A stretch of DNA of 51,121 bases from Chloroflexota bacterium (GCA_031369685.1 JANMPD010000008.1:1-51121); one strand, 5' to 3'. Shown: positions 1-51,121, counted from the first letter of the stretch. Made by a program: numbers and translations. The notes: generated by a model from the sequence alone, not told the origin.

Positions 1-443
1 GTATGGCCACCGGCGAGCGTGCCGCCGGCTTCCCGAACCTTGGCCGACGCGCCCTCGAAGATCGCCGCCAGCGTGTCCCGCGGCAGGTCCTCCGGGAAGG
101 CGGCAATCGACAGCGCGAACAGCACCCGCCCGCCCATCGCAAAGACATCGGACAGGGCATTGGCTGCGGCGATCTCGCCGTACAGGCGCGGATCGTCCAC
201 GAGCGGAGGGAAGAAATCGAGCGTCCCGATGATCGCGAGATCCGGCGAGACGAGATACGCGGCGGCGTCATCGGGAGGGTTCAGGCCCGCGATCAGTTCG
301 GGCGGTGCCGTCTGCGCGCCGAGCCCGGAAAGTGCATCGGCCAGCAGATCAGCCCCGAGCTTCGCGGCACACCCGCCGCAATCGGTCATGTCGGTGAGGC
401 GGATCGCGCGCGGGGGTTTTGGAGTTCGGGCGTCAGCGGTCAT
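1..443 (-). CDS. selD: Selenophosphate synthetase (selenide, water dikinase), 5' part; runs off the window
   Basis: Not in the ORF track. Manual translation from ATG at 443: MTADARTPKPPRAIRLTDMTDCGGCAAKLGADLL...PPDDAAAYLVSPDLAIIGTLDFFPPLVDDPRLYGEIAAANALSDVFAMGG...AGGH. These are SelD motifs (C-x-x-K, DDAA, DFFxP, ANALSDVxAMGG). The catalytic codon is TGT (Cys) at 371-369. Confidence 0.95.
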   Translation of the reverse strand, partial: MTADARTPKPPRAIRLTDMTDCGGCAAKLGADLLADALSGLGAQTAPPELIAGLNPPDDAAAYLVSPDLAIIGTLDFFPPLVDDPRLYGEIAAANALSDVFAMGGRVLFALSIAAFPEDLPRDTLAAIFEGASAKVREAGGTLAGGH

Positions 444-574
444 ACCCGGATGATAGGCGAGGATCCCGTGCCGGTTGGCTCGGCGACCAATGCAAGCGAC
501 TTTAATGTGGTCGTCGCGTTGACGGTCTCCCGCAGCGATGGTTGACTGGGTTCCCCTAGAAGAGCACCAAGCAC

Positions 575-2800
575 GTGTCCGAACGACTCCTCATCGTCTC
601 CAACCGGCTGCCTCTGACGACGCGCCGTGCCGGGACCGAGTGGCACGGCGACCTGAGCAGCGGCGGCCTCATTGCCGCCCTGACGCCAGTCATGGAGCAG
701 GCCAGCGGTCTGTGGATCGGCTGGCCGGGCGAGGCACCGTCGGGCGACACCGCAGGCCGCGATGCGCTCCTGCGGTCCTGGGAGAAGGAGCACCGGTTCG
801 TTTCGGTGGACCTTCCACCCAAGATCACCCGCGCCTTCTACGAGGGCTACAGCAACAACACGATCTGGCCGCTCCTGCACGGATTCCCGACGCTCGTCAG
901 CTTCGATCGGGAGACCTGGCATGCCTACCGCGACGCCAACGAGCGCTTCGCGGCCACGGTTCTCGAGCGCACCAGGCCCGGTGACCTCGTCTGGATCCAC
1001 GACTACCAGCTGATGCTCGTGCCGAGCCTGCTGCGCGCCGCTCGGCCCGACATCAAGATCGGCTTCTTCCTCCACGTGCCGTTCCCGCCGGCCGAGGTCT
1101 TCCGGATCCTGCCCCAGCGTGAAGAGGTGCTGCGAGGCTTGCTCGGGGCCGACCTCATCGGGTTCCAGACGCACGAGCACCTCGGTGCGTTCCGGCGGAC
1201 GCTCCTCCAGGTCCTCGGCACCGAGAGCCGGATGGATCGGGTCGAGGTCGACGGGCGCGTGGTATCGCTGGAGGCCCATCCCATCGGGATCGTGACCGAC
1301 GAATGGGAGCGACTCGTCACCTCGGACAGGTCGGTGGGCAAGCGTGTCGCCGACCTTCGGGCGCGGCACGCCGACCGAAAACTGGTTCTCGCGGTCGATC
1401 GGCTCGATTACACGAAGGGGATCCCGGAGCGACTCCGAGCGTTCCGGCACTTCCTCGTCACGCGACCCGAGTGGCGCGGCAGGGTGACCATGATCCAGGT
1501 CGCGGTCCCATCGAGGGAGCGCATTCCGCGCTACGTCGAACTGCGGCGCGAGGTCAACGAGCTCGTCGGCGAGCTCAACGGGGAGCTTGGTACGGCGACC
1601 TGGAACCCGGTCGTCTACCTTCGGCGATCGGTGACCCGCTCCGAGCTCGCCGCGCTCTATGCCGCGGCTGACGTCGCCTGGGTCGCCTCGCTGCGGGATG
1701 GCATGAATCTCGTGGCCAAGGAGTACGTGGCATGCCAGCAGAATCGTGCCGGCGTCCTCCTGTTGAGCGAGTTTGCCGGTGCGGCAGGCGAGATGGGCGA
1801 GGCGATCCGGGTCAATCCCTACGATGAGGAGGGCTCTGCCGATGCCCTCCTGAGGGCGCTGTTGATGCCCGAGGACGAGCGGCATGAACGTCAGGACGCC
1901 CTGCTGGCCCGGGTTCGCCGGAGCAACGCCATCGCCTGGGCGGAGGGCTTTGTTGCGGAGCTGCGGGTCGCCGCTGCCGAGCGGGATATCGCCAGTGGCC
2001 CGGTGACCGAGCCGAAGTTGCCGGCACTTCGCCGCGCCTTCCGGTCGGCCACGCGCCGAATCTGTTACCTCGATTACGACGGAACGCTCGTGCGCCTTGC
2101 AGCCCGACCGGCCGACGCGGTGCCGAGTCCGGCCGTGGGCGAGATCGTCGGGTCGCTCGCCCGGAAACGCGGAACAACCGTGGTCATCGTGTCCGGGCGC
2201 CCAGCCGTCGATCTCGAGCGGTGGTTCGGCCATCTTTCGAGCGTCTGGCTGGCCGCGGAGCATGGTGCGCTTCTGCGCGAGCCGGGCAGCAGCGAATGGC
2301 AATCCCTTCGTCTCGGCGCCAGCACGGATTGGAAAGATCGCGTCCGGCCGGTCCTCGAACATTTCGCGGCCCGGGCGCCTGGGAGTTCCGTCGAGGAAAA
2401 GGACTACGCGCTGGCGTGGCACTACCGGCTCGTCGAGCCGGAGTTCGGGACCTGGCTGTCGAACGAGCTCGGCGTCACCCTCGATCAGCAACTTACCGGT
2501 ACGGATCTGGCGGTCCTTCGAGGCAACAAGGTCATCGAGATCCGCTACGCCTGGGCAAACAAGGGTGAGGTGGTGTCGCACGTCCGATCGATCGGTGACG
2601 CCCCCGGCTTTGAGCTGGCCATCGGGGATGATCGGACCGACGAGGACATGTTCGATCGGCTGCCACCCGATGCGTGGACCATCCACGTCGGAACAGGGCC
2701 GACGCGCGCCCGGTATGCCGTTCCAAACCCGGCGGCTGCGCTTGGCCTCATCGCCGCGCTCGCGGGTGCCTCCTCGGCCGCTGAGCGCGCCTCGGACTGA
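575..2800 (+). CDS. otsAB: Bifunctional trehalose-6-phosphate synthase/phosphatase (GT20 + HAD fusion)
   Basis: [58 protein letters not shown]; C-terminal HAD domain [25 protein letters not shown]. Confidence 0.95.
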
Positions 2801-2865
2801 TTCGCCTCCGGGCCACGGGTTGCAAGGGCGAGCCGGCGTTGGCTCCCGAGCCGCTACGATGAGTC

Positions 2866-2962
2866 GGGAGTGGGTTCGGGCCGGTGCCCGGTCCGGTCTT
2901 CAAAACCGGTGGCGCGGCGCTTGGCGTCGCGCGGTGGGTTCGACTCCCATGCGCTCCCGCCA
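2866..2962 (+). tRNA. selC: tRNA-Sec (anticodon UCA)
   Basis: GGGAGTGG-GT-TCGGGC CGGT GCCCGG (6-bp D stem, 4-nt loop)-T-CCGGT CT TCA AA ACCGG-long variable arm GCGCGGCGC TTG GCGTCGCGC-GTGGG TTCGACT CCCAT-GCGCTCCC-G-CCA; directly upstream of selA. Confidence 0.97.
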
Positions 2963-2981
2963 CGATCCGCAGGAGTTCCCA

Positions 2982-4403
2982 TTGGCCGAGCAATCCGGAG
3001 CCACCGCCCAGGATCCGCCCCGGAACCCGCCGAGTGTCGAGCGCGTGCTCGCCGCTGCTCGACCGCGCGTCGGTACGCGGGACCCGGACGCCATCCTGGC
3101 GGTGGCGCGGGCCGTGGTCGACGACGAGCGGACACGGATCCAGGGCGGGACGCCGGCGCGGACGGTCGAGGTCCTCGGCGCCGAGGTTGTGGCCGCGCTC
3201 GAGGCCTTCGACGGACCCCCTCGCCCAGGCGCCGGCGGGCGCGATGCGATCCGGGTGATCAACGCGACCGGCGTCATCGTCCACACGAATCTCGGCCGCG
3301 CCGGGTGGCCGGCCGCCGCGATCGAGGCCGCGCGCCTGGCCGCGCACGGCCCGACGCTCCTGGAGATGGATCGCGCGACGGGGCGCCGCGGACCGCGCGA
3401 TCGCGCAGGTGAGGAGCACCTGATCGCCCTCACCGGCGCCGAGGACGCGCTGATCGTCACCAACAACGCCGCGGCGATCGCGCTCGCGGTGGGGTTGGCG
3501 GGTCGCGGCGGCGGCGTGGCCGTCTCGCGAGGCGAGCTGATCGAGATCGGCGGGGGTGTGCGGATCCCCGAGATCCTGCGGCGCGCCGGCGTTCGCCTTG
3601 TCGAGGTCGGAACCACCAATCGGACCAGGGTCGAGGATTTCGCCGCCGTCCTCGAGGAGCCGAAGGCCAAGATCCGCGCCATCCTCCGCGTCCATCCCTC
3701 CAACTTCGTCCAGTCCGGGTTTGTCGAGGCGCCCGACCCCGCGGGCCTCGCGGACCTGGCGCACCGTCACGGCACGATCGTCATCGACGATCTCGGGAGC
3801 GGTGCCCTGCTCCCGACCGAACGGGTCGGTCTGGCCCACGAGCCGATGCCCGGCGAGCGGATGGCCGCCGGTGCCGACATCGTGACCTTCTCGGGCGACA
3901 AGCTCATCGGTGGTCCCCAGGCCGGCATGATCGTGGGCCGAGCCGATCTCGTCGCGAAGCTGCGCCGGGACCCGTTGGCCCGCGCCATGCGCCCCGACAA
4001 GACGATCCTCGCGGGGGTGGCCGCGACGCTCGCCCTGTACCGCGGCGGGCGGGCGATGACCGAGATCCCGGTCTGGCGGACGCTGGCGATCCCGCTCCCC
4101 GAGCTCCGGCTTCGCGCTGCGGCGCTCCTCGCGCTGCTCCCGAAGGACGCGGCCGCGGCCGTCGAGCTCGAGGCGACCGTTGGCGGAGGCTCGGTGCCCG
4201 GCCAGTCGATCCCGTCCGCCGGAGTGGCGCTCGTTCCCGCCGCCGGTCAGACGGCGGCGTTCATGCTCAGGGCACTCCGCGCGGGGGAGCCCTGCGTGAT
4301 TGCGCGGATCGAGCACGACCGCGTCGTCCTGGATCTCAGGACCATCGACCCGGCCGCGGATGGTGCCCTCGCTGCCGCGATCACGCAGGCCCTCGCGGGC
4401 TGA
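2982..4403 (+). CDS. selA: L-seryl-tRNA(Sec) selenium transferase
   Basis: 3' part of ORF 2097..4403. Likely start is TTG 2982 after AGGAG. Motifs PSVERVL, VINATGVIVHTNLGRA, SRGELIEIGGGVRIP, EVGTTNRT, VHPSNF, DDLGSG, FSGDKLIGGPQAG (PLP Lys). Confidence 0.95.
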   Translation: MAEQSGATAQDPPRNPPSVERVLAAARPRVGTRDPDAILAVARAVVDDERTRIQGGTPARTVEVLGAEVVAALEAFDGPPRPGAGGRDAIRVINATGVIVHTNLGRAGWPAAAIEAARLAAHGPTLLEMDRATGRRGPRDRAGEEHLIALTGAEDALIVTNNAAAIALAVGLAGRGGGVAVSRGELIEIGGGVRIPEILRRAGVRLVEVGTTNRTRVEDFAAVLEEPKAKIRAILRVHPSNFVQSGFVEAPDPAGLADLAHRHGTIVIDDLGSGALLPTERVGLAHEPMPGERMAAGADIVTFSGDKLIGGPQAGMIVGRADLVAKLRRDPLARAMRPDKTILAGVAATLALYRGGRAMTEIPVWRTLAIPLPELRLRAAALLALLPKDAAAAVELEATVGGGSVPGQSIPSAGVALVPAAGQTAAFMLRALRAGEPCVIARIEHDRVVLDLRTIDPAADGALAAAITQALAG

Positions 4404-4409
4404 CCACCC

Positions 4410-6374
4410 ATGACCGTCGTCATCGGCACGGCCGGACACATCGATCATGGCAAGACGACGCTCCTGCGCGCCCTGACGGGCATCGACGCCGATCGGCTGC
4501 CCGAGGAGCAGCGCCGCGGTATGACGATCGATATCGGGTATGCCCATCTGGACGTGGGCGACGGGGCCTCCATCGATTTCGTCGACGTCCCGGGCCATGA
4601 CGCGCTGATCGGCAACATGCTCGTGGGCGTGGGCGAGGTGGATGCCGTGATGCTGCTGGTGGCAGCCGATGACGGACCGCGGGCTCAGACGTTCGAGCAC
4701 CTCGAGCTCATCGACGCGCTCGGGCTACGGGCCGGCGTCGTTGTCGTGAGCAAGGCCGATGCGGTCGATCCGGAGCGCGCGGTCGCGGTGGCGGCGACGG
4801 CCGCGGACCTCGTGAGCGCGACGAGCCTTGCCGGATCCCCGGTCTTCATCGTCTCCGGTGCGACAGGAGCCGGCCTCGAGGACGTTCGAGCCGGACTCCT
4901 GGCGCTTCGCGACCGGGTCCGTGCGGAGCAGGAGGTTGCCGCCGGTGGTCCGGGTCGGCTTTCTGTTGATCGCGCGTTCGTGGTCCGCGGCCGGGGCCTG
5001 GTCGTGACCGGGTCGCTGCGCGGCGGCGAGCTCCGGGTCGGTGACGCCCTGCGACTCGAACCGGGTGGCGCGGAGGTCCGGGTTCGTGGTCTCCACGTCC
5101 ACCACGGCGCCGTTCAGTCGGCCGCCCCCGGTCGAGTCGCGATCAACATTGCCGGGGTGGAGCGCGCGGCCTGCCGACGCGGCATGGTGGTCACCTGGGG
5201 GACGGGAATCGAAGCATCGTCCCGGATTCTCGTCGCACTCCGGCCTCCAGTGGTTCTCGATGACGCTGGATCGAGGCGAAATCGACCGACGTGGCCGCCA
5301 ATCGATGGGACTCGTGCTCGCGTCCATCTCGGCACGGCCCAGGTTGACGGGGTCCTCGGGCGCCGCGGCCGGGATTGCGTGGACCTGCCCGACGGGCGGG
5401 TGACGGCAATCGTTCGCCTGGCCGAGCCAGTTGCAACCTTCATCGGCGATCGAGGCATTGCTCGTCGGCCGTCGCCGGGTGATGTCGTCGCTGGCTTCGA
5501 GGTACTCGACGTCGAGCCCGCTCGCGGAGTGGCCCGAGGACGTGCCAGTCCGGAACGAATGGACCGGCTCGCCGCAGCGGTCCGTGACGCCGACGTCGAT
5601 GCCGCCTCGGACGCGCTGGTTGGCCTGCACGGGATGCTTGGCGTCGATCGAAACGTGCGGGTCGGGACCAGCCTGGGACGCATCGGCACCGGCGATCGAG
5701 GGCCGGTACGAATGGGCATGATCCTCGCACCCGACGTCCAGGCGGCACTGGAGATGGCCGCGCTGGGTCTCGTGGCCGATTTCCACGCCTCGGATTCGGT
5801 CGAGTCCGGCCTGCCAATCCAAGCGCTGCGAGAGCGACTCCGGATGTCGCTGCGCCGCCTGGTTGCCGTCCGCCGCGACGAAACCGCGAACGTCGACCGC
5901 GCCATCGAGGCCATCCTCGAGGATCTCGTGGGCCGGGAGCGACTCGCGCGCGAGGGCGATCGGCTGCGTGATCCGACCGTGGCCGCCGCTCTGCCGCCGG
6001 CCCTTGTTGCGGCCATGGACCGTCTCGAGGCTGCCCTCAACGTGCCCACTCCGCCGGATCTCGCGGCAGCGGCGCAGGCGGCCGGCTGCCCGCCGGAAGG
6101 CGTTCGAGCCCTCGAGGCCGCTGGACGCATCGTCCGGGTCGAGGCGGACCTGGCCTGGGCCGCACCGACATTCCAGCGGCTCGCCGCAATTGCCCTGGGC
6201 ATCGCCCGGCGAGAGCCGCTGACGCCCGCCGCCCTCCGCGATGCGACCGGCACGAGCCGGCGTTACGTGATGCCCCTCATCGAGGACCTCAACCGACGCG
6301 GGATCCTCGTCCGGACACCTGTCGGCCACGTGCCGGGACCGCGAGCGCCACGCGAACCTGAGTCCGCGAAATGA
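4410..6374 (+). CDS. selB: Selenocysteine-specific translation elongation factor
   Basis: GTAGHIDHGKTTL, DRLPEEQRRGMTIDIG, DVPGH, SKAD; C-terminal winged-helix-like TSRRYVMPLIEDL; follows selA. Confidence 0.95.
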   Translation: MTVVIGTAGHIDHGKTTLLRALTGIDADRLPEEQRRGMTIDIGYAHLDVGDGASIDFVDVPGHDALIGNMLVGVGEVDAVMLLVAADDGPRAQTFEHLELIDALGLRAGVVVVSKADAVDPERAVAVAATAADLVSATSLAGSPVFIVSGATGAGLEDVRAGLLALRDRVRAEQEVAAGGPGRLSVDRAFVVRGRGLVVTGSLRGGELRVGDALRLEPGGAEVRVRGLHVHHGAVQSAAPGRVAINIAGVERAACRRGMVVTWGTGIEASSRILVALRPPVVLDDAGSRRNRPTWPPIDGTRARVHLGTAQVDGVLGRRGRDCVDLPDGRVTAIVRLAEPVATFIGDRGIARRPSPGDVVAGFEVLDVEPARGVARGRASPERMDRLAAAVRDADVDAASDALVGLHGMLGVDRNVRVGTSLGRIGTGDRGPVRMGMILAPDVQAALEMAALGLVADFHASDSVESGLPIQALRERLRMSLRRLVAVRRDETANVDRAIEAILEDLVGRERLAREGDRLRDPTVAAALPPALVAAMDRLEAALNVPTPPDLAAAAQAAGCPPEGVRALEAAGRIVRVEADLAWAAPTFQRLAAIALGIARREPLTPAALRDATGTSRRYVMPLIEDLNRRGILVRTPVGHVPGPRAPREPESAK

Positions 6375-6979
6375 GGCAGGCTGTACCGATGCTCGACGAT
6401 GTCACTGCGGTCGTCCTCGCTGGCGGTCGGTCCTCGCGATTCGGGTCCGACAAGCTGGCCTTCGAGATCGATGGCCGAACGATGCTGGATCTTGCCGTTG
6501 CCGCAGTCGGTGCCGTGACCTCGCGCGTCGTCCTTGTCCTGGCGCCCGGCGTCGAGATGCCGCTGGCGCTCGCGTCGGCGGACGCGGAACACGTGCATGA
6601 CGCGATGGCCTTCGAGGGCCCGCTCGCCGCGCTCGCCGTCGCGCTCGCCGGGATCGAGACACCAATAGCGCTCGTGGTCGCGGGGGACATGCCCAGGATG
6701 GTGCCGGCAGTCCTTCGGCGCCTTGCCTCGACGGTGGGAGCGGACCGACCGGCGGTCAACCTGGAGGTCCCCCGTCGCGTGCAGCCCCTGCCAATGGCCA
6801 TTTCGGTCGAGGCGGCTCGCCCTGCGGCGGCAGCGCTCCTGGAGCGCGGTGAGCGCTCACTTCGAGCGCTGCTCACGGAACTCGGCGCCGCCTCGATCCC
6901 GGCTCCCGTGTGGCTCAGCCTGGACCCTGCCGGGGCAACGATCCTGGACGTGAACCGACCCGGCGACCTGCGCAGATAG
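6371..6979 (+). CDS. mobA: Molybdenum cofactor guanylyltransferase-like NTP transferase
   Basis: AVVLAGGRSSRFGSDK, GPLAAL, GDMP, QPL, DVNRPGDL; ATGA overlap with selB stop. Confidence 0.8.
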   Translation: MRQAVPMLDDVTAVVLAGGRSSRFGSDKLAFEIDGRTMLDLAVAAVGAVTSRVVLVLAPGVEMPLALASADAEHVHDAMAFEGPLAALAVALAGIETPIALVVAGDMPRMVPAVLRRLASTVGADRPAVNLEVPRRVQPLPMAISVEAARPAAAALLERGERSLRALLTELGAASIPAPVWLSLDPAGATILDVNRPGDLRR

Positions 6980-6992
6980 CGATCCGCCGGAC

Positions 6993-8675
6993 TCAGCCGG
7001 CCTCGAGCGCGGGTGCCTCGAAGACGAACTCCCCGCCGACGACCGTACCGACCACCAACGTGTCGCCAATGGGCTCCGCATCGGATGCATCGATGTTTCG
7101 GTCGAGAATCGCGAGATCGGCGAGCCGGCCGACGCCCAGCCAGCCCGCTTCATCCTGGCGGTTGACGAAGGCCGAGCCCACCGTCGCGGCGGTGAGGGCC
7201 TCGTCCAGGGTGATCCGCTCGGCGGGCAGAAACGGCGTGGCCTCGCGACGCTCGGGCCAGATCCGCCTGACCGCCACCTCGATCTGCGGAAACGGGTTCG
7301 CCGTGCTGACCGTCCAGTCCGAACCGAAGGCCAGGCGCGCGCCTGCACGCAGCAGCGACCCGAACGGGTATTGCCACTGCGACCGCTCGGGGCCGAGGAA
7401 CGGGATCGTGAGCTGATCCATCTGCGCCTCGTGGACGGCCCACAGCGGCTGCGCATTGGCGACCGCGCCCAGCGCCGCGAACCGCGGCAGGTCATCCGGG
7501 TGGATCAGCTGGATGTGGGCGATGTGATGGCGTGCGTCCCGCACGCCGTTCGCGGTCCTTGCTGCCTCGATGGCATCGAGCGCCTCGCGGACCGCCCGGT
7601 CCCCGATCGCGTGGTAATGGAGCTGGAAGCCCCGCCCATCGAGGGCAATCGAAAGCCGATCGAGCTCCTTGGGCTCGAGCGTTGTCATCCCGATGCCGCC
7701 GGTCGGCACGCCGTGCACGTCGAGGTAGGGGTCGAGGAGGGCCCCGGTCCGATTCTCGAGCACACCATCGACGAAGAACTTGATCGACGTGGCCTGGAGG
7801 CGGGCCGGCGCTGAGGACCCCGGTGCAGCTGAACTCGCCGCGGCCGCCACAGCGTCGCGAATGGCCACGAGCCCGTCGATCCCGCCAAATCCCCCGATCT
7901 CCCCGGCGCCCATCGAAAGCACCACGCGCGCCGTGAGCCCGCCGGACGATGCGACGGCCCGATACGCCTCGACCTCGTCTGGATCGACATTGGCGTCCTG
8001 CCAGCCGGTGATTCCCAGCGCGTGCAATTCCGCCTGGGCATCGACGATCGCCCGCTCGAGGACCGCCGGACGATGCTTCGGGATGAGGACTCGAACGAGC
8101 TCCATCGCCGCTTCCTGGAGGGTGCCCACCGGGGTACCGTCGGGGTCGCGTTCGATTCGCCCCATCGGCGGATCCGGCGTGTCGGCCGTGATCCCCGCCA
8201 TCTCGAGTGCTCGCGAGTTGACCCACGCGCCATGCCCGTCCCGGTTCGTGAGGAAGATCGGCCGATCCGGGACCACGCCGTCGAGCAACTCCCGCCGCGG
8301 GATCCCGCCGGGAAATGTTTCCATCGACCAGCCGTCCCCGACGATCCATTCGAACGCTGAGTGGCTGGTCGCATAGGCGGTCACCGCCGCCAGATGCGCC
8401 TCGACGGTGTCGAAGCGGTCGAGATCGCACGCAACGTGGCGCAGCCCGCCCGAGATCGGATGCGTGTGTGCGTCGGTGAATCCGGGCAGGACGGTTCGGC
8501 CTCGGAGATCGATCACCCGCGTCCGCTGCGTGCGCCGGCCGAGGACGTCCCGATCGCCACCGAGGGCCAGGATCCGATCACCGGCGATGGCCATCGCGGT
8601 TGCCTCGGAACCGGGTGGGCCCATGGTCCGGATGGAGCCGCCGTGCATGATCAGGTCCGGGTCGATGTCAGGCAT
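6993..8675 (-). CDS. Amidohydrolase family 3 (YtcJ-like) metal-dependent hydrolase
   Basis: DLRGRTVLPGFTDAHTH, DGHGAWVNSRAL, IKFFVDG, HAIGDRA, HIAH, FGSDW; start ATG 8675 has TACATT 7 nt upstream. Confidence 0.88.
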   Translation of the reverse strand: MPDIDPDLIMHGGSIRTMGPPGSEATAMAIAGDRILALGGDRDVLGRRTQRTRVIDLRGRTVLPGFTDAHTHPISGGLRHVACDLDRFDTVEAHLAAVTAYATSHSAFEWIVGDGWSMETFPGGIPRRELLDGVVPDRPIFLTNRDGHGAWVNSRALEMAGITADTPDPPMGRIERDPDGTPVGTLQEAAMELVRVLIPKHRPAVLERAIVDAQAELHALGITGWQDANVDPDEVEAYRAVASSGGLTARVVLSMGAGEIGGFGGIDGLVAIRDAVAAAASSAAPGSSAPARLQATSIKFFVDGVLENRTGALLDPYLDVHGVPTGGIGMTTLEPKELDRLSIALDGRGFQLHYHAIGDRAVREALDAIEAARTANGVRDARHHIAHIQLIHPDDLPRFAALGAVANAQPLWAVHEAQMDQLTIPFLGPERSQWQYPFGSLLRAGARLAFGSDWTVSTANPFPQIEVAVRRIWPERREATPFLPAERITLDEALTAATVGSAFVNRQDEAGWLGVGRLADLAILDRNIDASDAEPIGDTLVVGTVVGGEFVFEAPALEAG

Positions 8676-8724
8676 GGCCCGCAATGTATCCGCGCCGCGC
8701 GGTTCGGGGCGGTAGGATCGCGCC

Positions 8725-9282
8725 ATGCGCACCACCGTCGATCTCCTCCACGCCGGCTACGTTCGAGCCGGCGGCCGCGTCGGCGGTTCCGTGACCCTCG
8801 TTCGGGATGGTGACGCGATCATCGTGGCCGATCCCGGCATGGTCGCCTCGCGATCGCTGATCCTGGATCCGATGGCGGCCCTCGGCGTCGTGCCGGAAGC
8901 CGTGACCCACGTCTTCCTGAGCCATCATCATCCGGATCACACCGTAAACATCGCGCTGTTCCCGAACGCCGAGGTCGTCGACTTCTGGGCCCGATACCGT
9001 GATGACCTCTGGCTGGATCACGACGGCGATGGCCACGCCCTGTCGCCCCGGACGAAGCTCTGGCTGACGCCCGGCCACACGGCAGAGGATGCATCGCTGA
9101 TCGTCGAGGCGGACGACGCCGTGTACGCCCTCACCCACCTCTGGTGGAAAGCCGATCGAACGCCGGACGTGGATCCGCTTGGCACCGACCAGGCCGCCAT
9201 CGAGCGTGGTCGCGAGCGCGTGCTGGCGGCCGCGGACATCGTCATCCCGGGGCATGGCGAGGCGTTTCACGTCCGAGGATGA
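8725..9282 (+). CDS. Small metallo-beta-lactamase-fold hydrolase
   Basis: IVADPG, SHHHPDH (HxHxDH), TPGHT, IPGHG. Confidence 0.85.
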   Translation: MRTTVDLLHAGYVRAGGRVGGSVTLVRDGDAIIVADPGMVASRSLILDPMAALGVVPEAVTHVFLSHHHPDHTVNIALFPNAEVVDFWARYRDDLWLDHDGDGHALSPRTKLWLTPGHTAEDASLIVEADDAVYALTHLWWKADRTPDVDPLGTDQAAIERGRERVLAAADIVIPGHGEAFHVRG

Positions 9283-9320
9283 TTTGTTCTCGTCGCGACG
9301 GGCCCGGGCGAGGAAGCGCC

Positions 9321-9356
9321 AAGAATCAGAACGGCCCCGCCGTCGGGCAAGGCCGT
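9321..9356 (-). terminator. Probable intrinsic terminator of the RDD gene
   Basis: Minus strand ACGGCCTTGCC CGAC GGCGGGGCCGT hairpin followed by TCTGATTCTT. Confidence 0.55.
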
Positions 9357-9380
9357 CCCGCACGATCTGACGGACGTTGA

Positions 9381-9998
9381 CTAGACCACGCGTGTGGCCT
9401 TGACCACGACGCTGTTCGCGAACTTGTCGTGGAATCCCTGCTTCGTCGGGCTCTTCGCCGTCGAGTAGAGCAGGTAGATCGTGTAGCCCAAGATCGCCAG
9501 GCTGATCAAGGTCCCAAGGACAGGCAGTTGATTGATCACCTGGGCAATCGGAAAGACGCCCCCGAGGGCGATCCAGCGTCGAATGGCCTGATCCTGGGTC
9601 AGGGTCTTGCCATCCGGGAAATTGCCGACCTGCATACCGAGGACCTTCTGGCCAAGGGAACCGCGAAGCCTGGTCCAGCAGTAGATCCAGTACACGGCAC
9701 TCACCGCCATCGTCGCCACGAGGTTCACGATGAGGGCGAAGTAGTTCGTGTCGACCTTGACGGTCACATTCTGGAGGTCGACCTTGACGTCGTAGACCGG
9801 CCCGATGACGGCCCCCAGGATCGCGCCGACAACAGCTCCGATGATGGCGAGGACGATCACATCGATGATCAGGGCAAAGATCCTGTTTGGCACGTCGGCA
9901 TAGGCGAAACCGGCCGTACCGGGCGTGGGCTCAGGTGCCGCTCCCCAGGCGTTGGGTGGTGGCGGTGCGTCTGGTGTGGGCATTGGCTCATCTGACAT
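9381..9998 (-). CDS. RDD family membrane protein
   Basis: Start ATG 9998 after GGGAGAGGGAG; Pro-rich N-terminus, RIFALIID, SLGQKVLGMQV, KQGFHDKFANSVVV. Confidence 0.85.
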   Translation of the reverse strand: MSDEPMPTPDAPPPPNAWGAAPEPTPGTAGFAYADVPNRIFALIIDVIVLAIIGAVVGAILGAVIGPVYDVKVDLQNVTVKVDTNYFALIVNLVATMAVSAVYWIYCWTRLRGSLGQKVLGMQVGNFPDGKTLTQDQAIRRWIALGGVFPIAQVINQLPVLGTLISLAILGYTIYLLYSTAKSPTKQGFHDKFANSVVVKATRVV

Positions 9999-10122
9999 GG
10001 ACGTAACTCCCTCTCCCGCATTCCGGGCGCGCCCATTCCTCTCGTGGACGTGCTCCTCGACGAACCCAGCATAGTCAGATCGGCGGACGGCGGCGAGGCG
10101 ATTCGCGCGATCGCGCCCCGGG

Positions 10123-11700
10123 TCACCCCACCGACGGGGATTGGGGCGCCGCGACGACCCGCGGGGGACTGTCCCGCAGCCAGCGCCAGTTGACCCAGGC
10201 ACCGGCCAGCAGGAGGCCGGCGGCCACCAGGACCACCGCGTGGAACGAATCCGCCGACGCGAGCCGCGCTGCCTGCTCGATGGCGGCCCCCACCGTCGGA
10301 TCGGGAGCGTTGAGTGGTTGCACCGCGGCCCGGAGTGCCCCCGACCGAGGATCCAGCCCGGGTACGGCGTCGGCCAGGGAGGCGTAGAAGCGCTCCGTGA
10401 TCAGGATGAAGATCACGGCCGATGCCAGCGGCTGGCCGACGCGCGACAGCGCGTTGTTGATCGCCGAGGCCAGGCCGGCGCGTTCGACCGCGACCGAGCT
10501 CATCAGGGTCGAGGTCAGGGGCGCTACGACGAACGCGATCCCGACGCCGAACAGGAGGATCGCGGGGAGGGGATCGATGAACGCCGTGAGCGGTGGAATG
10601 AGCGAGGCCGGGTCGCCGGCCAGGGCGAGCCACGGGGTCGAATCGGTCGGAACCCGAAGCCACCACATGGCGCCCGCGGCCATCACCACGGGACCGCCCA
10701 CCAGGAACCGCCGCGCCCCGAGCCGACCGGCGAGCGTGCCCGCCCAGGCCGAGATGAGCGCAAGCGCAATACCCGTTGGGAGACCAACCAGCGCAGCACC
10801 GAGCGGTGAGTACCCGAGCACGCCCTGCAGGAACAGGCTCTGCATGTACAGCAGGACGTACAGAGCCGCGTAGATCAGCACCGTCGAGATGTTGATGGCC
10901 GTGAAGGTCCTGTTCCGGAACATCTCAGGTGGGACCAACGGGTCCCGGCGGCGAACCATCAGGACCGGGAACGCGACCAGGGCGATGAACCCCACCCCGA
11001 GCATCAGGAGCGGGCCAGGCTCCGCCCACGCGACCTGCTGGCCACGAATGGCCCCGAATGACAGGCCCCCCACAGCAACGGCCGCGACGAGCGCGCCCAG
11101 CCAGTCGAAGCGGGTCCGGTCCGTCGTCGCTCGTAGTTCGGGCACGTAGCGGAGGGTCAGGATCACCCCGAGCGCGACGAGGGGGCCGTTCACCAGGAAG
11201 ATGCTCTGCCACCCGAACACCTCGACCAGTACTCCACCGACCGGTGGCCCGAAAATGGCCACGACCGATGTCGCGGCCGCCCAGATTCCGAAAGCCCGCC
11301 CGCGCGCGGGACCCTCGAACGTCGCGGTGATGATCGCGAGGGAACCCGGCACGAGCAGGGCGCCGGCGACGCCCTGGAGCAGGCGCGCGGCAGCCAGGAC
11401 GTCGAGGGACGGTGCCAGCGCGCAGATGAGCGAGGCGACGCCGAACCCGATGATTCCGAGCAGGAAGATCCGTCGTCGACCGTACCGGTCGCCGAGAGCG
11501 CCGGCCAGCAACAGGAATGCGGCCAGGGTCGCCATGTAGCCGGCAACGACGTAGACCTGGCCCTCGAGGACGCCGATCGCGACCGCCGGCAGTGTCGCGC
11601 CGATTCGGGGCAGGGCAATGTTCACGATCGTGCCGTCAAGGAACACGATTGCAGACCCGATGATGGCTGCGGCAAGCGCGCCTCGTGACGAGGACGTCAT
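10123..11700 (-). CDS. MFS efflux transporter (DHA2/EmrB-like, about 14 TM)
   Basis: FLDGTIVNIALP, GALGDRYGRRR, RLLQGVAGALLVP, FDWLG; many hydrophobic helices. Confidence 0.88.
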   Translation of the reverse strand: MTSSSRGALAAAIIGSAIVFLDGTIVNIALPRIGATLPAVAIGVLEGQVYVVAGYMATLAAFLLLAGALGDRYGRRRIFLLGIIGFGVASLICALAPSLDVLAAARLLQGVAGALLVPGSLAIITATFEGPARGRAFGIWAAATSVVAIFGPPVGGVLVEVFGWQSIFLVNGPLVALGVILTLRYVPELRATTDRTRFDWLGALVAAVAVGGLSFGAIRGQQVAWAEPGPLLMLGVGFIALVAFPVLMVRRRDPLVPPEMFRNRTFTAINISTVLIYAALYVLLYMQSLFLQGVLGYSPLGAALVGLPTGIALALISAWAGTLAGRLGARRFLVGGPVVMAAGAMWWLRVPTDSTPWLALAGDPASLIPPLTAFIDPLPAILLFGVGIAFVVAPLTSTLMSSVAVERAGLASAINNALSRVGQPLASAVIFILITERFYASLADAVPGLDPRSGALRAAVQPLNAPDPTVGAAIEQAARLASADSFHAVVLVAAGLLLAGAWVNWRWLRDSPPRVVAAPQSPSVG

Positions 11701-11756
11701 CGGCGGAGTGTAGGGCTCTCCGCTCGTGATCGCGGGAGACGGCTAGACTCCAACCC

Positions 11757-12464
11757 ATGTCCGGACCCGTAGCCCTGATCGGTGCCGGCGAGTTCCTGCC
11801 CGGGATGGACGCGATGGATCGCGCGTTGCTCGGGGGCATCTCTCGAGTTCGGCCCCGAGTCGTCATCCTCCCGACCGCCAGCGCACCCGATGGCGAGGCG
11901 GTCTTCCGCGGCTGGGCGGAGATGGGACGCTTGCATTTCGCCGCCCTCGGCGCCGAAGTCGAGTGTGTTCTCGTCCGGAATGCCGAAGAGGGTGCCGACG
12001 CGGCCGCGCTACAGGCGATCGGCGAGGCGGACCTGATCTACCTGTCGGGCGGCAAGCCCGGCCATCTTCGATCCGTCCTCGCGGGCAGCCCGCTCGGGGC
12101 CGCCATTCGAACCGCCCATGCCCGAGGTGCCGTTGTTGCCGGTTGTTCTGCCGGCGCCATGGCGTTGGCCGAAGTCCAGGCCGACCTCCGTCGCCGTAGG
12201 CTGCCGTGGCCCATCCGCTGGACGGCCGGCACCTCGGTGGTGCCCGGTATCGCCGTGCTTCCGCACTATGACGCCTGGCCGGAGACGATCCTCGCGCTCA
12301 TGGTGCTTCAATCGCCGCGTCACATCGCGGTCCTCGGCATCGACGAGGACACCGGGGTCGTCGTACGTGACACGCAGTTCGAAGTGCACGGCCGCGGCCG
12401 GGTCACCGTCTGGCGGGGACGGAGCCGGGAGCGCTACCGACGGGGAGACACGTTTCGCATCTGA
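11757..12464 (+). CDS. Peptidase S51 / cyanophycinase-like serine hydrolase (GATase-1 fold)
   Basis: ILPTAS, IYLSGG, GCSAGAM, LPHYD, GIDEDT. Confidence 0.8.
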   Translation: MSGPVALIGAGEFLPGMDAMDRALLGGISRVRPRVVILPTASAPDGEAVFRGWAEMGRLHFAALGAEVECVLVRNAEEGADAAALQAIGEADLIYLSGGKPGHLRSVLAGSPLGAAIRTAHARGAVVAGCSAGAMALAEVQADLRRRRLPWPIRWTAGTSVVPGIAVLPHYDAWPETILALMVLQSPRHIAVLGIDEDTGVVVRDTQFEVHGRGRVTVWRGRSRERYRRGDTFRI

Positions 12465-12531
12465 GCCGGACGGATCACCGACCGCGACGCGGTCAGGGCC
12501 GCGTCAACTCAGGTTCAGGCCGGTTGCGCGA

Positions 12532-12864
12532 TCAGTCGGGTCGAACCTTGCGGAAGCAGTCGGAGCAGTAGACCGGGCGATCCATCCGGGGACGAAACGG
12601 GACCTGCGCCTGGTTGCCACATTCGGAGCACAGGACTGCGAAGAACTCGCGCCCGCCGCCGCTCTCGTAACCGCGCGGTCCACCCATCTCGTGGGCGTCG
12701 AAACCGCCCCCGTCGCGCGCCGCCCGGCGGCTCGCGCGACACGACACGCAGCGCTTGGGCTCGGACGAGAACCCCTTCTCCGAGTAGTACTTCTGATCGT
12801 CGGCCGAGTGGATGAACTCCTGGCTGCAGTCGACGCAGGTGAGCGTCCGGTCCGCGTAGGTCAC
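12532..12864 (-). CDS. Zinc-ribbon / CxxC-x17-CxxC domain protein
   Basis: GTG 12864 after GGAGG; MTYADRTLTCVDCSQEFIHSADDQKYYSEKGFSSEPKRCVSCR ... CSECGNQAQVPFRPRMDRPVYCSDCF (four CxxC). Confidence 0.88.
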   Translation of the reverse strand: MTYADRTLTCVDCSQEFIHSADDQKYYSEKGFSSEPKRCVSCRASRRAARDGGGFDAHEMGGPRGYESGGGREFFAVLCSECGNQAQVPFRPRMDRPVYCSDCFRKVRPD

Positions 12865-13015
12865 TGGGTGCCTCCGAGCGCGATGTTCAGCGTGATGCGA
12901 TCCGCAGGGATCGGCAGGACGCGGCAGCGGCGTCAGCCGGGGCCGCGCGACCCTTGGTGCCGATGTGGAGTCCCTTGGGCGGGGCGCACCGGTGATTTCG
13001 TTGATCCCGAGAATA
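12865..13015 (-). promoter_or_regulatory. Candidate -10 box (TATTCT, 13015-13010) and about 140-nt structured 5' leader of the zinc-ribbon gene
   Basis: Three stem-loops: 12956-12990 (GGTGC/GCACC), 12920-12947 (CGCGGC/GCCGCG with an inner stem), 12898-12913 (CGATCC/GGATCG). Confidence 0.4.
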
Positions 13016-13090
13016 CAACGGATCGCCTGATAGGCCCGATTTCGTTCCCTGTTGCGCTCGATCAACGGGTTACTTTGGGGCCCGGAATGC

Positions 13091-13109
13091 GTGACAGGCT
13101 ACCTGTCAC
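13091..13109. repeat. Perfect inverted repeat GTGACAGG-CTA-CCTGTCAC, candidate operator
   Basis: Read directly in the divergent intergenic region upstream of the nuclease/ATPase pair. Confidence 0.5.
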
Positions 13110-13280
13110 AATGGGAAGCGACGGTTCGGGCGGCGAGCGAGGAGCAATGGGGGCGCCTCGTTGGCCAGGACCCGTGGGGCCGTCGGAAGCTGCCGCTGAG
13201 GTGGTGTCCGTCGGCCCGGACGGGTTCCGGTGCCTCGCGGCCCGTCGTACAGGACAAGCCACGGGGAGGCCCACGACCGG

Positions 13281-14441
13281 ATGCTTCGACTGCTCCACAC
13301 GGCCGACGTTCATCTCGGTGCCCGATACGCGGATCTTGGGGAGGCCGCCACGGCCCAGCGCGAGCGGCAGTTCGCCGCCTTCCGCGCCAGCATCGACCTC
13401 GCGATCGCCGAGAAGGTCGACCTCTTCCTCGTTGCCGGTGACCTGTTCGACTCGAACGTGCAGCCCCGGCGGTCCGTGGACCGGGTCGCTGCCGAGCTCA
13501 AACGCCTCGTCAACGAGCGGATCAGGACGGTGCTCATCCCCGGGACGCATGACGTGTACGACCGGGCGTCCATCTATCGCTCGTATGACCTCCAGGCCCT
13601 CTCCGGCGCTATCGGAACGGACTTCGTAACGCTCCTCACCCCGGAGCAGCCCGCCGTTCGCCTGGAGACCCTCGACCTCACCGTCCATGCCCACGTATTT
13701 GCAACCAAGCGCGCCCCCCGATCGCCCCTCGCCGGGCTCGACGTCAGCGGCGACCCGTCCACGTGGCAGATCGGCCTGGTCCACGGATCCATTGCCATTC
13801 CGAAGCAGACCGAACACGACGAGGTGGTGATCACGACCGACGAGATCGCCGCCAGCAAGCTCGACTATCTCGCGCTGGGGCATTGGCACTCGTCCAGCCG
13901 CGGCAAGGCCGGCAGCACCGTCTACGCCTACTCCGGCGCGCCGGAACCGGTCGCCCTGGACCAGGATCGCGCCGGCAACGTCCTGCTCGTCAGCCTCGAC
14001 CTGCACGATGGCAATCGGGACGTCCAGGTCCAGGAGCGTCGTGTGGGCCGGACCATCTTCCAGAAGTTCGAGATCGACGCCGCGACGGTTGCTTCGCAGC
14101 CCGTGCTGACCGAGGACCTCCGCATGCTGGCCAACCCCGACATCGTCATGGATGTTCGGTTGATCGGGGTCCGACCCGATGCCCTCGATCTACACGCAGA
14201 GGAAGTTGAGGCCGCCCTGGCCGACGCGTTCCTCAAGATTCGCGTTCGTGATTGGTCTGCCCCACCGTTGTCCGATGGGCCGCTCCCGCCAGAGGACACG
14301 ATTCTCGGGGCGTTCGTCCGGGACATCGAGGCCGGCATCGCGGAATTCGAGGCTGCCGACAATGCCGCTGCGGCGGCCGAAGCACGGGATGTTCTGCGAC
14401 TCGGGCGGCTCCTCCTCGCGGGCGAGGAGGTGACCCTGTGA
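13281..14441 (+). CDS. Mre11/SbcD-like metallophosphoesterase nuclease (YhaO-like)
   Basis: ATG 13281 after GGGGAGG; LLHTADVHLG, VAGDLFDS, PGTHD, HGS, YLALGHWH, YSGAPE. Confidence 0.9.
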   Translation: MLRLLHTADVHLGARYADLGEAATAQRERQFAAFRASIDLAIAEKVDLFLVAGDLFDSNVQPRRSVDRVAAELKRLVNERIRTVLIPGTHDVYDRASIYRSYDLQALSGAIGTDFVTLLTPEQPAVRLETLDLTVHAHVFATKRAPRSPLAGLDVSGDPSTWQIGLVHGSIAIPKQTEHDEVVITTDEIAASKLDYLALGHWHSSSRGKAGSTVYAYSGAPEPVALDQDRAGNVLLVSLDLHDGNRDVQVQERRVGRTIFQKFEIDAATVASQPVLTEDLRMLANPDIVMDVRLIGVRPDALDLHAEEVEAALADAFLKIRVRDWSAPPLSDGPLPPEDTILGAFVRDIEAGIAEFEAADNAAAAAEARDVLRLGRLLLAGEEVTL

Positions 14442-16609
14442 GAATCACCCGGCTCAAGATCGAGAACCTTCGGCGCCACCAGGAGCTCGACCTCACCCTC
14501 GATCGCGGATTGACGGTCGTTCGCGGGCCCAACGAATCCGGCAAGACCACCCTGCAGCGCGCCCTCGAGCTCGCCTTGACCCGTCGTGTCACCTCGGCCT
14601 CGGCCGAGATGGAGGCGATGCAGACCTGGGGCGCCGGGGAGGACGCCAAGCCGGCGGTCCGGCTCGAATTCGAGCAGGACGAGGAAGATGGGATACACCC
14701 GGGTGTTGTGGAGAAGGCGTTCCGCGGCGGCAAGGGCACGGTTCGCCTTGAGTACGATGGCAACGTCGTCACGGACCCGGCGCAGGCCGACCAGATCCTG
14801 GCTGAGCTGACCGGCATCCCCACGGAAGCGTTCTTCCGTTCGACCGCCTCGGTCCGGCATCACGAGATGGACGACGTCGCGCGCGACGAGAGCGCCCTTC
14901 GGGATCGCCTGCAGGCGTCCATCTCGGGCGCGGATCGCGGCACCGGCCGATCCAAGCGGAAGCTGGAGAAGGCGCTCCACGAGCTCAACACGAAGGGCGA
15001 CAAGAACCCGGGCCGGGTCAAGATCGCTGCCGCAGCGGTTGGGCAGGCCGCGTCCGCTCTCGCTCAGGGCGAGGCCGCGCTCGCGCGTCTCGAACAGGAC
15101 CGGGATCGGCTGACGCTCGCCCGCGAGCGTCGCGTCGAGGCCGACACCGGACTTGCCGAGCGGAAATCGATGCTGGAGAAGGCTCTCCAGGCTGAGCGCC
15201 TCATCGCCGACCGATCAACGGCCCGGGAACGGTTCGAGCGTCTGAGTTCGGCCGTGTCAGTCACCGAGCAGATGGCCGTCCTCCACGAATCGCACCCGGC
15301 TCGTGATCCGCTACCGGTCCTCCGGACCACCGTGGGGCGGATGCGCGAACTCGATGCTCGCGTACGCGAGCTTCGAGCGCTGCTGTCCGGCGACGCCGAC
15401 GTCCATTTCGAACTTCAGGCGCCGGAGTCGCGGAACTGGTTGCCGGTTGCGCGCCTCGCGTTGCTCCTGATCCTCGCGGGCGCTGCGTTGGCCGCCCTGT
15501 CCGTCTTCAACGTCGTGGTCATTCCGGGTGGCCTTGCCGGGCCGCTTGGCGTTGTGGTCGTGGGCCTCGTGCTGTCGTTCGTCGGTCGCCGGCAGCGCTT
15601 GCAGGCCACGGATATCGGCCGCGAACGCCAACTTCGAGACGACGAGATCGACCGGCGCCTGCGCGGGCGTTCGCAGGTCGAGCAGGAACTGCAGGAGGGG
15701 GACCTCGAGCTGGCCAACCAGCTATCGGGTCTGGAACTTTCTGACATGCCGGCCGTCGAGGAGCTCCTGAGCGCCGAAGAGGCCCACGTAGCGGCCATCG
15801 ACCGCCTCGCCGCGCAACTCGAGGGGCTCGTCGGTCGCGAGCCGATCGAGACCCTGTCGCCCCTGCGCAATGCCGCGGCCCTTGAGATCGAGCAGAAGAC
15901 CCGTGCCCTCGAACATCTCGGTCCGATCGCAAAGGAACCACGGGCCCGTGAGCGCCTCGAGGTCGAGGTAAAGGACGCCGAACGGTCGATCGACCAGGCA
16001 CGCAACGACGAGGCTGATGCCCGGGCGCGCGTGGAGGCGAACCCGGTCGACGCCGAGGCGGTTGCGGGCGAGGCCGAGCGCCTCGAACTCTGGCGGGAGC
16101 AGCTCGCGACGCTGGAACGTCGTGCCAGGATCTACAGCCAGACGCTCACCGCGATCGAGGCCGCCGAGCGCGCGACCATGCAGCGTGCAACCCGATACCT
16201 CGAGAAGCACATGGTCGGGGACCTTGAACAGGTCACCGCCGGTCGGTATCGAAGGGTGCGTGTCGACGACACCAACCTTGGGATCGAAGTGTTCGCTCCC
16301 GAGCGCGGCGACTGGGTGTCGGTCGAATCCCTCTCCCAGGGCACGCTCGACCTGGTCTACCTCGCAGCCCGAATCGGGCTGGTGCGCCTGGTCACGGGGG
16401 ACCGCCGGCCGCCGCTCATCCTGGACGACCCGTTCGTGACCCTCGACGATGCGCGGGCAACACGTGCACTCGAACTGCTCAAGCGAATCAGCGCGGACTT
16501 CCAGGTGATCTACCTGACCACCTCGGATCGTTATGACGCGGCCGCGGACGCAGTCCAGATCCTCGAGGCCCCCACCGCCGTGGACTCCGAATCCGCCGCC
16601 GTCGACTGA
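14438..16609 (+). CDS. Rad50/SbcC-like coiled-coil ATPase with central transmembrane hairpin (YhaN-like)
   Basis: GTG 14438 (GTGA overlap, SD GAGGAGG); Walker A GPNESGKTT, signature LSQGT, Walker B LILDDPFVTLD; two hydrophobic helices mid-protein. Confidence 0.88.
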   Translation: MRITRLKIENLRRHQELDLTLDRGLTVVRGPNESGKTTLQRALELALTRRVTSASAEMEAMQTWGAGEDAKPAVRLEFEQDEEDGIHPGVVEKAFRGGKGTVRLEYDGNVVTDPAQADQILAELTGIPTEAFFRSTASVRHHEMDDVARDESALRDRLQASISGADRGTGRSKRKLEKALHELNTKGDKNPGRVKIAAAAVGQAASALAQGEAALARLEQDRDRLTLARERRVEADTGLAERKSMLEKALQAERLIADRSTARERFERLSSAVSVTEQMAVLHESHPARDPLPVLRTTVGRMRELDARVRELRALLSGDADVHFELQAPESRNWLPVARLALLLILAGAALAALSVFNVVVIPGGLAGPLGVVVVGLVLSFVGRRQRLQATDIGRERQLRDDEIDRRLRGRSQVEQELQEGDLELANQLSGLELSDMPAVEELLSAEEAHVAAIDRLAAQLEGLVGREPIETLSPLRNAAALEIEQKTRALEHLGPIAKEPRARERLEVEVKDAERSIDQARNDEADARARVEANPVDAEAVAGEAERLELWREQLATLERRARIYSQTLTAIEAAERATMQRATRYLEKHMVGDLEQVTAGRYRRVRVDDTNLGIEVFAPERGDWVSVESLSQGTLDLVYLAARIGLVRLVTGDRRPPLILDDPFVTLDDARATRALELLKRISADFQVIYLTTSDRYDAAADAVQILEAPTAVDSESAAVD

Positions 16610-16625
16610 TCTCGTCGACCCCGCC

Positions 16626-17492
16626 ATGCCGAACCTCGACGTTCCAGCGACGCTCCTGCCTGCGCTGCTCGCGCTGACTTCGGCCGTCCTGTGGGGCATC
16701 TCGGACTTCGGAGGCGGGGTCCTCGGCAGGCGTGCCCCGATCTTCGGCGTCCTGCTCGCAACGCAGAGCGCCGGCTTTGTCATCGCGAGCCTCGGCTTGG
16801 TCGTTTGGTCGGAGCCGATGCTCGAGGGCCCGGATCTCGGCCTGTCCGTGCTCGCCGGCGGGCTCGCAGCCATCGGTGTCGGGAGCCTCTATCGCGGGTT
16901 GGCCGTCGGACGAATGGGCGTTGTTGCGCCCGTCACCGCCGTCCTGACGGCAACCACCCCGGCGATGATCGGTATTGCCTGGCAGGGATTTCCGGGACCG
17001 ATCGTGTTCGTCGGGTTTGCCGTCGCGATCGTCGCCGTCATCATCGTCTCAGTCGTCCCGGATGACAGCAGCGGACGTCCGGCCGGGCTCGGCTACGCGC
17101 TCGTCGGTGGGTTCACGCTCGGCCTCCTCGGCGTGGTGCTCAGCCGAATCGATCTCCAGCACGCCTTTGCTCCGCTCGCGCTCATGCGCGCCCTCGAACT
17201 CGTCCTGTTCGTTACGGTCGTGGCGATCCGTGGATTGGCCTGGCGGATGCCGCGCTCAACCCTGCCCCTCGTCGTGCTCGTCGGGATGGTCGACATCATC
17301 GGGAACCTTGCGTTCCTCACGGCATCCCGGACGGGGGACCTGTCGATCGCGGCGGTCCTCTCGTCGCTCTACCCCGTTATCACCGTCATCCTCGCGGCCG
17401 TGCTGCTCCGTGAACGAATCACCAGGTCCCACGCGGCCGGCGTTGCCCTGGCGTTCGTTGCGATCGTCCTGATCACCGGTAATGCGGCGTGA
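16626..17492 (+). CDS. DMT/EamA family transporter
   Basis: WGISDFGGG, YRGLAVGRMGVVAP, AVLSSLYPVITVILA..LRERI; start at ATG 16626 is inferred. Confidence 0.85.
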   Translation: MPNLDVPATLLPALLALTSAVLWGISDFGGGVLGRRAPIFGVLLATQSAGFVIASLGLVVWSEPMLEGPDLGLSVLAGGLAAIGVGSLYRGLAVGRMGVVAPVTAVLTATTPAMIGIAWQGFPGPIVFVGFAVAIVAVIIVSVVPDDSSGRPAGLGYALVGGFTLGLLGVVLSRIDLQHAFAPLALMRALELVLFVTVVAIRGLAWRMPRSTLPLVVLVGMVDIIGNLAFLTASRTGDLSIAAVLSSLYPVITVILAAVLLRERITRSHAAGVALAFVAIVLITGNAA

Positions 17493-17562
17493 CTCAGGCG
17501 GAGCCCGGTCCGATCGAGGCGGTCTGGCATGTCGGGCGACCTGCGCAGGTGGGCGACGAGGT

Positions 17563-18099
17563 CTAGGTTTCGCCTTCCAGGATGCGCAGGGCGGCGAGGT
17601 CGCCGTCCGATCGGATCCGGTGCACGACATCGAAGCCTTCCGCGGCCAGCACGGGATCGGTGACGGCGCGGAGCATCGCCAGTTGCCGACGGACCGCCGG
17701 CTCGGGCACCACCCGGTCGGCGCGAGCCGCGTTCCTTGCCAGCACGAGGTCGGTCGGCAGATCCAGGACGATCGCTACGGCAGGCGCGCCGTCAGCCCGG
17801 GCACGTCGCAGCAGGGCGGACCGCGCCACCGGCACGAGGCTCGTGGCGTCGATGATCGTGGTCTGCCGCGCGGTGAGGCGCGCCTCGAGAGCGCGATGCA
17901 ACGCCGCAAACGCGGCGCGGGTCACCGACTGGTCCGCCTCTCCCGTCCCGATCCGCGCTCGGAACGCATCCGAGGACAGGATGGCCGCCGACGGGAACAA
18001 CCGCTTGGCGAGGGTCGATTTGCCACTCCCCGCCGGGCCGATGAGCACCACGAGCGAACCCTGCGGCACCCTCAGGCCGGTCGTCGACGTGCCTCCCAC
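17563..18099 (-). CDS. P-loop kinase resembling the 5'-polynucleotide kinase domain of bacterial Pnkp
   Basis: SLVVLIGPAGSGKST, ILSSDAFR, DQSVTRAAF, IIDAT, RNAARADRVVPE, EGF; alternative start GTG 18069. Confidence 0.8.
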   Translation of the reverse strand: MGGTSTTGLRVPQGSLVVLIGPAGSGKSTLAKRLFPSAAILSSDAFRARIGTGEADQSVTRAAFAALHRALEARLTARQTTIIDATSLVPVARSALLRRARADGAPAVAIVLDLPTDLVLARNAARADRVVPEPAVRRQLAMLRAVTDPVLAAEGFDVVHRIRSDGDLAALRILEGET

Positions 18100-18947
18100 C
18101 CGCCGGCCTCGGACCTCCGGACCTCGTACGCCGGCTGGTCATAGACCGACGGACCCCGGACGACGTGGCCGTCAGCAAGTTGGAACCGGGACCCATGCCA
18201 CGGACACTCGATGGTCCCGTCACGGAGTGACCCGCCCGACAGCGGACCGCCGGCATGGGCGCACTGGTCATGGACCGCGAGAACCAGATCACCCTGACGG
18301 ACCAGCGCGACTGCGTTGATGCCGAGCTTGCCCTTGACCGGCCGGCCCTCCGGAATGTCGTTGTCGGCGTCAAGTTCGGACGGCTCCAGGGCGATCCACT
18401 TGGTCCCGCTGCCGCGGAACGCGTGCCGGCTGACCATGTTCCCGAGGGTGTAGACGACCTGGCCACCGACGTACGCGCCTGCTGACAGGATTCCGAACCC
18501 GAGGATCGAGACCCAGACCGCCGCCGTTCGGTCCGAGCCATCGGGAGCCGCGAGGCGCATCCCGAGCGAGACGACGTACACGACGAGGGCCACGACCATC
18601 AGCGTGCTGTGGACGGTTGCGTGCTCCCGGGCCGTGCCGTCGGTGTCCGAGTAGTCCGTGGCGCCGGTGACGGCGGCCGCCAGCATGGACAGGATCCCGA
18701 GGATCAGGGCGATGTCGGCCGCCGCCCGCTGGTTCACTAGATCCAGGACGATGACCAGGAAGAGGATCCCGATCGGCGCATCGGTCAGGACCGAGTGCAG
18801 GGGATGCCCGAGCCACCGCCCGTTGAGCATGTCTCGAATGGCCGGGATCGGCCGGAAGAGCGCATGTAGCCAGCGGTAGTTGAAGTCGCCAAGTGGCCGA
18901 GCCCAGCGGGCCTGTCCAGCGATGAGCCTGTCGAAGAATCGATGCAT
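18072..18947 (-). CDS. Membrane protein (DUF2231-like) fused to a Rieske [2Fe-2S] domain
   Basis: ATG 18947 after AGGAGG; GHPLHSVLTDAPIG and TM helices, then CAHAGGPL ... CPWHGSRF. Confidence 0.85.
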   Translation of the reverse strand: MHRFFDRLIAGQARWARPLGDFNYRWLHALFRPIPAIRDMLNGRWLGHPLHSVLTDAPIGILFLVIVLDLVNQRAAADIALILGILSMLAAAVTGATDYSDTDGTAREHATVHSTLMVVALVVYVVSLGMRLAAPDGSDRTAAVWVSILGFGILSAGAYVGGQVVYTLGNMVSRHAFRGSGTKWIALEPSELDADNDIPEGRPVKGKLGINAVALVRQGDLVLAVHDQCAHAGGPLSGGSLRDGTIECPWHGSRFQLADGHVVRGPSVYDQPAYEVRRSEAGGWEARRRPA

Positions 18948-19014
18948 TCCTAGCCCTCCTAGCCTGAATCTACGTCGTCTCCGGCGATTGCCCCGATTCC
19001 GGTAGCCTGACCAG

Positions 19015-20295
19015 ATGCCGACATCGCCCTCCCGCTCCTGGATTCCGCTGGTTGCGGTCTTCTGGATCACGTCCATGGTCGAGGGTCTCGGCGTCAGCCA
19101 GGTCTTCGCGCTCCTGCCGTCACAGCTCTCTACGCTCGGGGTGCCCGATGCGGATCGCCTCTCGTTCATCGGGCTGTTTAGCGCGCTGCTGTTCGTGCTC
19201 GGCATGCCCCTCGTTCCGCTGTGGGGCGTGTGGGCCGACAAGTACAGCCGCAAAGCCGTCATCGTCCGGAGCGCGCTCGTTGAGGCGGTCGTGTTCCTGG
19301 GGATGGCCCTCGCGACCGAGCCCTGGCACGTGGCGGTCAGCATCCTCCTCATCGGGTTCCAGCTCGGCAATACCGGAGTCATGCTCGGCGGCATTCGGGA
19401 CGCAGCGCCCAAGGCCCGAATCGGGACGGTCATCGCGATCTTCGGCGCCTCCGGACCGATCGGCTTCGCGGTCGGCCCGACGCTTGCCGGGATCCTGATC
19501 GACGGCCTCGGCTGGTCCCTGAGCGGTGTGTTCGCGGTGTCGGCGGCCCTGTCGGTCGGCACGGCGCTGCTCGTCGGATTTGGCTCGCGAGAGGTCCGGC
19601 CCGAGGTCGTCCCGGAGGGGCGTGTCCTGACCCTTGCCTTCGGTGCCGTGCGTGGCGTTCTGTCCGACGGCGCCGTCCGCGGCATCTTCCTGATCTTCGG
19701 GACCGCGTTCCTGGCCAACCAGATGTCGCGACCGTACGTTCCGGTGGTCGTCGAAACCATCACGGGCAGAGGCCCGGGTTTGGCCAGCGGGATCGCGCTT
19801 GTCGCGGGAACCGCTGCGCTGGCGGGCGCGCTCCTCGCTCCGTTCGTCGGAGCGCTCGGCGATCGGCTGGGCTATCGCCAGATTCTCGTCGGCGCCCTCC
19901 TCGTCGGGGGAGTGGCCCTCATTGCCATGCCGCTCGCCCCGCAGGTCGGTGGAATCGGGCTCCTGGCGCTCGTGGCGGTCGTCTTCGCCGCGTGCGTGTC
20001 CTCGACCTCGGCGATGGTCTTCAGCCTCCTCGCGACGGAGGTGTCGCCGGAGCGCCGGAGCCAGACGCTGAATCTCGTCTACCTGCCGCTGTATGCCGCC
20101 GGGATCGTGGGTCCCGCGCTCGGCGCGATCGTCGTCCAGGCCGGGCTGCCCGCCCCGTTCTTCCTGGGCGCCGCGACGCTGCTGATCGGCGGCGTCGCGG
20201 TGGCACGGCGCCGGGATCGTGGGTCACGCCGCGCGTCGCCGGCAGCGGAGCTCGCTGCGCAGTTGGCCATCGTCGAGGCCGAAGAGGCTGGCTGA
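19015..20295 (+). CDS. MFS transporter (about 12 TM)
   Basis: WGVWADKYSRK and GALGDRLGYR motif-A loops; hydrophobic helices. Confidence 0.85.
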   Translation: MPTSPSRSWIPLVAVFWITSMVEGLGVSQVFALLPSQLSTLGVPDADRLSFIGLFSALLFVLGMPLVPLWGVWADKYSRKAVIVRSALVEAVVFLGMALATEPWHVAVSILLIGFQLGNTGVMLGGIRDAAPKARIGTVIAIFGASGPIGFAVGPTLAGILIDGLGWSLSGVFAVSAALSVGTALLVGFGSREVRPEVVPEGRVLTLAFGAVRGVLSDGAVRGIFLIFGTAFLANQMSRPYVPVVVETITGRGPGLASGIALVAGTAALAGALLAPFVGALGDRLGYRQILVGALLVGGVALIAMPLAPQVGGIGLLALVAVVFAACVSSTSAMVFSLLATEVSPERRSQTLNLVYLPLYAAGIVGPALGAIVVQAGLPAPFFLGAATLLIGGVAVARRRDRGSRRASPAAELAAQLAIVEAEEAG

Positions 20296-20381
20296 TCGTC
20301 ACGCGAGCGCAAACATCAGTCCGATCGCTGCGACAAAGCTGATTGAAATGGCTCGCTGGCTCCGGCCGTCCAGCCCGACTC

Positions 20382-20807
20382 CTAGGGGAGGGCGCGCGCG
20401 AGGACGAGGAATGAGCCTCCTCCGAAGCAGACCGCGTAGCCGTGCAATCTCGGGAATCCCCTACCAGGATTGACAAGAATGTCGCCGTTACGGGCCGCGA
20501 CCTGGCCAGTCGGATCGAGGACCAAGGTGTCCCCCGGTTGGCCGCTTGCGAAACCATTGGACCACCAGACCAGATAGGTCGTCCCGTCCCGCCCGATCGC
20601 GAGGACATTCTCGCCGGCAGTCGAATCCATGCGAAGCGTGACGCTCGGCGGCATGTTGGCCATCAAGCACGGCGCGTCGGCCGGTGCGATCCGCAGATGA
20701 AGCGCTCGCGGGGTTTGGGACTCCGTGGTCGCGGGATTGTCCGAGGGTGACGGCGCCCCGCATCCTGCCAAGAGGCACACCAGAACACAGATCATGCGAC
20801 GCCACAC
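20382..20807 (-). CDS. Hypothetical lipoprotein
   Basis: Signal with lipobox LLAG-C, S/T/P linker; fills the gap downstream of citrate synthase; start GTG 20807 or ATG 20795. Confidence 0.6.
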   Translation of the reverse strand: MWRRMICVLVCLLAGCGAPSPSDNPATTESQTPRALHLRIAPADAPCLMANMPPSVTLRMDSTAGENVLAIGRDGTTYLVWWSNGFASGQPGDTLVLDPTGQVAARNGDILVNPGRGFPRLHGYAVCFGGGSFLVLARALP

Positions 20808-20815
20808 TTCGACAC

Positions 20816-21940
20816 TCAGGCGGGGAGGTCGCGCTCGGGTGGGCCCGTGTATATCGCGTTCGGGCGGATGAGGCGGTTGTCCGCGGCCTGCTCGATGATG
20901 TGGGCGGTCCAGCCGGCGTGGCGCGCGAGCGCGAAGGTCGCCGGGAAGAGATCCGGTGTGAGGCCGACGCCCTGGAGGACGGCCGCGGCGTAATACTCGA
21001 CGTTCGTCTTGAGCGGTCGATCCGGATGCTTCTCGGCGAGGACCCGGAGGGCGACATCCTCGACCTTGATCGCGAGGTCGAGCCAGTCGGGCTTGTGGTC
21101 CATCGCCTCGACCACCTTGCGCAGGGCGGCCGCTCGCGGATCGTAGGCGCGGTAGACGCGATGCCCGAAGCCCATCAGGCGCTCGCCTCGATCGATCGCG
21201 TCACGGACCCACTGCTCGGCGCGTTCGGGTGAACCGACCTTGTGGAGTTGCTCGACGACCTCGGACGGGGCGCCGCCGTGGAGCGGCCCCTTCATCGCAC
21301 CGATGGCGCCGCCGACGGCAGACGCGATGTCGCTCCGGGTGGAGGTGATGACGCGGGCCGCGAAGGTCGATGCGTTGAGCCCGTGCTCGGCCCCGACCAC
21401 GAAGTACGCATCGAGGGCGCGGGCGGTGCTCGCGTCGGCTCGCGCTCCCGTGAGCTGGTACAGGTAGCCGGGCACGAGGTCGAGGTCGGGATCCGGCTCA
21501 ACGGGCTCAAGCCCCTGGCGGATCCGCGCGAAGGCAGCGAGTGCCGAGGGCGAGAAGGCAGTCAGCGCCCGCGCCTGCTCCGCGGTCGGCGGCCACTCGA
21601 GGACCTGGGTGGCACCCCACACGGAGACCGCGGTTCGAAGCGCGTCCATCGGCTTGGCCGAGGTCGGCAGCGCTCGAAGGGCCGTCATGACCGACGGCGG
21701 CACTGCCGAGGTCGCCAGATGGTGGCTCGGCTCCCAGTCGCCGGTCCACAGCAGGTTCGCCACGGCGGGATACGACCCGTGTTCAACGAGGTCGCCAATT
21801 CGGTACCCGCGGTAGGTGAGACGACCGGCTGCCCCGTCGACGTAGCCGAGTGCTGTTTCCGCGGCCGGGACGCCCTCGAGACCGGGTGAGTAGGGATACG
21901 CGGGAGCCGCGGCCGGAGTCGGCGCGGTCGTGTCACTCAT
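20816..21940 (-). CDS. Citrate synthase (short, CitA/2-methylcitrate synthase-like)
   Basis: PGLEGV, GRLTYRGY, AEHGLNASTF, GPLHGGA, MGFGHRVY, DPRA, TNVEYY; ATG 21940 has TACCAT 6 nt upstream. Confidence 0.9.
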   Translation of the reverse strand: MSDTTAPTPAAAPAYPYSPGLEGVPAAETALGYVDGAAGRLTYRGYRIGDLVEHGSYPAVANLLWTGDWEPSHHLATSAVPPSVMTALRALPTSAKPMDALRTAVSVWGATQVLEWPPTAEQARALTAFSPSALAAFARIRQGLEPVEPDPDLDLVPGYLYQLTGARADASTARALDAYFVVGAEHGLNASTFAARVITSTRSDIASAVGGAIGAMKGPLHGGAPSEVVEQLHKVGSPERAEQWVRDAIDRGERLMGFGHRVYRAYDPRAAALRKVVEAMDHKPDWLDLAIKVEDVALRVLAEKHPDRPLKTNVEYYAAAVLQGVGLTPDLFPATFALARHAGWTAHIIEQAADNRLIRPNAIYTGPPERDLPA

Positions 21941-22025
21941 ACCGGGATGGTAGTCGCGCGGCCAAAATCGCGAAGGGCCGCAAGTCCCTTCCTCGTGTGC
22001 GGGTGGGCGTGCTACCTTCGCGTTC

Positions 22026-24074
22026 ATGACGTCCCAGCGGCCTCCGCGCAGTTCCCGGTCCGGCTTGCCGAAGGCCGAAGGGCTCAAGCTGCCCAAGCCC
22101 GATGCGATCCAGCCTGGCGAACTGGCCGCGGGCCGGATGGCCCTCGCGGAGCGGCGCTGGTCCGATGCCATCGGCCATCTCGAGGCAACGTCACGGACCC
22201 AATCACTCGATGGCCACGATCTCGACGGTCTCGGCGAGGCATCATGGTGGCTGGGCAGGCTCGGCGATGCCATCGCCTACCGGGAGCGCGCATTCGCGGC
22301 CCACGACGCTGCAGGCGATCGGATCAAGGCCGCGGCGACCGCGCTCACCCTCGTCACCTATCTCTCTCAACAATCCGAGAGTTCGATCGCCGCCGGCTGG
22401 CTGCGACGAGCCGAACGACTCCTGGACGGCCAGCCAGAATCCGTTGTGCACGGCTGGCTGCTGCGGCCTCGCCTCAACCAGGCAATCGGACGTGGCGACC
22501 TCGAGGCGGCGCTCGCGCTGGCCGAGCAGATCCTCGAGGTTGGCGTGCGGCTGGACGACCGTGACCTTGGGGCGATCGGCCTCCAGGACCGCGGCCGCGT
22601 GCTGGTGGCCCTCGGGCGTGTGGAGGAGGGCATGGACGCCCTCGATGAGGCGGTCGTGATGGCTGTTTCCGGTGATGTCTCGCCCTACCCGACGGCAATG
22701 GTCTATTGCAACGCAACTATCGCCGCCGAGGATCTGACCGATTTCAGGCGCGCCGGCGAGTTCGCCGAAGCTGCCCAGCGGTGGTGCGACCGACAGGCCA
22801 TCTCCGGATTCCCGGGTATGTGCCGGGTGCGTCGCGTGGAGATCATTCGTCTGCGCGGCGCCTGGGCGCAGGCGGAATCGGAAGCCCAGCGTGCCTGCAA
22901 GGAGCTCATCGAATTCCAGCCGAGCTACGCCGGCGAAGGGTTCTATCAGATCGGCGAGATCCGTCGTCGCATGGGCGATCTGGCCGGCGCCGAGGATGCG
23001 TTCGGTCAGGCGCACCGGCTCGGCCGCGACCCGATGCCGGGACTGGCGCTCGTCCGCCATGCGCAGGGTCGGAGCGAGGCGGCCGCGAGTCTCCTGACCC
23101 GGGCGCTCGCCGAACCCGGGCTCACCCCGCTTGCTCGGGCCAGACTCCTGCCGGCGGAAGTCGAGGTGGCCATCGCGGTCCGGGACATCGGCCGTGCCGA
23201 GGCCGCCGCCGGGATGCTGGAATCGGCAGCGTCGATCTACCAGACAAACCTCATGCGTGCGGAGGCTGGTGTTGCCCGGGGCCTCGTTGGCCTCGCGACC
23301 GGAGATCCAGAGGCGGCGATCGGCGTGCTCCGGACCGCCATCCGCGAATGGCAGGCCACCGACGCGCCGTACGAAGCGGCACTCGCTCAAACAGCGCTCG
23401 GCGAGGCCTATATCGCGGTCGGTGACGACGATGCCGCCGCGATGGAATTCTCAACGGCGGGGGCGACTTTTGCGTCGCTCGGTGCCGCGATCAGTCTCCA
23501 GCGGATCACGGATCTGACAGCCCCTGAGATCTCAAATGACGCCACCCAAGGGAGATCTGGGGCGAAATCGGGGCGGTCGCGTCGTGCGATGCGGACGTTC
23601 ATGTTCACCGACATCGTCGGCTCTACCGGGCTCATCGACGCCGTGGGTGACGAGGCCTGGGGCCGCCTCCTCGCGTGGCACGACGCCACGATCCGGGCGC
23701 TCCTTCGGTCGCATCGCGGGCAGGAGGTTCACCACGCCGGCGACGGGTTCTTCGTCGCCTTCGAAACGGCCGGCGACGCGCTCGCTTGCGCGATCTCGAT
23801 CCGCCGCGCCTTTGCGGATCACCGCCGCGAACATGGGTTCGCGCCGTCGATCCGGATCGGCCTCCATGTCGCGGAGGCCCTCCACACGGCCTCCGGCTAC
23901 GAGGGAGGCGGTGTCCACGCGGCAGCACGGATCGGCGCACTCGCCGTCGGGGAGGAAATCCTCGTCAGTCGGGCGACGCTCGAGTCGGTTGCCGGACCGG
24001 TGTCACATGGCCCGTGGCGGACGGAGCGCCTGCGCGGCTTCCGGACGCCGCTTGACCTGGCCTCCATCGACTGA
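22026..24074 (+). CDS. TPR-like helical sensor fused to a C-terminal class III nucleotidyl cyclase
   Basis: Long Ala/Leu/Glu helical-repeat region; C-terminal MFTDIVGST, GDGFFVAF, RIGLH, VHAAARI, EILVS. Confidence 0.85.
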   Translation: MTSQRPPRSSRSGLPKAEGLKLPKPDAIQPGELAAGRMALAERRWSDAIGHLEATSRTQSLDGHDLDGLGEASWWLGRLGDAIAYRERAFAAHDAAGDRIKAAATALTLVTYLSQQSESSIAAGWLRRAERLLDGQPESVVHGWLLRPRLNQAIGRGDLEAALALAEQILEVGVRLDDRDLGAIGLQDRGRVLVALGRVEEGMDALDEAVVMAVSGDVSPYPTAMVYCNATIAAEDLTDFRRAGEFAEAAQRWCDRQAISGFPGMCRVRRVEIIRLRGAWAQAESEAQRACKELIEFQPSYAGEGFYQIGEIRRRMGDLAGAEDAFGQAHRLGRDPMPGLALVRHAQGRSEAAASLLTRALAEPGLTPLARARLLPAEVEVAIAVRDIGRAEAAAGMLESAASIYQTNLMRAEAGVARGLVGLATGDPEAAIGVLRTAIREWQATDAPYEAALAQTALGEAYIAVGDDDAAAMEFSTAGATFASLGAAISLQRITDLTAPEISNDATQGRSGAKSGRSRRAMRTFMFTDIVGSTGLIDAVGDEAWGRLLAWHDATIRALLRSHRGQEVHHAGDGFFVAFETAGDALACAISIRRAFADHRREHGFAPSIRIGLHVAEALHTASGYEGGGVHAAARIGALAVGEEILVSRATLESVAGPVSHGPWRTERLRGFRTPLDLASID

Positions 24075-24128
24075 TCGCTGGCTGGTGCTCGTATGGGCGG
24101 CCGGCCGGGCGGCAATTCGGCGGCCTGG

Positions 24129-24554
24129 TCAGTGGGCGGCGTCGACCTCCGACGCGCGGATTCGTCGGGCGAGTCCGTCGAGGATCTGAAGACGGAACGC
24201 CGGCTGCTCGTCCATCAGGGAATGAAATTCACGGTGCCCGAGGACGAAGAGTTGGCAGGGCTCTGTGGTGGTCACGGTGGCCGTCCGGGGACCCTCGGAC
24301 AGCAAGGCGATCTCGCCGACCACGTCGCCGGGCCCGCGATCCGCAATGTGGGCCCCGTTGCGCTCCACGGTGAGTCGGCCGCTGGCAACGATGAACATCT
24401 CCCCGCCCGTCTGGCCCTCGCGCATGAGGACCTGGCCGGCCGGGACGTCGACTTCGTCGAAGAGCTGACCGAGACGCTCGATTTGACGCGAATTGAGACG
24501 TGAGAAGAGCGGGATCAAGCGAAGCAACTCCAACTTCGCGTCGGTGGGCGACAT
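24129..24554 (-). CDS. Stand-alone cyclic nucleotide-binding domain protein
   Basis: IPLFSRL, LMREGQTGGEMFIVASG, GDVVGEIALLSEGPRTATV; no HTH. Confidence 0.9.
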   Translation of the reverse strand: MSPTDAKLELLRLIPLFSRLNSRQIERLGQLFDEVDVPAGQVLMREGQTGGEMFIVASGRLTVERNGAHIADRGPGDVVGEIALLSEGPRTATVTTTEPCQLFVLGHREFHSLMDEQPAFRLQILDGLARRIRASEVDAAH

Positions 24555-24665
24555 CGCGTTCCTCGATAAGGGCTTCGGTCTGATCGGGCCGTGGGCAAAG
24601 GCAGGATAGCGGTTCGATCACCACCCGGGAAGCCCGTTCGCGACCATTCGCCGACCAGGGCTGGG

Positions 24666-25493
24666 TCATTGCCCGTCGAGGAACGACTCGACGGCCGTGA
24701 CGAACGCATCGGGGTGCGTGTGGTGAGCCGCGTGCGCGGCGCCCTCGATCCGCACGATGGAGCCACGAGCGAGGCGCGTGTTGAGTGCAATGGTCGCGGC
24801 CTGGAAGGCGGGACTGCTCGCCGTCCCCAGGACCTGGAGGACGGGAACGCCCACGATACCGAGGGCGTCGAGCGAAGCCGCAGGTTCGCGCTCAGCGTCG
24901 AGCTCACGCAGGATCGTGGGGCTCGCGGCCACGCGGAGTGGCCAGATGGGGTCCGTGCGGAAGCGGTCCATGCCCGCGTCGTCCATGCCGACGACCTCGC
25001 GCATGAACGTCTCGAGGACAGCCTCGCGGTCGTCGCGAGCCAGATATCCCCGCAGGCGATCCGCGAGGTCGGCCGTCTGATATGGCCGGGCAGCGGACGC
25101 CGGGGCGCCCTCGTAGCAGACGATGCTGCGAATGACCGGCGCAAGGAGCGAGGCGCCTAGCGCGCAACGCCCGCCGAATGAGTGGCCGAGCACGTCAACG
25201 CGGCCGCCTGCCTCGGCGGCGACCGCCTCCGCCACCGCGGCGAGGTCTTCGAATTCTCGCTGGATCGAATAGGCGTTCGGGGCATCCCCCGAACCGCCCC
25301 GGCCCCGTCGATCGATGGCAAACAGCCGTCGGCGCGCGCCCAGCAACGGCGCGACGACGCGGAATGTGAGGTGATCGGCGGTCGTGCCGTGAACGAGGAT
25401 CAGTGGACGCGTCCCCGCCCTGGCCGACCCGGACGCAAAAACCGCGATCTCGGTGCCATCACGGGACGGCACGAGCTGCCCCGCGGTGTTCAC
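24666..25493 (-). CDS. Alpha/beta hydrolase
   Basis: SRDGTEIA, LVHG, DRRGRGGSGD, GHSFGG nucleophile elbow, C-terminal His; start GTG 25493 inferred. Confidence 0.85.
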   Translation of the reverse strand: MNTAGQLVPSRDGTEIAVFASGSARAGTRPLILVHGTTADHLTFRVVAPLLGARRRLFAIDRRGRGGSGDAPNAYSIQREFEDLAAVAEAVAAEAGGRVDVLGHSFGGRCALGASLLAPVIRSIVCYEGAPASAARPYQTADLADRLRGYLARDDREAVLETFMREVVGMDDAGMDRFRTDPIWPLRVAASPTILRELDAEREPAASLDALGIVGVPVLQVLGTASSPAFQAATIALNTRLARGSIVRIEGAAHAAHHTHPDAFVTAVESFLDGQ

Positions 25494-25497
25494 CGAA

Positions 25498-26334
25498 CTA
25501 CGGGCTCCGGGCCGGGGGCGGTCCCGACTCGCCCGTATCGGGAGCGGCGGCTTCGTGGCGCAGGACCACGCTCGACGGGAGGCCGGCGGCAGCATCGGTA
25601 TCCAGCAGCCAGACCGCGCCATCCCGTCGCGCAAGCTGCGCAGGCCACCGCCGCGCATCGGCTACCGACCCGAACAACGTGCCGACGATGCTCGCTTTCG
25701 CCGCCCCATGGACGACCACGAGCGGAAGCCGAGCCGCCGCGACAAATGCGGGGTGCAGGGTCACGCGCGCGACGCGGGGCGCAATGTGGGTCGGCGCCTG
25801 CACGGGCTGGACCCAGCGGGGATCGTCCCAGGTCGGGGAGTTGGGAAAGACCGAGAACACGTGCCCATCTGAGCCTACCCCGACGAGGATCACGTCCATG
25901 CGTGGGTACCCGGCTCCATCGAGATCGATACCGGCAGCACGGAGCGTCGCCTCGTACCGCTCGGCAACGACTTCGGGGCCATTGCCGGCCTTCATCGCAT
26001 CGGCGATCGGGATCACGTGGACCTGATCCAGGGGCACGGGCACATCGCGCAGGAGGATGTCCCAGCAGGCCATCGCATTTGACAGCACGTCGTCCGGGGG
26101 TACCCAGCGGTCGTCGCTCCACCACAGGTGGACGTGCTCCCAGGGCACGCTGTCGCAGAGCGGGGAATCCGCGAGGTGCCGGTAGATCTGACCGGGCGTC
26201 GAGCCGCCGGTCGTCACCCAGTGCGCGACGCCGCGCTTCGCGACCGCATCGACAAGGGCGTCGGCGATCCGGATGGAGGCCGCGTGCGATACGTTCATGG
26301 GCATCGGCAACACGATGACCTCGGGCTCGCTCAC
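25498..26334 (-). CDS. pgl: 6-phosphogluconolactonase
   Basis: TGGSTP, WWSDDRWVP, SN, GVGSDGHVFSVFP, RVTL, GAAKA; downstream of zwf-opcA. Confidence 0.9.
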   Translation of the reverse strand: MSEPEVIVLPMPMNVSHAASIRIADALVDAVAKRGVAHWVTTGGSTPGQIYRHLADSPLCDSVPWEHVHLWWSDDRWVPPDDVLSNAMACWDILLRDVPVPLDQVHVIPIADAMKAGNGPEVVAERYEATLRAAGIDLDGAGYPRMDVILVGVGSDGHVFSVFPNSPTWDDPRWVQPVQAPTHIAPRVARVTLHPAFVAAARLPLVVVHGAAKASIVGTLFGSVADARRWPAQLARRDGAVWLLDTDAAAGLPSSVVLRHEAAAPDTGESGPPPARSP

Positions 26335-27590
26335 GATGGCGGCACCAGGTCGGCGGCCGCGAGCAGGGCGGCCACGGCTACGGGATCCAGACCGACTGAC
26401 TCGATGGTTTCGGCCAGCAGTTCCACCTCGGTACGTCGAGGTGCCATGAAGCGTCGGACCGGCATGGCCACGCCGTCGAGCGAAGCCGCAACCATGACGG
26501 CTTCCGCCTCGGCAGACACCACGACCTCGAGGGCCGTGCCACGTCGTCGGGCGAACAACTCGACGGTGAGCGTCGTGCCGGCGGGCATGCTCGATGCCAT
26601 CGGGCTCAGCCTTACGCCGACCCGCCGACGCCCAACGCGGAGCTCGCCCACCAGCGCCAGCCCCAGGTCATCGTCCGGTCCTGGCCCGGTGACGCCGACG
26701 CCGGCCCCGATGGTGCCCGGGCTCGCCCGCAGCGGCGCCGCGACGACCATGCCCAGACGTGATGCCAGCCAGCCCACGTGGTACAGCGGCTTGATCAAAT
26801 TCGTGCCGCGTGCACCCGATCCCGAGTGGGCGGCATAGCGCACGCTGATGTCGGTGATGCCGGTGAGAAATGGCCGCAACTCGGGACGGTCGAAGCTCGA
26901 CGCGATTGCCTCACGCCAGCGCGACTGCCGGATCATCGCGAAGTCGGAGATGGCGAGCGACTCGGTGCTCGACTGATGGTCGGCGACGACGCGAGCCAGC
27001 GCCCGAAGGCGATCGAGCCCGTCACCCGACCACTGTGAGCCGTCCACCACGAGGCGATCGGCCATGTCCAGCATGTCCCGGGCCTGGCGCGTGCCGAGGG
27101 GCGGATCCCCCGGCCACCAGACCGTCACCGGCAGATCGTGGACCAGGAGGGGCGCGACGATAGCGGCGACGTGGCGTCCGGTCTCGCCGCCCGCAACGAG
27201 ATCGATGAACTCGGCGCAGGTCTCTGCGGCATCGGGCCGGGGCAGAACGCAGTGCGCCTGGATGTGCGCATCGAGCCACGACGGACCGTCCGGATCGGCG
27301 CTCGAGACGATCAGGGTGCGTGAGGGGTGCCGGCCGGTCAGCATCCGGATCACCGCCGCGGCACGTGCCCCGATCTCCGGCTGCCGGGCGATCACCACCA
27401 GGTTGAGGACGCTCGTCCGGGCGGCGATCCGCCGCTCCGGGTCGCCGTCGTCACCCGTCGTTGTCAGCGGCGCGGAGGACCAGACCTTGGCGAGTTCCGC
27501 TTCGATCCCGGCGAGAGAATTGGTGCGCGACGACCAGCGAAGAACGGGTTGTCCGACCATGGGCGCGTCCTGGATCCCGATCTCTTCCAT
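26331..27590 (-). CDS. opcA: Glucose-6-phosphate dehydrogenase assembly protein OpcA
   Basis: RTSVLNLVV, RHPSR, PLLVHDLPVTVWWPG, DRLVVD, SRWREAIA; directly after zwf; start uncertain. Confidence 0.85.
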   Translation of the reverse strand: MEEIGIQDAPMVGQPVLRWSSRTNSLAGIEAELAKVWSSAPLTTTGDDGDPERRIAARTSVLNLVVIARQPEIGARAAAVIRMLTGRHPSRTLIVSSADPDGPSWLDAHIQAHCVLPRPDAAETCAEFIDLVAGGETGRHVAAIVAPLLVHDLPVTVWWPGDPPLGTRQARDMLDMADRLVVDGSQWSGDGLDRLRALARVVADHQSSTESLAISDFAMIRQSRWREAIASSFDRPELRPFLTGITDISVRYAAHSGSGARGTNLIKPLYHVGWLASRLGMVVAAPLRASPGTIGAGVGVTGPGPDDDLGLALVGELRVGRRRVGVRLSPMASSMPAGTTLTVELFARRRGTALEVVVSAEAEAVMVAASLDGVAMPVRRFMAPRRTEVELLAETIESVGLDPVAVAALLAAADLVPPS

Positions 27591-27598
27591 GGTCGTGG

Positions 27599-29218
<1,620 letters not shown>

Positions 29219-29219
29219 G

Positions 29220-30119
29220 TCAGCTGTTCTTGACCGCGTGTCCGCCGAACTCGTTGCGGAGCGCCGCGAGGACCTTGGCACCATAGCTGTCGTCCTGGCG
29301 CGAACGGAACCGCGTCTGCAGCGCGATCGTGATGACCGGCGCCGGGACATCGCGATCGATCGCCTCCTGGACGGTCCAGCGGCCCTCGCCGGAATCGGCG
29401 ACCCAACCCTTGAGGTGCTCGAGGTCCTGGCCCTGGCCTTTGTAGGCGAGCCCGAGCAGTTCGAGTAGCCAGCTGCGGACGACGCTGCCGTGCATCCAGT
29501 TGTCTGCGATCGCCGCAAGGTCGAGGTCGTACTCCGAGGCGTGGAGGATCTCGAATCCCTCCGCGTACGACTGCATCATTCCGTACTCGATCCCGTTGTG
29601 GATCATCTTCACGTAGTGGCCGGCGCCGGGCGGGCCCGCATGAATGTAACCGCCGTCGGGCGCGAGGCTCAGGAAGACCGGCTCCAGGGGCGTCACCGCG
29701 GCCTTGTCACCGCCGACCATCAGGCAGAAGCCGACCTTCAAGCCCCAGATCCCGCCGGACACGCCGGCATCGACGTACTGCACGCCCTGCTTCGTGAGGT
29801 CCGCGTGACGCCGGACGTCGTCGTGGAAGTTGGTATTGCCGCCGTCGACGATCGTGTCGCCCGGCTCGAGGTGCTCCATCAGCTCCGCGATCTGGGCCTC
29901 GGTGGCGTCGCCCGCCGGGACCATGATCCAGACCGTTCGAGGCTTCTCGAGCTTGCCCACGAGCTCCGCGATCGAGAACGACGGTTCGGCTCCCTCGGTC
30001 GCGAGCTCCTGGGTCTTCTCGGGGCTGCGGTTGTAGGCCACGATCTGGTGGCCGTCCTGCATCAGCCGGCGGCACATGTTCGCCCCCATCCGGCCAAGTC
30101 CGATGAACCCGATGCGCAT
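29220..30119 (-). CDS. gnd: 6-phosphogluconate dehydrogenase, decarboxylating (short type)
   Basis: IGLGRMG, MVPAG, DGGN, DAGVSGG, GHYVKMIHNGIEY, DSGEGRWT, LRNEFGGH. Confidence 0.95.
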   Translation of the reverse strand: MRIGFIGLGRMGANMCRRLMQDGHQIVAYNRSPEKTQELATEGAEPSFSIAELVGKLEKPRTVWIMVPAGDATEAQIAELMEHLEPGDTIVDGGNTNFHDDVRRHADLTKQGVQYVDAGVSGGIWGLKVGFCLMVGGDKAAVTPLEPVFLSLAPDGGYIHAGPPGAGHYVKMIHNGIEYGMMQSYAEGFEILHASEYDLDLAAIADNWMHGSVVRSWLLELLGLAYKGQGQDLEHLKGWVADSGEGRWTVQEAIDRDVPAPVITIALQTRFRSRQDDSYGAKVLAALRNEFGGHAVKNS

Positions 30120-30382
30120 GTCGCGACGCCTCCGATGCAGGTGGCGGCGCGACTGATGTGCGGTCGCCGACCTTGCACCAAGTCTACGCGCGGACCGTTC
30201 CTGCGCAGAAGCGGCATGGCCTGAGGCTGCGAGGTACTCCCTGGGCAGCCCCCGCGCCCGCTGGTTCCTGCCCGGCGCGCCCGCCTGCGTGGCATCCGGC
30301 GCGCCAAGCGTGGCAGCGTTGGGGTCCAGCGCGTCTGGCGTGGCAGCGCGTCGCCCCGCCGCCCGGGCTCCGCGACCGACCC

Positions 30383-32197
30383 TCAGGCGTCGAGCGCCTT
30401 GGCGAAGGCTCGCTCCAGCATCGCGAGGTCGGCATCACGGTCGTTGCCCAGCCGCAAGCGAAGGGTCGGGAGGTCATGCGATGAGATGGCACCTGCATCG
30501 CCCTGCGCCTGGGCATCGATGAGGCCGCCGAACGTATACGGCCAGCCGGGAATGTCGCGATCGAGCGGATGAGCCGAGATCAACTGAACGAACCAGCCCG
30601 TAGCCGCTCCTCCCTTGTGCAACTGGCCGGTCGAGTGGAGGAAGCGTGGCCCGTAGCCGGAGGTCGTGGCCATGCCGGTTCGGTCGCGGACCAGGGCGCG
30701 GATCCGCTCGAAGGTCGCATCGGCCGCGTCGTTCGGGGCGATGAACGCCTGGATCGCCATGTACCGGCCCGCGCGCGGATCGCTCCTGAGTCCGGCTCGG
30801 ATCGCTTCGATGAGCACGTCCTGCCCGACTGACTCGATGTCGAGCGGGCGCATCGGATCGTCGACCGAGGCGGCACCCGGGCGCAAGCGGTCGTCGGCCG
30901 AGTCGGCACCCGGGCGCAAGCGGTCGTCGGCCGAGTCGGCACCCGAGGCGGCACCCGGGCGCCCATCGGCACCCGCGCGCCCGGCGGCGGTGCCCATGGT
31001 CGCGAGCAACTGGCGGGTCAATTCCTTCGCTTCCTCGACATTCGGCTGATCGAATGGGTCGATGCCGAGGACCGCGCCCGCGAACGCCGTCGCGACTTCC
31101 CAGCGGATGAACTCGGCGCCGAGGTCCATCGGGTCATCGATCGTCAGGCGGATCACGGGGTGCCCGGCCGCGGCCAGGACATCGAGCAGGCCCTGGGATG
31201 GATCCGGCGCGTCGGCCAGGGTCAGCGAAACGAATACGCGATCCGCGCCATACGACTCAGCCGCCCCCAGCGGTTCCTGATCGACCGGAACGATGCCCAC
31301 GCCGTGCTTGCCCGTCGATTCCGCCACCAGTTGCTCGGCCCAGGCACCGAAGCTCGCGATGTCGGGGTCCATCACGAAGGTCAGCTTGTCCCGACCGCCG
31401 CGCGCCAACACGCCGAGGGTGATTCCCAGGAGCAGACCCGGGTTCTGTTGCGGCTCCGGCTCACGGCACGCGGCCACCATCATCGAGGCGGAAGCCAGCA
31501 GCGGATCCAGGTCGAGTCCAATCAATGAAGCAGGCACGAGGCCGACGTACGAGAGGGCGGCGTAGCGGCCCCCGATGTCGGGGGGATTGAGGAATACCTC
31601 GCGAAGCTCGTCGTGGTGCGGGATCGCTCCGACGCTCTTTCCCGGATCGGTGATGGCGACGATGAACTCGCCGGGATGCTGCGAGGAGCCGGCCACCGTC
31701 AGCGCTTCTGCGACGCGGGCCCAGGCATCGGCGAGGAACGCGAGGGGTTCGGTGGTCGTGCCCGACTTCGATGCCACGATCCACAGGGTCGAGAGCGGGT
31801 CGAGGTCGTCGACGATGGCGGCAACGGCTGCTGGATCGGTGGAATCGAGGACCCGGAGATCGAGGTACCCCTCGGCGGTGCCGAAGGTCCGATGAAGGAC
31901 CTCCGGGGCCAGGCTCGAGCCGCCCATCCCCATCACGACGGCCGTCCGGAAGCCCGCCACCCGAATGCCGTCGCCAAAGCCCTCGAGTGCCGGAATCTGA
32001 TCGGTGAAATGGGCCGGCGCATCGAGCCACCCGAGGCGATCCGCGATGGAACGCTGGACCTCGGGGTCGTCAGACCAGAGGGTCACGTCGCGGTCCATCA
32101 GGCGCTCGGCCCAGCTGTTCCGTCGCGCGTGATCGGCCACGGCCATCACGGACTCCTCGTCGGTCGACGACAGGCGAAGGTCGAATTCGGCGCTCAT
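30383..32197 (-). CDS. pgi: Glucose-6-phosphate isomerase (type found in Tal-Pgi fusions, here stand-alone)
   Basis: RLGWL, GMGGSSLAPEV, SKSGTTTE, ITDPG, IGGRY, EQLVAESTGK, PFDQPNVEEAK, GPRFLHSTGQLHKGG; ATG 32197. Confidence 0.9.
   Translation of the reverse strand: MSAEFDLRLSSTDEESVMAVADHARRNSWAERLMDRDVTLWSDDPEVQRSIADRLGWLDAPAHFTDQIPALEGFGDGIRVAGFRTAVVMGMGGSSLAPEVLHRTFGTAEGYLDLRVLDSTDPAAVAAIVDDLDPLSTLWIVASKSGTTTEPLAFLADAWARVAEALTVAGSSQHPGEFIVAITDPGKSVGAIPHHDELREVFLNPPDIGGRYAALSYVGLVPASLIGLDLDPLLASASMMVAACREPEPQQNPGLLLGITLGVLARGGRDKLTFVMDPDIASFGAWAEQLVAESTGKHGVGIVPVDQEPLGAAESYGADRVFVSLTLADAPDPSQGLLDVLAAAGHPVIRLTIDDPMDLGAEFIRWEVATAFAGAVLGIDPFDQPNVEEAKELTRQLLATMGTAAGRAGADGRPGAASGADSADDRLRPGADSADDRLRPGAASVDDPMRPLDIESVGQDVLIEAIRAGLRSDPRAGRYMAIQAFIAPNDAADATFERIRALVRDRTGMATTSGYGPRFLHSTGQLHKGGAATGWFVQLISAHPLDRDIPGWPYTFGGLIDAQAQGDAGAISSHDLPTLRLRLGNDRDADLAMLERAFAKALDA
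30871..30945. repeat. Perfect in-frame 33-bp tandem repeat (2.3 copies) inside pgi
   Basis: cggcacccgggcgcaagcggtcgtcggccgagt at 30871-30903 and 30904-30936, plus 9 bp; encodes GADSADDRLRP twice. Confidence 0.9.
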
Positions 32198-32352
32198 GAC
32201 TCCACCTCTGTCGCAACTCCGAACGTCGCGGGACTGCACCTCAAGTCTACCCGCGAGCGCCGATCTACCCGGCGGGCGCCGACCGACCTCATCCGGAGGC
32301 GTCCACCCGACGTATGCTGCGCTTGCGCGTGCACGAATAATCGAGGGTGGAG

Positions 32353-32994
32353 ATGGTTGCAGCAGTTTCCGGCATGCCGGGCGGCCCGAGTGGTTCGGGC
32401 TATCCCGTGCATCTGACGATCGATCGAAACCAGACGGTCAATCGCCTGTGGGGAATCCCGTTCTTCGGCCTGCTGGTGCGGTGGATCCTGCTCATCCCCC
32501 ACTGGCTGATCCTCGCCGTCCTCGGGACCATCGGCGCCCTGTCGGTGCTGATCTCATGGATCCCGGTGCTCTTCCTCGGGCGGATGCCGGCGACGTTGTT
32601 CGATCTGTACGCGATGACGTACCGATGGGGTGTGCGCGTCGTCGCCTACGCCGTCCTGATGACCGACGCCTATCCGCCGTTTTCACTCAGCACGCCTTAC
32701 GCCGTCGACCTGATCGTCGAGCCTCGCTCGAGCATCAATCGCCTCTGGGGGATTCCCTGGTTCGGCTTTGTCGCGCGCGAGATCGCCCTGATTCCGCACT
32801 TGATCGTCCTGTTCTTCCTGGGGATCGCGGTCTACGCCCTGATGTTCGTCATGTGGATCCCCGTCCTCGTGAACGGGCGATTTCCCCAGGTCGGCTATGA
32901 CCTGTTCGGCGGCTATCTCCGGATGACCTCGCGCGTCTCGCTCTGGCTCCTGCTGATGCCGATGCCGTACCCGCCGTTCGGCCCGAGCGAGTAG
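32353..32994 (+). CDS. Membrane protein with two DUF4389-like repeats
   Basis: Two halves: VNRLWGIPFFGLLVRWILLIPH...YPPFS and INRLWGIPWFGFVAREIALIPH...YPPFG; start ATG 32353 or GTG 32347. Confidence 0.8.
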   Translation: MVAAVSGMPGGPSGSGYPVHLTIDRNQTVNRLWGIPFFGLLVRWILLIPHWLILAVLGTIGALSVLISWIPVLFLGRMPATLFDLYAMTYRWGVRVVAYAVLMTDAYPPFSLSTPYAVDLIVEPRSSINRLWGIPWFGFVAREIALIPHLIVLFFLGIAVYALMFVMWIPVLVNGRFPQVGYDLFGGYLRMTSRVSLWLLLMPMPYPPFGPSE

Positions 32995-33084
32995 CAGCCG
33001 GTCGACGCAGGGCACCGGATCTCCTGAGGCGCGAGCGCCTCCGAGGCGCCGTCCCGCCGGCCCCCGCGGGGTATGGGCCTCCGA

Positions 33085-33543
33085 TCAGCCTTCGGCCGCC
33101 TCGATGGCGAGGACCTTGTTGAGGCGTCGGACGTGCCGCGGCTCGCCCGAGAACTTCGCCGCGAGGAACGCCACCGCGGCCTCGAAAGCCGGCTCCGAGC
33201 CGATGACGCGTGACCCGAGCGTGAGGACGTTCATGTCGTCGTGCTCGACGCCCTGGTGCGCCGAATAGGTGTCGTGACAGACGGCGGCGCGGACGCCATG
33301 GATCTTGTTGGCCGCTACGGACGCGCCGACCCCGGAGCCGCAGACGAGGATCCCTCGCTCGACGTCGCCGTCGCGGACCGCGTGCCCGAGCCGCGCGGCG
33401 AAGTCGGGATAGTCGTCCGTGGGATCTGATCCGTCGCCACCGAGGTCGATCAGCTCATGCCCCACGCCGGCCGCGCCAATCCGGCCGAGCAACTCGTCCT
33501 TAAGCGCGGCGCCGGCATGATCGGCCGCGAACCCGATCCGCAT
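33085..33543 (-). CDS. rpiB: Ribose-5-phosphate isomerase B
   Basis: [37 protein letters not shown]; TGATG overlap with tkt. Confidence 0.93.
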
Positions 33544-35642
33544 CACCCGGCCACGTGATCGGCGGTCCGGGCCAGTCCACGGGGCTGGTGCCCGGGATCG
33601 AGGGTCGCGACGCGCCCGAGCCGCTCGCCCGCGGCTACCCGCCGGGCGACTTCCGTCACGCGTTCCGTCGTGAACCCGAAGTGCTCGAAGATCGTCGGCG
33701 CCGGCGCGGACGCCCCGAAGTGGTCGATCCCGATGATCGCGCCAGCGTCGCCCGCGTAGCGCTCCCAGCCGAGGGAAATGCCCATCTCGATCGTGACCCG
33801 AGCCGTGACGGCCGGCGGCAGCACGGCGTCCCGATACGCCGAATCCTGGGCATCGAACCGTTCCCAGCAGGGGAGCGAGACCACCCGCGCCGGCGTTCCT
33901 TCCGCCTCGAGGGCCTCTGCCGCGCCCATCGCCAGCTGCAATTCGGAACCCGTCGCGATGAGGATGATCGCCGGGGCGCCGCCGCCCGCCTCGGTCGAGG
34001 CGCGTCGCAGGACGTACCCACCGCGCCGCAGTCCCTCGCGGCCCAGCTCCGCGGTGCCGGGCAGCGTCGGAAGCTTCTGCCGGGTCAGCGCCAGGGCCAC
34101 CGGGCCGTCGCGTCGTTCCACGGCGAGTGCCCACGCCGCGGCGGCCTCGTTGGCATCACCGGGACGGACGAACCACAGGTTCGGGATGGCGCGCAGGGCC
34201 GCGTAGTGCTCGACCGGCTGGTGCGTCGGACCGTCCTCGCCGAGGCCAACCGAATCATGCGTCCAGACGTAGATGACGTGGAGGCCCGCAAGGGCGGCCA
34301 ACCGGACCGAGCCCCGCATGTAGTCGCTGAAGGTGAGGAAGGTCGCGGCGTAGGGGATGAAGCCGCCGTGGTACGCGATCCCGTTGGCGATGCCGCCCAT
34401 CGCGTGCTCGCGAACGCCGAACCGCAGGTTGCGCCCAGCGGCCTCGACCTCGAAGTCACCGGCTCCCTTGATGTCGGTCAGGTTCGATTCGGACAGATCG
34501 GCGGCGCCGCCGAACAGCTCCGGCACGGAATCGGCAAGCGCAGCGATCGCCTGCTGGCTGGCCTGGCGGGTGGCGAAGTCCTCGCCGAGGGCGTAGCTCT
34601 TGAGCCCAGCGTCCCAGTCGTCCCGCAGGTCGCCGGCCAACCTGCGGCGTAGCTCGGTCGCTTCGGCCGGGTACGCGTCCGCGTAGCGGGCCATCCGCCC
34701 TTCCCAGTCGGCGACGAGTGCCTGGCCCTCGGGAATGGCGGCGCGGAAGACGTCGAGCGCCTCGTCGGGTACCAGGAACTGCGCCTCCGGATCCCAGCCG
34801 TAGGCCTCCTTGGTGAGGCGGACCTCTTCTGGGCCGAGGGGTGATCCATGGGCCTTCTGGCTGTCGTGCTTGCTCGGGCTCCCGAAGCCGATGTGCGTGC
34901 GGACGGCGATGATCGACGGCCGCGCATCTCGATGCGCCTCGGCGATGGCCGCGGCAATCGCCCCAACGTCGTTGCCGTCCTCGACCCGCGCGGTCTGCCA
35001 GCGATACGCCTCGAACCGGGCCAGGACGTCCTCGGACCAGGCCATGTCCGTCGGTCCGTCGAGCTGGATGTGGTTGTCGTCATACAGGACGATGAGCTTG
35101 CGCAGCATCAGGTGACCGGCCAGGCTCGCCGCCTCGGACGCGATGCCCTCCTGGAGGTCCCCGTCACTGGCCAGCCCGTACGTCCAATGATCGACGACGT
35201 CATGCCCTGGCCGATTGAACTCATGAGCGAGCCGGCGCTCGGCGATCGCCATGCCCACGGCATTCGTGAAGCCCTGCCCGAGCGGACCCGTGGTCGCCTC
35301 CACGCCCGCCGTCAGCCCGTACTCGGGGTGGCCCGGCGTGCGCGAGCCCCACTGCCGGAACGACATCAGGTCTTCGAGCGACACGTCGTAGCCCGTCAGG
35401 TGAAGGAGCGAGTACAGGAGCATCGATGCGTGCCCCGCGGACAGGACGAATCGATCCCGATCCGGCCAGGCGGGATCGGTGGGCGCGTGGCGCAGGAATC
35501 GTGTCCACAGGGCGTAGGCCATCGGTGCCGCGCCCATCGGCGCACCCGGGTGGCCGGAGTTCGCTTTCTGCACGCCATCGATCGACAGCGTCCGAATCGT
35601 GTTGATCGCGAGGCGATCGAGATCGGGGGTCAGGTCAGGCAT
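33543..35642 (-). CDS. tkt: Transketolase
   Basis: [64 protein letters not shown]; ATG 35642. Confidence 0.97.
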
Positions 35643-35689
35643 CGAAGTGATCCTACCAACGCAGGGCACGACACCGATACCATGCTCGC
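35643..35689. promoter_or_regulatory. Back-to-back leaderless-type promoters for tkt and the PfkB-psuG operon
   Basis: Minus strand TG-g-TAGGAT (35655-35650) 7 nt before the tkt ATG; plus strand TACCAT (35678-35683) 6 nt before ATG 35690; no SD. Confidence 0.6.
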
Positions 35690-36628
35690 ATGCCCGTCGC
35701 CCAGAAGCCTCGCGTCCTCGTGCTCGGCGACCTCGTTCTCGATGTGGTGCTCGCCCCGGAGCGCGCGATCGAGAGCGGTACGGATGTGCCCGGGAGCGTC
35801 GGTATCCGGCAGGGTGGATCGGCCGCGAACACGGCCCGCTGGCTGGCCCGGCTCGGCATCGACGTCCAGCTGGTGTGCGCCGTCGGACGAGATGGGGCGG
35901 GTCGAAGCCTCGTGTCCCAGCTGGAAGCGGACGGTGTCCGCGTTCGAGCGGCCCGTATTGCCGGCCAACGCACGGGTCGGGTCGGCGTCCTTGTGGCGCC
36001 CAACGGCGAGCGATCGTTCGTGGCGGATCGACGCGCGGCGCTCGCCCTGCGGCCGGACCACCTCAAGGACGAATGGTTCGCTCGCCTGGACCTGGTCCAT
36101 ATGCCGGCGTACTCGCTGATGGGTGAGCCGATTGCCGCGGCGGCGCGGACCGCGGTGGCCATGGCACGGGCAATATCGGGCGCCGAGGTTTCCCTCGACC
36201 TGTCGTCGATCGGGCCGCTGCTGGCGGAAGGGCGTCGAGCGGCCCGCGAGCTCGTCGCGTCGGTCAAGCCCGACGTCCTGTTCGCGACCGAAGCGGAGGT
36301 CGAGGCGTTCCTTGGGCGGAATGCCGGTGACGGCATCCTCGATCACGCGGCGATTGCCGTGATCAAGCAGGGATCCCGCGGCGCGCGGGTGGTGGCTCGC
36401 GGCGCCGCCGCCGAGCCGTTGCGCTTTGACGTCGCGACACCGCAGGTGACGGTCGCCGACTCAACCGGTGCCGGCGACGCGTTCAGTGCGGGGTTCATTG
36501 CCGGCTGGCTGACCGCTCGCGCGGCCGGTCGACAGGCGCCGGACGCGCTCCATCGCGCGACCATCGCCGGCCATCGCGTCGCTGCGCGCCAACTCACCAC
36601 CTCGAAGACGGAGCTCCCGCCGGGATGA
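35690..36628 (+). CDS. PfkB-family carbohydrate kinase, probably pseudouridine kinase by context
   Basis: [33 protein letters not shown]; coupled to psuG. Confidence 0.85.
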
Positions 36629-37584
36629 CGGCATCCCTTCGCGATCGCCTGACGATTGCCCCGGAAATCAACCACGCTCTCGCGACCGGGCGGCCAGTCG
36701 TCGCGCTCGAATCAACGCTCATCAGTCATGGGCTGCCGTATCCGCAGAACGTCGAGGTCGCCCGCGCCTCCGAGGCGGCCGTCCGCGAATCCGGCGCGGT
36801 GCCCGCAACGATCGCGATCCGGGATGGCCGGATCCTCGTGGGCCTGGACGACGTGGCGCTCGAGGAGCTGGCCACGGCGCCGTCGGGGAGCATGCTGAAG
36901 GCGGCGCGGCCGAGCCTGTCGGCGGCCCTGACGCGCGAGGGATGGTCCGCGACCACGGTTTCGGCCACGATGATCGCCGCTCACGCCGCCGGCATCCGGG
37001 TCTTCGCGACCGGCGGGATCGGCGGGGTCCACCGCGGGGCGCTTGGCGGTCGGGACGCGGTCCATCCACCCACGTTTGACATCTCCTCGGATCTCGAAGA
37101 GCTCGCCCGGACGCCGATGGTCATCGTGTGCGCCGGGCCGAAGGCCATCCTCGACGTTCCCGCCACGCTCGAGGTTCTCGAGACGCGCGGCGTCCCGGTC
37201 GTGGCCGTCGGACAGGTCGATCTCCCGGGATTCACGGCCCGTTCTGCGGGCATCAGGGCACCGTGGAGCGTCCCCGATATCCCGGCTGCTGCTGCCCTGG
37301 CAGAGGCGCACATCGCGCTCGGGATCGGCAGCAGCATCGTGATCTGCGTGCCGGTGCCCGCCGACGTCGCCCTGCCGGATGACGTTGCCCGGGCCGTCGC
37401 CGAGCGCGCGGCACGCGAAGCCGATGAGGCCCGCGTGCATGGTCCGGCGCTCACGCCCTGGCTCCTCGCCCGAATTGCGGAGATCACCGATGGCGCGTCC
37501 ATCCGTGCGAATACGGCCCTGATCATCAACGATGCCCGCGTGGCCGGCCAGATCGCGCTCTGGCTGGCGCACCTGCCGCAATGA
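36625..37584 (+). CDS. psuG: Pseudouridine-5'-phosphate glycosidase
   Basis: PVVALESTLISHGLPYPQN, VPATIAI, ATTVSATM, FATGGIGGVHRG, FDISSDLEEL, CAGPKAILD, LTPWLL. Confidence 0.93.
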   Translation: MTASLRDRLTIAPEINHALATGRPVVALESTLISHGLPYPQNVEVARASEAAVRESGAVPATIAIRDGRILVGLDDVALEELATAPSGSMLKAARPSLSAALTREGWSATTVSATMIAAHAAGIRVFATGGIGGVHRGALGGRDAVHPPTFDISSDLEELARTPMVIVCAGPKAILDVPATLEVLETRGVPVVAVGQVDLPGFTARSAGIRAPWSVPDIPAAAALAEAHIALGIGSSIVICVPVPADVALPDDVARAVAERAAREADEARVHGPALTPWLLARIAEITDGASIRANTALIINDARVAGQIALWLAHLPQ

Positions 37585-38426
37585 TCGAGGGCCTGCTCGA
37601 GCCCGGCAGCGAGATCTATTCCCTGCTCGGCAACCTCGTTGTCGTTTCGGTCCTGATGACCGGGCTCTGGCTGGTGTCGATCCTCGTTCGGGACGCCTCG
37701 ATCGTCGACATCTTCTGGGGCATGGCTTTCATCGCGATCATCTGGGCGCAGTACGCCCAGTCGTGGCTGATGCAGGGACCGGCCTGCGGCGACAACTGCG
37801 CCCAACCGTGGCCGCCGGCGACCGCGCTGATCGTCCCGGTTCTCGTCACGGTCTGGGGCCTGCGCCTGTCCTTCTACCTCGCGTGGAGAAACCTGGGCAG
37901 GGGCGAGGACTTCCGCTACGTCCGCATGCGGGAACGGTTCGGATCCAGGTTCCCCCTGATCAGCCTGATCGTCGTCTTCCTGCTCCAGGGCCTCCTCGCC
38001 TGGGTCGTCGCGCTGCCGGCACAGGTTGCGACCCGGACCCTGGAGCTGGACCCATGGTCACCCATCGCGGTCGCAGGCATCGCGCTGTGGGCCGTCGGCC
38101 TCGCCTTCGAGACGATCGGAGACCTCCAACTGGCGAGCTTCAAGCGCGATCCCCAGAACCAGGGCCAAGTGATGGACCGCGGCCTCTGGCGCTGCACCCG
38201 CCACCCGAACTTTTTCGGTGACTTCTGCGTGTGGTGGGGCATCTTCCTGATCGCCGCATCGATCGGTGCCTGGTGGACGGTGATCGGGCCGATCCTGATG
38301 TCGATTCTCCTCATCCGCGTGTCGGGCGCGGGGCTGCTGGAGCAGACGATCGGCGAACGTCGGCCCGGCTACGTCGACTACGCCCGACGGACGAGCGGCT
38401 TCTTTCCACGGCCACCGCGCCCATGA
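37581..38426 (+). CDS. DUF1295 membrane protein (steroid 5-alpha reductase-like)
   Basis: SIVDIFWG, WGLRL, GEDFRY, ETIGDLQL, GLWRCTRHPNFFG, TSGFFP. Confidence 0.85.
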   Translation: MIEGLLEPGSEIYSLLGNLVVVSVLMTGLWLVSILVRDASIVDIFWGMAFIAIIWAQYAQSWLMQGPACGDNCAQPWPPATALIVPVLVTVWGLRLSFYLAWRNLGRGEDFRYVRMRERFGSRFPLISLIVVFLLQGLLAWVVALPAQVATRTLELDPWSPIAVAGIALWAVGLAFETIGDLQLASFKRDPQNQGQVMDRGLWRCTRHPNFFGDFCVWWGIFLIAASIGAWWTVIGPILMSILLIRVSGAGLLEQTIGERRPGYVDYARRTSGFFPRPPRP

Positions 38427-39451
38427 ACGAGGCGATCCCGCCGTTCGCGATCGAGGTGGACGCGGTTCGCCGTGTCTACGCGGCCAAACCCGCGCCCGTC
38501 GTCGCCCTCGAGGGGATCGACCTGCGGGTGGAACCAGGCGAATTCTTCGGTCTGCTCGGTCCGAACGGTGCCGGCAAGACCACGCTCATCAAGATCCTCA
38601 CGACGCTCCTGCTGCCCTCGTCAGGCCATGCCCGTGTCTTTGGCTTCGATGTCGAGCGGGACACGAAGAAGATCCGCAGGATCATGAACATGGTCGCCGG
38701 CGGCGAGCAGTCGGGGTACGGGATCCTCACCGTCCGCGAGCAGCTCTGGATGTTCACCCAGTTCTACGGCCTGACGGGGGGCGACGGCTGGCGGCGCGTC
38801 GACGAGCTCATCGAGGCGGTGGGCCTCGCCGAGCAGCGGCTCCAGCGGGTCAGCACGCTCTCGACCGGGCAGCGCCAGAAGATGAACCTCGCCCGCGGGC
38901 TGCTCAACGATCCCTGGATCCTCTTCCTCGACGAGCCGACGCTCGGGTTGGACGTATCGGCCGCCCGGTCGCTGCGCGAGCTCATCGTCAATTGGAAGCA
39001 CGCCGTGCCGGGCCGGACGATCCTCATCACCACGCACTACATGGCCGAGGCCGACGAGCTGTGCGATCGGATCGCCATCGTCGATCGCGGTCGGATCCTG
39101 GCCATCGGGTCTCCAGAGGAGTTGAAGCGCCGCGTTCAACGAGAGTCGATCTTCCGGCTGGAGCTTGACCACCTCGTCGGTGGCGCGGCCGCGATTGCCA
39201 GGCTCCCCGGTGTCGTCAGCGCGAGCGAGGCGGCCGTCGGCCCGGAAGCCGGAGCTCGCCAGACGGTGGTCATGAACCTCGTCCTCGAGGACGACGGTGC
39301 CCTCGGCCAGGTCGTCGGTGCCCTCGCCCGTACGGGATCCGAGATCCTCGGGCTACGGAAGTCGGAACCGACGCTCGAAGACGTCTTCGTGGAGCTGGTC
39401 GGCCGGGGCTTCGCCGAGTCAGATTTGGACGCAGCCGAGGCATCGGCCTGA
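38423..39451 (+). CDS. ABC-2 type exporter ATP-binding protein
   Basis: GPNGAGKTT, LSTGQRQ, FLDEPT, TTHYM; ATG 38423 overlaps the upstream stop. Confidence 0.92.
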   Translation: MNEAIPPFAIEVDAVRRVYAAKPAPVVALEGIDLRVEPGEFFGLLGPNGAGKTTLIKILTTLLLPSSGHARVFGFDVERDTKKIRRIMNMVAGGEQSGYGILTVREQLWMFTQFYGLTGGDGWRRVDELIEAVGLAEQRLQRVSTLSTGQRQKMNLARGLLNDPWILFLDEPTLGLDVSAARSLRELIVNWKHAVPGRTILITTHYMAEADELCDRIAIVDRGRILAIGSPEELKRRVQRESIFRLELDHLVGGAAAIARLPGVVSASEAAVGPEAGARQTVVMNLVLEDDGALGQVVGALARTGSEILGLRKSEPTLEDVFVELVGRGFAESDLDAAEASA

Positions 39452-40338
39452 TGGCCGCGCCGATCGATTTCGTCGGACGTTCGGGTTCTGGTCCCCGCGA
39501 GGCCGCCGATTGGAGCCGTCGCCAGGAACTGATGACCGACCTTCGATCCGTCCGTGGACGTGCCTACCCGCGAATCATCGGGCTCATGCGTGAGCCGTCG
39601 TGGGTGCTGTTCGAGATCCTTCTGCCCTTCCTCTCGACGTCGGCGTTCGTGTTCGTCTACCGGGCCATCGGCGCGCCGCAGGCCTACGTCGGGTTCGTGG
39701 TCCTGGGCGGAGCACTGACGGCGTTCTGGCTGAACGTCATCTGGATGATGGCGAACCAGCTCTGGTGGGAGAAGAGCCAGGGCAACCTGGAGCTGTACTT
39801 CGCGGCGCCGATGCACTTCATGTCGATCCTGTTCGGGATGGCCCTTGGCGGCATGTTCATGAGCTCGACCCGAGCGCTCGCCGTGCTGCTCATCGCGGGC
39901 ACGCTCTTCGGTGTCACCTTCAGCGTCGATCAGTGGGCCCTCCTGGTCAGCGTGTTCGTGTTGACCCTGGGTGCGCTGTATGGGCTTGGGATGGTCCTGG
40001 CGAGCCTGTTCCTGGTCTGGGGCCGCGAGGCCTGGCACCTGGGCCAGATGCTCACCGAGCCGGTCTATTTCGTGTCCGGGCTGAACTTCCCGGTCGCCCG
40101 GCTTGGGTTCCTCGGCGCCCTGTCGGTCGCGTTCATCCCGCTCGCCACCGGCCTCGACGCCATGCGCCAGCTGGTGTTCGCGGATGCCCCGTTTCCCGTC
40201 GGGACGCCGGCTCCGCTCGTCGAGGTCGCGATCCTCGGGCTGATGACGGTCGTGTCAATCGTCGGCGCGCGCTGGATGCTGATCACGATGGAACGACGGG
40301 CGCGGCGCGACGGTCGGTTGTCGGTGCGCTGGCAATGA
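39451..40338 (+). CDS. ABC-2 type permease
   Basis: About 6 TM helices, EKSQGNLE, SGLNFPV; follows the ATPase. Confidence 0.85.
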   Translation: MAAPIDFVGRSGSGPREAADWSRRQELMTDLRSVRGRAYPRIIGLMREPSWVLFEILLPFLSTSAFVFVYRAIGAPQAYVGFVVLGGALTAFWLNVIWMMANQLWWEKSQGNLELYFAAPMHFMSILFGMALGGMFMSSTRALAVLLIAGTLFGVTFSVDQWALLVSVFVLTLGALYGLGMVLASLFLVWGREAWHLGQMLTEPVYFVSGLNFPVARLGFLGALSVAFIPLATGLDAMRQLVFADAPFPVGTPAPLVEVAILGLMTVVSIVGARWMLITMERRARRDGRLSVRWQ

Positions 40339-41303
40339 CCGCGGCGGCCGCCCCGGCTCCCGGACCCGACCCATCCCACCGTGCCGCCGTGGCACGCTTT
40401 GACTTCGCGAAGGCCGAGGGGCGCGGGATCCAGGACTTCCTTCGAACCTTCGCCGTCGCGGTTCGCCTCGGCTGGCAGCTCGAGGCCAACTGGACCGACC
40501 CGTTCCTGTTCTTCATCTACTCCGTCGCCAAGCCGGTCAGTTCCGCGCTGATCCTCGTGGTCATGCTCGAGGTGATCGGTGGCGAGGCAGGACGTGATTT
40601 CCGCCCGTTCGTGGTCGTCGGGAGCGCGCTGTGGGCCTTCGTCGTCAGCGGCATCGCCGGGCTCGCCTGGTCGATCCTCGAGGACCGCGAGCGCTACCGG
40701 GTCCTGAAGTACGTGTACGTGAGTCCGAGCGATTTTCTGACCGTCCTGATCGGGCGCGGCGTCGCCCGGCTCGGGGTCGGCCTGGCTGGCGCGGTCATCA
40801 CCCTCGTGGTCGGCGTCACGGCGCTGGGCGTGCCCTTTGATCCCGCGACCGTGGACTGGCTGCTCCTTGCAGCCGTGTTCGTCCTCGGCCTCGGCTCGAT
40901 CATCGGTGTCGGCCTCCTCATGGCCGGGATCGTGATCCAGACGCGCCAGGAATCGTGGAGCTATCCGGAGGCGTTCGCGGGCGCGATCTTTCTCGTGGCG
41001 GGCGCCGTGTTTCCGCTCGGCGTTCTGCCGGCACCCGTCCAGGTGATCGGCCTGCTCACCCCGTTGAGCTGGTGGATTGCCGGGGTTCGTCGGGCGTTGT
41101 TCGTGGATGGCCCGGGTTCGATAGGGGGCGAAGGAACAGTATTCGCCAGCCTGTTCGGTCATCCCCAGCCCTCGCCGGCGGAGATCGTTCTCGCCTTGCT
41201 CGCCACGGGGGCCCTCGTTACACTCGGCGCAGTGGCCGTGTTCCGGATCAGCGACCGGCGCGCGAAGCAGGCGGGTCTGTACGATCGAACGACTGGCTCC
41301 TAG
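40335..41303 (+). CDS. ABC-2 type permease
   Basis: ATG 40335 (ATGA overlap); TM helices, GAVFPLGVLP, PLSWW. Confidence 0.85.
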   Translation: MTAAAAPAPGPDPSHRAAVARFDFAKAEGRGIQDFLRTFAVAVRLGWQLEANWTDPFLFFIYSVAKPVSSALILVVMLEVIGGEAGRDFRPFVVVGSALWAFVVSGIAGLAWSILEDRERYRVLKYVYVSPSDFLTVLIGRGVARLGVGLAGAVITLVVGVTALGVPFDPATVDWLLLAAVFVLGLGSIIGVGLLMAGIVIQTRQESWSYPEAFAGAIFLVAGAVFPLGVLPAPVQVIGLLTPLSWWIAGVRRALFVDGPGSIGGEGTVFASLFGHPQPSPAEIVLALLATGALVTLGAVAVFRISDRRAKQAGLYDRTTGS

Positions 41304-41338
41304 GGGCCGCGACATCCCGCGTAGACCAGGGAGAATCG

Positions 41339-41860
41339 ATGCGCATCTATGAGGGCAGTCCCCGCCAGGATTTCGAGGAGGTCCTCCGCTCCGTCGGCGC
41401 CTACCTCGATCAGCGCGGGATGAAGGACGTGATCGTCATGGAGGCGCCGGACGGGTTCATCGTCCAGGGCCTGGCTCGAGTCGGGTCATCGGCGAGCACG
41501 TGGTCGGAAGCCATCGGCCAGATGACGAAGGAGACCATGACCTTCCTGGACGAGGACATCGGGAAGTTCATGGACGAGTCGGTCGCCCGCCGCGGAACGG
41601 GTCCGCAGGCGCTGCTGCCGCCACCCGGACGATACGAGCACGCCTTTCGGGTCATCGGTCACTACATCGACGAGCAGAAGCCCAAGGACATGTTCTTCTT
41701 CGAGCAGGACGGGGCGTTTGTCCTGCGGCTGCACGTGGTGAGCCAGAACAGCGACCACCACACGCTCGCGGAGTTCACGCGCGATGACGTCGAGGCGCTC
41801 ATCGCCCGAGGGCCGACGTTCCGACTGCCACCCAGACCAACAGGCCAGCAGGACCACTGA
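41339..41860 (+). CDS. Hypothetical soluble protein with an internal domain duplication
   Basis: ATG 41339 after AGGGAG; halves FEEVLRSVGAYLDQRGMKDVIVMEAPDGFIV and YEHAFRVIGHYIDEQKPKDMFFFEQDGAFVL. Confidence 0.8.
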   Translation: MRIYEGSPRQDFEEVLRSVGAYLDQRGMKDVIVMEAPDGFIVQGLARVGSSASTWSEAIGQMTKETMTFLDEDIGKFMDESVARRGTGPQALLPPPGRYEHAFRVIGHYIDEQKPKDMFFFEQDGAFVLRLHVVSQNSDHHTLAEFTRDDVEALIARGPTFRLPPRPTGQQDH

Positions 41861-41890
41861 TCGCCCATCGCCGCAGCAGGGGGAAGCAAC

Positions 41891-42046
41891 ATGCGTGCAC
41901 TCAAGACCGTAGCGATGGCCCTGGGGGTCACCCTCGGCGCGCTCGTGGTCATCCCGCTCATCGTTCTCGCCGGGTTGTTCGTCTGGTTGAAGCTGACCGA
42001 GGAAACGGACGAGGATTCACTCGATCTTGACCAGGACGGCGCCTGA
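41891..42046 (+). CDS. Small single-TM protein (51 aa) with acidic tail
   Basis: Not in the ORF track. MRALKTVAMALGVTLGALVVIPLIVLAGLFVWLKLTEETDEDSLDLDQDGA; purine-rich RBS upstream; followed by a terminator-like hairpin. Confidence 0.7.
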   Translation: MRALKTVAMALGVTLGALVVIPLIVLAGLFVWLKLTEETDEDSLDLDQDGA

Positions 42047-42078
42047 TCGATTCGGCCCACGCGCCCAACGCCACCGAA

Positions 42079-42112
42079 ACGCCCGCCAGCCACCCGGCGG
42101 GCGTCGTTCTGT
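42079..42112 (+). terminator. Probable terminator
   Basis: ACGCCCGCC-AGCCACCC-GGCGGGCGT stem followed by CGTTCTGT. Confidence 0.55.
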
Positions 42113-42318
42113 CCGCGCCCTCGAGCAACCGACCGCCGGGTCGCCGTCGCGTCGACCGGGAATGGTGGTCAGGTTGCCGATGGCCTTTCGGCGCGTCGCG
42201 GTCCGCCTCCTCGGCTAGCTTGCTCTTGTCGATTTGATCTCCGAGCGAAACGAATCGGGTTGCGTCGACGCCATACCCTGCAGATCCGGCCATAGGCGCC
42301 GGCAACCTGTGAGGGACC

Positions 42319-42879
42319 GTGAGCGGACGGGAGCTTGTCGAGCTGGCACAGCGAGGCGATCACGACGCCTTCGCCGTGCTCGCCACGGCGGCGTCTGCCC
42401 GCCTCGATGCGGCCGCCCGCCTGATCCTTCGGGACCGCGAGCTCGCGCGCGATGCGGTCCAGAACGCGCTGGTGCGCGCCTGGCGAGACCTGCCCAGGCT
42501 TCGTGATCCGGACCGGTTCGATGCCTGGCTTCACCGCCTGCTCGTGAATGCCTGCCTCGATGAGGCCCGCCGGCGCCGGCGACGCCCCGCTGAGGTGGAG
42601 ATGCTTCCCACTGACATGTATTCATCGGCCGGAGAGGTGCATCACCTCGATGACCGCGATCTCGTGGAACGAGCCCTCGGTCGCCTCGAGCCGGAGAACC
42701 GGGCTCTGGTCGTCCTCCACTACTACCTGGGCTACCCGGTTCCGGCCGCGGCTGCGTCGCTCGGTATGTCGCTCCCGGCCGCGAAGTCCCGGTTGCACCG
42801 GGCGCTCGAAGCCATGCGTCATGCCCTGACATCCGAATTCACTGGTCCTGCCGAGCCCGAAGGAGGCCGAATCTCATGA
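42319..42879 (+). CDS. ECF sigma-70 factor (module 1)
   Basis: LVELAQRGDHDAF, ARDAVQNALVRAW, FDAWLHR, region 4 with KSRLHRA. Confidence 0.92.
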   Translation: MSGRELVELAQRGDHDAFAVLATAASARLDAAARLILRDRELARDAVQNALVRAWRDLPRLRDPDRFDAWLHRLLVNACLDEARRRRRRPAEVEMLPTDMYSSAGEVHHLDDRDLVERALGRLEPENRALVVLHYYLGYPVPAAAASLGMSLPAAKSRLHRALEAMRHALTSEFTGPAEPEGGRIS

Positions 42880-44180
42880 CGGCCTTCCTCGGCTTCGACC
42901 CGTTCGAGCGGAGGATCTCCGACGCCTTCGAGGAGATCACCGACGCTCGACGCCCCGACTACCTCGACGACATCCTCCAGCTGACCGCGCGGACATCACA
43001 GCGGCCGCGCTGGTCCTTCCTCGAAAGGTGGCTTCCCGTGGATCTCGCTGCGCCCAGGCCGACGGCCCTGATGGGCGTCCGGCTGGGTCCCATTCTCCTG
43101 CTCATCGCAATCGCTCTGGTCCTTGCCGCGCTGGCCGCCGCATATGTCGGCTCACAGCGGACTCCGCTGCCGTTTGGGCCGGCCGCAAACGGGCTGATCG
43201 CGTACCCGAAGGACGGTGCCCTGTACGTTCGGAACACGCTCGACGCAGACGGGCGTCTCATTGTCCGGGGCGAGGGGACGGTATCGACACCCTACTTCTC
43301 GCCCGACGGCAAACTGGTCGCGTACATCGAGACGATCGCGCGAATCGACCACCTCATGGTGGCCAGCCCCGATGGCTCGAATTCCCGGGAAATCCTCAAA
43401 CTCCCTGTGGGCGACTTTAACGCGGTCTGGAGGCCGGATAGCCGTGCCTTTGCCGTTGTCGTTCAGGCCAACCTGAGCCCGCGCCTATCGATCGTGCCGA
43501 TCGACGGCTCTGCTCCGACCTCGATCGAACTTGGCTCGGCGCTGCCGACGACTGATCTCGCATGGCGCCCACCGGACGGGTTGGACCTGCTGGTACGTGG
43601 AGTACGGGAAGACCGGACGGTCGACCTTTTCCTCGTGCCGGGTGATGGGTCGCCCGTACACGCCATCGGGCTCCGGAGCGACCTGCTCTTCGGCACCGAC
43701 TGGGACAATTCGGGCCCTGCCTGGTCGCTCGATGGGACCCGGATCGCCTATAACCAGGTCGAGAAGGATCCTAAGACGGGCATCACCCAGTTTCGATTGC
43801 ACATCGTCAATGCGGATGGGACCGGAGACCAAGCTCTGCCGGGTCCGACCGACCCAAACGTCATGGAGTCATGGCCTGCATTCGCGCCCGATGGACGGAC
43901 CATCCTCGTCCATCGCTGGACGTGGAAGTCCAACAACGGCGGTGAAGGGTGGGTCGCGGTCATGCCAGCGGACGGCTCCCGTCCGGCTCGAGACATCGGC
44001 CCACGGATCCCCGGTGGCGAAGACACGGGCCTCATCAAGACCTGGTCTCCGGATGGGACGCGTGTCCTCATGCGTTCGGACAACACCCATGAAGCCTTCT
44101 CGATCGACCCGATGAACGGGACGTTCGAGCTCCTTGCCTGGACGAGCGATCTGCCTGATTGGCAGCGCGTCCAGCGCTGA
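42876..44180 (+). CDS. Putative anti-sigma: short cytoplasmic N-terminus, one TM, TolB-like (PD40) beta-propeller
   Basis: ATGA overlap with sigma; TM ILLLIAIALVLAALAAAYVG; repeats FSPDGK, WRPDS, WSLDGT, FAPDGR, WSPDGT. Confidence 0.75.
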   Translation: MTAFLGFDPFERRISDAFEEITDARRPDYLDDILQLTARTSQRPRWSFLERWLPVDLAAPRPTALMGVRLGPILLLIAIALVLAALAAAYVGSQRTPLPFGPAANGLIAYPKDGALYVRNTLDADGRLIVRGEGTVSTPYFSPDGKLVAYIETIARIDHLMVASPDGSNSREILKLPVGDFNAVWRPDSRAFAVVVQANLSPRLSIVPIDGSAPTSIELGSALPTTDLAWRPPDGLDLLVRGVREDRTVDLFLVPGDGSPVHAIGLRSDLLFGTDWDNSGPAWSLDGTRIAYNQVEKDPKTGITQFRLHIVNADGTGDQALPGPTDPNVMESWPAFAPDGRTILVHRWTWKSNNGGEGWVAVMPADGSRPARDIGPRIPGGEDTGLIKTWSPDGTRVLMRSDNTHEAFSIDPMNGTFELLAWTSDLPDWQRVQR

Positions 44181-44283
44181 ACCCGAACGGCAATCGGTTG
44201 CCCGGACAGGAGGTGAGCGATAGCACGAGCTCCCAAGCCCGCGCTCATCCAAAGGGCAAACCATCAACGAGAGGAGGAAACAC

Positions 44284-44928
44284 ATGTTCAGGTTCACGCC
44301 ACGTCGATCAAGAGCGCGTCGTCGAGCCTTCATCGGAGGGGTCGCCGTCATCGCTGCCCTGATGTTCGCGGCGCCCGCTGCGGCGCGGACGCCGGTGGAT
44401 CCCGGGACGCTCAACCCCGCGCCGCCCGATTTCTTCAACGCCCAGTGCTACGCCGGAGCCGGCGGGACCGTCTGCAGCCTGGCCTTCTCGGACGACCCGA
44501 TCGTGGATGAGCCGAGCGGGATCGTCTGTGGCGGTGTCGAGATCCTGTTCTCGCAGGAGCGGTCGGTCGTCGGCAAGCGTTTCTACGACGCGAACGGCAA
44601 CCTGACCCAGCGACACTTCCGCGAATACCTGAGCGGCACCCTGTCGAACCCGGCCACGGGGAAGGTCGTCCCGTGGATCGAGCACGACACGGTCATTCAG
44701 AACCTGTCCGTCCCAGGCGACCTTGGCACGGGCCAGATCAAGTTCAGCGGATTGCTCATGCGCATCTGGGTCCCCGGGGGCGGGACGATCCTGAACGACG
44801 TCGGCACCGTCATCCGGGATTCGGCGACCGACGAGACCACCTTCTCGGCCGGCAAGCATCCCTTCGATGCGTACTTCGTCGATGGCGACGCGAACGCACT
44901 CCAGCCGCTGTGTGACGCGTTGAAGTAG
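44284..44928 (+). CDS. Secreted 4-Cys hypothetical protein (module 1)
   Basis: Strong SD GAGGAGG; signal peptide with RRRAFI and AAA cleavage site; paralog of 49074..49703. Confidence 0.8.
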   Translation: MFRFTPRRSRARRRAFIGGVAVIAALMFAAPAAARTPVDPGTLNPAPPDFFNAQCYAGAGGTVCSLAFSDDPIVDEPSGIVCGGVEILFSQERSVVGKRFYDANGNLTQRHFREYLSGTLSNPATGKVVPWIEHDTVIQNLSVPGDLGTGQIKFSGLLMRIWVPGGGTILNDVGTVIRDSATDETTFSAGKHPFDAYFVDGDANALQPLCDALK

Positions 44929-44947
44929 CGATCTTCCTGCGAGTAAT

Positions 44948-44984
44948 CGTGGCGCTCGTCGAGACCGTTCTCGCGAGCGCCACG
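44948..44984 (+). other. Intergenic stem-loop without U-tract (module 1)
   Basis: CGTGGCGCTCG-T-CGAGA CCGT TCTCG-CGAGCGCCACG. Confidence 0.65.
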
Positions 44985-45028
44985 CCAACCGATCCACGCA
45001 CGCTGAGAACATGAAAGGGAAGGACAAA

Positions 45029-46141
45029 ATGCATCTCGTGGCAGCCAGGTTCGTCGTACCGTTGATCGCGCTGGCGTTCGTCGCCGAAGCGTGTTCCGCC
45101 GCGTCACTGGCGACAGACGTACCTGGATCCGCGCCCGCAAGCACAGCTCCATCGCCGAGCGAACCCCCGTCCCTATCCGTGGGCCCGACGACCGGGCCCG
45201 AGATCGTCGTCAAGGACGGCGAGCCATGGTTTCTATCCGCCTGGTACCTGCCGGACAAGGCGACCAAAGACCTCTTCCTGACTCGTCCAGACGGTACCGA
45301 TTCCCACGCGATCCTCACGGATCTCCCCGGTGAGCACATCGGGGGCGCTTGGGCACCCGACGGAAGCCGGTTCGCGTTCGCGAATCGGGATGCGGCAACG
45401 CCCCTTGGGTCGATCTGGACGGCAAACGCAGATGGCTCGGGGGCGGCGCTGCTGACCGACGGTGGCGGCGACTGCCCTGACGGTATCTTCCACCCCAGCT
45501 GGTCGCCGGACGGCTCGAAGTTTTCGGTCATCTGCTATCCGGATCCAGGCGGCAAGGAAGGATCCGTCGCCATCTTCGATCCTGCGACGTCGACAGTGAC
45601 GCGCCTGTACACGGTGGCGTGGCCTGAGCACCTGGACGGCCGGGCCGAGTGGTCCCCCGACGGAGCATCACTAGCATTCACCATCTACCACTGGGATCCC
45701 ACAGACGAGTTCGTCGACGGATCGGTAGTGGCCGTGATTCCGGCCGGGGGCGGCTTAGTGAACCGCATCACGACATTCGACATGGACATGTCGGCGGGCA
45801 ACTGGAGCCCGGACGGCAAGGAGCTTGCCATTGCCTCGAACGGCTTTGGCATGCGGCACGCCTCGGACGAGCCATCAAACGTCTATGCGATCAATCCGGA
45901 CGGGGCCGGGCTGCGCCAGATCACGAGGTCATCCGTCGACGGGTACATGCGCATCAGCGCGCCTGCGTGGACCCCGGATGGCCGGATGCTCGTCGCCATC
46001 GGGATCGCCTACGCGAGCGGAGGCACGGTGGCGACCGTCAGCGACATCCAGCTTGGATTTGTGGATCCATCCGGGGGCGAGCCGGTTCTCCTGCCGCCGA
46101 CGATCCACGGGGGGCGCCTGCGCCCGACGCCGAAGACGTGA
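45029..46141 (+). CDS. TolB-like (PD40) beta-propeller lipoprotein (module 1)
   Basis: ATG 45029 after GGAAGGA (or 45011); lipobox-like AEA-C, S/P/T linker, DGEPW, repeated W(S/A/T)PDG, ends RLRPTPKT. Confidence 0.8.
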   Translation: MHLVAARFVVPLIALAFVAEACSAASLATDVPGSAPASTAPSPSEPPSLSVGPTTGPEIVVKDGEPWFLSAWYLPDKATKDLFLTRPDGTDSHAILTDLPGEHIGGAWAPDGSRFAFANRDAATPLGSIWTANADGSGAALLTDGGGDCPDGIFHPSWSPDGSKFSVICYPDPGGKEGSVAIFDPATSTVTRLYTVAWPEHLDGRAEWSPDGASLAFTIYHWDPTDEFVDGSVVAVIPAGGGLVNRITTFDMDMSAGNWSPDGKELAIASNGFGMRHASDEPSNVYAINPDGAGLRQITRSSVDGYMRISAPAWTPDGRMLVAIGIAYASGGTVATVSDIQLGFVDPSGGEPVLLPPTIHGGRLRPTPKT

Positions 46142-46188
46142 CCTGCCAATTCGCCACGCCACCAGCATCTGACCGCAGGAGACCCGAG

Positions 46189-47121
46189 ATGAGCCCGACA
46201 CGCTTGATGACGTGGATCGCGTGGTTGATCCTGATCGCGGTCCTGTCTGGCTGCGGCGGGCTCCCGGCGACGTCGGCCGTAACCGCAACGCCCGCCATCA
46301 GTACGGACCCGACCCCAATCGCTCCCACCGGGACGGCCGAGGTCCCGACATCCGCCGCGGAGCCGATCCACGTCTTGATCCTTGGCGATTCGATCGGGAT
46401 TCCGCGGATGGGCTGCGGATCGTGCGAGGGCTTCGACGCCCAGTACGCCACATTGCTCGAGGCGCAGTCGGGGCGACCGGTCAAGGTCGACAACCAGGCC
46501 CGCCCGAACGCCCGCATTCAGGATCTCCAGTCGGTCGTCGACACCGAGACCGGGGTCCAGGAGCTGATCGGGGCGGCGGACATCGTCATCGTGACGATCG
46601 GCTACAACAACGGTCCGAACTGGGATACGGAGGATCCGTGCCACGCGCCCGTCGCCAATACCGACGCCGAAAGCATTCGCGATTTCCTCGAGTTGAACGA
46701 TGACTGCGTGGCGGAGACACTAGAGCTGTACGGGACGCGTCTCGAGATGCTCTACGACCGGATCGAGGTGCTGGCAGCCGGCCGATCCCAGGTCCGGGTA
46801 ACCCTCGGCGTGTACGCCAACCTCGACGGCAACCCCGGTGGCGACGGGACCTTTGCCGACATCACCGCGGACGAGATGGCCCGGGCGATCGCCCGGTACA
46901 ACGCGACGATCGACAAATGGAACGTCATGGACTGCGCTGCGGCTCTGCCGCACGGCTTCGTCTGTGGCGACATCCATCGTGCCTTCAATGGTCCCGACGG
47001 GACCGCGAAGGTAGCCGGCCTCGTAAACCCGAGCGACTACATTCACCCAAACGTTGCCGGCCAGGCGAAGATTGCCGAGCTCCTCGAAGGCATCGACGTC
47101 AGTAGGGCGGTAGGGAACTAG
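46189..47121 (+). CDS. SGNH/GDSL hydrolase lipoprotein
   Basis: ATG 46189 after AGGAG; lipobox LSG-C; ILGDSIG, TIGYNN, DYIHPN. Confidence 0.85.
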   Translation: MSPTRLMTWIAWLILIAVLSGCGGLPATSAVTATPAISTDPTPIAPTGTAEVPTSAAEPIHVLILGDSIGIPRMGCGSCEGFDAQYATLLEAQSGRPVKVDNQARPNARIQDLQSVVDTETGVQELIGAADIVIVTIGYNNGPNWDTEDPCHAPVANTDAESIRDFLELNDDCVAETLELYGTRLEMLYDRIEVLAAGRSQVRVTLGVYANLDGNPGGDGTFADITADEMARAIARYNATIDKWNVMDCAAALPHGFVCGDIHRAFNGPDGTAKVAGLVNPSDYIHPNVAGQAKIAELLEGIDVSRAVGN

Positions 47122-47282
47122 CGAAGAATCGCCCTGGCCCGCGGGTTCGAGGCCAGGCCTCCGTTTCCAGAAGGCCCGAGTCATGTGCGACTCCCGTACA
47201 CGTTCCAACCTGGCGGCGCATTCGGCTTGAGTCACTCGGGGGCGTCTGAGACACTTCGGCCCTCGTCCAGCATCTGTAGGGC

Positions 47283-47828
47283 ATGGTGAGCGACGTCACT
47301 GTCCAGGGCGCGATCCCAGCGACGATCGTCGAGGCGGCAGCGGCCGGCGATGGGGCGGCCTTTGCGCGGATCGTCCGCGCCCACCACGACGACATGGTTC
47401 GTGTGTGCCAGGTGATCTGCGGCGACCCGGACCTCGCCCAGGACGCGGCCCAATCGGCGTGGCCCATCGCCTTGCGCAAGCTATCCACGCTGCGCGACCC
47501 GGCCCGGCTTCGACCCTGGCTGGTCACGGTTGCCGCGAACGAGGCCCGCCAGATGCTGCGCCGGCAGCGCCGAGACCGCGTCACATCGATCGAGTTCGCT
47601 GACATCCACTCGAGCCTGGCCGACCCCGGGGCACATCCGGACGATGCGGATCTCATTGCCGCCATACGCCTCCTGCCTCCCGAAGACCGTGCCCTGCTTG
47701 CGATGCGCTACGTCGCCGGGTTCGATGCCACGGAGATCGGCCGAGCCCTCGGGCTCTCGGCATCCGGTGTTCGGACCCGACTCTCGCGACTGGTGTCGCG
47801 ACTCCGATTGGAGCTGGGCGATGACTGA
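47283..47828 (+). CDS. ECF sigma-70 factor (module 2)
   Basis: AAAGDGAAFARIV, AQDAAQSAW, LRPWLVTVAANEAR, EIGRALGLSASGVRTRLSR. Confidence 0.92.
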   Translation: MVSDVTVQGAIPATIVEAAAAGDGAAFARIVRAHHDDMVRVCQVICGDPDLAQDAAQSAWPIALRKLSTLRDPARLRPWLVTVAANEARQMLRRQRRDRVTSIEFADIHSSLADPGAHPDDADLIAAIRLLPPEDRALLAMRYVAGFDATEIGRALGLSASGVRTRLSRLVSRLRLELGDD

Positions 47829-49032
47829 CCATACGTTCGAAGCCCGCCTCGAGCGGGTGCTCCGTGGCTACGCAGAGACAGCGGTCCGCCCGATCGATGC
47901 CGCCGAGATTGCCGATCAGGCCCGAGCCGCCGGCGCCACGGCGCGTCCGGTTCCAGCCATCTCGGTTCGCCGGTACGCCTGGCTCGCGGTGGCGGCCATC
48001 CTGATTGCCCTCCTGCTCGAGGCGGTGTTCCTGCTCACGGTGGGCCGGCGCGCCCAGCTCGCCGTGGTGATCCCAACGGTCTCTCCGTCCGGCGTGCCGG
48101 TCGCGCTTCCGATCGAGTTCGCCGGAGCGTGGATCGCGGACCAACCGGACGACCTATCGTTCGGCGATCAGCAAGGCAAGGCGCGCATGTCCTTCGTGGT
48201 GGAATCCAACGGGACGTTCGCGTACGTGAGCCTCGCCTCCGGCCCGCGTGAGTACCTCCAGTCCACGGCCACGGCCACGAACGATCAGGTTCAAGTGGTG
48301 GCCCGCGCACTCGGAGATCCAGTCACATCGGGCGGGACCCTCCTGCGCGCCTGCGATCTCAAGGAGATCGGGACCTATCGGATCGGCCGCTCCACTGATG
48401 GCCTGCGGCTGACCCTCAGCCTGATCGACGATGCGTGTCCGTCGCGGTCAGCCGTTCTGGCTCGGACGTGGATCCGCTCGCTCGGGGCACCCAACAGCGG
48501 TGGGCTGGGCGTGTTCGATGCCTTCAGGCCTCTCTTCACCGTCGAGCTGCCCGTGGGGAGCTACTCGATCTATCGGACGACGGACTCGTTGACCGTGGTA
48601 CAGCCCGTTCCCGAGTTCCAGTTCCTCGCGTTCAAGGATCCGCAGGGCTTCAACGACCCGTGCAATCTGGCCGCGGGCCGTTACCCGATCGAACAGGGCG
48701 CCGACGCCGTCGTCGCCTACTTCCGGCAACTTCGTGGGTTCACGGTCGACTCGACGAACGAGCTTGTGGTCGATGGCCACCGCGCGGTCCGCCTCGTACT
48801 CCATGCCAACTCCGACGCGAGCTGCCCAGATGGCGGGCTCGCGGAGTATCAGCCGAAGGCCGAGACGGCTGACTTCCATTGGTTCCTGCGTCCGGGCGAC
48901 ACGGACAGCCTGGTCATCGTCGAGCTAGCCGACGCGACCGTGATGTTCGAGGTTCTACCGGCGCCGCATCCGCTGGAGTCGAGCGTGATCGACTCGATTC
49001 GGTTCCTGGAGCAGCTCCCAACCACGCCCTGA
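47821..49032 (+). CDS. Putative anti-sigma: short cytoplasmic N-terminus, one TM, unrecognised extracytoplasmic domains
   Basis: Overlaps the sigma stop by 8 nt; MTDHTFEARLERVLR; TM YAWLAVAAILIALLLEAVFLLTVG; four Cys in the C-terminal region. Confidence 0.7.
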   Translation: MTDHTFEARLERVLRGYAETAVRPIDAAEIADQARAAGATARPVPAISVRRYAWLAVAAILIALLLEAVFLLTVGRRAQLAVVIPTVSPSGVPVALPIEFAGAWIADQPDDLSFGDQQGKARMSFVVESNGTFAYVSLASGPREYLQSTATATNDQVQVVARALGDPVTSGGTLLRACDLKEIGTYRIGRSTDGLRLTLSLIDDACPSRSAVLARTWIRSLGAPNSGGLGVFDAFRPLFTVELPVGSYSIYRTTDSLTVVQPVPEFQFLAFKDPQGFNDPCNLAAGRYPIEQGADAVVAYFRQLRGFTVDSTNELVVDGHRAVRLVLHANSDASCPDGGLAEYQPKAETADFHWFLRPGDTDSLVIVELADATVMFEVLPAPHPLESSVIDSIRFLEQLPTTP

Positions 49033-49073
49033 CCTGCCGCAGATCGCGGTCACACCCCCGAAGGAGTTCCCTC

Positions 49074-49703
49074 ATGTTCGTATTCAACCGTGTGATTCGC
49101 CGCCTCGCCGTGGTACCGCTCGGCGCGATCCTCGCGCTGGGCTCAGTGAGCGCGGTCGCGGCCGGGCAACCGGTGAGCGGCGTGCTCAACCCGCCGCCAC
49201 CGAGCTTCTACACGTGCATGGCCATCGGCGACGGCACCATCTGTCGGGCCTCGACATCCGACACCTATGCGGACGAGGCGACCGGGATCATGTGCGGCAG
49301 CGGAGCAAGCCAGTTCGAAGTCATCGACTCCGGAACGCGGAATGTCGAGGCGACTCGGTACTACGATCGCAACGGCAACCTGACCCTGCGAGCCCGGACC
49401 TTCTCGTTCCGTGGCGCCCATGTCAGCAACCCGCTGACAGGAGCGTCGATCTATTACAAGCAGCGCAACGTCGACCGCGACGAGCTCGCCGTTCCCGGCG
49501 ATTTCGACTCGGCTACCACGTACGGGCACGGTGTCGTCGCGATGACCGTCCCCGGCTTTGGCGCGGTCTTGCTCGAGGCCGGACGGGTTGTTATCGGTCC
49601 AAGCGGTAACGTCGAGTCCCAGTCCGGTCGATCGGACGTGGCCGACTACTTTGCCGGCCAGACCGAGATCGTCGCCAACCTGTGTGCCGTCCTCGGCGGC
49701 TGA
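49074..49703 (+). CDS. Secreted 4-Cys hypothetical protein (module 2)
   Basis: ATG 49074 after AAGGAG; signal peptide ending AVAA; paralog of 44284..44928. Confidence 0.8.
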   Translation: MFVFNRVIRRLAVVPLGAILALGSVSAVAAGQPVSGVLNPPPPSFYTCMAIGDGTICRASTSDTYADEATGIMCGSGASQFEVIDSGTRNVEATRYYDRNGNLTLRARTFSFRGAHVSNPLTGASIYYKQRNVDRDELAVPGDFDSATTYGHGVVAMTVPGFGAVLLEAGRVVIGPSGNVESQSGRSDVADYFAGQTEIVANLCAVLGG

Positions 49704-49714
49704 AGTCCAGCGCA

Positions 49715-49751
49715 GCGGGTGGTGCCCGGGATCTCGACTGGGCACCACCGC
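49715..49751 (+). other. Intergenic stem-loop without U-tract (module 2)
   Basis: GCGGGTGGTGCCCGG-GATCTCGA-CTGGGCACCACCGC. Confidence 0.65.
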
Positions 49752-49805
49752 AGTCCCCAAGTCGCGACCCTCCCTTGAGGTCACGACATTCACGAAGGAG
49801 ACCTC

Positions 49806-50924
49806 ATGATCGCGTCCCGCCGATTAGTCGCCGTCTTGTCCCTACTCACAACCGTGGCGGTTGCTTGCTCGTCCGCTTCAGTAGGCACTCCCGGCACGTC
49901 GGCCACGCCCAGCGCAACCCCGACCGCGACCTCAGTTGCCACGACCGCCGCGCCCACGCCGATCGCCGTCCTCGATGGCGAGCCGTGGATCGTCTACGAG
50001 CAGGGGGGTCATACCGACTCAGCGGGCGTGGACGGGACGGGCATCTCGATGGTCCGCCCGGACGGCCCGGAGCCGCACCTACTGATCACGACCCGCGCAG
50101 AGCATCCGGACTGGTCTCCCGACGGCAAGCTGATCGCCGTCGTCGCTGAGCTTGCGAACGACGTCTCGGAGATATGGACGGTGAACGCAGACGGGACGGA
50201 CGCGAAGACGCTGATCGCGTGTGTCGAAGCGCCATGTGTGGGATTTGCGGCACCGGCGTGGTCACGCGACGGAAAGCAGTTGGCCTTCATGCGGTACCTC
50301 CAACCGGCCGCCAACGGGTACGAGGACGATCAAATCGCGATCGAAGTGCTCGACCTCGCGACGGGCACGACGCGGGTGGTCGCGATGTCTCCCGTTGTCG
50401 CCGATTCCGAGTACGTCGAATACATCTCTCCGCGCTGGTCCCCGGATGGCATACAGATCGTGTTCACGGTCATGCGGTACCCGACACCACCGACCGACGA
50501 GAACATCCTGAGCAGCTCCATCGCCGTCGTGAAGGCGGACGGCTCCGAGGTCGATGCGCCCCGCATCCTGACCGACCCGGCGCTGTTCGGTTCCTATCCT
50601 GATTGGAGCCCTGACGGCGTGCGCATCGTGTTCAACACGTACCCGATCGGCTCGTTCCAGGACACGACCAAGGCACAGAATCTTTACACGATCCGGCCTG
50701 ACGGCACGGAAATGACCCAGATCACCCACTTCGGTGAGCACGACGCCCGGGCCATCGAGCCAACCTGGACCCCCGACGGCAGGCGGATCATCTTCGTGCA
50801 CATCACGCCCGACGCCAACAACCCGTGGGGTGCCCGTCACATCGCCTTTGTCGACGCCGACGGCTCGAATCTGAACGTCCTTGAATGGTTCGGGACCCAT
50901 CCGCGACTGCGGCCAACGCCCTGA
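49806..50924 (+). CDS. TolB-like (PD40) beta-propeller lipoprotein (module 2)
   Basis: SD AAGGAG; lipobox AVA-C, S/T/P linker, DGEPW, repeated WSPDG, ends RLRPTP. Confidence 0.82.
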   Translation: MIASRRLVAVLSLLTTVAVACSSASVGTPGTSATPSATPTATSVATTAAPTPIAVLDGEPWIVYEQGGHTDSAGVDGTGISMVRPDGPEPHLLITTRAEHPDWSPDGKLIAVVAELANDVSEIWTVNADGTDAKTLIACVEAPCVGFAAPAWSRDGKQLAFMRYLQPAANGYEDDQIAIEVLDLATGTTRVVAMSPVVADSEYVEYISPRWSPDGIQIVFTVMRYPTPPTDENILSSSIAVVKADGSEVDAPRILTDPALFGSYPDWSPDGVRIVFNTYPIGSFQDTTKAQNLYTIRPDGTEMTQITHFGEHDARAIEPTWTPDGRRIIFVHITPDANNPWGARHIAFVDADGSNLNVLEWFGTHPRLRPTP

Positions 50925-50940
50925 CCATCACGCTGCAGGG

Positions 50941-50969
50941 TTGCCCAGGGACCTGTCTTCCGGTACCAT
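50941..50969 (+). promoter_or_regulatory. Housekeeping sigma-70-type promoter of pyrG
   Basis: TTGCCC (50941-46), 17-nt spacer, TACCAT (50964-69); SD GGAGG before ATG 50997. Confidence 0.65.
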
Positions 50970-50996
50970 TCGAAAAACCCCCGGAGGACTCGATCC

Positions 50997-51121
50997 ATGG
51001 CGAAGTATGTCTTTGTGACCGGAGGCGTCACCTCCTCACTCGGCAAGGGCATCACCGCCGCCAGCATCGGTCGATTGCTGAAGGCGCGGGGTCTCAAGGT
51101 CTCCATCCTCAAGCTGGATCC
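50997..51121 (+). CDS. pyrG: CTP synthase, 5' end; runs off the window
   Basis: Not in the ORF track. [41 protein letters not shown]. Confidence 0.96.

Follow-up and report, generated by a model that had tools for sequence, protein, structure and literature searches.

We analysed a window of 51,121 nt of Chloroflexota DNA (GCA_031369685.1 JANMPD010000008.1:1-51121), in which two gene sets of the same make-up lie on the given strand. Each runs from an ECF-type sigma factor gene through genes for an anti-sigma-like membrane protein and a secreted protein with four conserved cysteines (cys) to a beta-propeller lipoprotein gene. The features are as follows:

42247..42276, + strand: sig1-type promoter-like motif GAAACGAAT-N14-CGCCATAC, about 40 nt 5' of the sig1 start codon
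42319..42879, + strand: sig1, ECF-type sigma factor, 186 aa
42876..44180, + strand: TM1, anti-sigma-like single-pass membrane protein with an outer PD40 propeller, 434 aa
44284..44928, + strand: cys1, secreted 4-Cys protein, 214 aa
44948..44984, + strand: GC-rich terminator-like hairpin 3' of cys1, without a T run
45011..46141, + strand: lipo1, PD40 beta-propeller lipoprotein, 376 aa
46189..47121, + strand: SGNH/GDSL-type hydrolase lipoprotein between the sets, 310 aa (Lipase_GDSL_2, E 8e-9; LSGC lipobox)
47249..47277, + strand: sig2-type promoter-like motif (G)GACACTT-N13-GCATCTGT, with 5 nt between its end and the sig2 ATG
47283..47828, + strand: sig2, ECF-type sigma factor, 181 aa
47821..49032, + strand: TM2, anti-sigma-like membrane protein with a single pass and two beta-rich domains outside, 403 aa
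49074..49703, + strand: cys2, secreted 4-Cys protein, paralog of cys1, 209 aa
49715..49751, + strand: GC-rich terminator-like hairpin 3' of cys2
49806..50924, + strand: lipo2, PD40 beta-propeller lipoprotein, paralog of lipo1, 372 aa

The initial annotation had reported this order at 42319-46141 and again at 47283-50924, with paralogous secreted proteins, paralogous lipoproteins and a hairpin between the two in each copy, and our analysis bears this out. Reading frames, order and paralogy were verified: cys1 and cys2 are 33% identical (BLASTP, E 2e-25), lipo1 and lipo2 32% (E 1e-37), and both hairpins were found. The sigma factors share 36% identity (E 5e-18), and TM1 and TM2 have no meaningful similarity, with a best BLASTP E of 0.002 across a short patch. 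The view that the copies are old and not a recent duplication also holds, given identities of 33-36%, the closer kinship of sig1 to at least seven other paralogs in the genome than to sig2, and the separate orthologs that each copy has elsewhere. Within each set the sigma and membrane protein genes overlap (by 4 nt at the sig1 stop and TM1 start, by 8 nt at the sig2 end and TM2 start), and the cys gene follows after a gap of 103 nt (cys1) or 41 nt (cys2). The window neighbours of both sets comprise an ABC-2 transporter, DUF1295 and the SGNH hydrolase. The gene for this hydrolase was absent from the initial annotation; a search of its own genome found no paralog, and it was not seen in related loci, so it is not a conserved member.

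Both sigma factors have the features of the ECF family (group IV), with regions 2 and 4 only, a length under about 200 residues, and Sigma70_r2, Sigma70_r4_2 and Sigma70_ECF scores above or near the cut-offs. In Pfam, sig1 matches Sigma70_r2 (E 9e-12), Sigma70_r4_2 (E 6e-13) and Sigma70_ECF (E 2e-5), and sig2 matches Sigma70_r2 (E 5e-12) and Sigma70_r4_2 (E 7e-11); the sigma70-ECF model TIGR02937 gives 64 bits for sig1 and 71 bits for sig2 against a cut-off of 42.9. Their best NCBIfam match, the Streptomyces-type SigE family (TIGR02983), was rejected with scores of 107 (sig1) and 88 bits (sig2), below the cut-off of 141.55. The score of sig2 against sig1 is 67.6 bits only, compared with 136-212 bits for the sig1 paralogs elsewhere in the genome, and the two belong to different ECF subfamilies. 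The 2.87 Mb genome carries 33-36 ECF sigma genes, and for most of them the next same-strand product has one early TM segment.

In the general scheme, reviewed in PMC7826278, an ECF sigma factor is co-transcribed with a single-pass membrane anti-sigma factor from an autoregulated operon. The main text of that ECF-group classification (Casas-Pastor et al. 2021, PMC7826278) makes no mention of Chloroflexi, propeller, PD40, WD40 or TolB. The two gene sets resemble the scheme in their two-domain sigma factors, in the overlapping next gene, whose product has a single TM segment between a short N-terminal part in the cytoplasm and a large outer domain, and in a conserved promoter-like motif 5' of the sigma gene, the upstream block of which contains AAC. 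They depart from it in that the cytoplasmic part of TM1 and TM2 comprises merely some 40-60 residues in two helices, without the zinc-binding HxxxCxxC or a match to an anti-sigma family, and in that a conserved third gene from an undescribed family follows.

TM1 has one hydrophobic segment near residue 62 and an outer PD40 domain (Pfam, E 4e-13), which had been missed before and which shows remote similarity to lipo2 (phmmer, E 4e-9). Orthologs of TM1 lie behind sigma genes at L003, L004, L006, L019, L023 and L070. For TM2, which has 83 homolog clusters and no Pfam match, an AF2 model (pLDDT 86.3) places helices at residues 4-22 and 27-38, the TM segment at 50-75 and beta domains at 102-220 and 228-396, the second weakly resembling PsbP/Mog1/DcrB folds. 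The outer domains of the two proteins do differ, as had been stated, and the short N-terminal sequences FERRI and FEARL are present at residues 10-14 of TM1 and 6-10 of TM2, respectively; in the TM2 family this N-terminus is strongly conserved, R9 and D26 being invariant. The zinc-binding (ZAS) class I of anti-sigma factors was considered and rejected for both proteins, as their N-termini hold no HxxxCxxC and give no zf-HC2 match, and no other anti-sigma family in Pfam or NCBIfam was matched. The putative anti-sigma function of TM1 and TM2 is suggested by context, namely overlapping genes, topology and the conserved N-terminus. About 15 sigma partners in the same genome have a short non-zinc N-terminus of this kind, and 5 others carry HxxxCxxC or a near form of it.

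The cys family comprises about 600 clusters. Neither cys1 nor cys2 matches Pfam or NCBIfam, where the family has no model, and all 365 homolog clusters of cys1 are unnamed or 'hypothetical'. Residues C55, C64, C82 and C210 are invariant in an alignment of 18 sequences, and among 59 diverse members three of the cysteines are invariant and C64 is nearly so. The AF2 model of cys1 (pLDDT 94.2) consists of a signal helix followed by about ten long antiparallel strands, and fold comparison gave no clear structural relative for this all-beta model. The best conserved motif apart from the cysteines, [FY]-YD-x-x-G-N-L (residues 100-107 of cys1), resembles the repeat of RHS/YD proteins, a likeness with which the long beta hairpins agree, but there is only one such motif in a mature protein of 180 residues, which has no shell-sized repeat array. 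Pfam RHS_repeat is matched by 3 of the 59 members (best E 8e-4), cys1 and cys2 not among them. Our guess is that cys is an envelope or surface-binding protein. The family is patchy, being present in 22 of the 301 genomes from the class, and cys2 is the only full-length member besides cys1 in its own genome; at least one carrier is in culture, Humibacillus xanthopallidus DSM 21776, which has a sigma/TM/cys locus (L008).

Of 17 metagenome loci with TM2 relatives, 14 have cys as the following gene; a sigma gene immediately precedes the TM2 relative in 14 of 14, and the gap between TM2 and cys is 41-81 nt (14 TM2-type loci). Seen from cys, a same-strand sigma gene is found upstream within 2.6 kb at 14 of 51 loci, far above the roughly 1.5% expected by chance as estimated from a density of 33 sigma genes per 2.87 Mb; because the loci are interrelated, such neighbourhood counts overstate the independent support. 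At 30 of the 48 loci with both flanks available, cys has no sigma or PD40 gene beside it, the contexts there including an ABC-2 transporter/PNPOx/UbiA set and UvrD/RibD_C/GH16. Several deep branches of the cys tree contain cys genes linked to sigma or PD40 genes; the context labels show no clustering on this tree (16 changes, with a mean of 15.7 after shuffling).

Our data further show that cys and sigma genes have a promoter-like motif in common. The sig1-type motif in the window is the sole match in the 2.87 Mb assembly. Elsewhere it lies 5' of sig1-type sigma genes (L003, L004, L006, L019, L023, L034, L070) and directly 5' of cys genes (L004, L006, L065), the totals of the pattern search being 8 loci before sigma and 3 before cys, and it also immediately precedes cys genes located away from any sigma gene. 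With a matrix trained on the 8 sigma sites only, scores above the 99th percentile for random windows (n = 4000) were obtained for 10 of the 39 regions upstream of cys, against 0.4 expected, although three of these sites (L016, L008, L014) overlap the gene start and are doubtful. In one genome of 3.6 Mb (G301) the exact pattern occurs twice only, once before sigma and once before cys, and the reversed control gave 0. In another (G170, L084) a match is directed away from the nearby sigma gene, with no clear gene behind it. The sig2-type motif is conserved 5' of sig2-type sigma genes in an alignment of 13 upstream regions, its pattern precedes sigma genes at L087, L090, L092, L094, L098, L103 and L107, and it has one strong match in its own genome. 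We take the sig1-type motif to be a putative promoter, and the sig2 transcript is probably leaderless. In the window, neither pattern nor matrix searches found a motif directly upstream of cys1 or cys2, so that control of these two genes would rest on co-transcription across the gaps that precede them.

The hairpin after cys1 lies in a window fold of -37.9 kcal/mol with z -3.9 (200 shuffles), and that after cys2 has z -2.8 in the shuffle fold test; a T run was found after neither. In a cruder fold test, z fell below -2.5 for 17 of 50 regions 3' of cys stop codons, the values for the window copies being -1.9 (cys1) and -4.8 (cys2). Because folding of this kind is common there, the hairpin looks like an operon end, and it may most simply be read as the end of the sigma-TM-cys transcript.

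The reading towards which we lean, with somewhat more confidence than doubt, is that of two independent ECF operons of different subfamilies, each made up of sigma factor, anti-sigma-like protein and 4-Cys protein, with the PD40 lipoprotein as a recurrent but optional neighbour. A unit of three genes is preferred to one of four because each sigma factor has its own motif, TM2 and cys are coupled, the motif precedes lone cys genes, and the hairpin follows cys. The short two-helix N-terminus of the membrane protein would hold the sigma factor in the cytoplasm until an outside cue acts on the outer domain, that is, on the PD40 propeller of TM1 or on the two beta domains of TM2, one of them PsbP/Mog1-like. 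The sigma factor thus freed would read the subfamily-specific promoter 5' of the operon, which would yield more sigma factor and the secretion of a disulfide-bonded, all-beta 4-Cys protein into the envelope, and the hairpin 3' of cys may end or attenuate the transcript. Our verdict is that the ECF logic here is ordinary, and the conserved secreted product uncharacterised.

Whether cys is such a product or takes part in the regulation itself is the question behind the next alternative, in which it is an extracytoplasmic co-regulator that tunes sigma release by binding to a PD40 propeller or to the outer domain of either TM1 or TM2. RseB and MucB have such a role, acting on the anti-sigma factors RseA and MucA, and rseB is the third gene in rpoE-rseA-rseB. 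The gene sets share with rpoE-rseA-rseB and algU-mucA-mucB the succession of sigma factor, membrane anti-sigma and secreted beta-rich third product, with short gaps in the 14 TM2-type loci; varied PD40 proteins directly adjoin cys (14 of 55 cys genes), among them anti-sigma ectodomains, lipoproteins and a 1060-aa TIG-PD40 protein (L017), and a LolA-superfamily protein is found among the weak fold matches of cys (3buu, Z 6.6, rmsd 3.4, 93 aligned). That Z score is, however, background level by the tool's own statement, and cys has no sequence similarity to the third gene products of those operons, none of the 59 members matching Pfam MucB_RseB; it also differs in its four conserved cysteines and in often standing alone. 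Against this role, too, one cys family goes with two outer domains that are unrelated to each other, cys genes occur in tandem (L011, L022, L087, L089), and many cys genes stand in unrelated contexts. Some lone cys genes keep a putative ECF-type promoter, which would suit a target gene better than a co-regulator. We consider this role for cys unlikely.

A related and quite improbable reading makes sigma factor, anti-sigma and cys a three-component sensor. The small disulfide-locked beta-sheet protein would dock on the sensor domains, propellers or others, of anti-sigma factors and of surface lipoproteins, and would relay or buffer an envelope cue to ECF sigma factors of at least two subfamilies. 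If true, cys would be a new kind of extracytoplasmic signalling partner, and the three genes a triad and not a regulator plus its product.

The next alternative concerns the lipoproteins. Both carry PD40 repeats (Pfam, E 3e-14 for lipo1 and 6e-24 for lipo2) and show the signal peptide and lipobox Cys of bacterial lipoproteins; Cys28 of lipo1 is shared by all 43 homologs aligned, and the signal of lipo2 ends in a lipobox-like AVAC, the processing of lipo1 itself being less sure because of an unusual Glu at -2 (AEAC). Relatives of lipo1 are named 'Tol biopolymer transport system component' in source records, and the outer domain of TM1 and both lipoproteins are PD40-repeat beta-propellers like TolB of Tol-Pal. 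Identity with TolB was rejected, as TIGR02800 scores 46.5 (TM1), 56.3 (lipo1) and 82.5 bits (lipo2) against a cut-off of 343, the TolB N-terminal domain is lacking, and the proteins, unlike TolB, are lipid- or membrane-anchored, with no tol/pal genes near and no tol-pal cluster.

The initial annotation had proposed a modular cassette of four genes with an exchangeable sensor and a fixed output pair; on this reading the 4-Cys protein and the PD40 lipoprotein would form a complex. In its favour, a paralogous lipoprotein follows cys in both window copies, the order sigma/TM-PD40/cys/PD40 recurs at L004 and L019, cys is followed by PD40 at L025, L069 and L074, TM2 and PD40 genes stand together at L087 (TM2/PD40/cys/cys) and L108 (TM2/PD40), and chance adjacency, by our own arithmetic from the 14 PD40 ORFs in the genome, is far below the 7 in 52 observed. 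Those 7 of 52 genome loci with a PD40 lipoprotein directly 3' of cys include the window's own two, however, and there are none among the 4 TM2-type loci for which 0.7 kb or more of downstream sequence is available. One genome (G008, 94% complete) has a lipo1 ortholog of 62% identity behind a sigma/anti-sigma(PD40) pair with no cys between them, and the family profile found no cys match in that genome; a third lipo paralog in the window's own genome (C294) has neither cys nor sigma beside it, and a strong hairpin parts cys from lipo. What stands of the proposal is that different sensor-type membrane proteins are combined with the same secreted family; the fixed output pair does not, only cys being consistently coupled. 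We give the four-gene unit with its complex little credence.

That the repeated order has no functional meaning, having come about by chance or local rearrangement in genomes crowded with ECF and PD40 genes, agrees with the number of sigma genes, with arrays of sigma/TM/PD40 sets (L004, L019, L023) and with the patchiness of cys, but it is disfavoured and very improbable in the face of the TM2-cys succession, the motif common to sigma and cys genes and the observed adjacency.

Among bacterial signalling systems, those based on ECF sigma factors are the third great pillar, and to our knowledge neither cue nor product is known for most ECF groups. In the operons favoured here the sigma regulon seems tiny, the exact motif in G301 standing only before sigma and cys. 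A tiny regulon, a compact, confidently modelled and unannotated product and a cultured carrier together offer a cheap route to the function of the cys family, which is common among the Chloroflexota and Actinomycetota of soils and sediments. The short non-zinc N-terminus of the anti-sigma-like proteins is, moreover, documented here for about half of the genome's ECF partners.

The window is contig C225 of an assembly of 2.87 Mb in 340 contigs, about 80% complete and with about 68% G+C, and the closest matches of its proteins are named Candidatus Limnocylindrales or Chloroflexota. Nine genes, all on the + strand, occupy 42319-50924, and a promoter-like motif lies before each of the two sigma genes (PD40 is the Pfam beta-propeller repeat):

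42247-42276: sig1-type promoter-like motif; sole match in the assembly
42319-42879, +: sig1, ECF-type sigma (Pfam, NCBIfam)
42876-44180, +: TM1, anti-sigma-like membrane protein with a PD40 propeller as outer domain (Pfam/NCBIfam)
44284-44928, +: cys1, secreted 4-Cys protein; no Pfam/NCBIfam match
45011-46141, +: lipo1, lipoprotein with PD40 propeller (Pfam/NCBIfam)
46189-47121, +: SGNH/GDSL lipoprotein with LSGC lipobox, between the two sets
47249-47277: sig2-type promoter-like motif; the genome has otherwise only one weak site, on contig C179
47283-47828, +: sig2, ECF-type sigma (Pfam, NCBIfam)
47821-49032, +: TM2, anti-sigma-like membrane protein; no Pfam/NCBIfam match
49074-49703, +: cys2, secreted 4-Cys protein; no Pfam/NCBIfam match
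49806-50924, +: lipo2, lipoprotein with PD40 propeller (Pfam/NCBIfam)

The twice-occurring gene order described in the initial annotation was borne out, with four gene types per set on the + strand and paralogous cys, lipo and sigma genes (33%, 32% and 36% identity, respectively, between sets). TM1 is unrelated to TM2 in pairwise comparison, and the hairpin said to lie between cys and lipo is present in both copies. Two features were absent from that annotation, the SGNH gene and the PD40 propeller as the outer domain of TM1. The SGNH/GDSL gene starts 47 nt past lipo1; the genome contains no paralog of it, and it did not turn up at related loci. Directly upstream of the region, 37581-41860 encodes a DUF1295 membrane protein, an ABC ATPase with a DrrA-like C-terminus, two ABC-2 permeases and a family-less 173-aa protein; an ABC-2 transporter of like make-up adjoins a divergent cys gene in five other genomes (loci L009, L018, L020, L026 and L030).

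A recent duplication of one set was rejected on the low identities between the copies (32-36%, with TM1 and TM2 unrelated) and on the presence of closer sig1 paralogs elsewhere in the genome, and the view of the initial annotation that the copies are not recent stands. A profile search found 33 ECF sigma ORFs in this genome (36 Sigma70_r4_2 matches lie above cut-off), and at least seven of the paralogs are closer to sig1 than is sig2, which scores 67.6 bits against it. The nearest, a sigma on contig C332 (212 bits), has a TM1-like partner without a cys gene. By these comparisons sig1 and sig2 belong to different sigma subfamilies. cys1 and cys2 are each the other's only full-length paralog in the genome, and a third lipo paralog, on contig C294, has neither sigma nor cys adjoining. 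A distant third cys-like ORF of 214 aa (C142:994-1638) adjoins a response-regulator gene; its match covers just the profile's C-terminal half (E 1.4e-8).

The upstream regions of sig1 orthologs contain a common motif, GAAACGAAT-N14-CGCCATAC. A scan of 688 kb of loci with one change allowed per block gave 13 matches, eight of them 34-68 nt upstream of sigma genes and three 40-141 nt upstream of cys genes (L004, L006, L065); the remaining two lie 671 nt before a sigma fragment (L019) and with nothing downstream (L024). A matrix trained on the eight sigma sites alone, with the threshold at the score that 99% of 4000 random windows stay below, ranked the upstream regions of 10 of 39 cys genes above it. 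Seven of these sites are convincing (L004, L009, L065, L010, L012, L013, L022) and three, each overlapping the gene start, are doubtful (L016, L008, L014), while the sub-threshold regions of L018, L020, L030 and L064 have a GGAACGAT...CGCCAGTA variant at an equal distance from cys. The genome of L004 (G301) holds the exact pattern twice, before the sigma and before the cys gene, against none for the reversed control, and the single match in genome G059 is upstream of a sig1-type sigma. The single exact match in genome G170 (L084, C1:1358515-1358542, minus strand) points away from an opposite-strand sigma 120-230 nt off; it is unexplained and without a clear gene behind it. Because some stand-alone cys copies carry a putative ECF-type promoter of their own, we favor the cys protein as a product of such systems over a co-sensor.

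Orthologs of sig2 have a different motif, GGGACACTT-N13-GCATCTGT, ending about 5 nt upstream of the ATG, and elsewhere this motif precedes sigma genes in seven metagenome loci, with two variants in L019. In the window and at least ten orthologous loci the -10-like block ends 5 nt before the ATG, so that transcription of the sig2 operon may yield a leaderless mRNA. A sig2-type motif also occurs 135 nt before a PD40 propeller gene (L023:11140-11167), the only propeller gene seen with an ECF-type motif of its own. Upstream of cys1 and cys2 in the window no separate motif of either type was found, and these two genes would therefore be read from the sigma promoters.

Conservation of the gene order was assessed by HMM searches of six-frame ORFs with cys, sigma and PD40 profiles, with neighbors checked by Pfam. 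The TM2 query returned 22 metagenome loci. Sigma lies directly upstream in all 14 with at least 200 nt of upstream sequence; where at least 300 nt follow, TM2 is succeeded by cys in 14 of 17, PD40 in two (L087, then two cys genes; L108) and nothing recognized in one (L106). The cys query drew on 32 species-genome loci and 18 regions of genomes in the class, with L064 left out because it is the same as L020, and gave 55 cys genes in total. Here a same-strand sigma gene lies no more than 2.6 kb upstream in 14/51, a PD40 gene directly upstream in 10/51, and neither sigma nor PD40 adjoins cys in 30/48. Other settings recur, namely ABC-2 transporter/cys/PNPOx/UbiA at L009, L018, L020, L026 and L030 and UvrD/cys/RibD_C/GH16 at L010 and L012. 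Another type of PD40 neighbor, directly upstream of cys, is a 1060-aa protein with Big_9, PD40 and four TIG domains (L017:4717-7899).

A tree built from 39 full-length cys domains (matches shorter than 480 nt, most of them frameshifted or partial, were excluded) groups cys1 with L003, L004, L005 and L006, and gives cys2 a weakly placed neighbor in L066. The sigma- or PD40-linked members are scattered across deep branches, with 16 label changes compared to a shuffled mean of 15.7; the link to these genes is therefore either an old one or one that arose several times, and its loss has been frequent.

The initial annotation further held that the 4-Cys protein and the propeller lipoprotein form a fixed output pair, and this part of its reading is not borne out. 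The complete order sigma/TM-PD40/cys/PD40 occurs in the first copy of the window, in L004 and in L019, and the sequence of L003 ends at cys; PD40 directly follows cys in only 7/52 cases, and lies behind it in none of four TM2-type loci with enough sequence. Lipo1-type propellers are themselves rare, matched (E <= 1e-40) in only 2/92 other genomes of a family-level sample. Genome G008 has a lipo1 ortholog (62% identical) directly behind a sigma gene and an anti-sigma-like gene of PD40 type, without an intervening cys, and a search of G008 with the cys profile, in which only 10 of 43 first-look candidates were scored, found no match. Further sigma/TM/PD40 sets lacking cys occur in L004 and L023. 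Given these cys-less sets, PD40 lipoproteins and cys are separate gene kinds, each with a tendency in this lineage to follow ECF pairs and in some cases the two together. Arrays of three or four successive sigma/TM/PD40 sets on one strand in L004, L019 and L023 suggest that these cassettes have multiplied locally in related Chloroflexota; in L019 and L023 the cys gene is broken into two reading frames.

The hairpin of the window separates cys from lipo. In the 90 nt past the stop codon of 50 cys genes, judged against mononucleotide shuffles (a cruder control than that of the window hairpin test), folding reached z < -2.5 in 17 and z < -2 in 20, with stems of 10-16 uninterrupted pairs irrespective of the following gene and short T runs after several. 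A terminator scan requiring a T run gave no sites, and the window hairpins have no T runs; hairpin terminators without a T run are common in high-GC bacteria. A strong hairpin after cys fits a transcript end.

In both sets the TM gene overlaps its sigma gene, and for most sigma genes of this genome the next same-strand gene encodes a protein with one early TM segment, so that we regard TM1 and TM2 as putative anti-sigma factors. About 15 of the sigma partners have, as do TM1 and TM2, a short (about 45-60 aa) non-zinc N-terminus, read from the sequences by eye as F-[DE]-R-x-[IL] ... P-D-x-[LV] ... T-x-Q-R-R ... W (examples are C304:12620-13570, C304:14877-16121, C208:12668-13468, C332:26520-27791 and C96:18562-18855), and five others have HxxxCxxC or a near form instead. 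The short N-terminus looks like one widespread type of small anti-sigma domain, named in no library. The TM2 family (83 clusters, without Pfam) has a strongly conserved N-terminus with R9 and D26 invariant, and the AF2 model of TM2 (pLDDT 86.3) has helices at 4-22 and 27-38, a TM helix at 50-75 and two beta-rich outer domains, the second with weak Foldseek matches to PsbP, Mog1, DcrB and EagT6 (probabilities 0.98-1.00, target-normalised TM scores 0.38-0.57, E only 4e-3 to 2e-2).

At E <= 0.001 the cys profile collected 604 clusters, of which 60 also pass E <= 1e-30; most are stand-alone proteins of 195-225 aa. None of the cys homologs among the 120 matches listed has a precomputed Pfam entry, which is not due to an old library, since the lipo1 matches there bear accessions as high as PF26550. 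The family is patchy, found in 22/301 genomes of the class (21/300 without the unpublished genome G249), in 14/154 high-quality ones and, by weak matches, in 2/9 other genomes of the genus; members also occur in Actinomycetota (Humibacillus, Pedococcus), Acidobacteriota, Methylomirabilota and Anaerolineales records. One carrier is in culture, Humibacillus xanthopallidus DSM 21776, whose locus L008 has a sigma gene, a gene for a 361-aa TM protein and cys in this order. In the AF2 model of cys1 (59 sequences, pLDDT 94.2, pTM 0.81) a signal helix precedes some ten long antiparallel strands (54-191), after which come C-terminal helices, and the conserved Cys pattern suggests two disulfides. Foldseek against the PDB found nothing at E <= 0.001, ESM Atlas returned the unnamed family alone, and the 59-member profile had only chance-level matches to PDB sequences (best E 0.058). 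The top matches of a wide VIA-align search, KdgM porin (Z 8.2, rmsd 3.4, 107 aligned), TamA (Z 8.0) and NalP (Z 7.8), are long meander sheets that score at the background level given for the tool, and we therefore claim no fold family. The best-conserved motif of the family resembles one YD repeat, and Pfam RHS_repeat touches 3/59 members, which is a lead only. The signal region of many members contains twin arginines (RRRAFIGG in cys1, window 44284-44400; IRRLAVV in cys2), so that export may be by Tat, odd as this would be for a disulfide-bonded protein.

A literature search on ECF/anti-sigma systems with PD40, beta-propeller or TolB-like proteins found no description of this gene context, and the literature found on Limnocylindria sigma factors gives counts of them. 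Among the sequencing runs listed as containing 42200-51000 are nine of DNA, one of them probably the source, and none of RNA. All regulatory steps in the ECF operons of the window we infer from sequence. Read in this way, the region is a standard ECF design present twice, with different sigma subfamilies and sensors and a common, conserved and uncharacterized secreted product, and the exchangeable sensor of the initial annotation holds.
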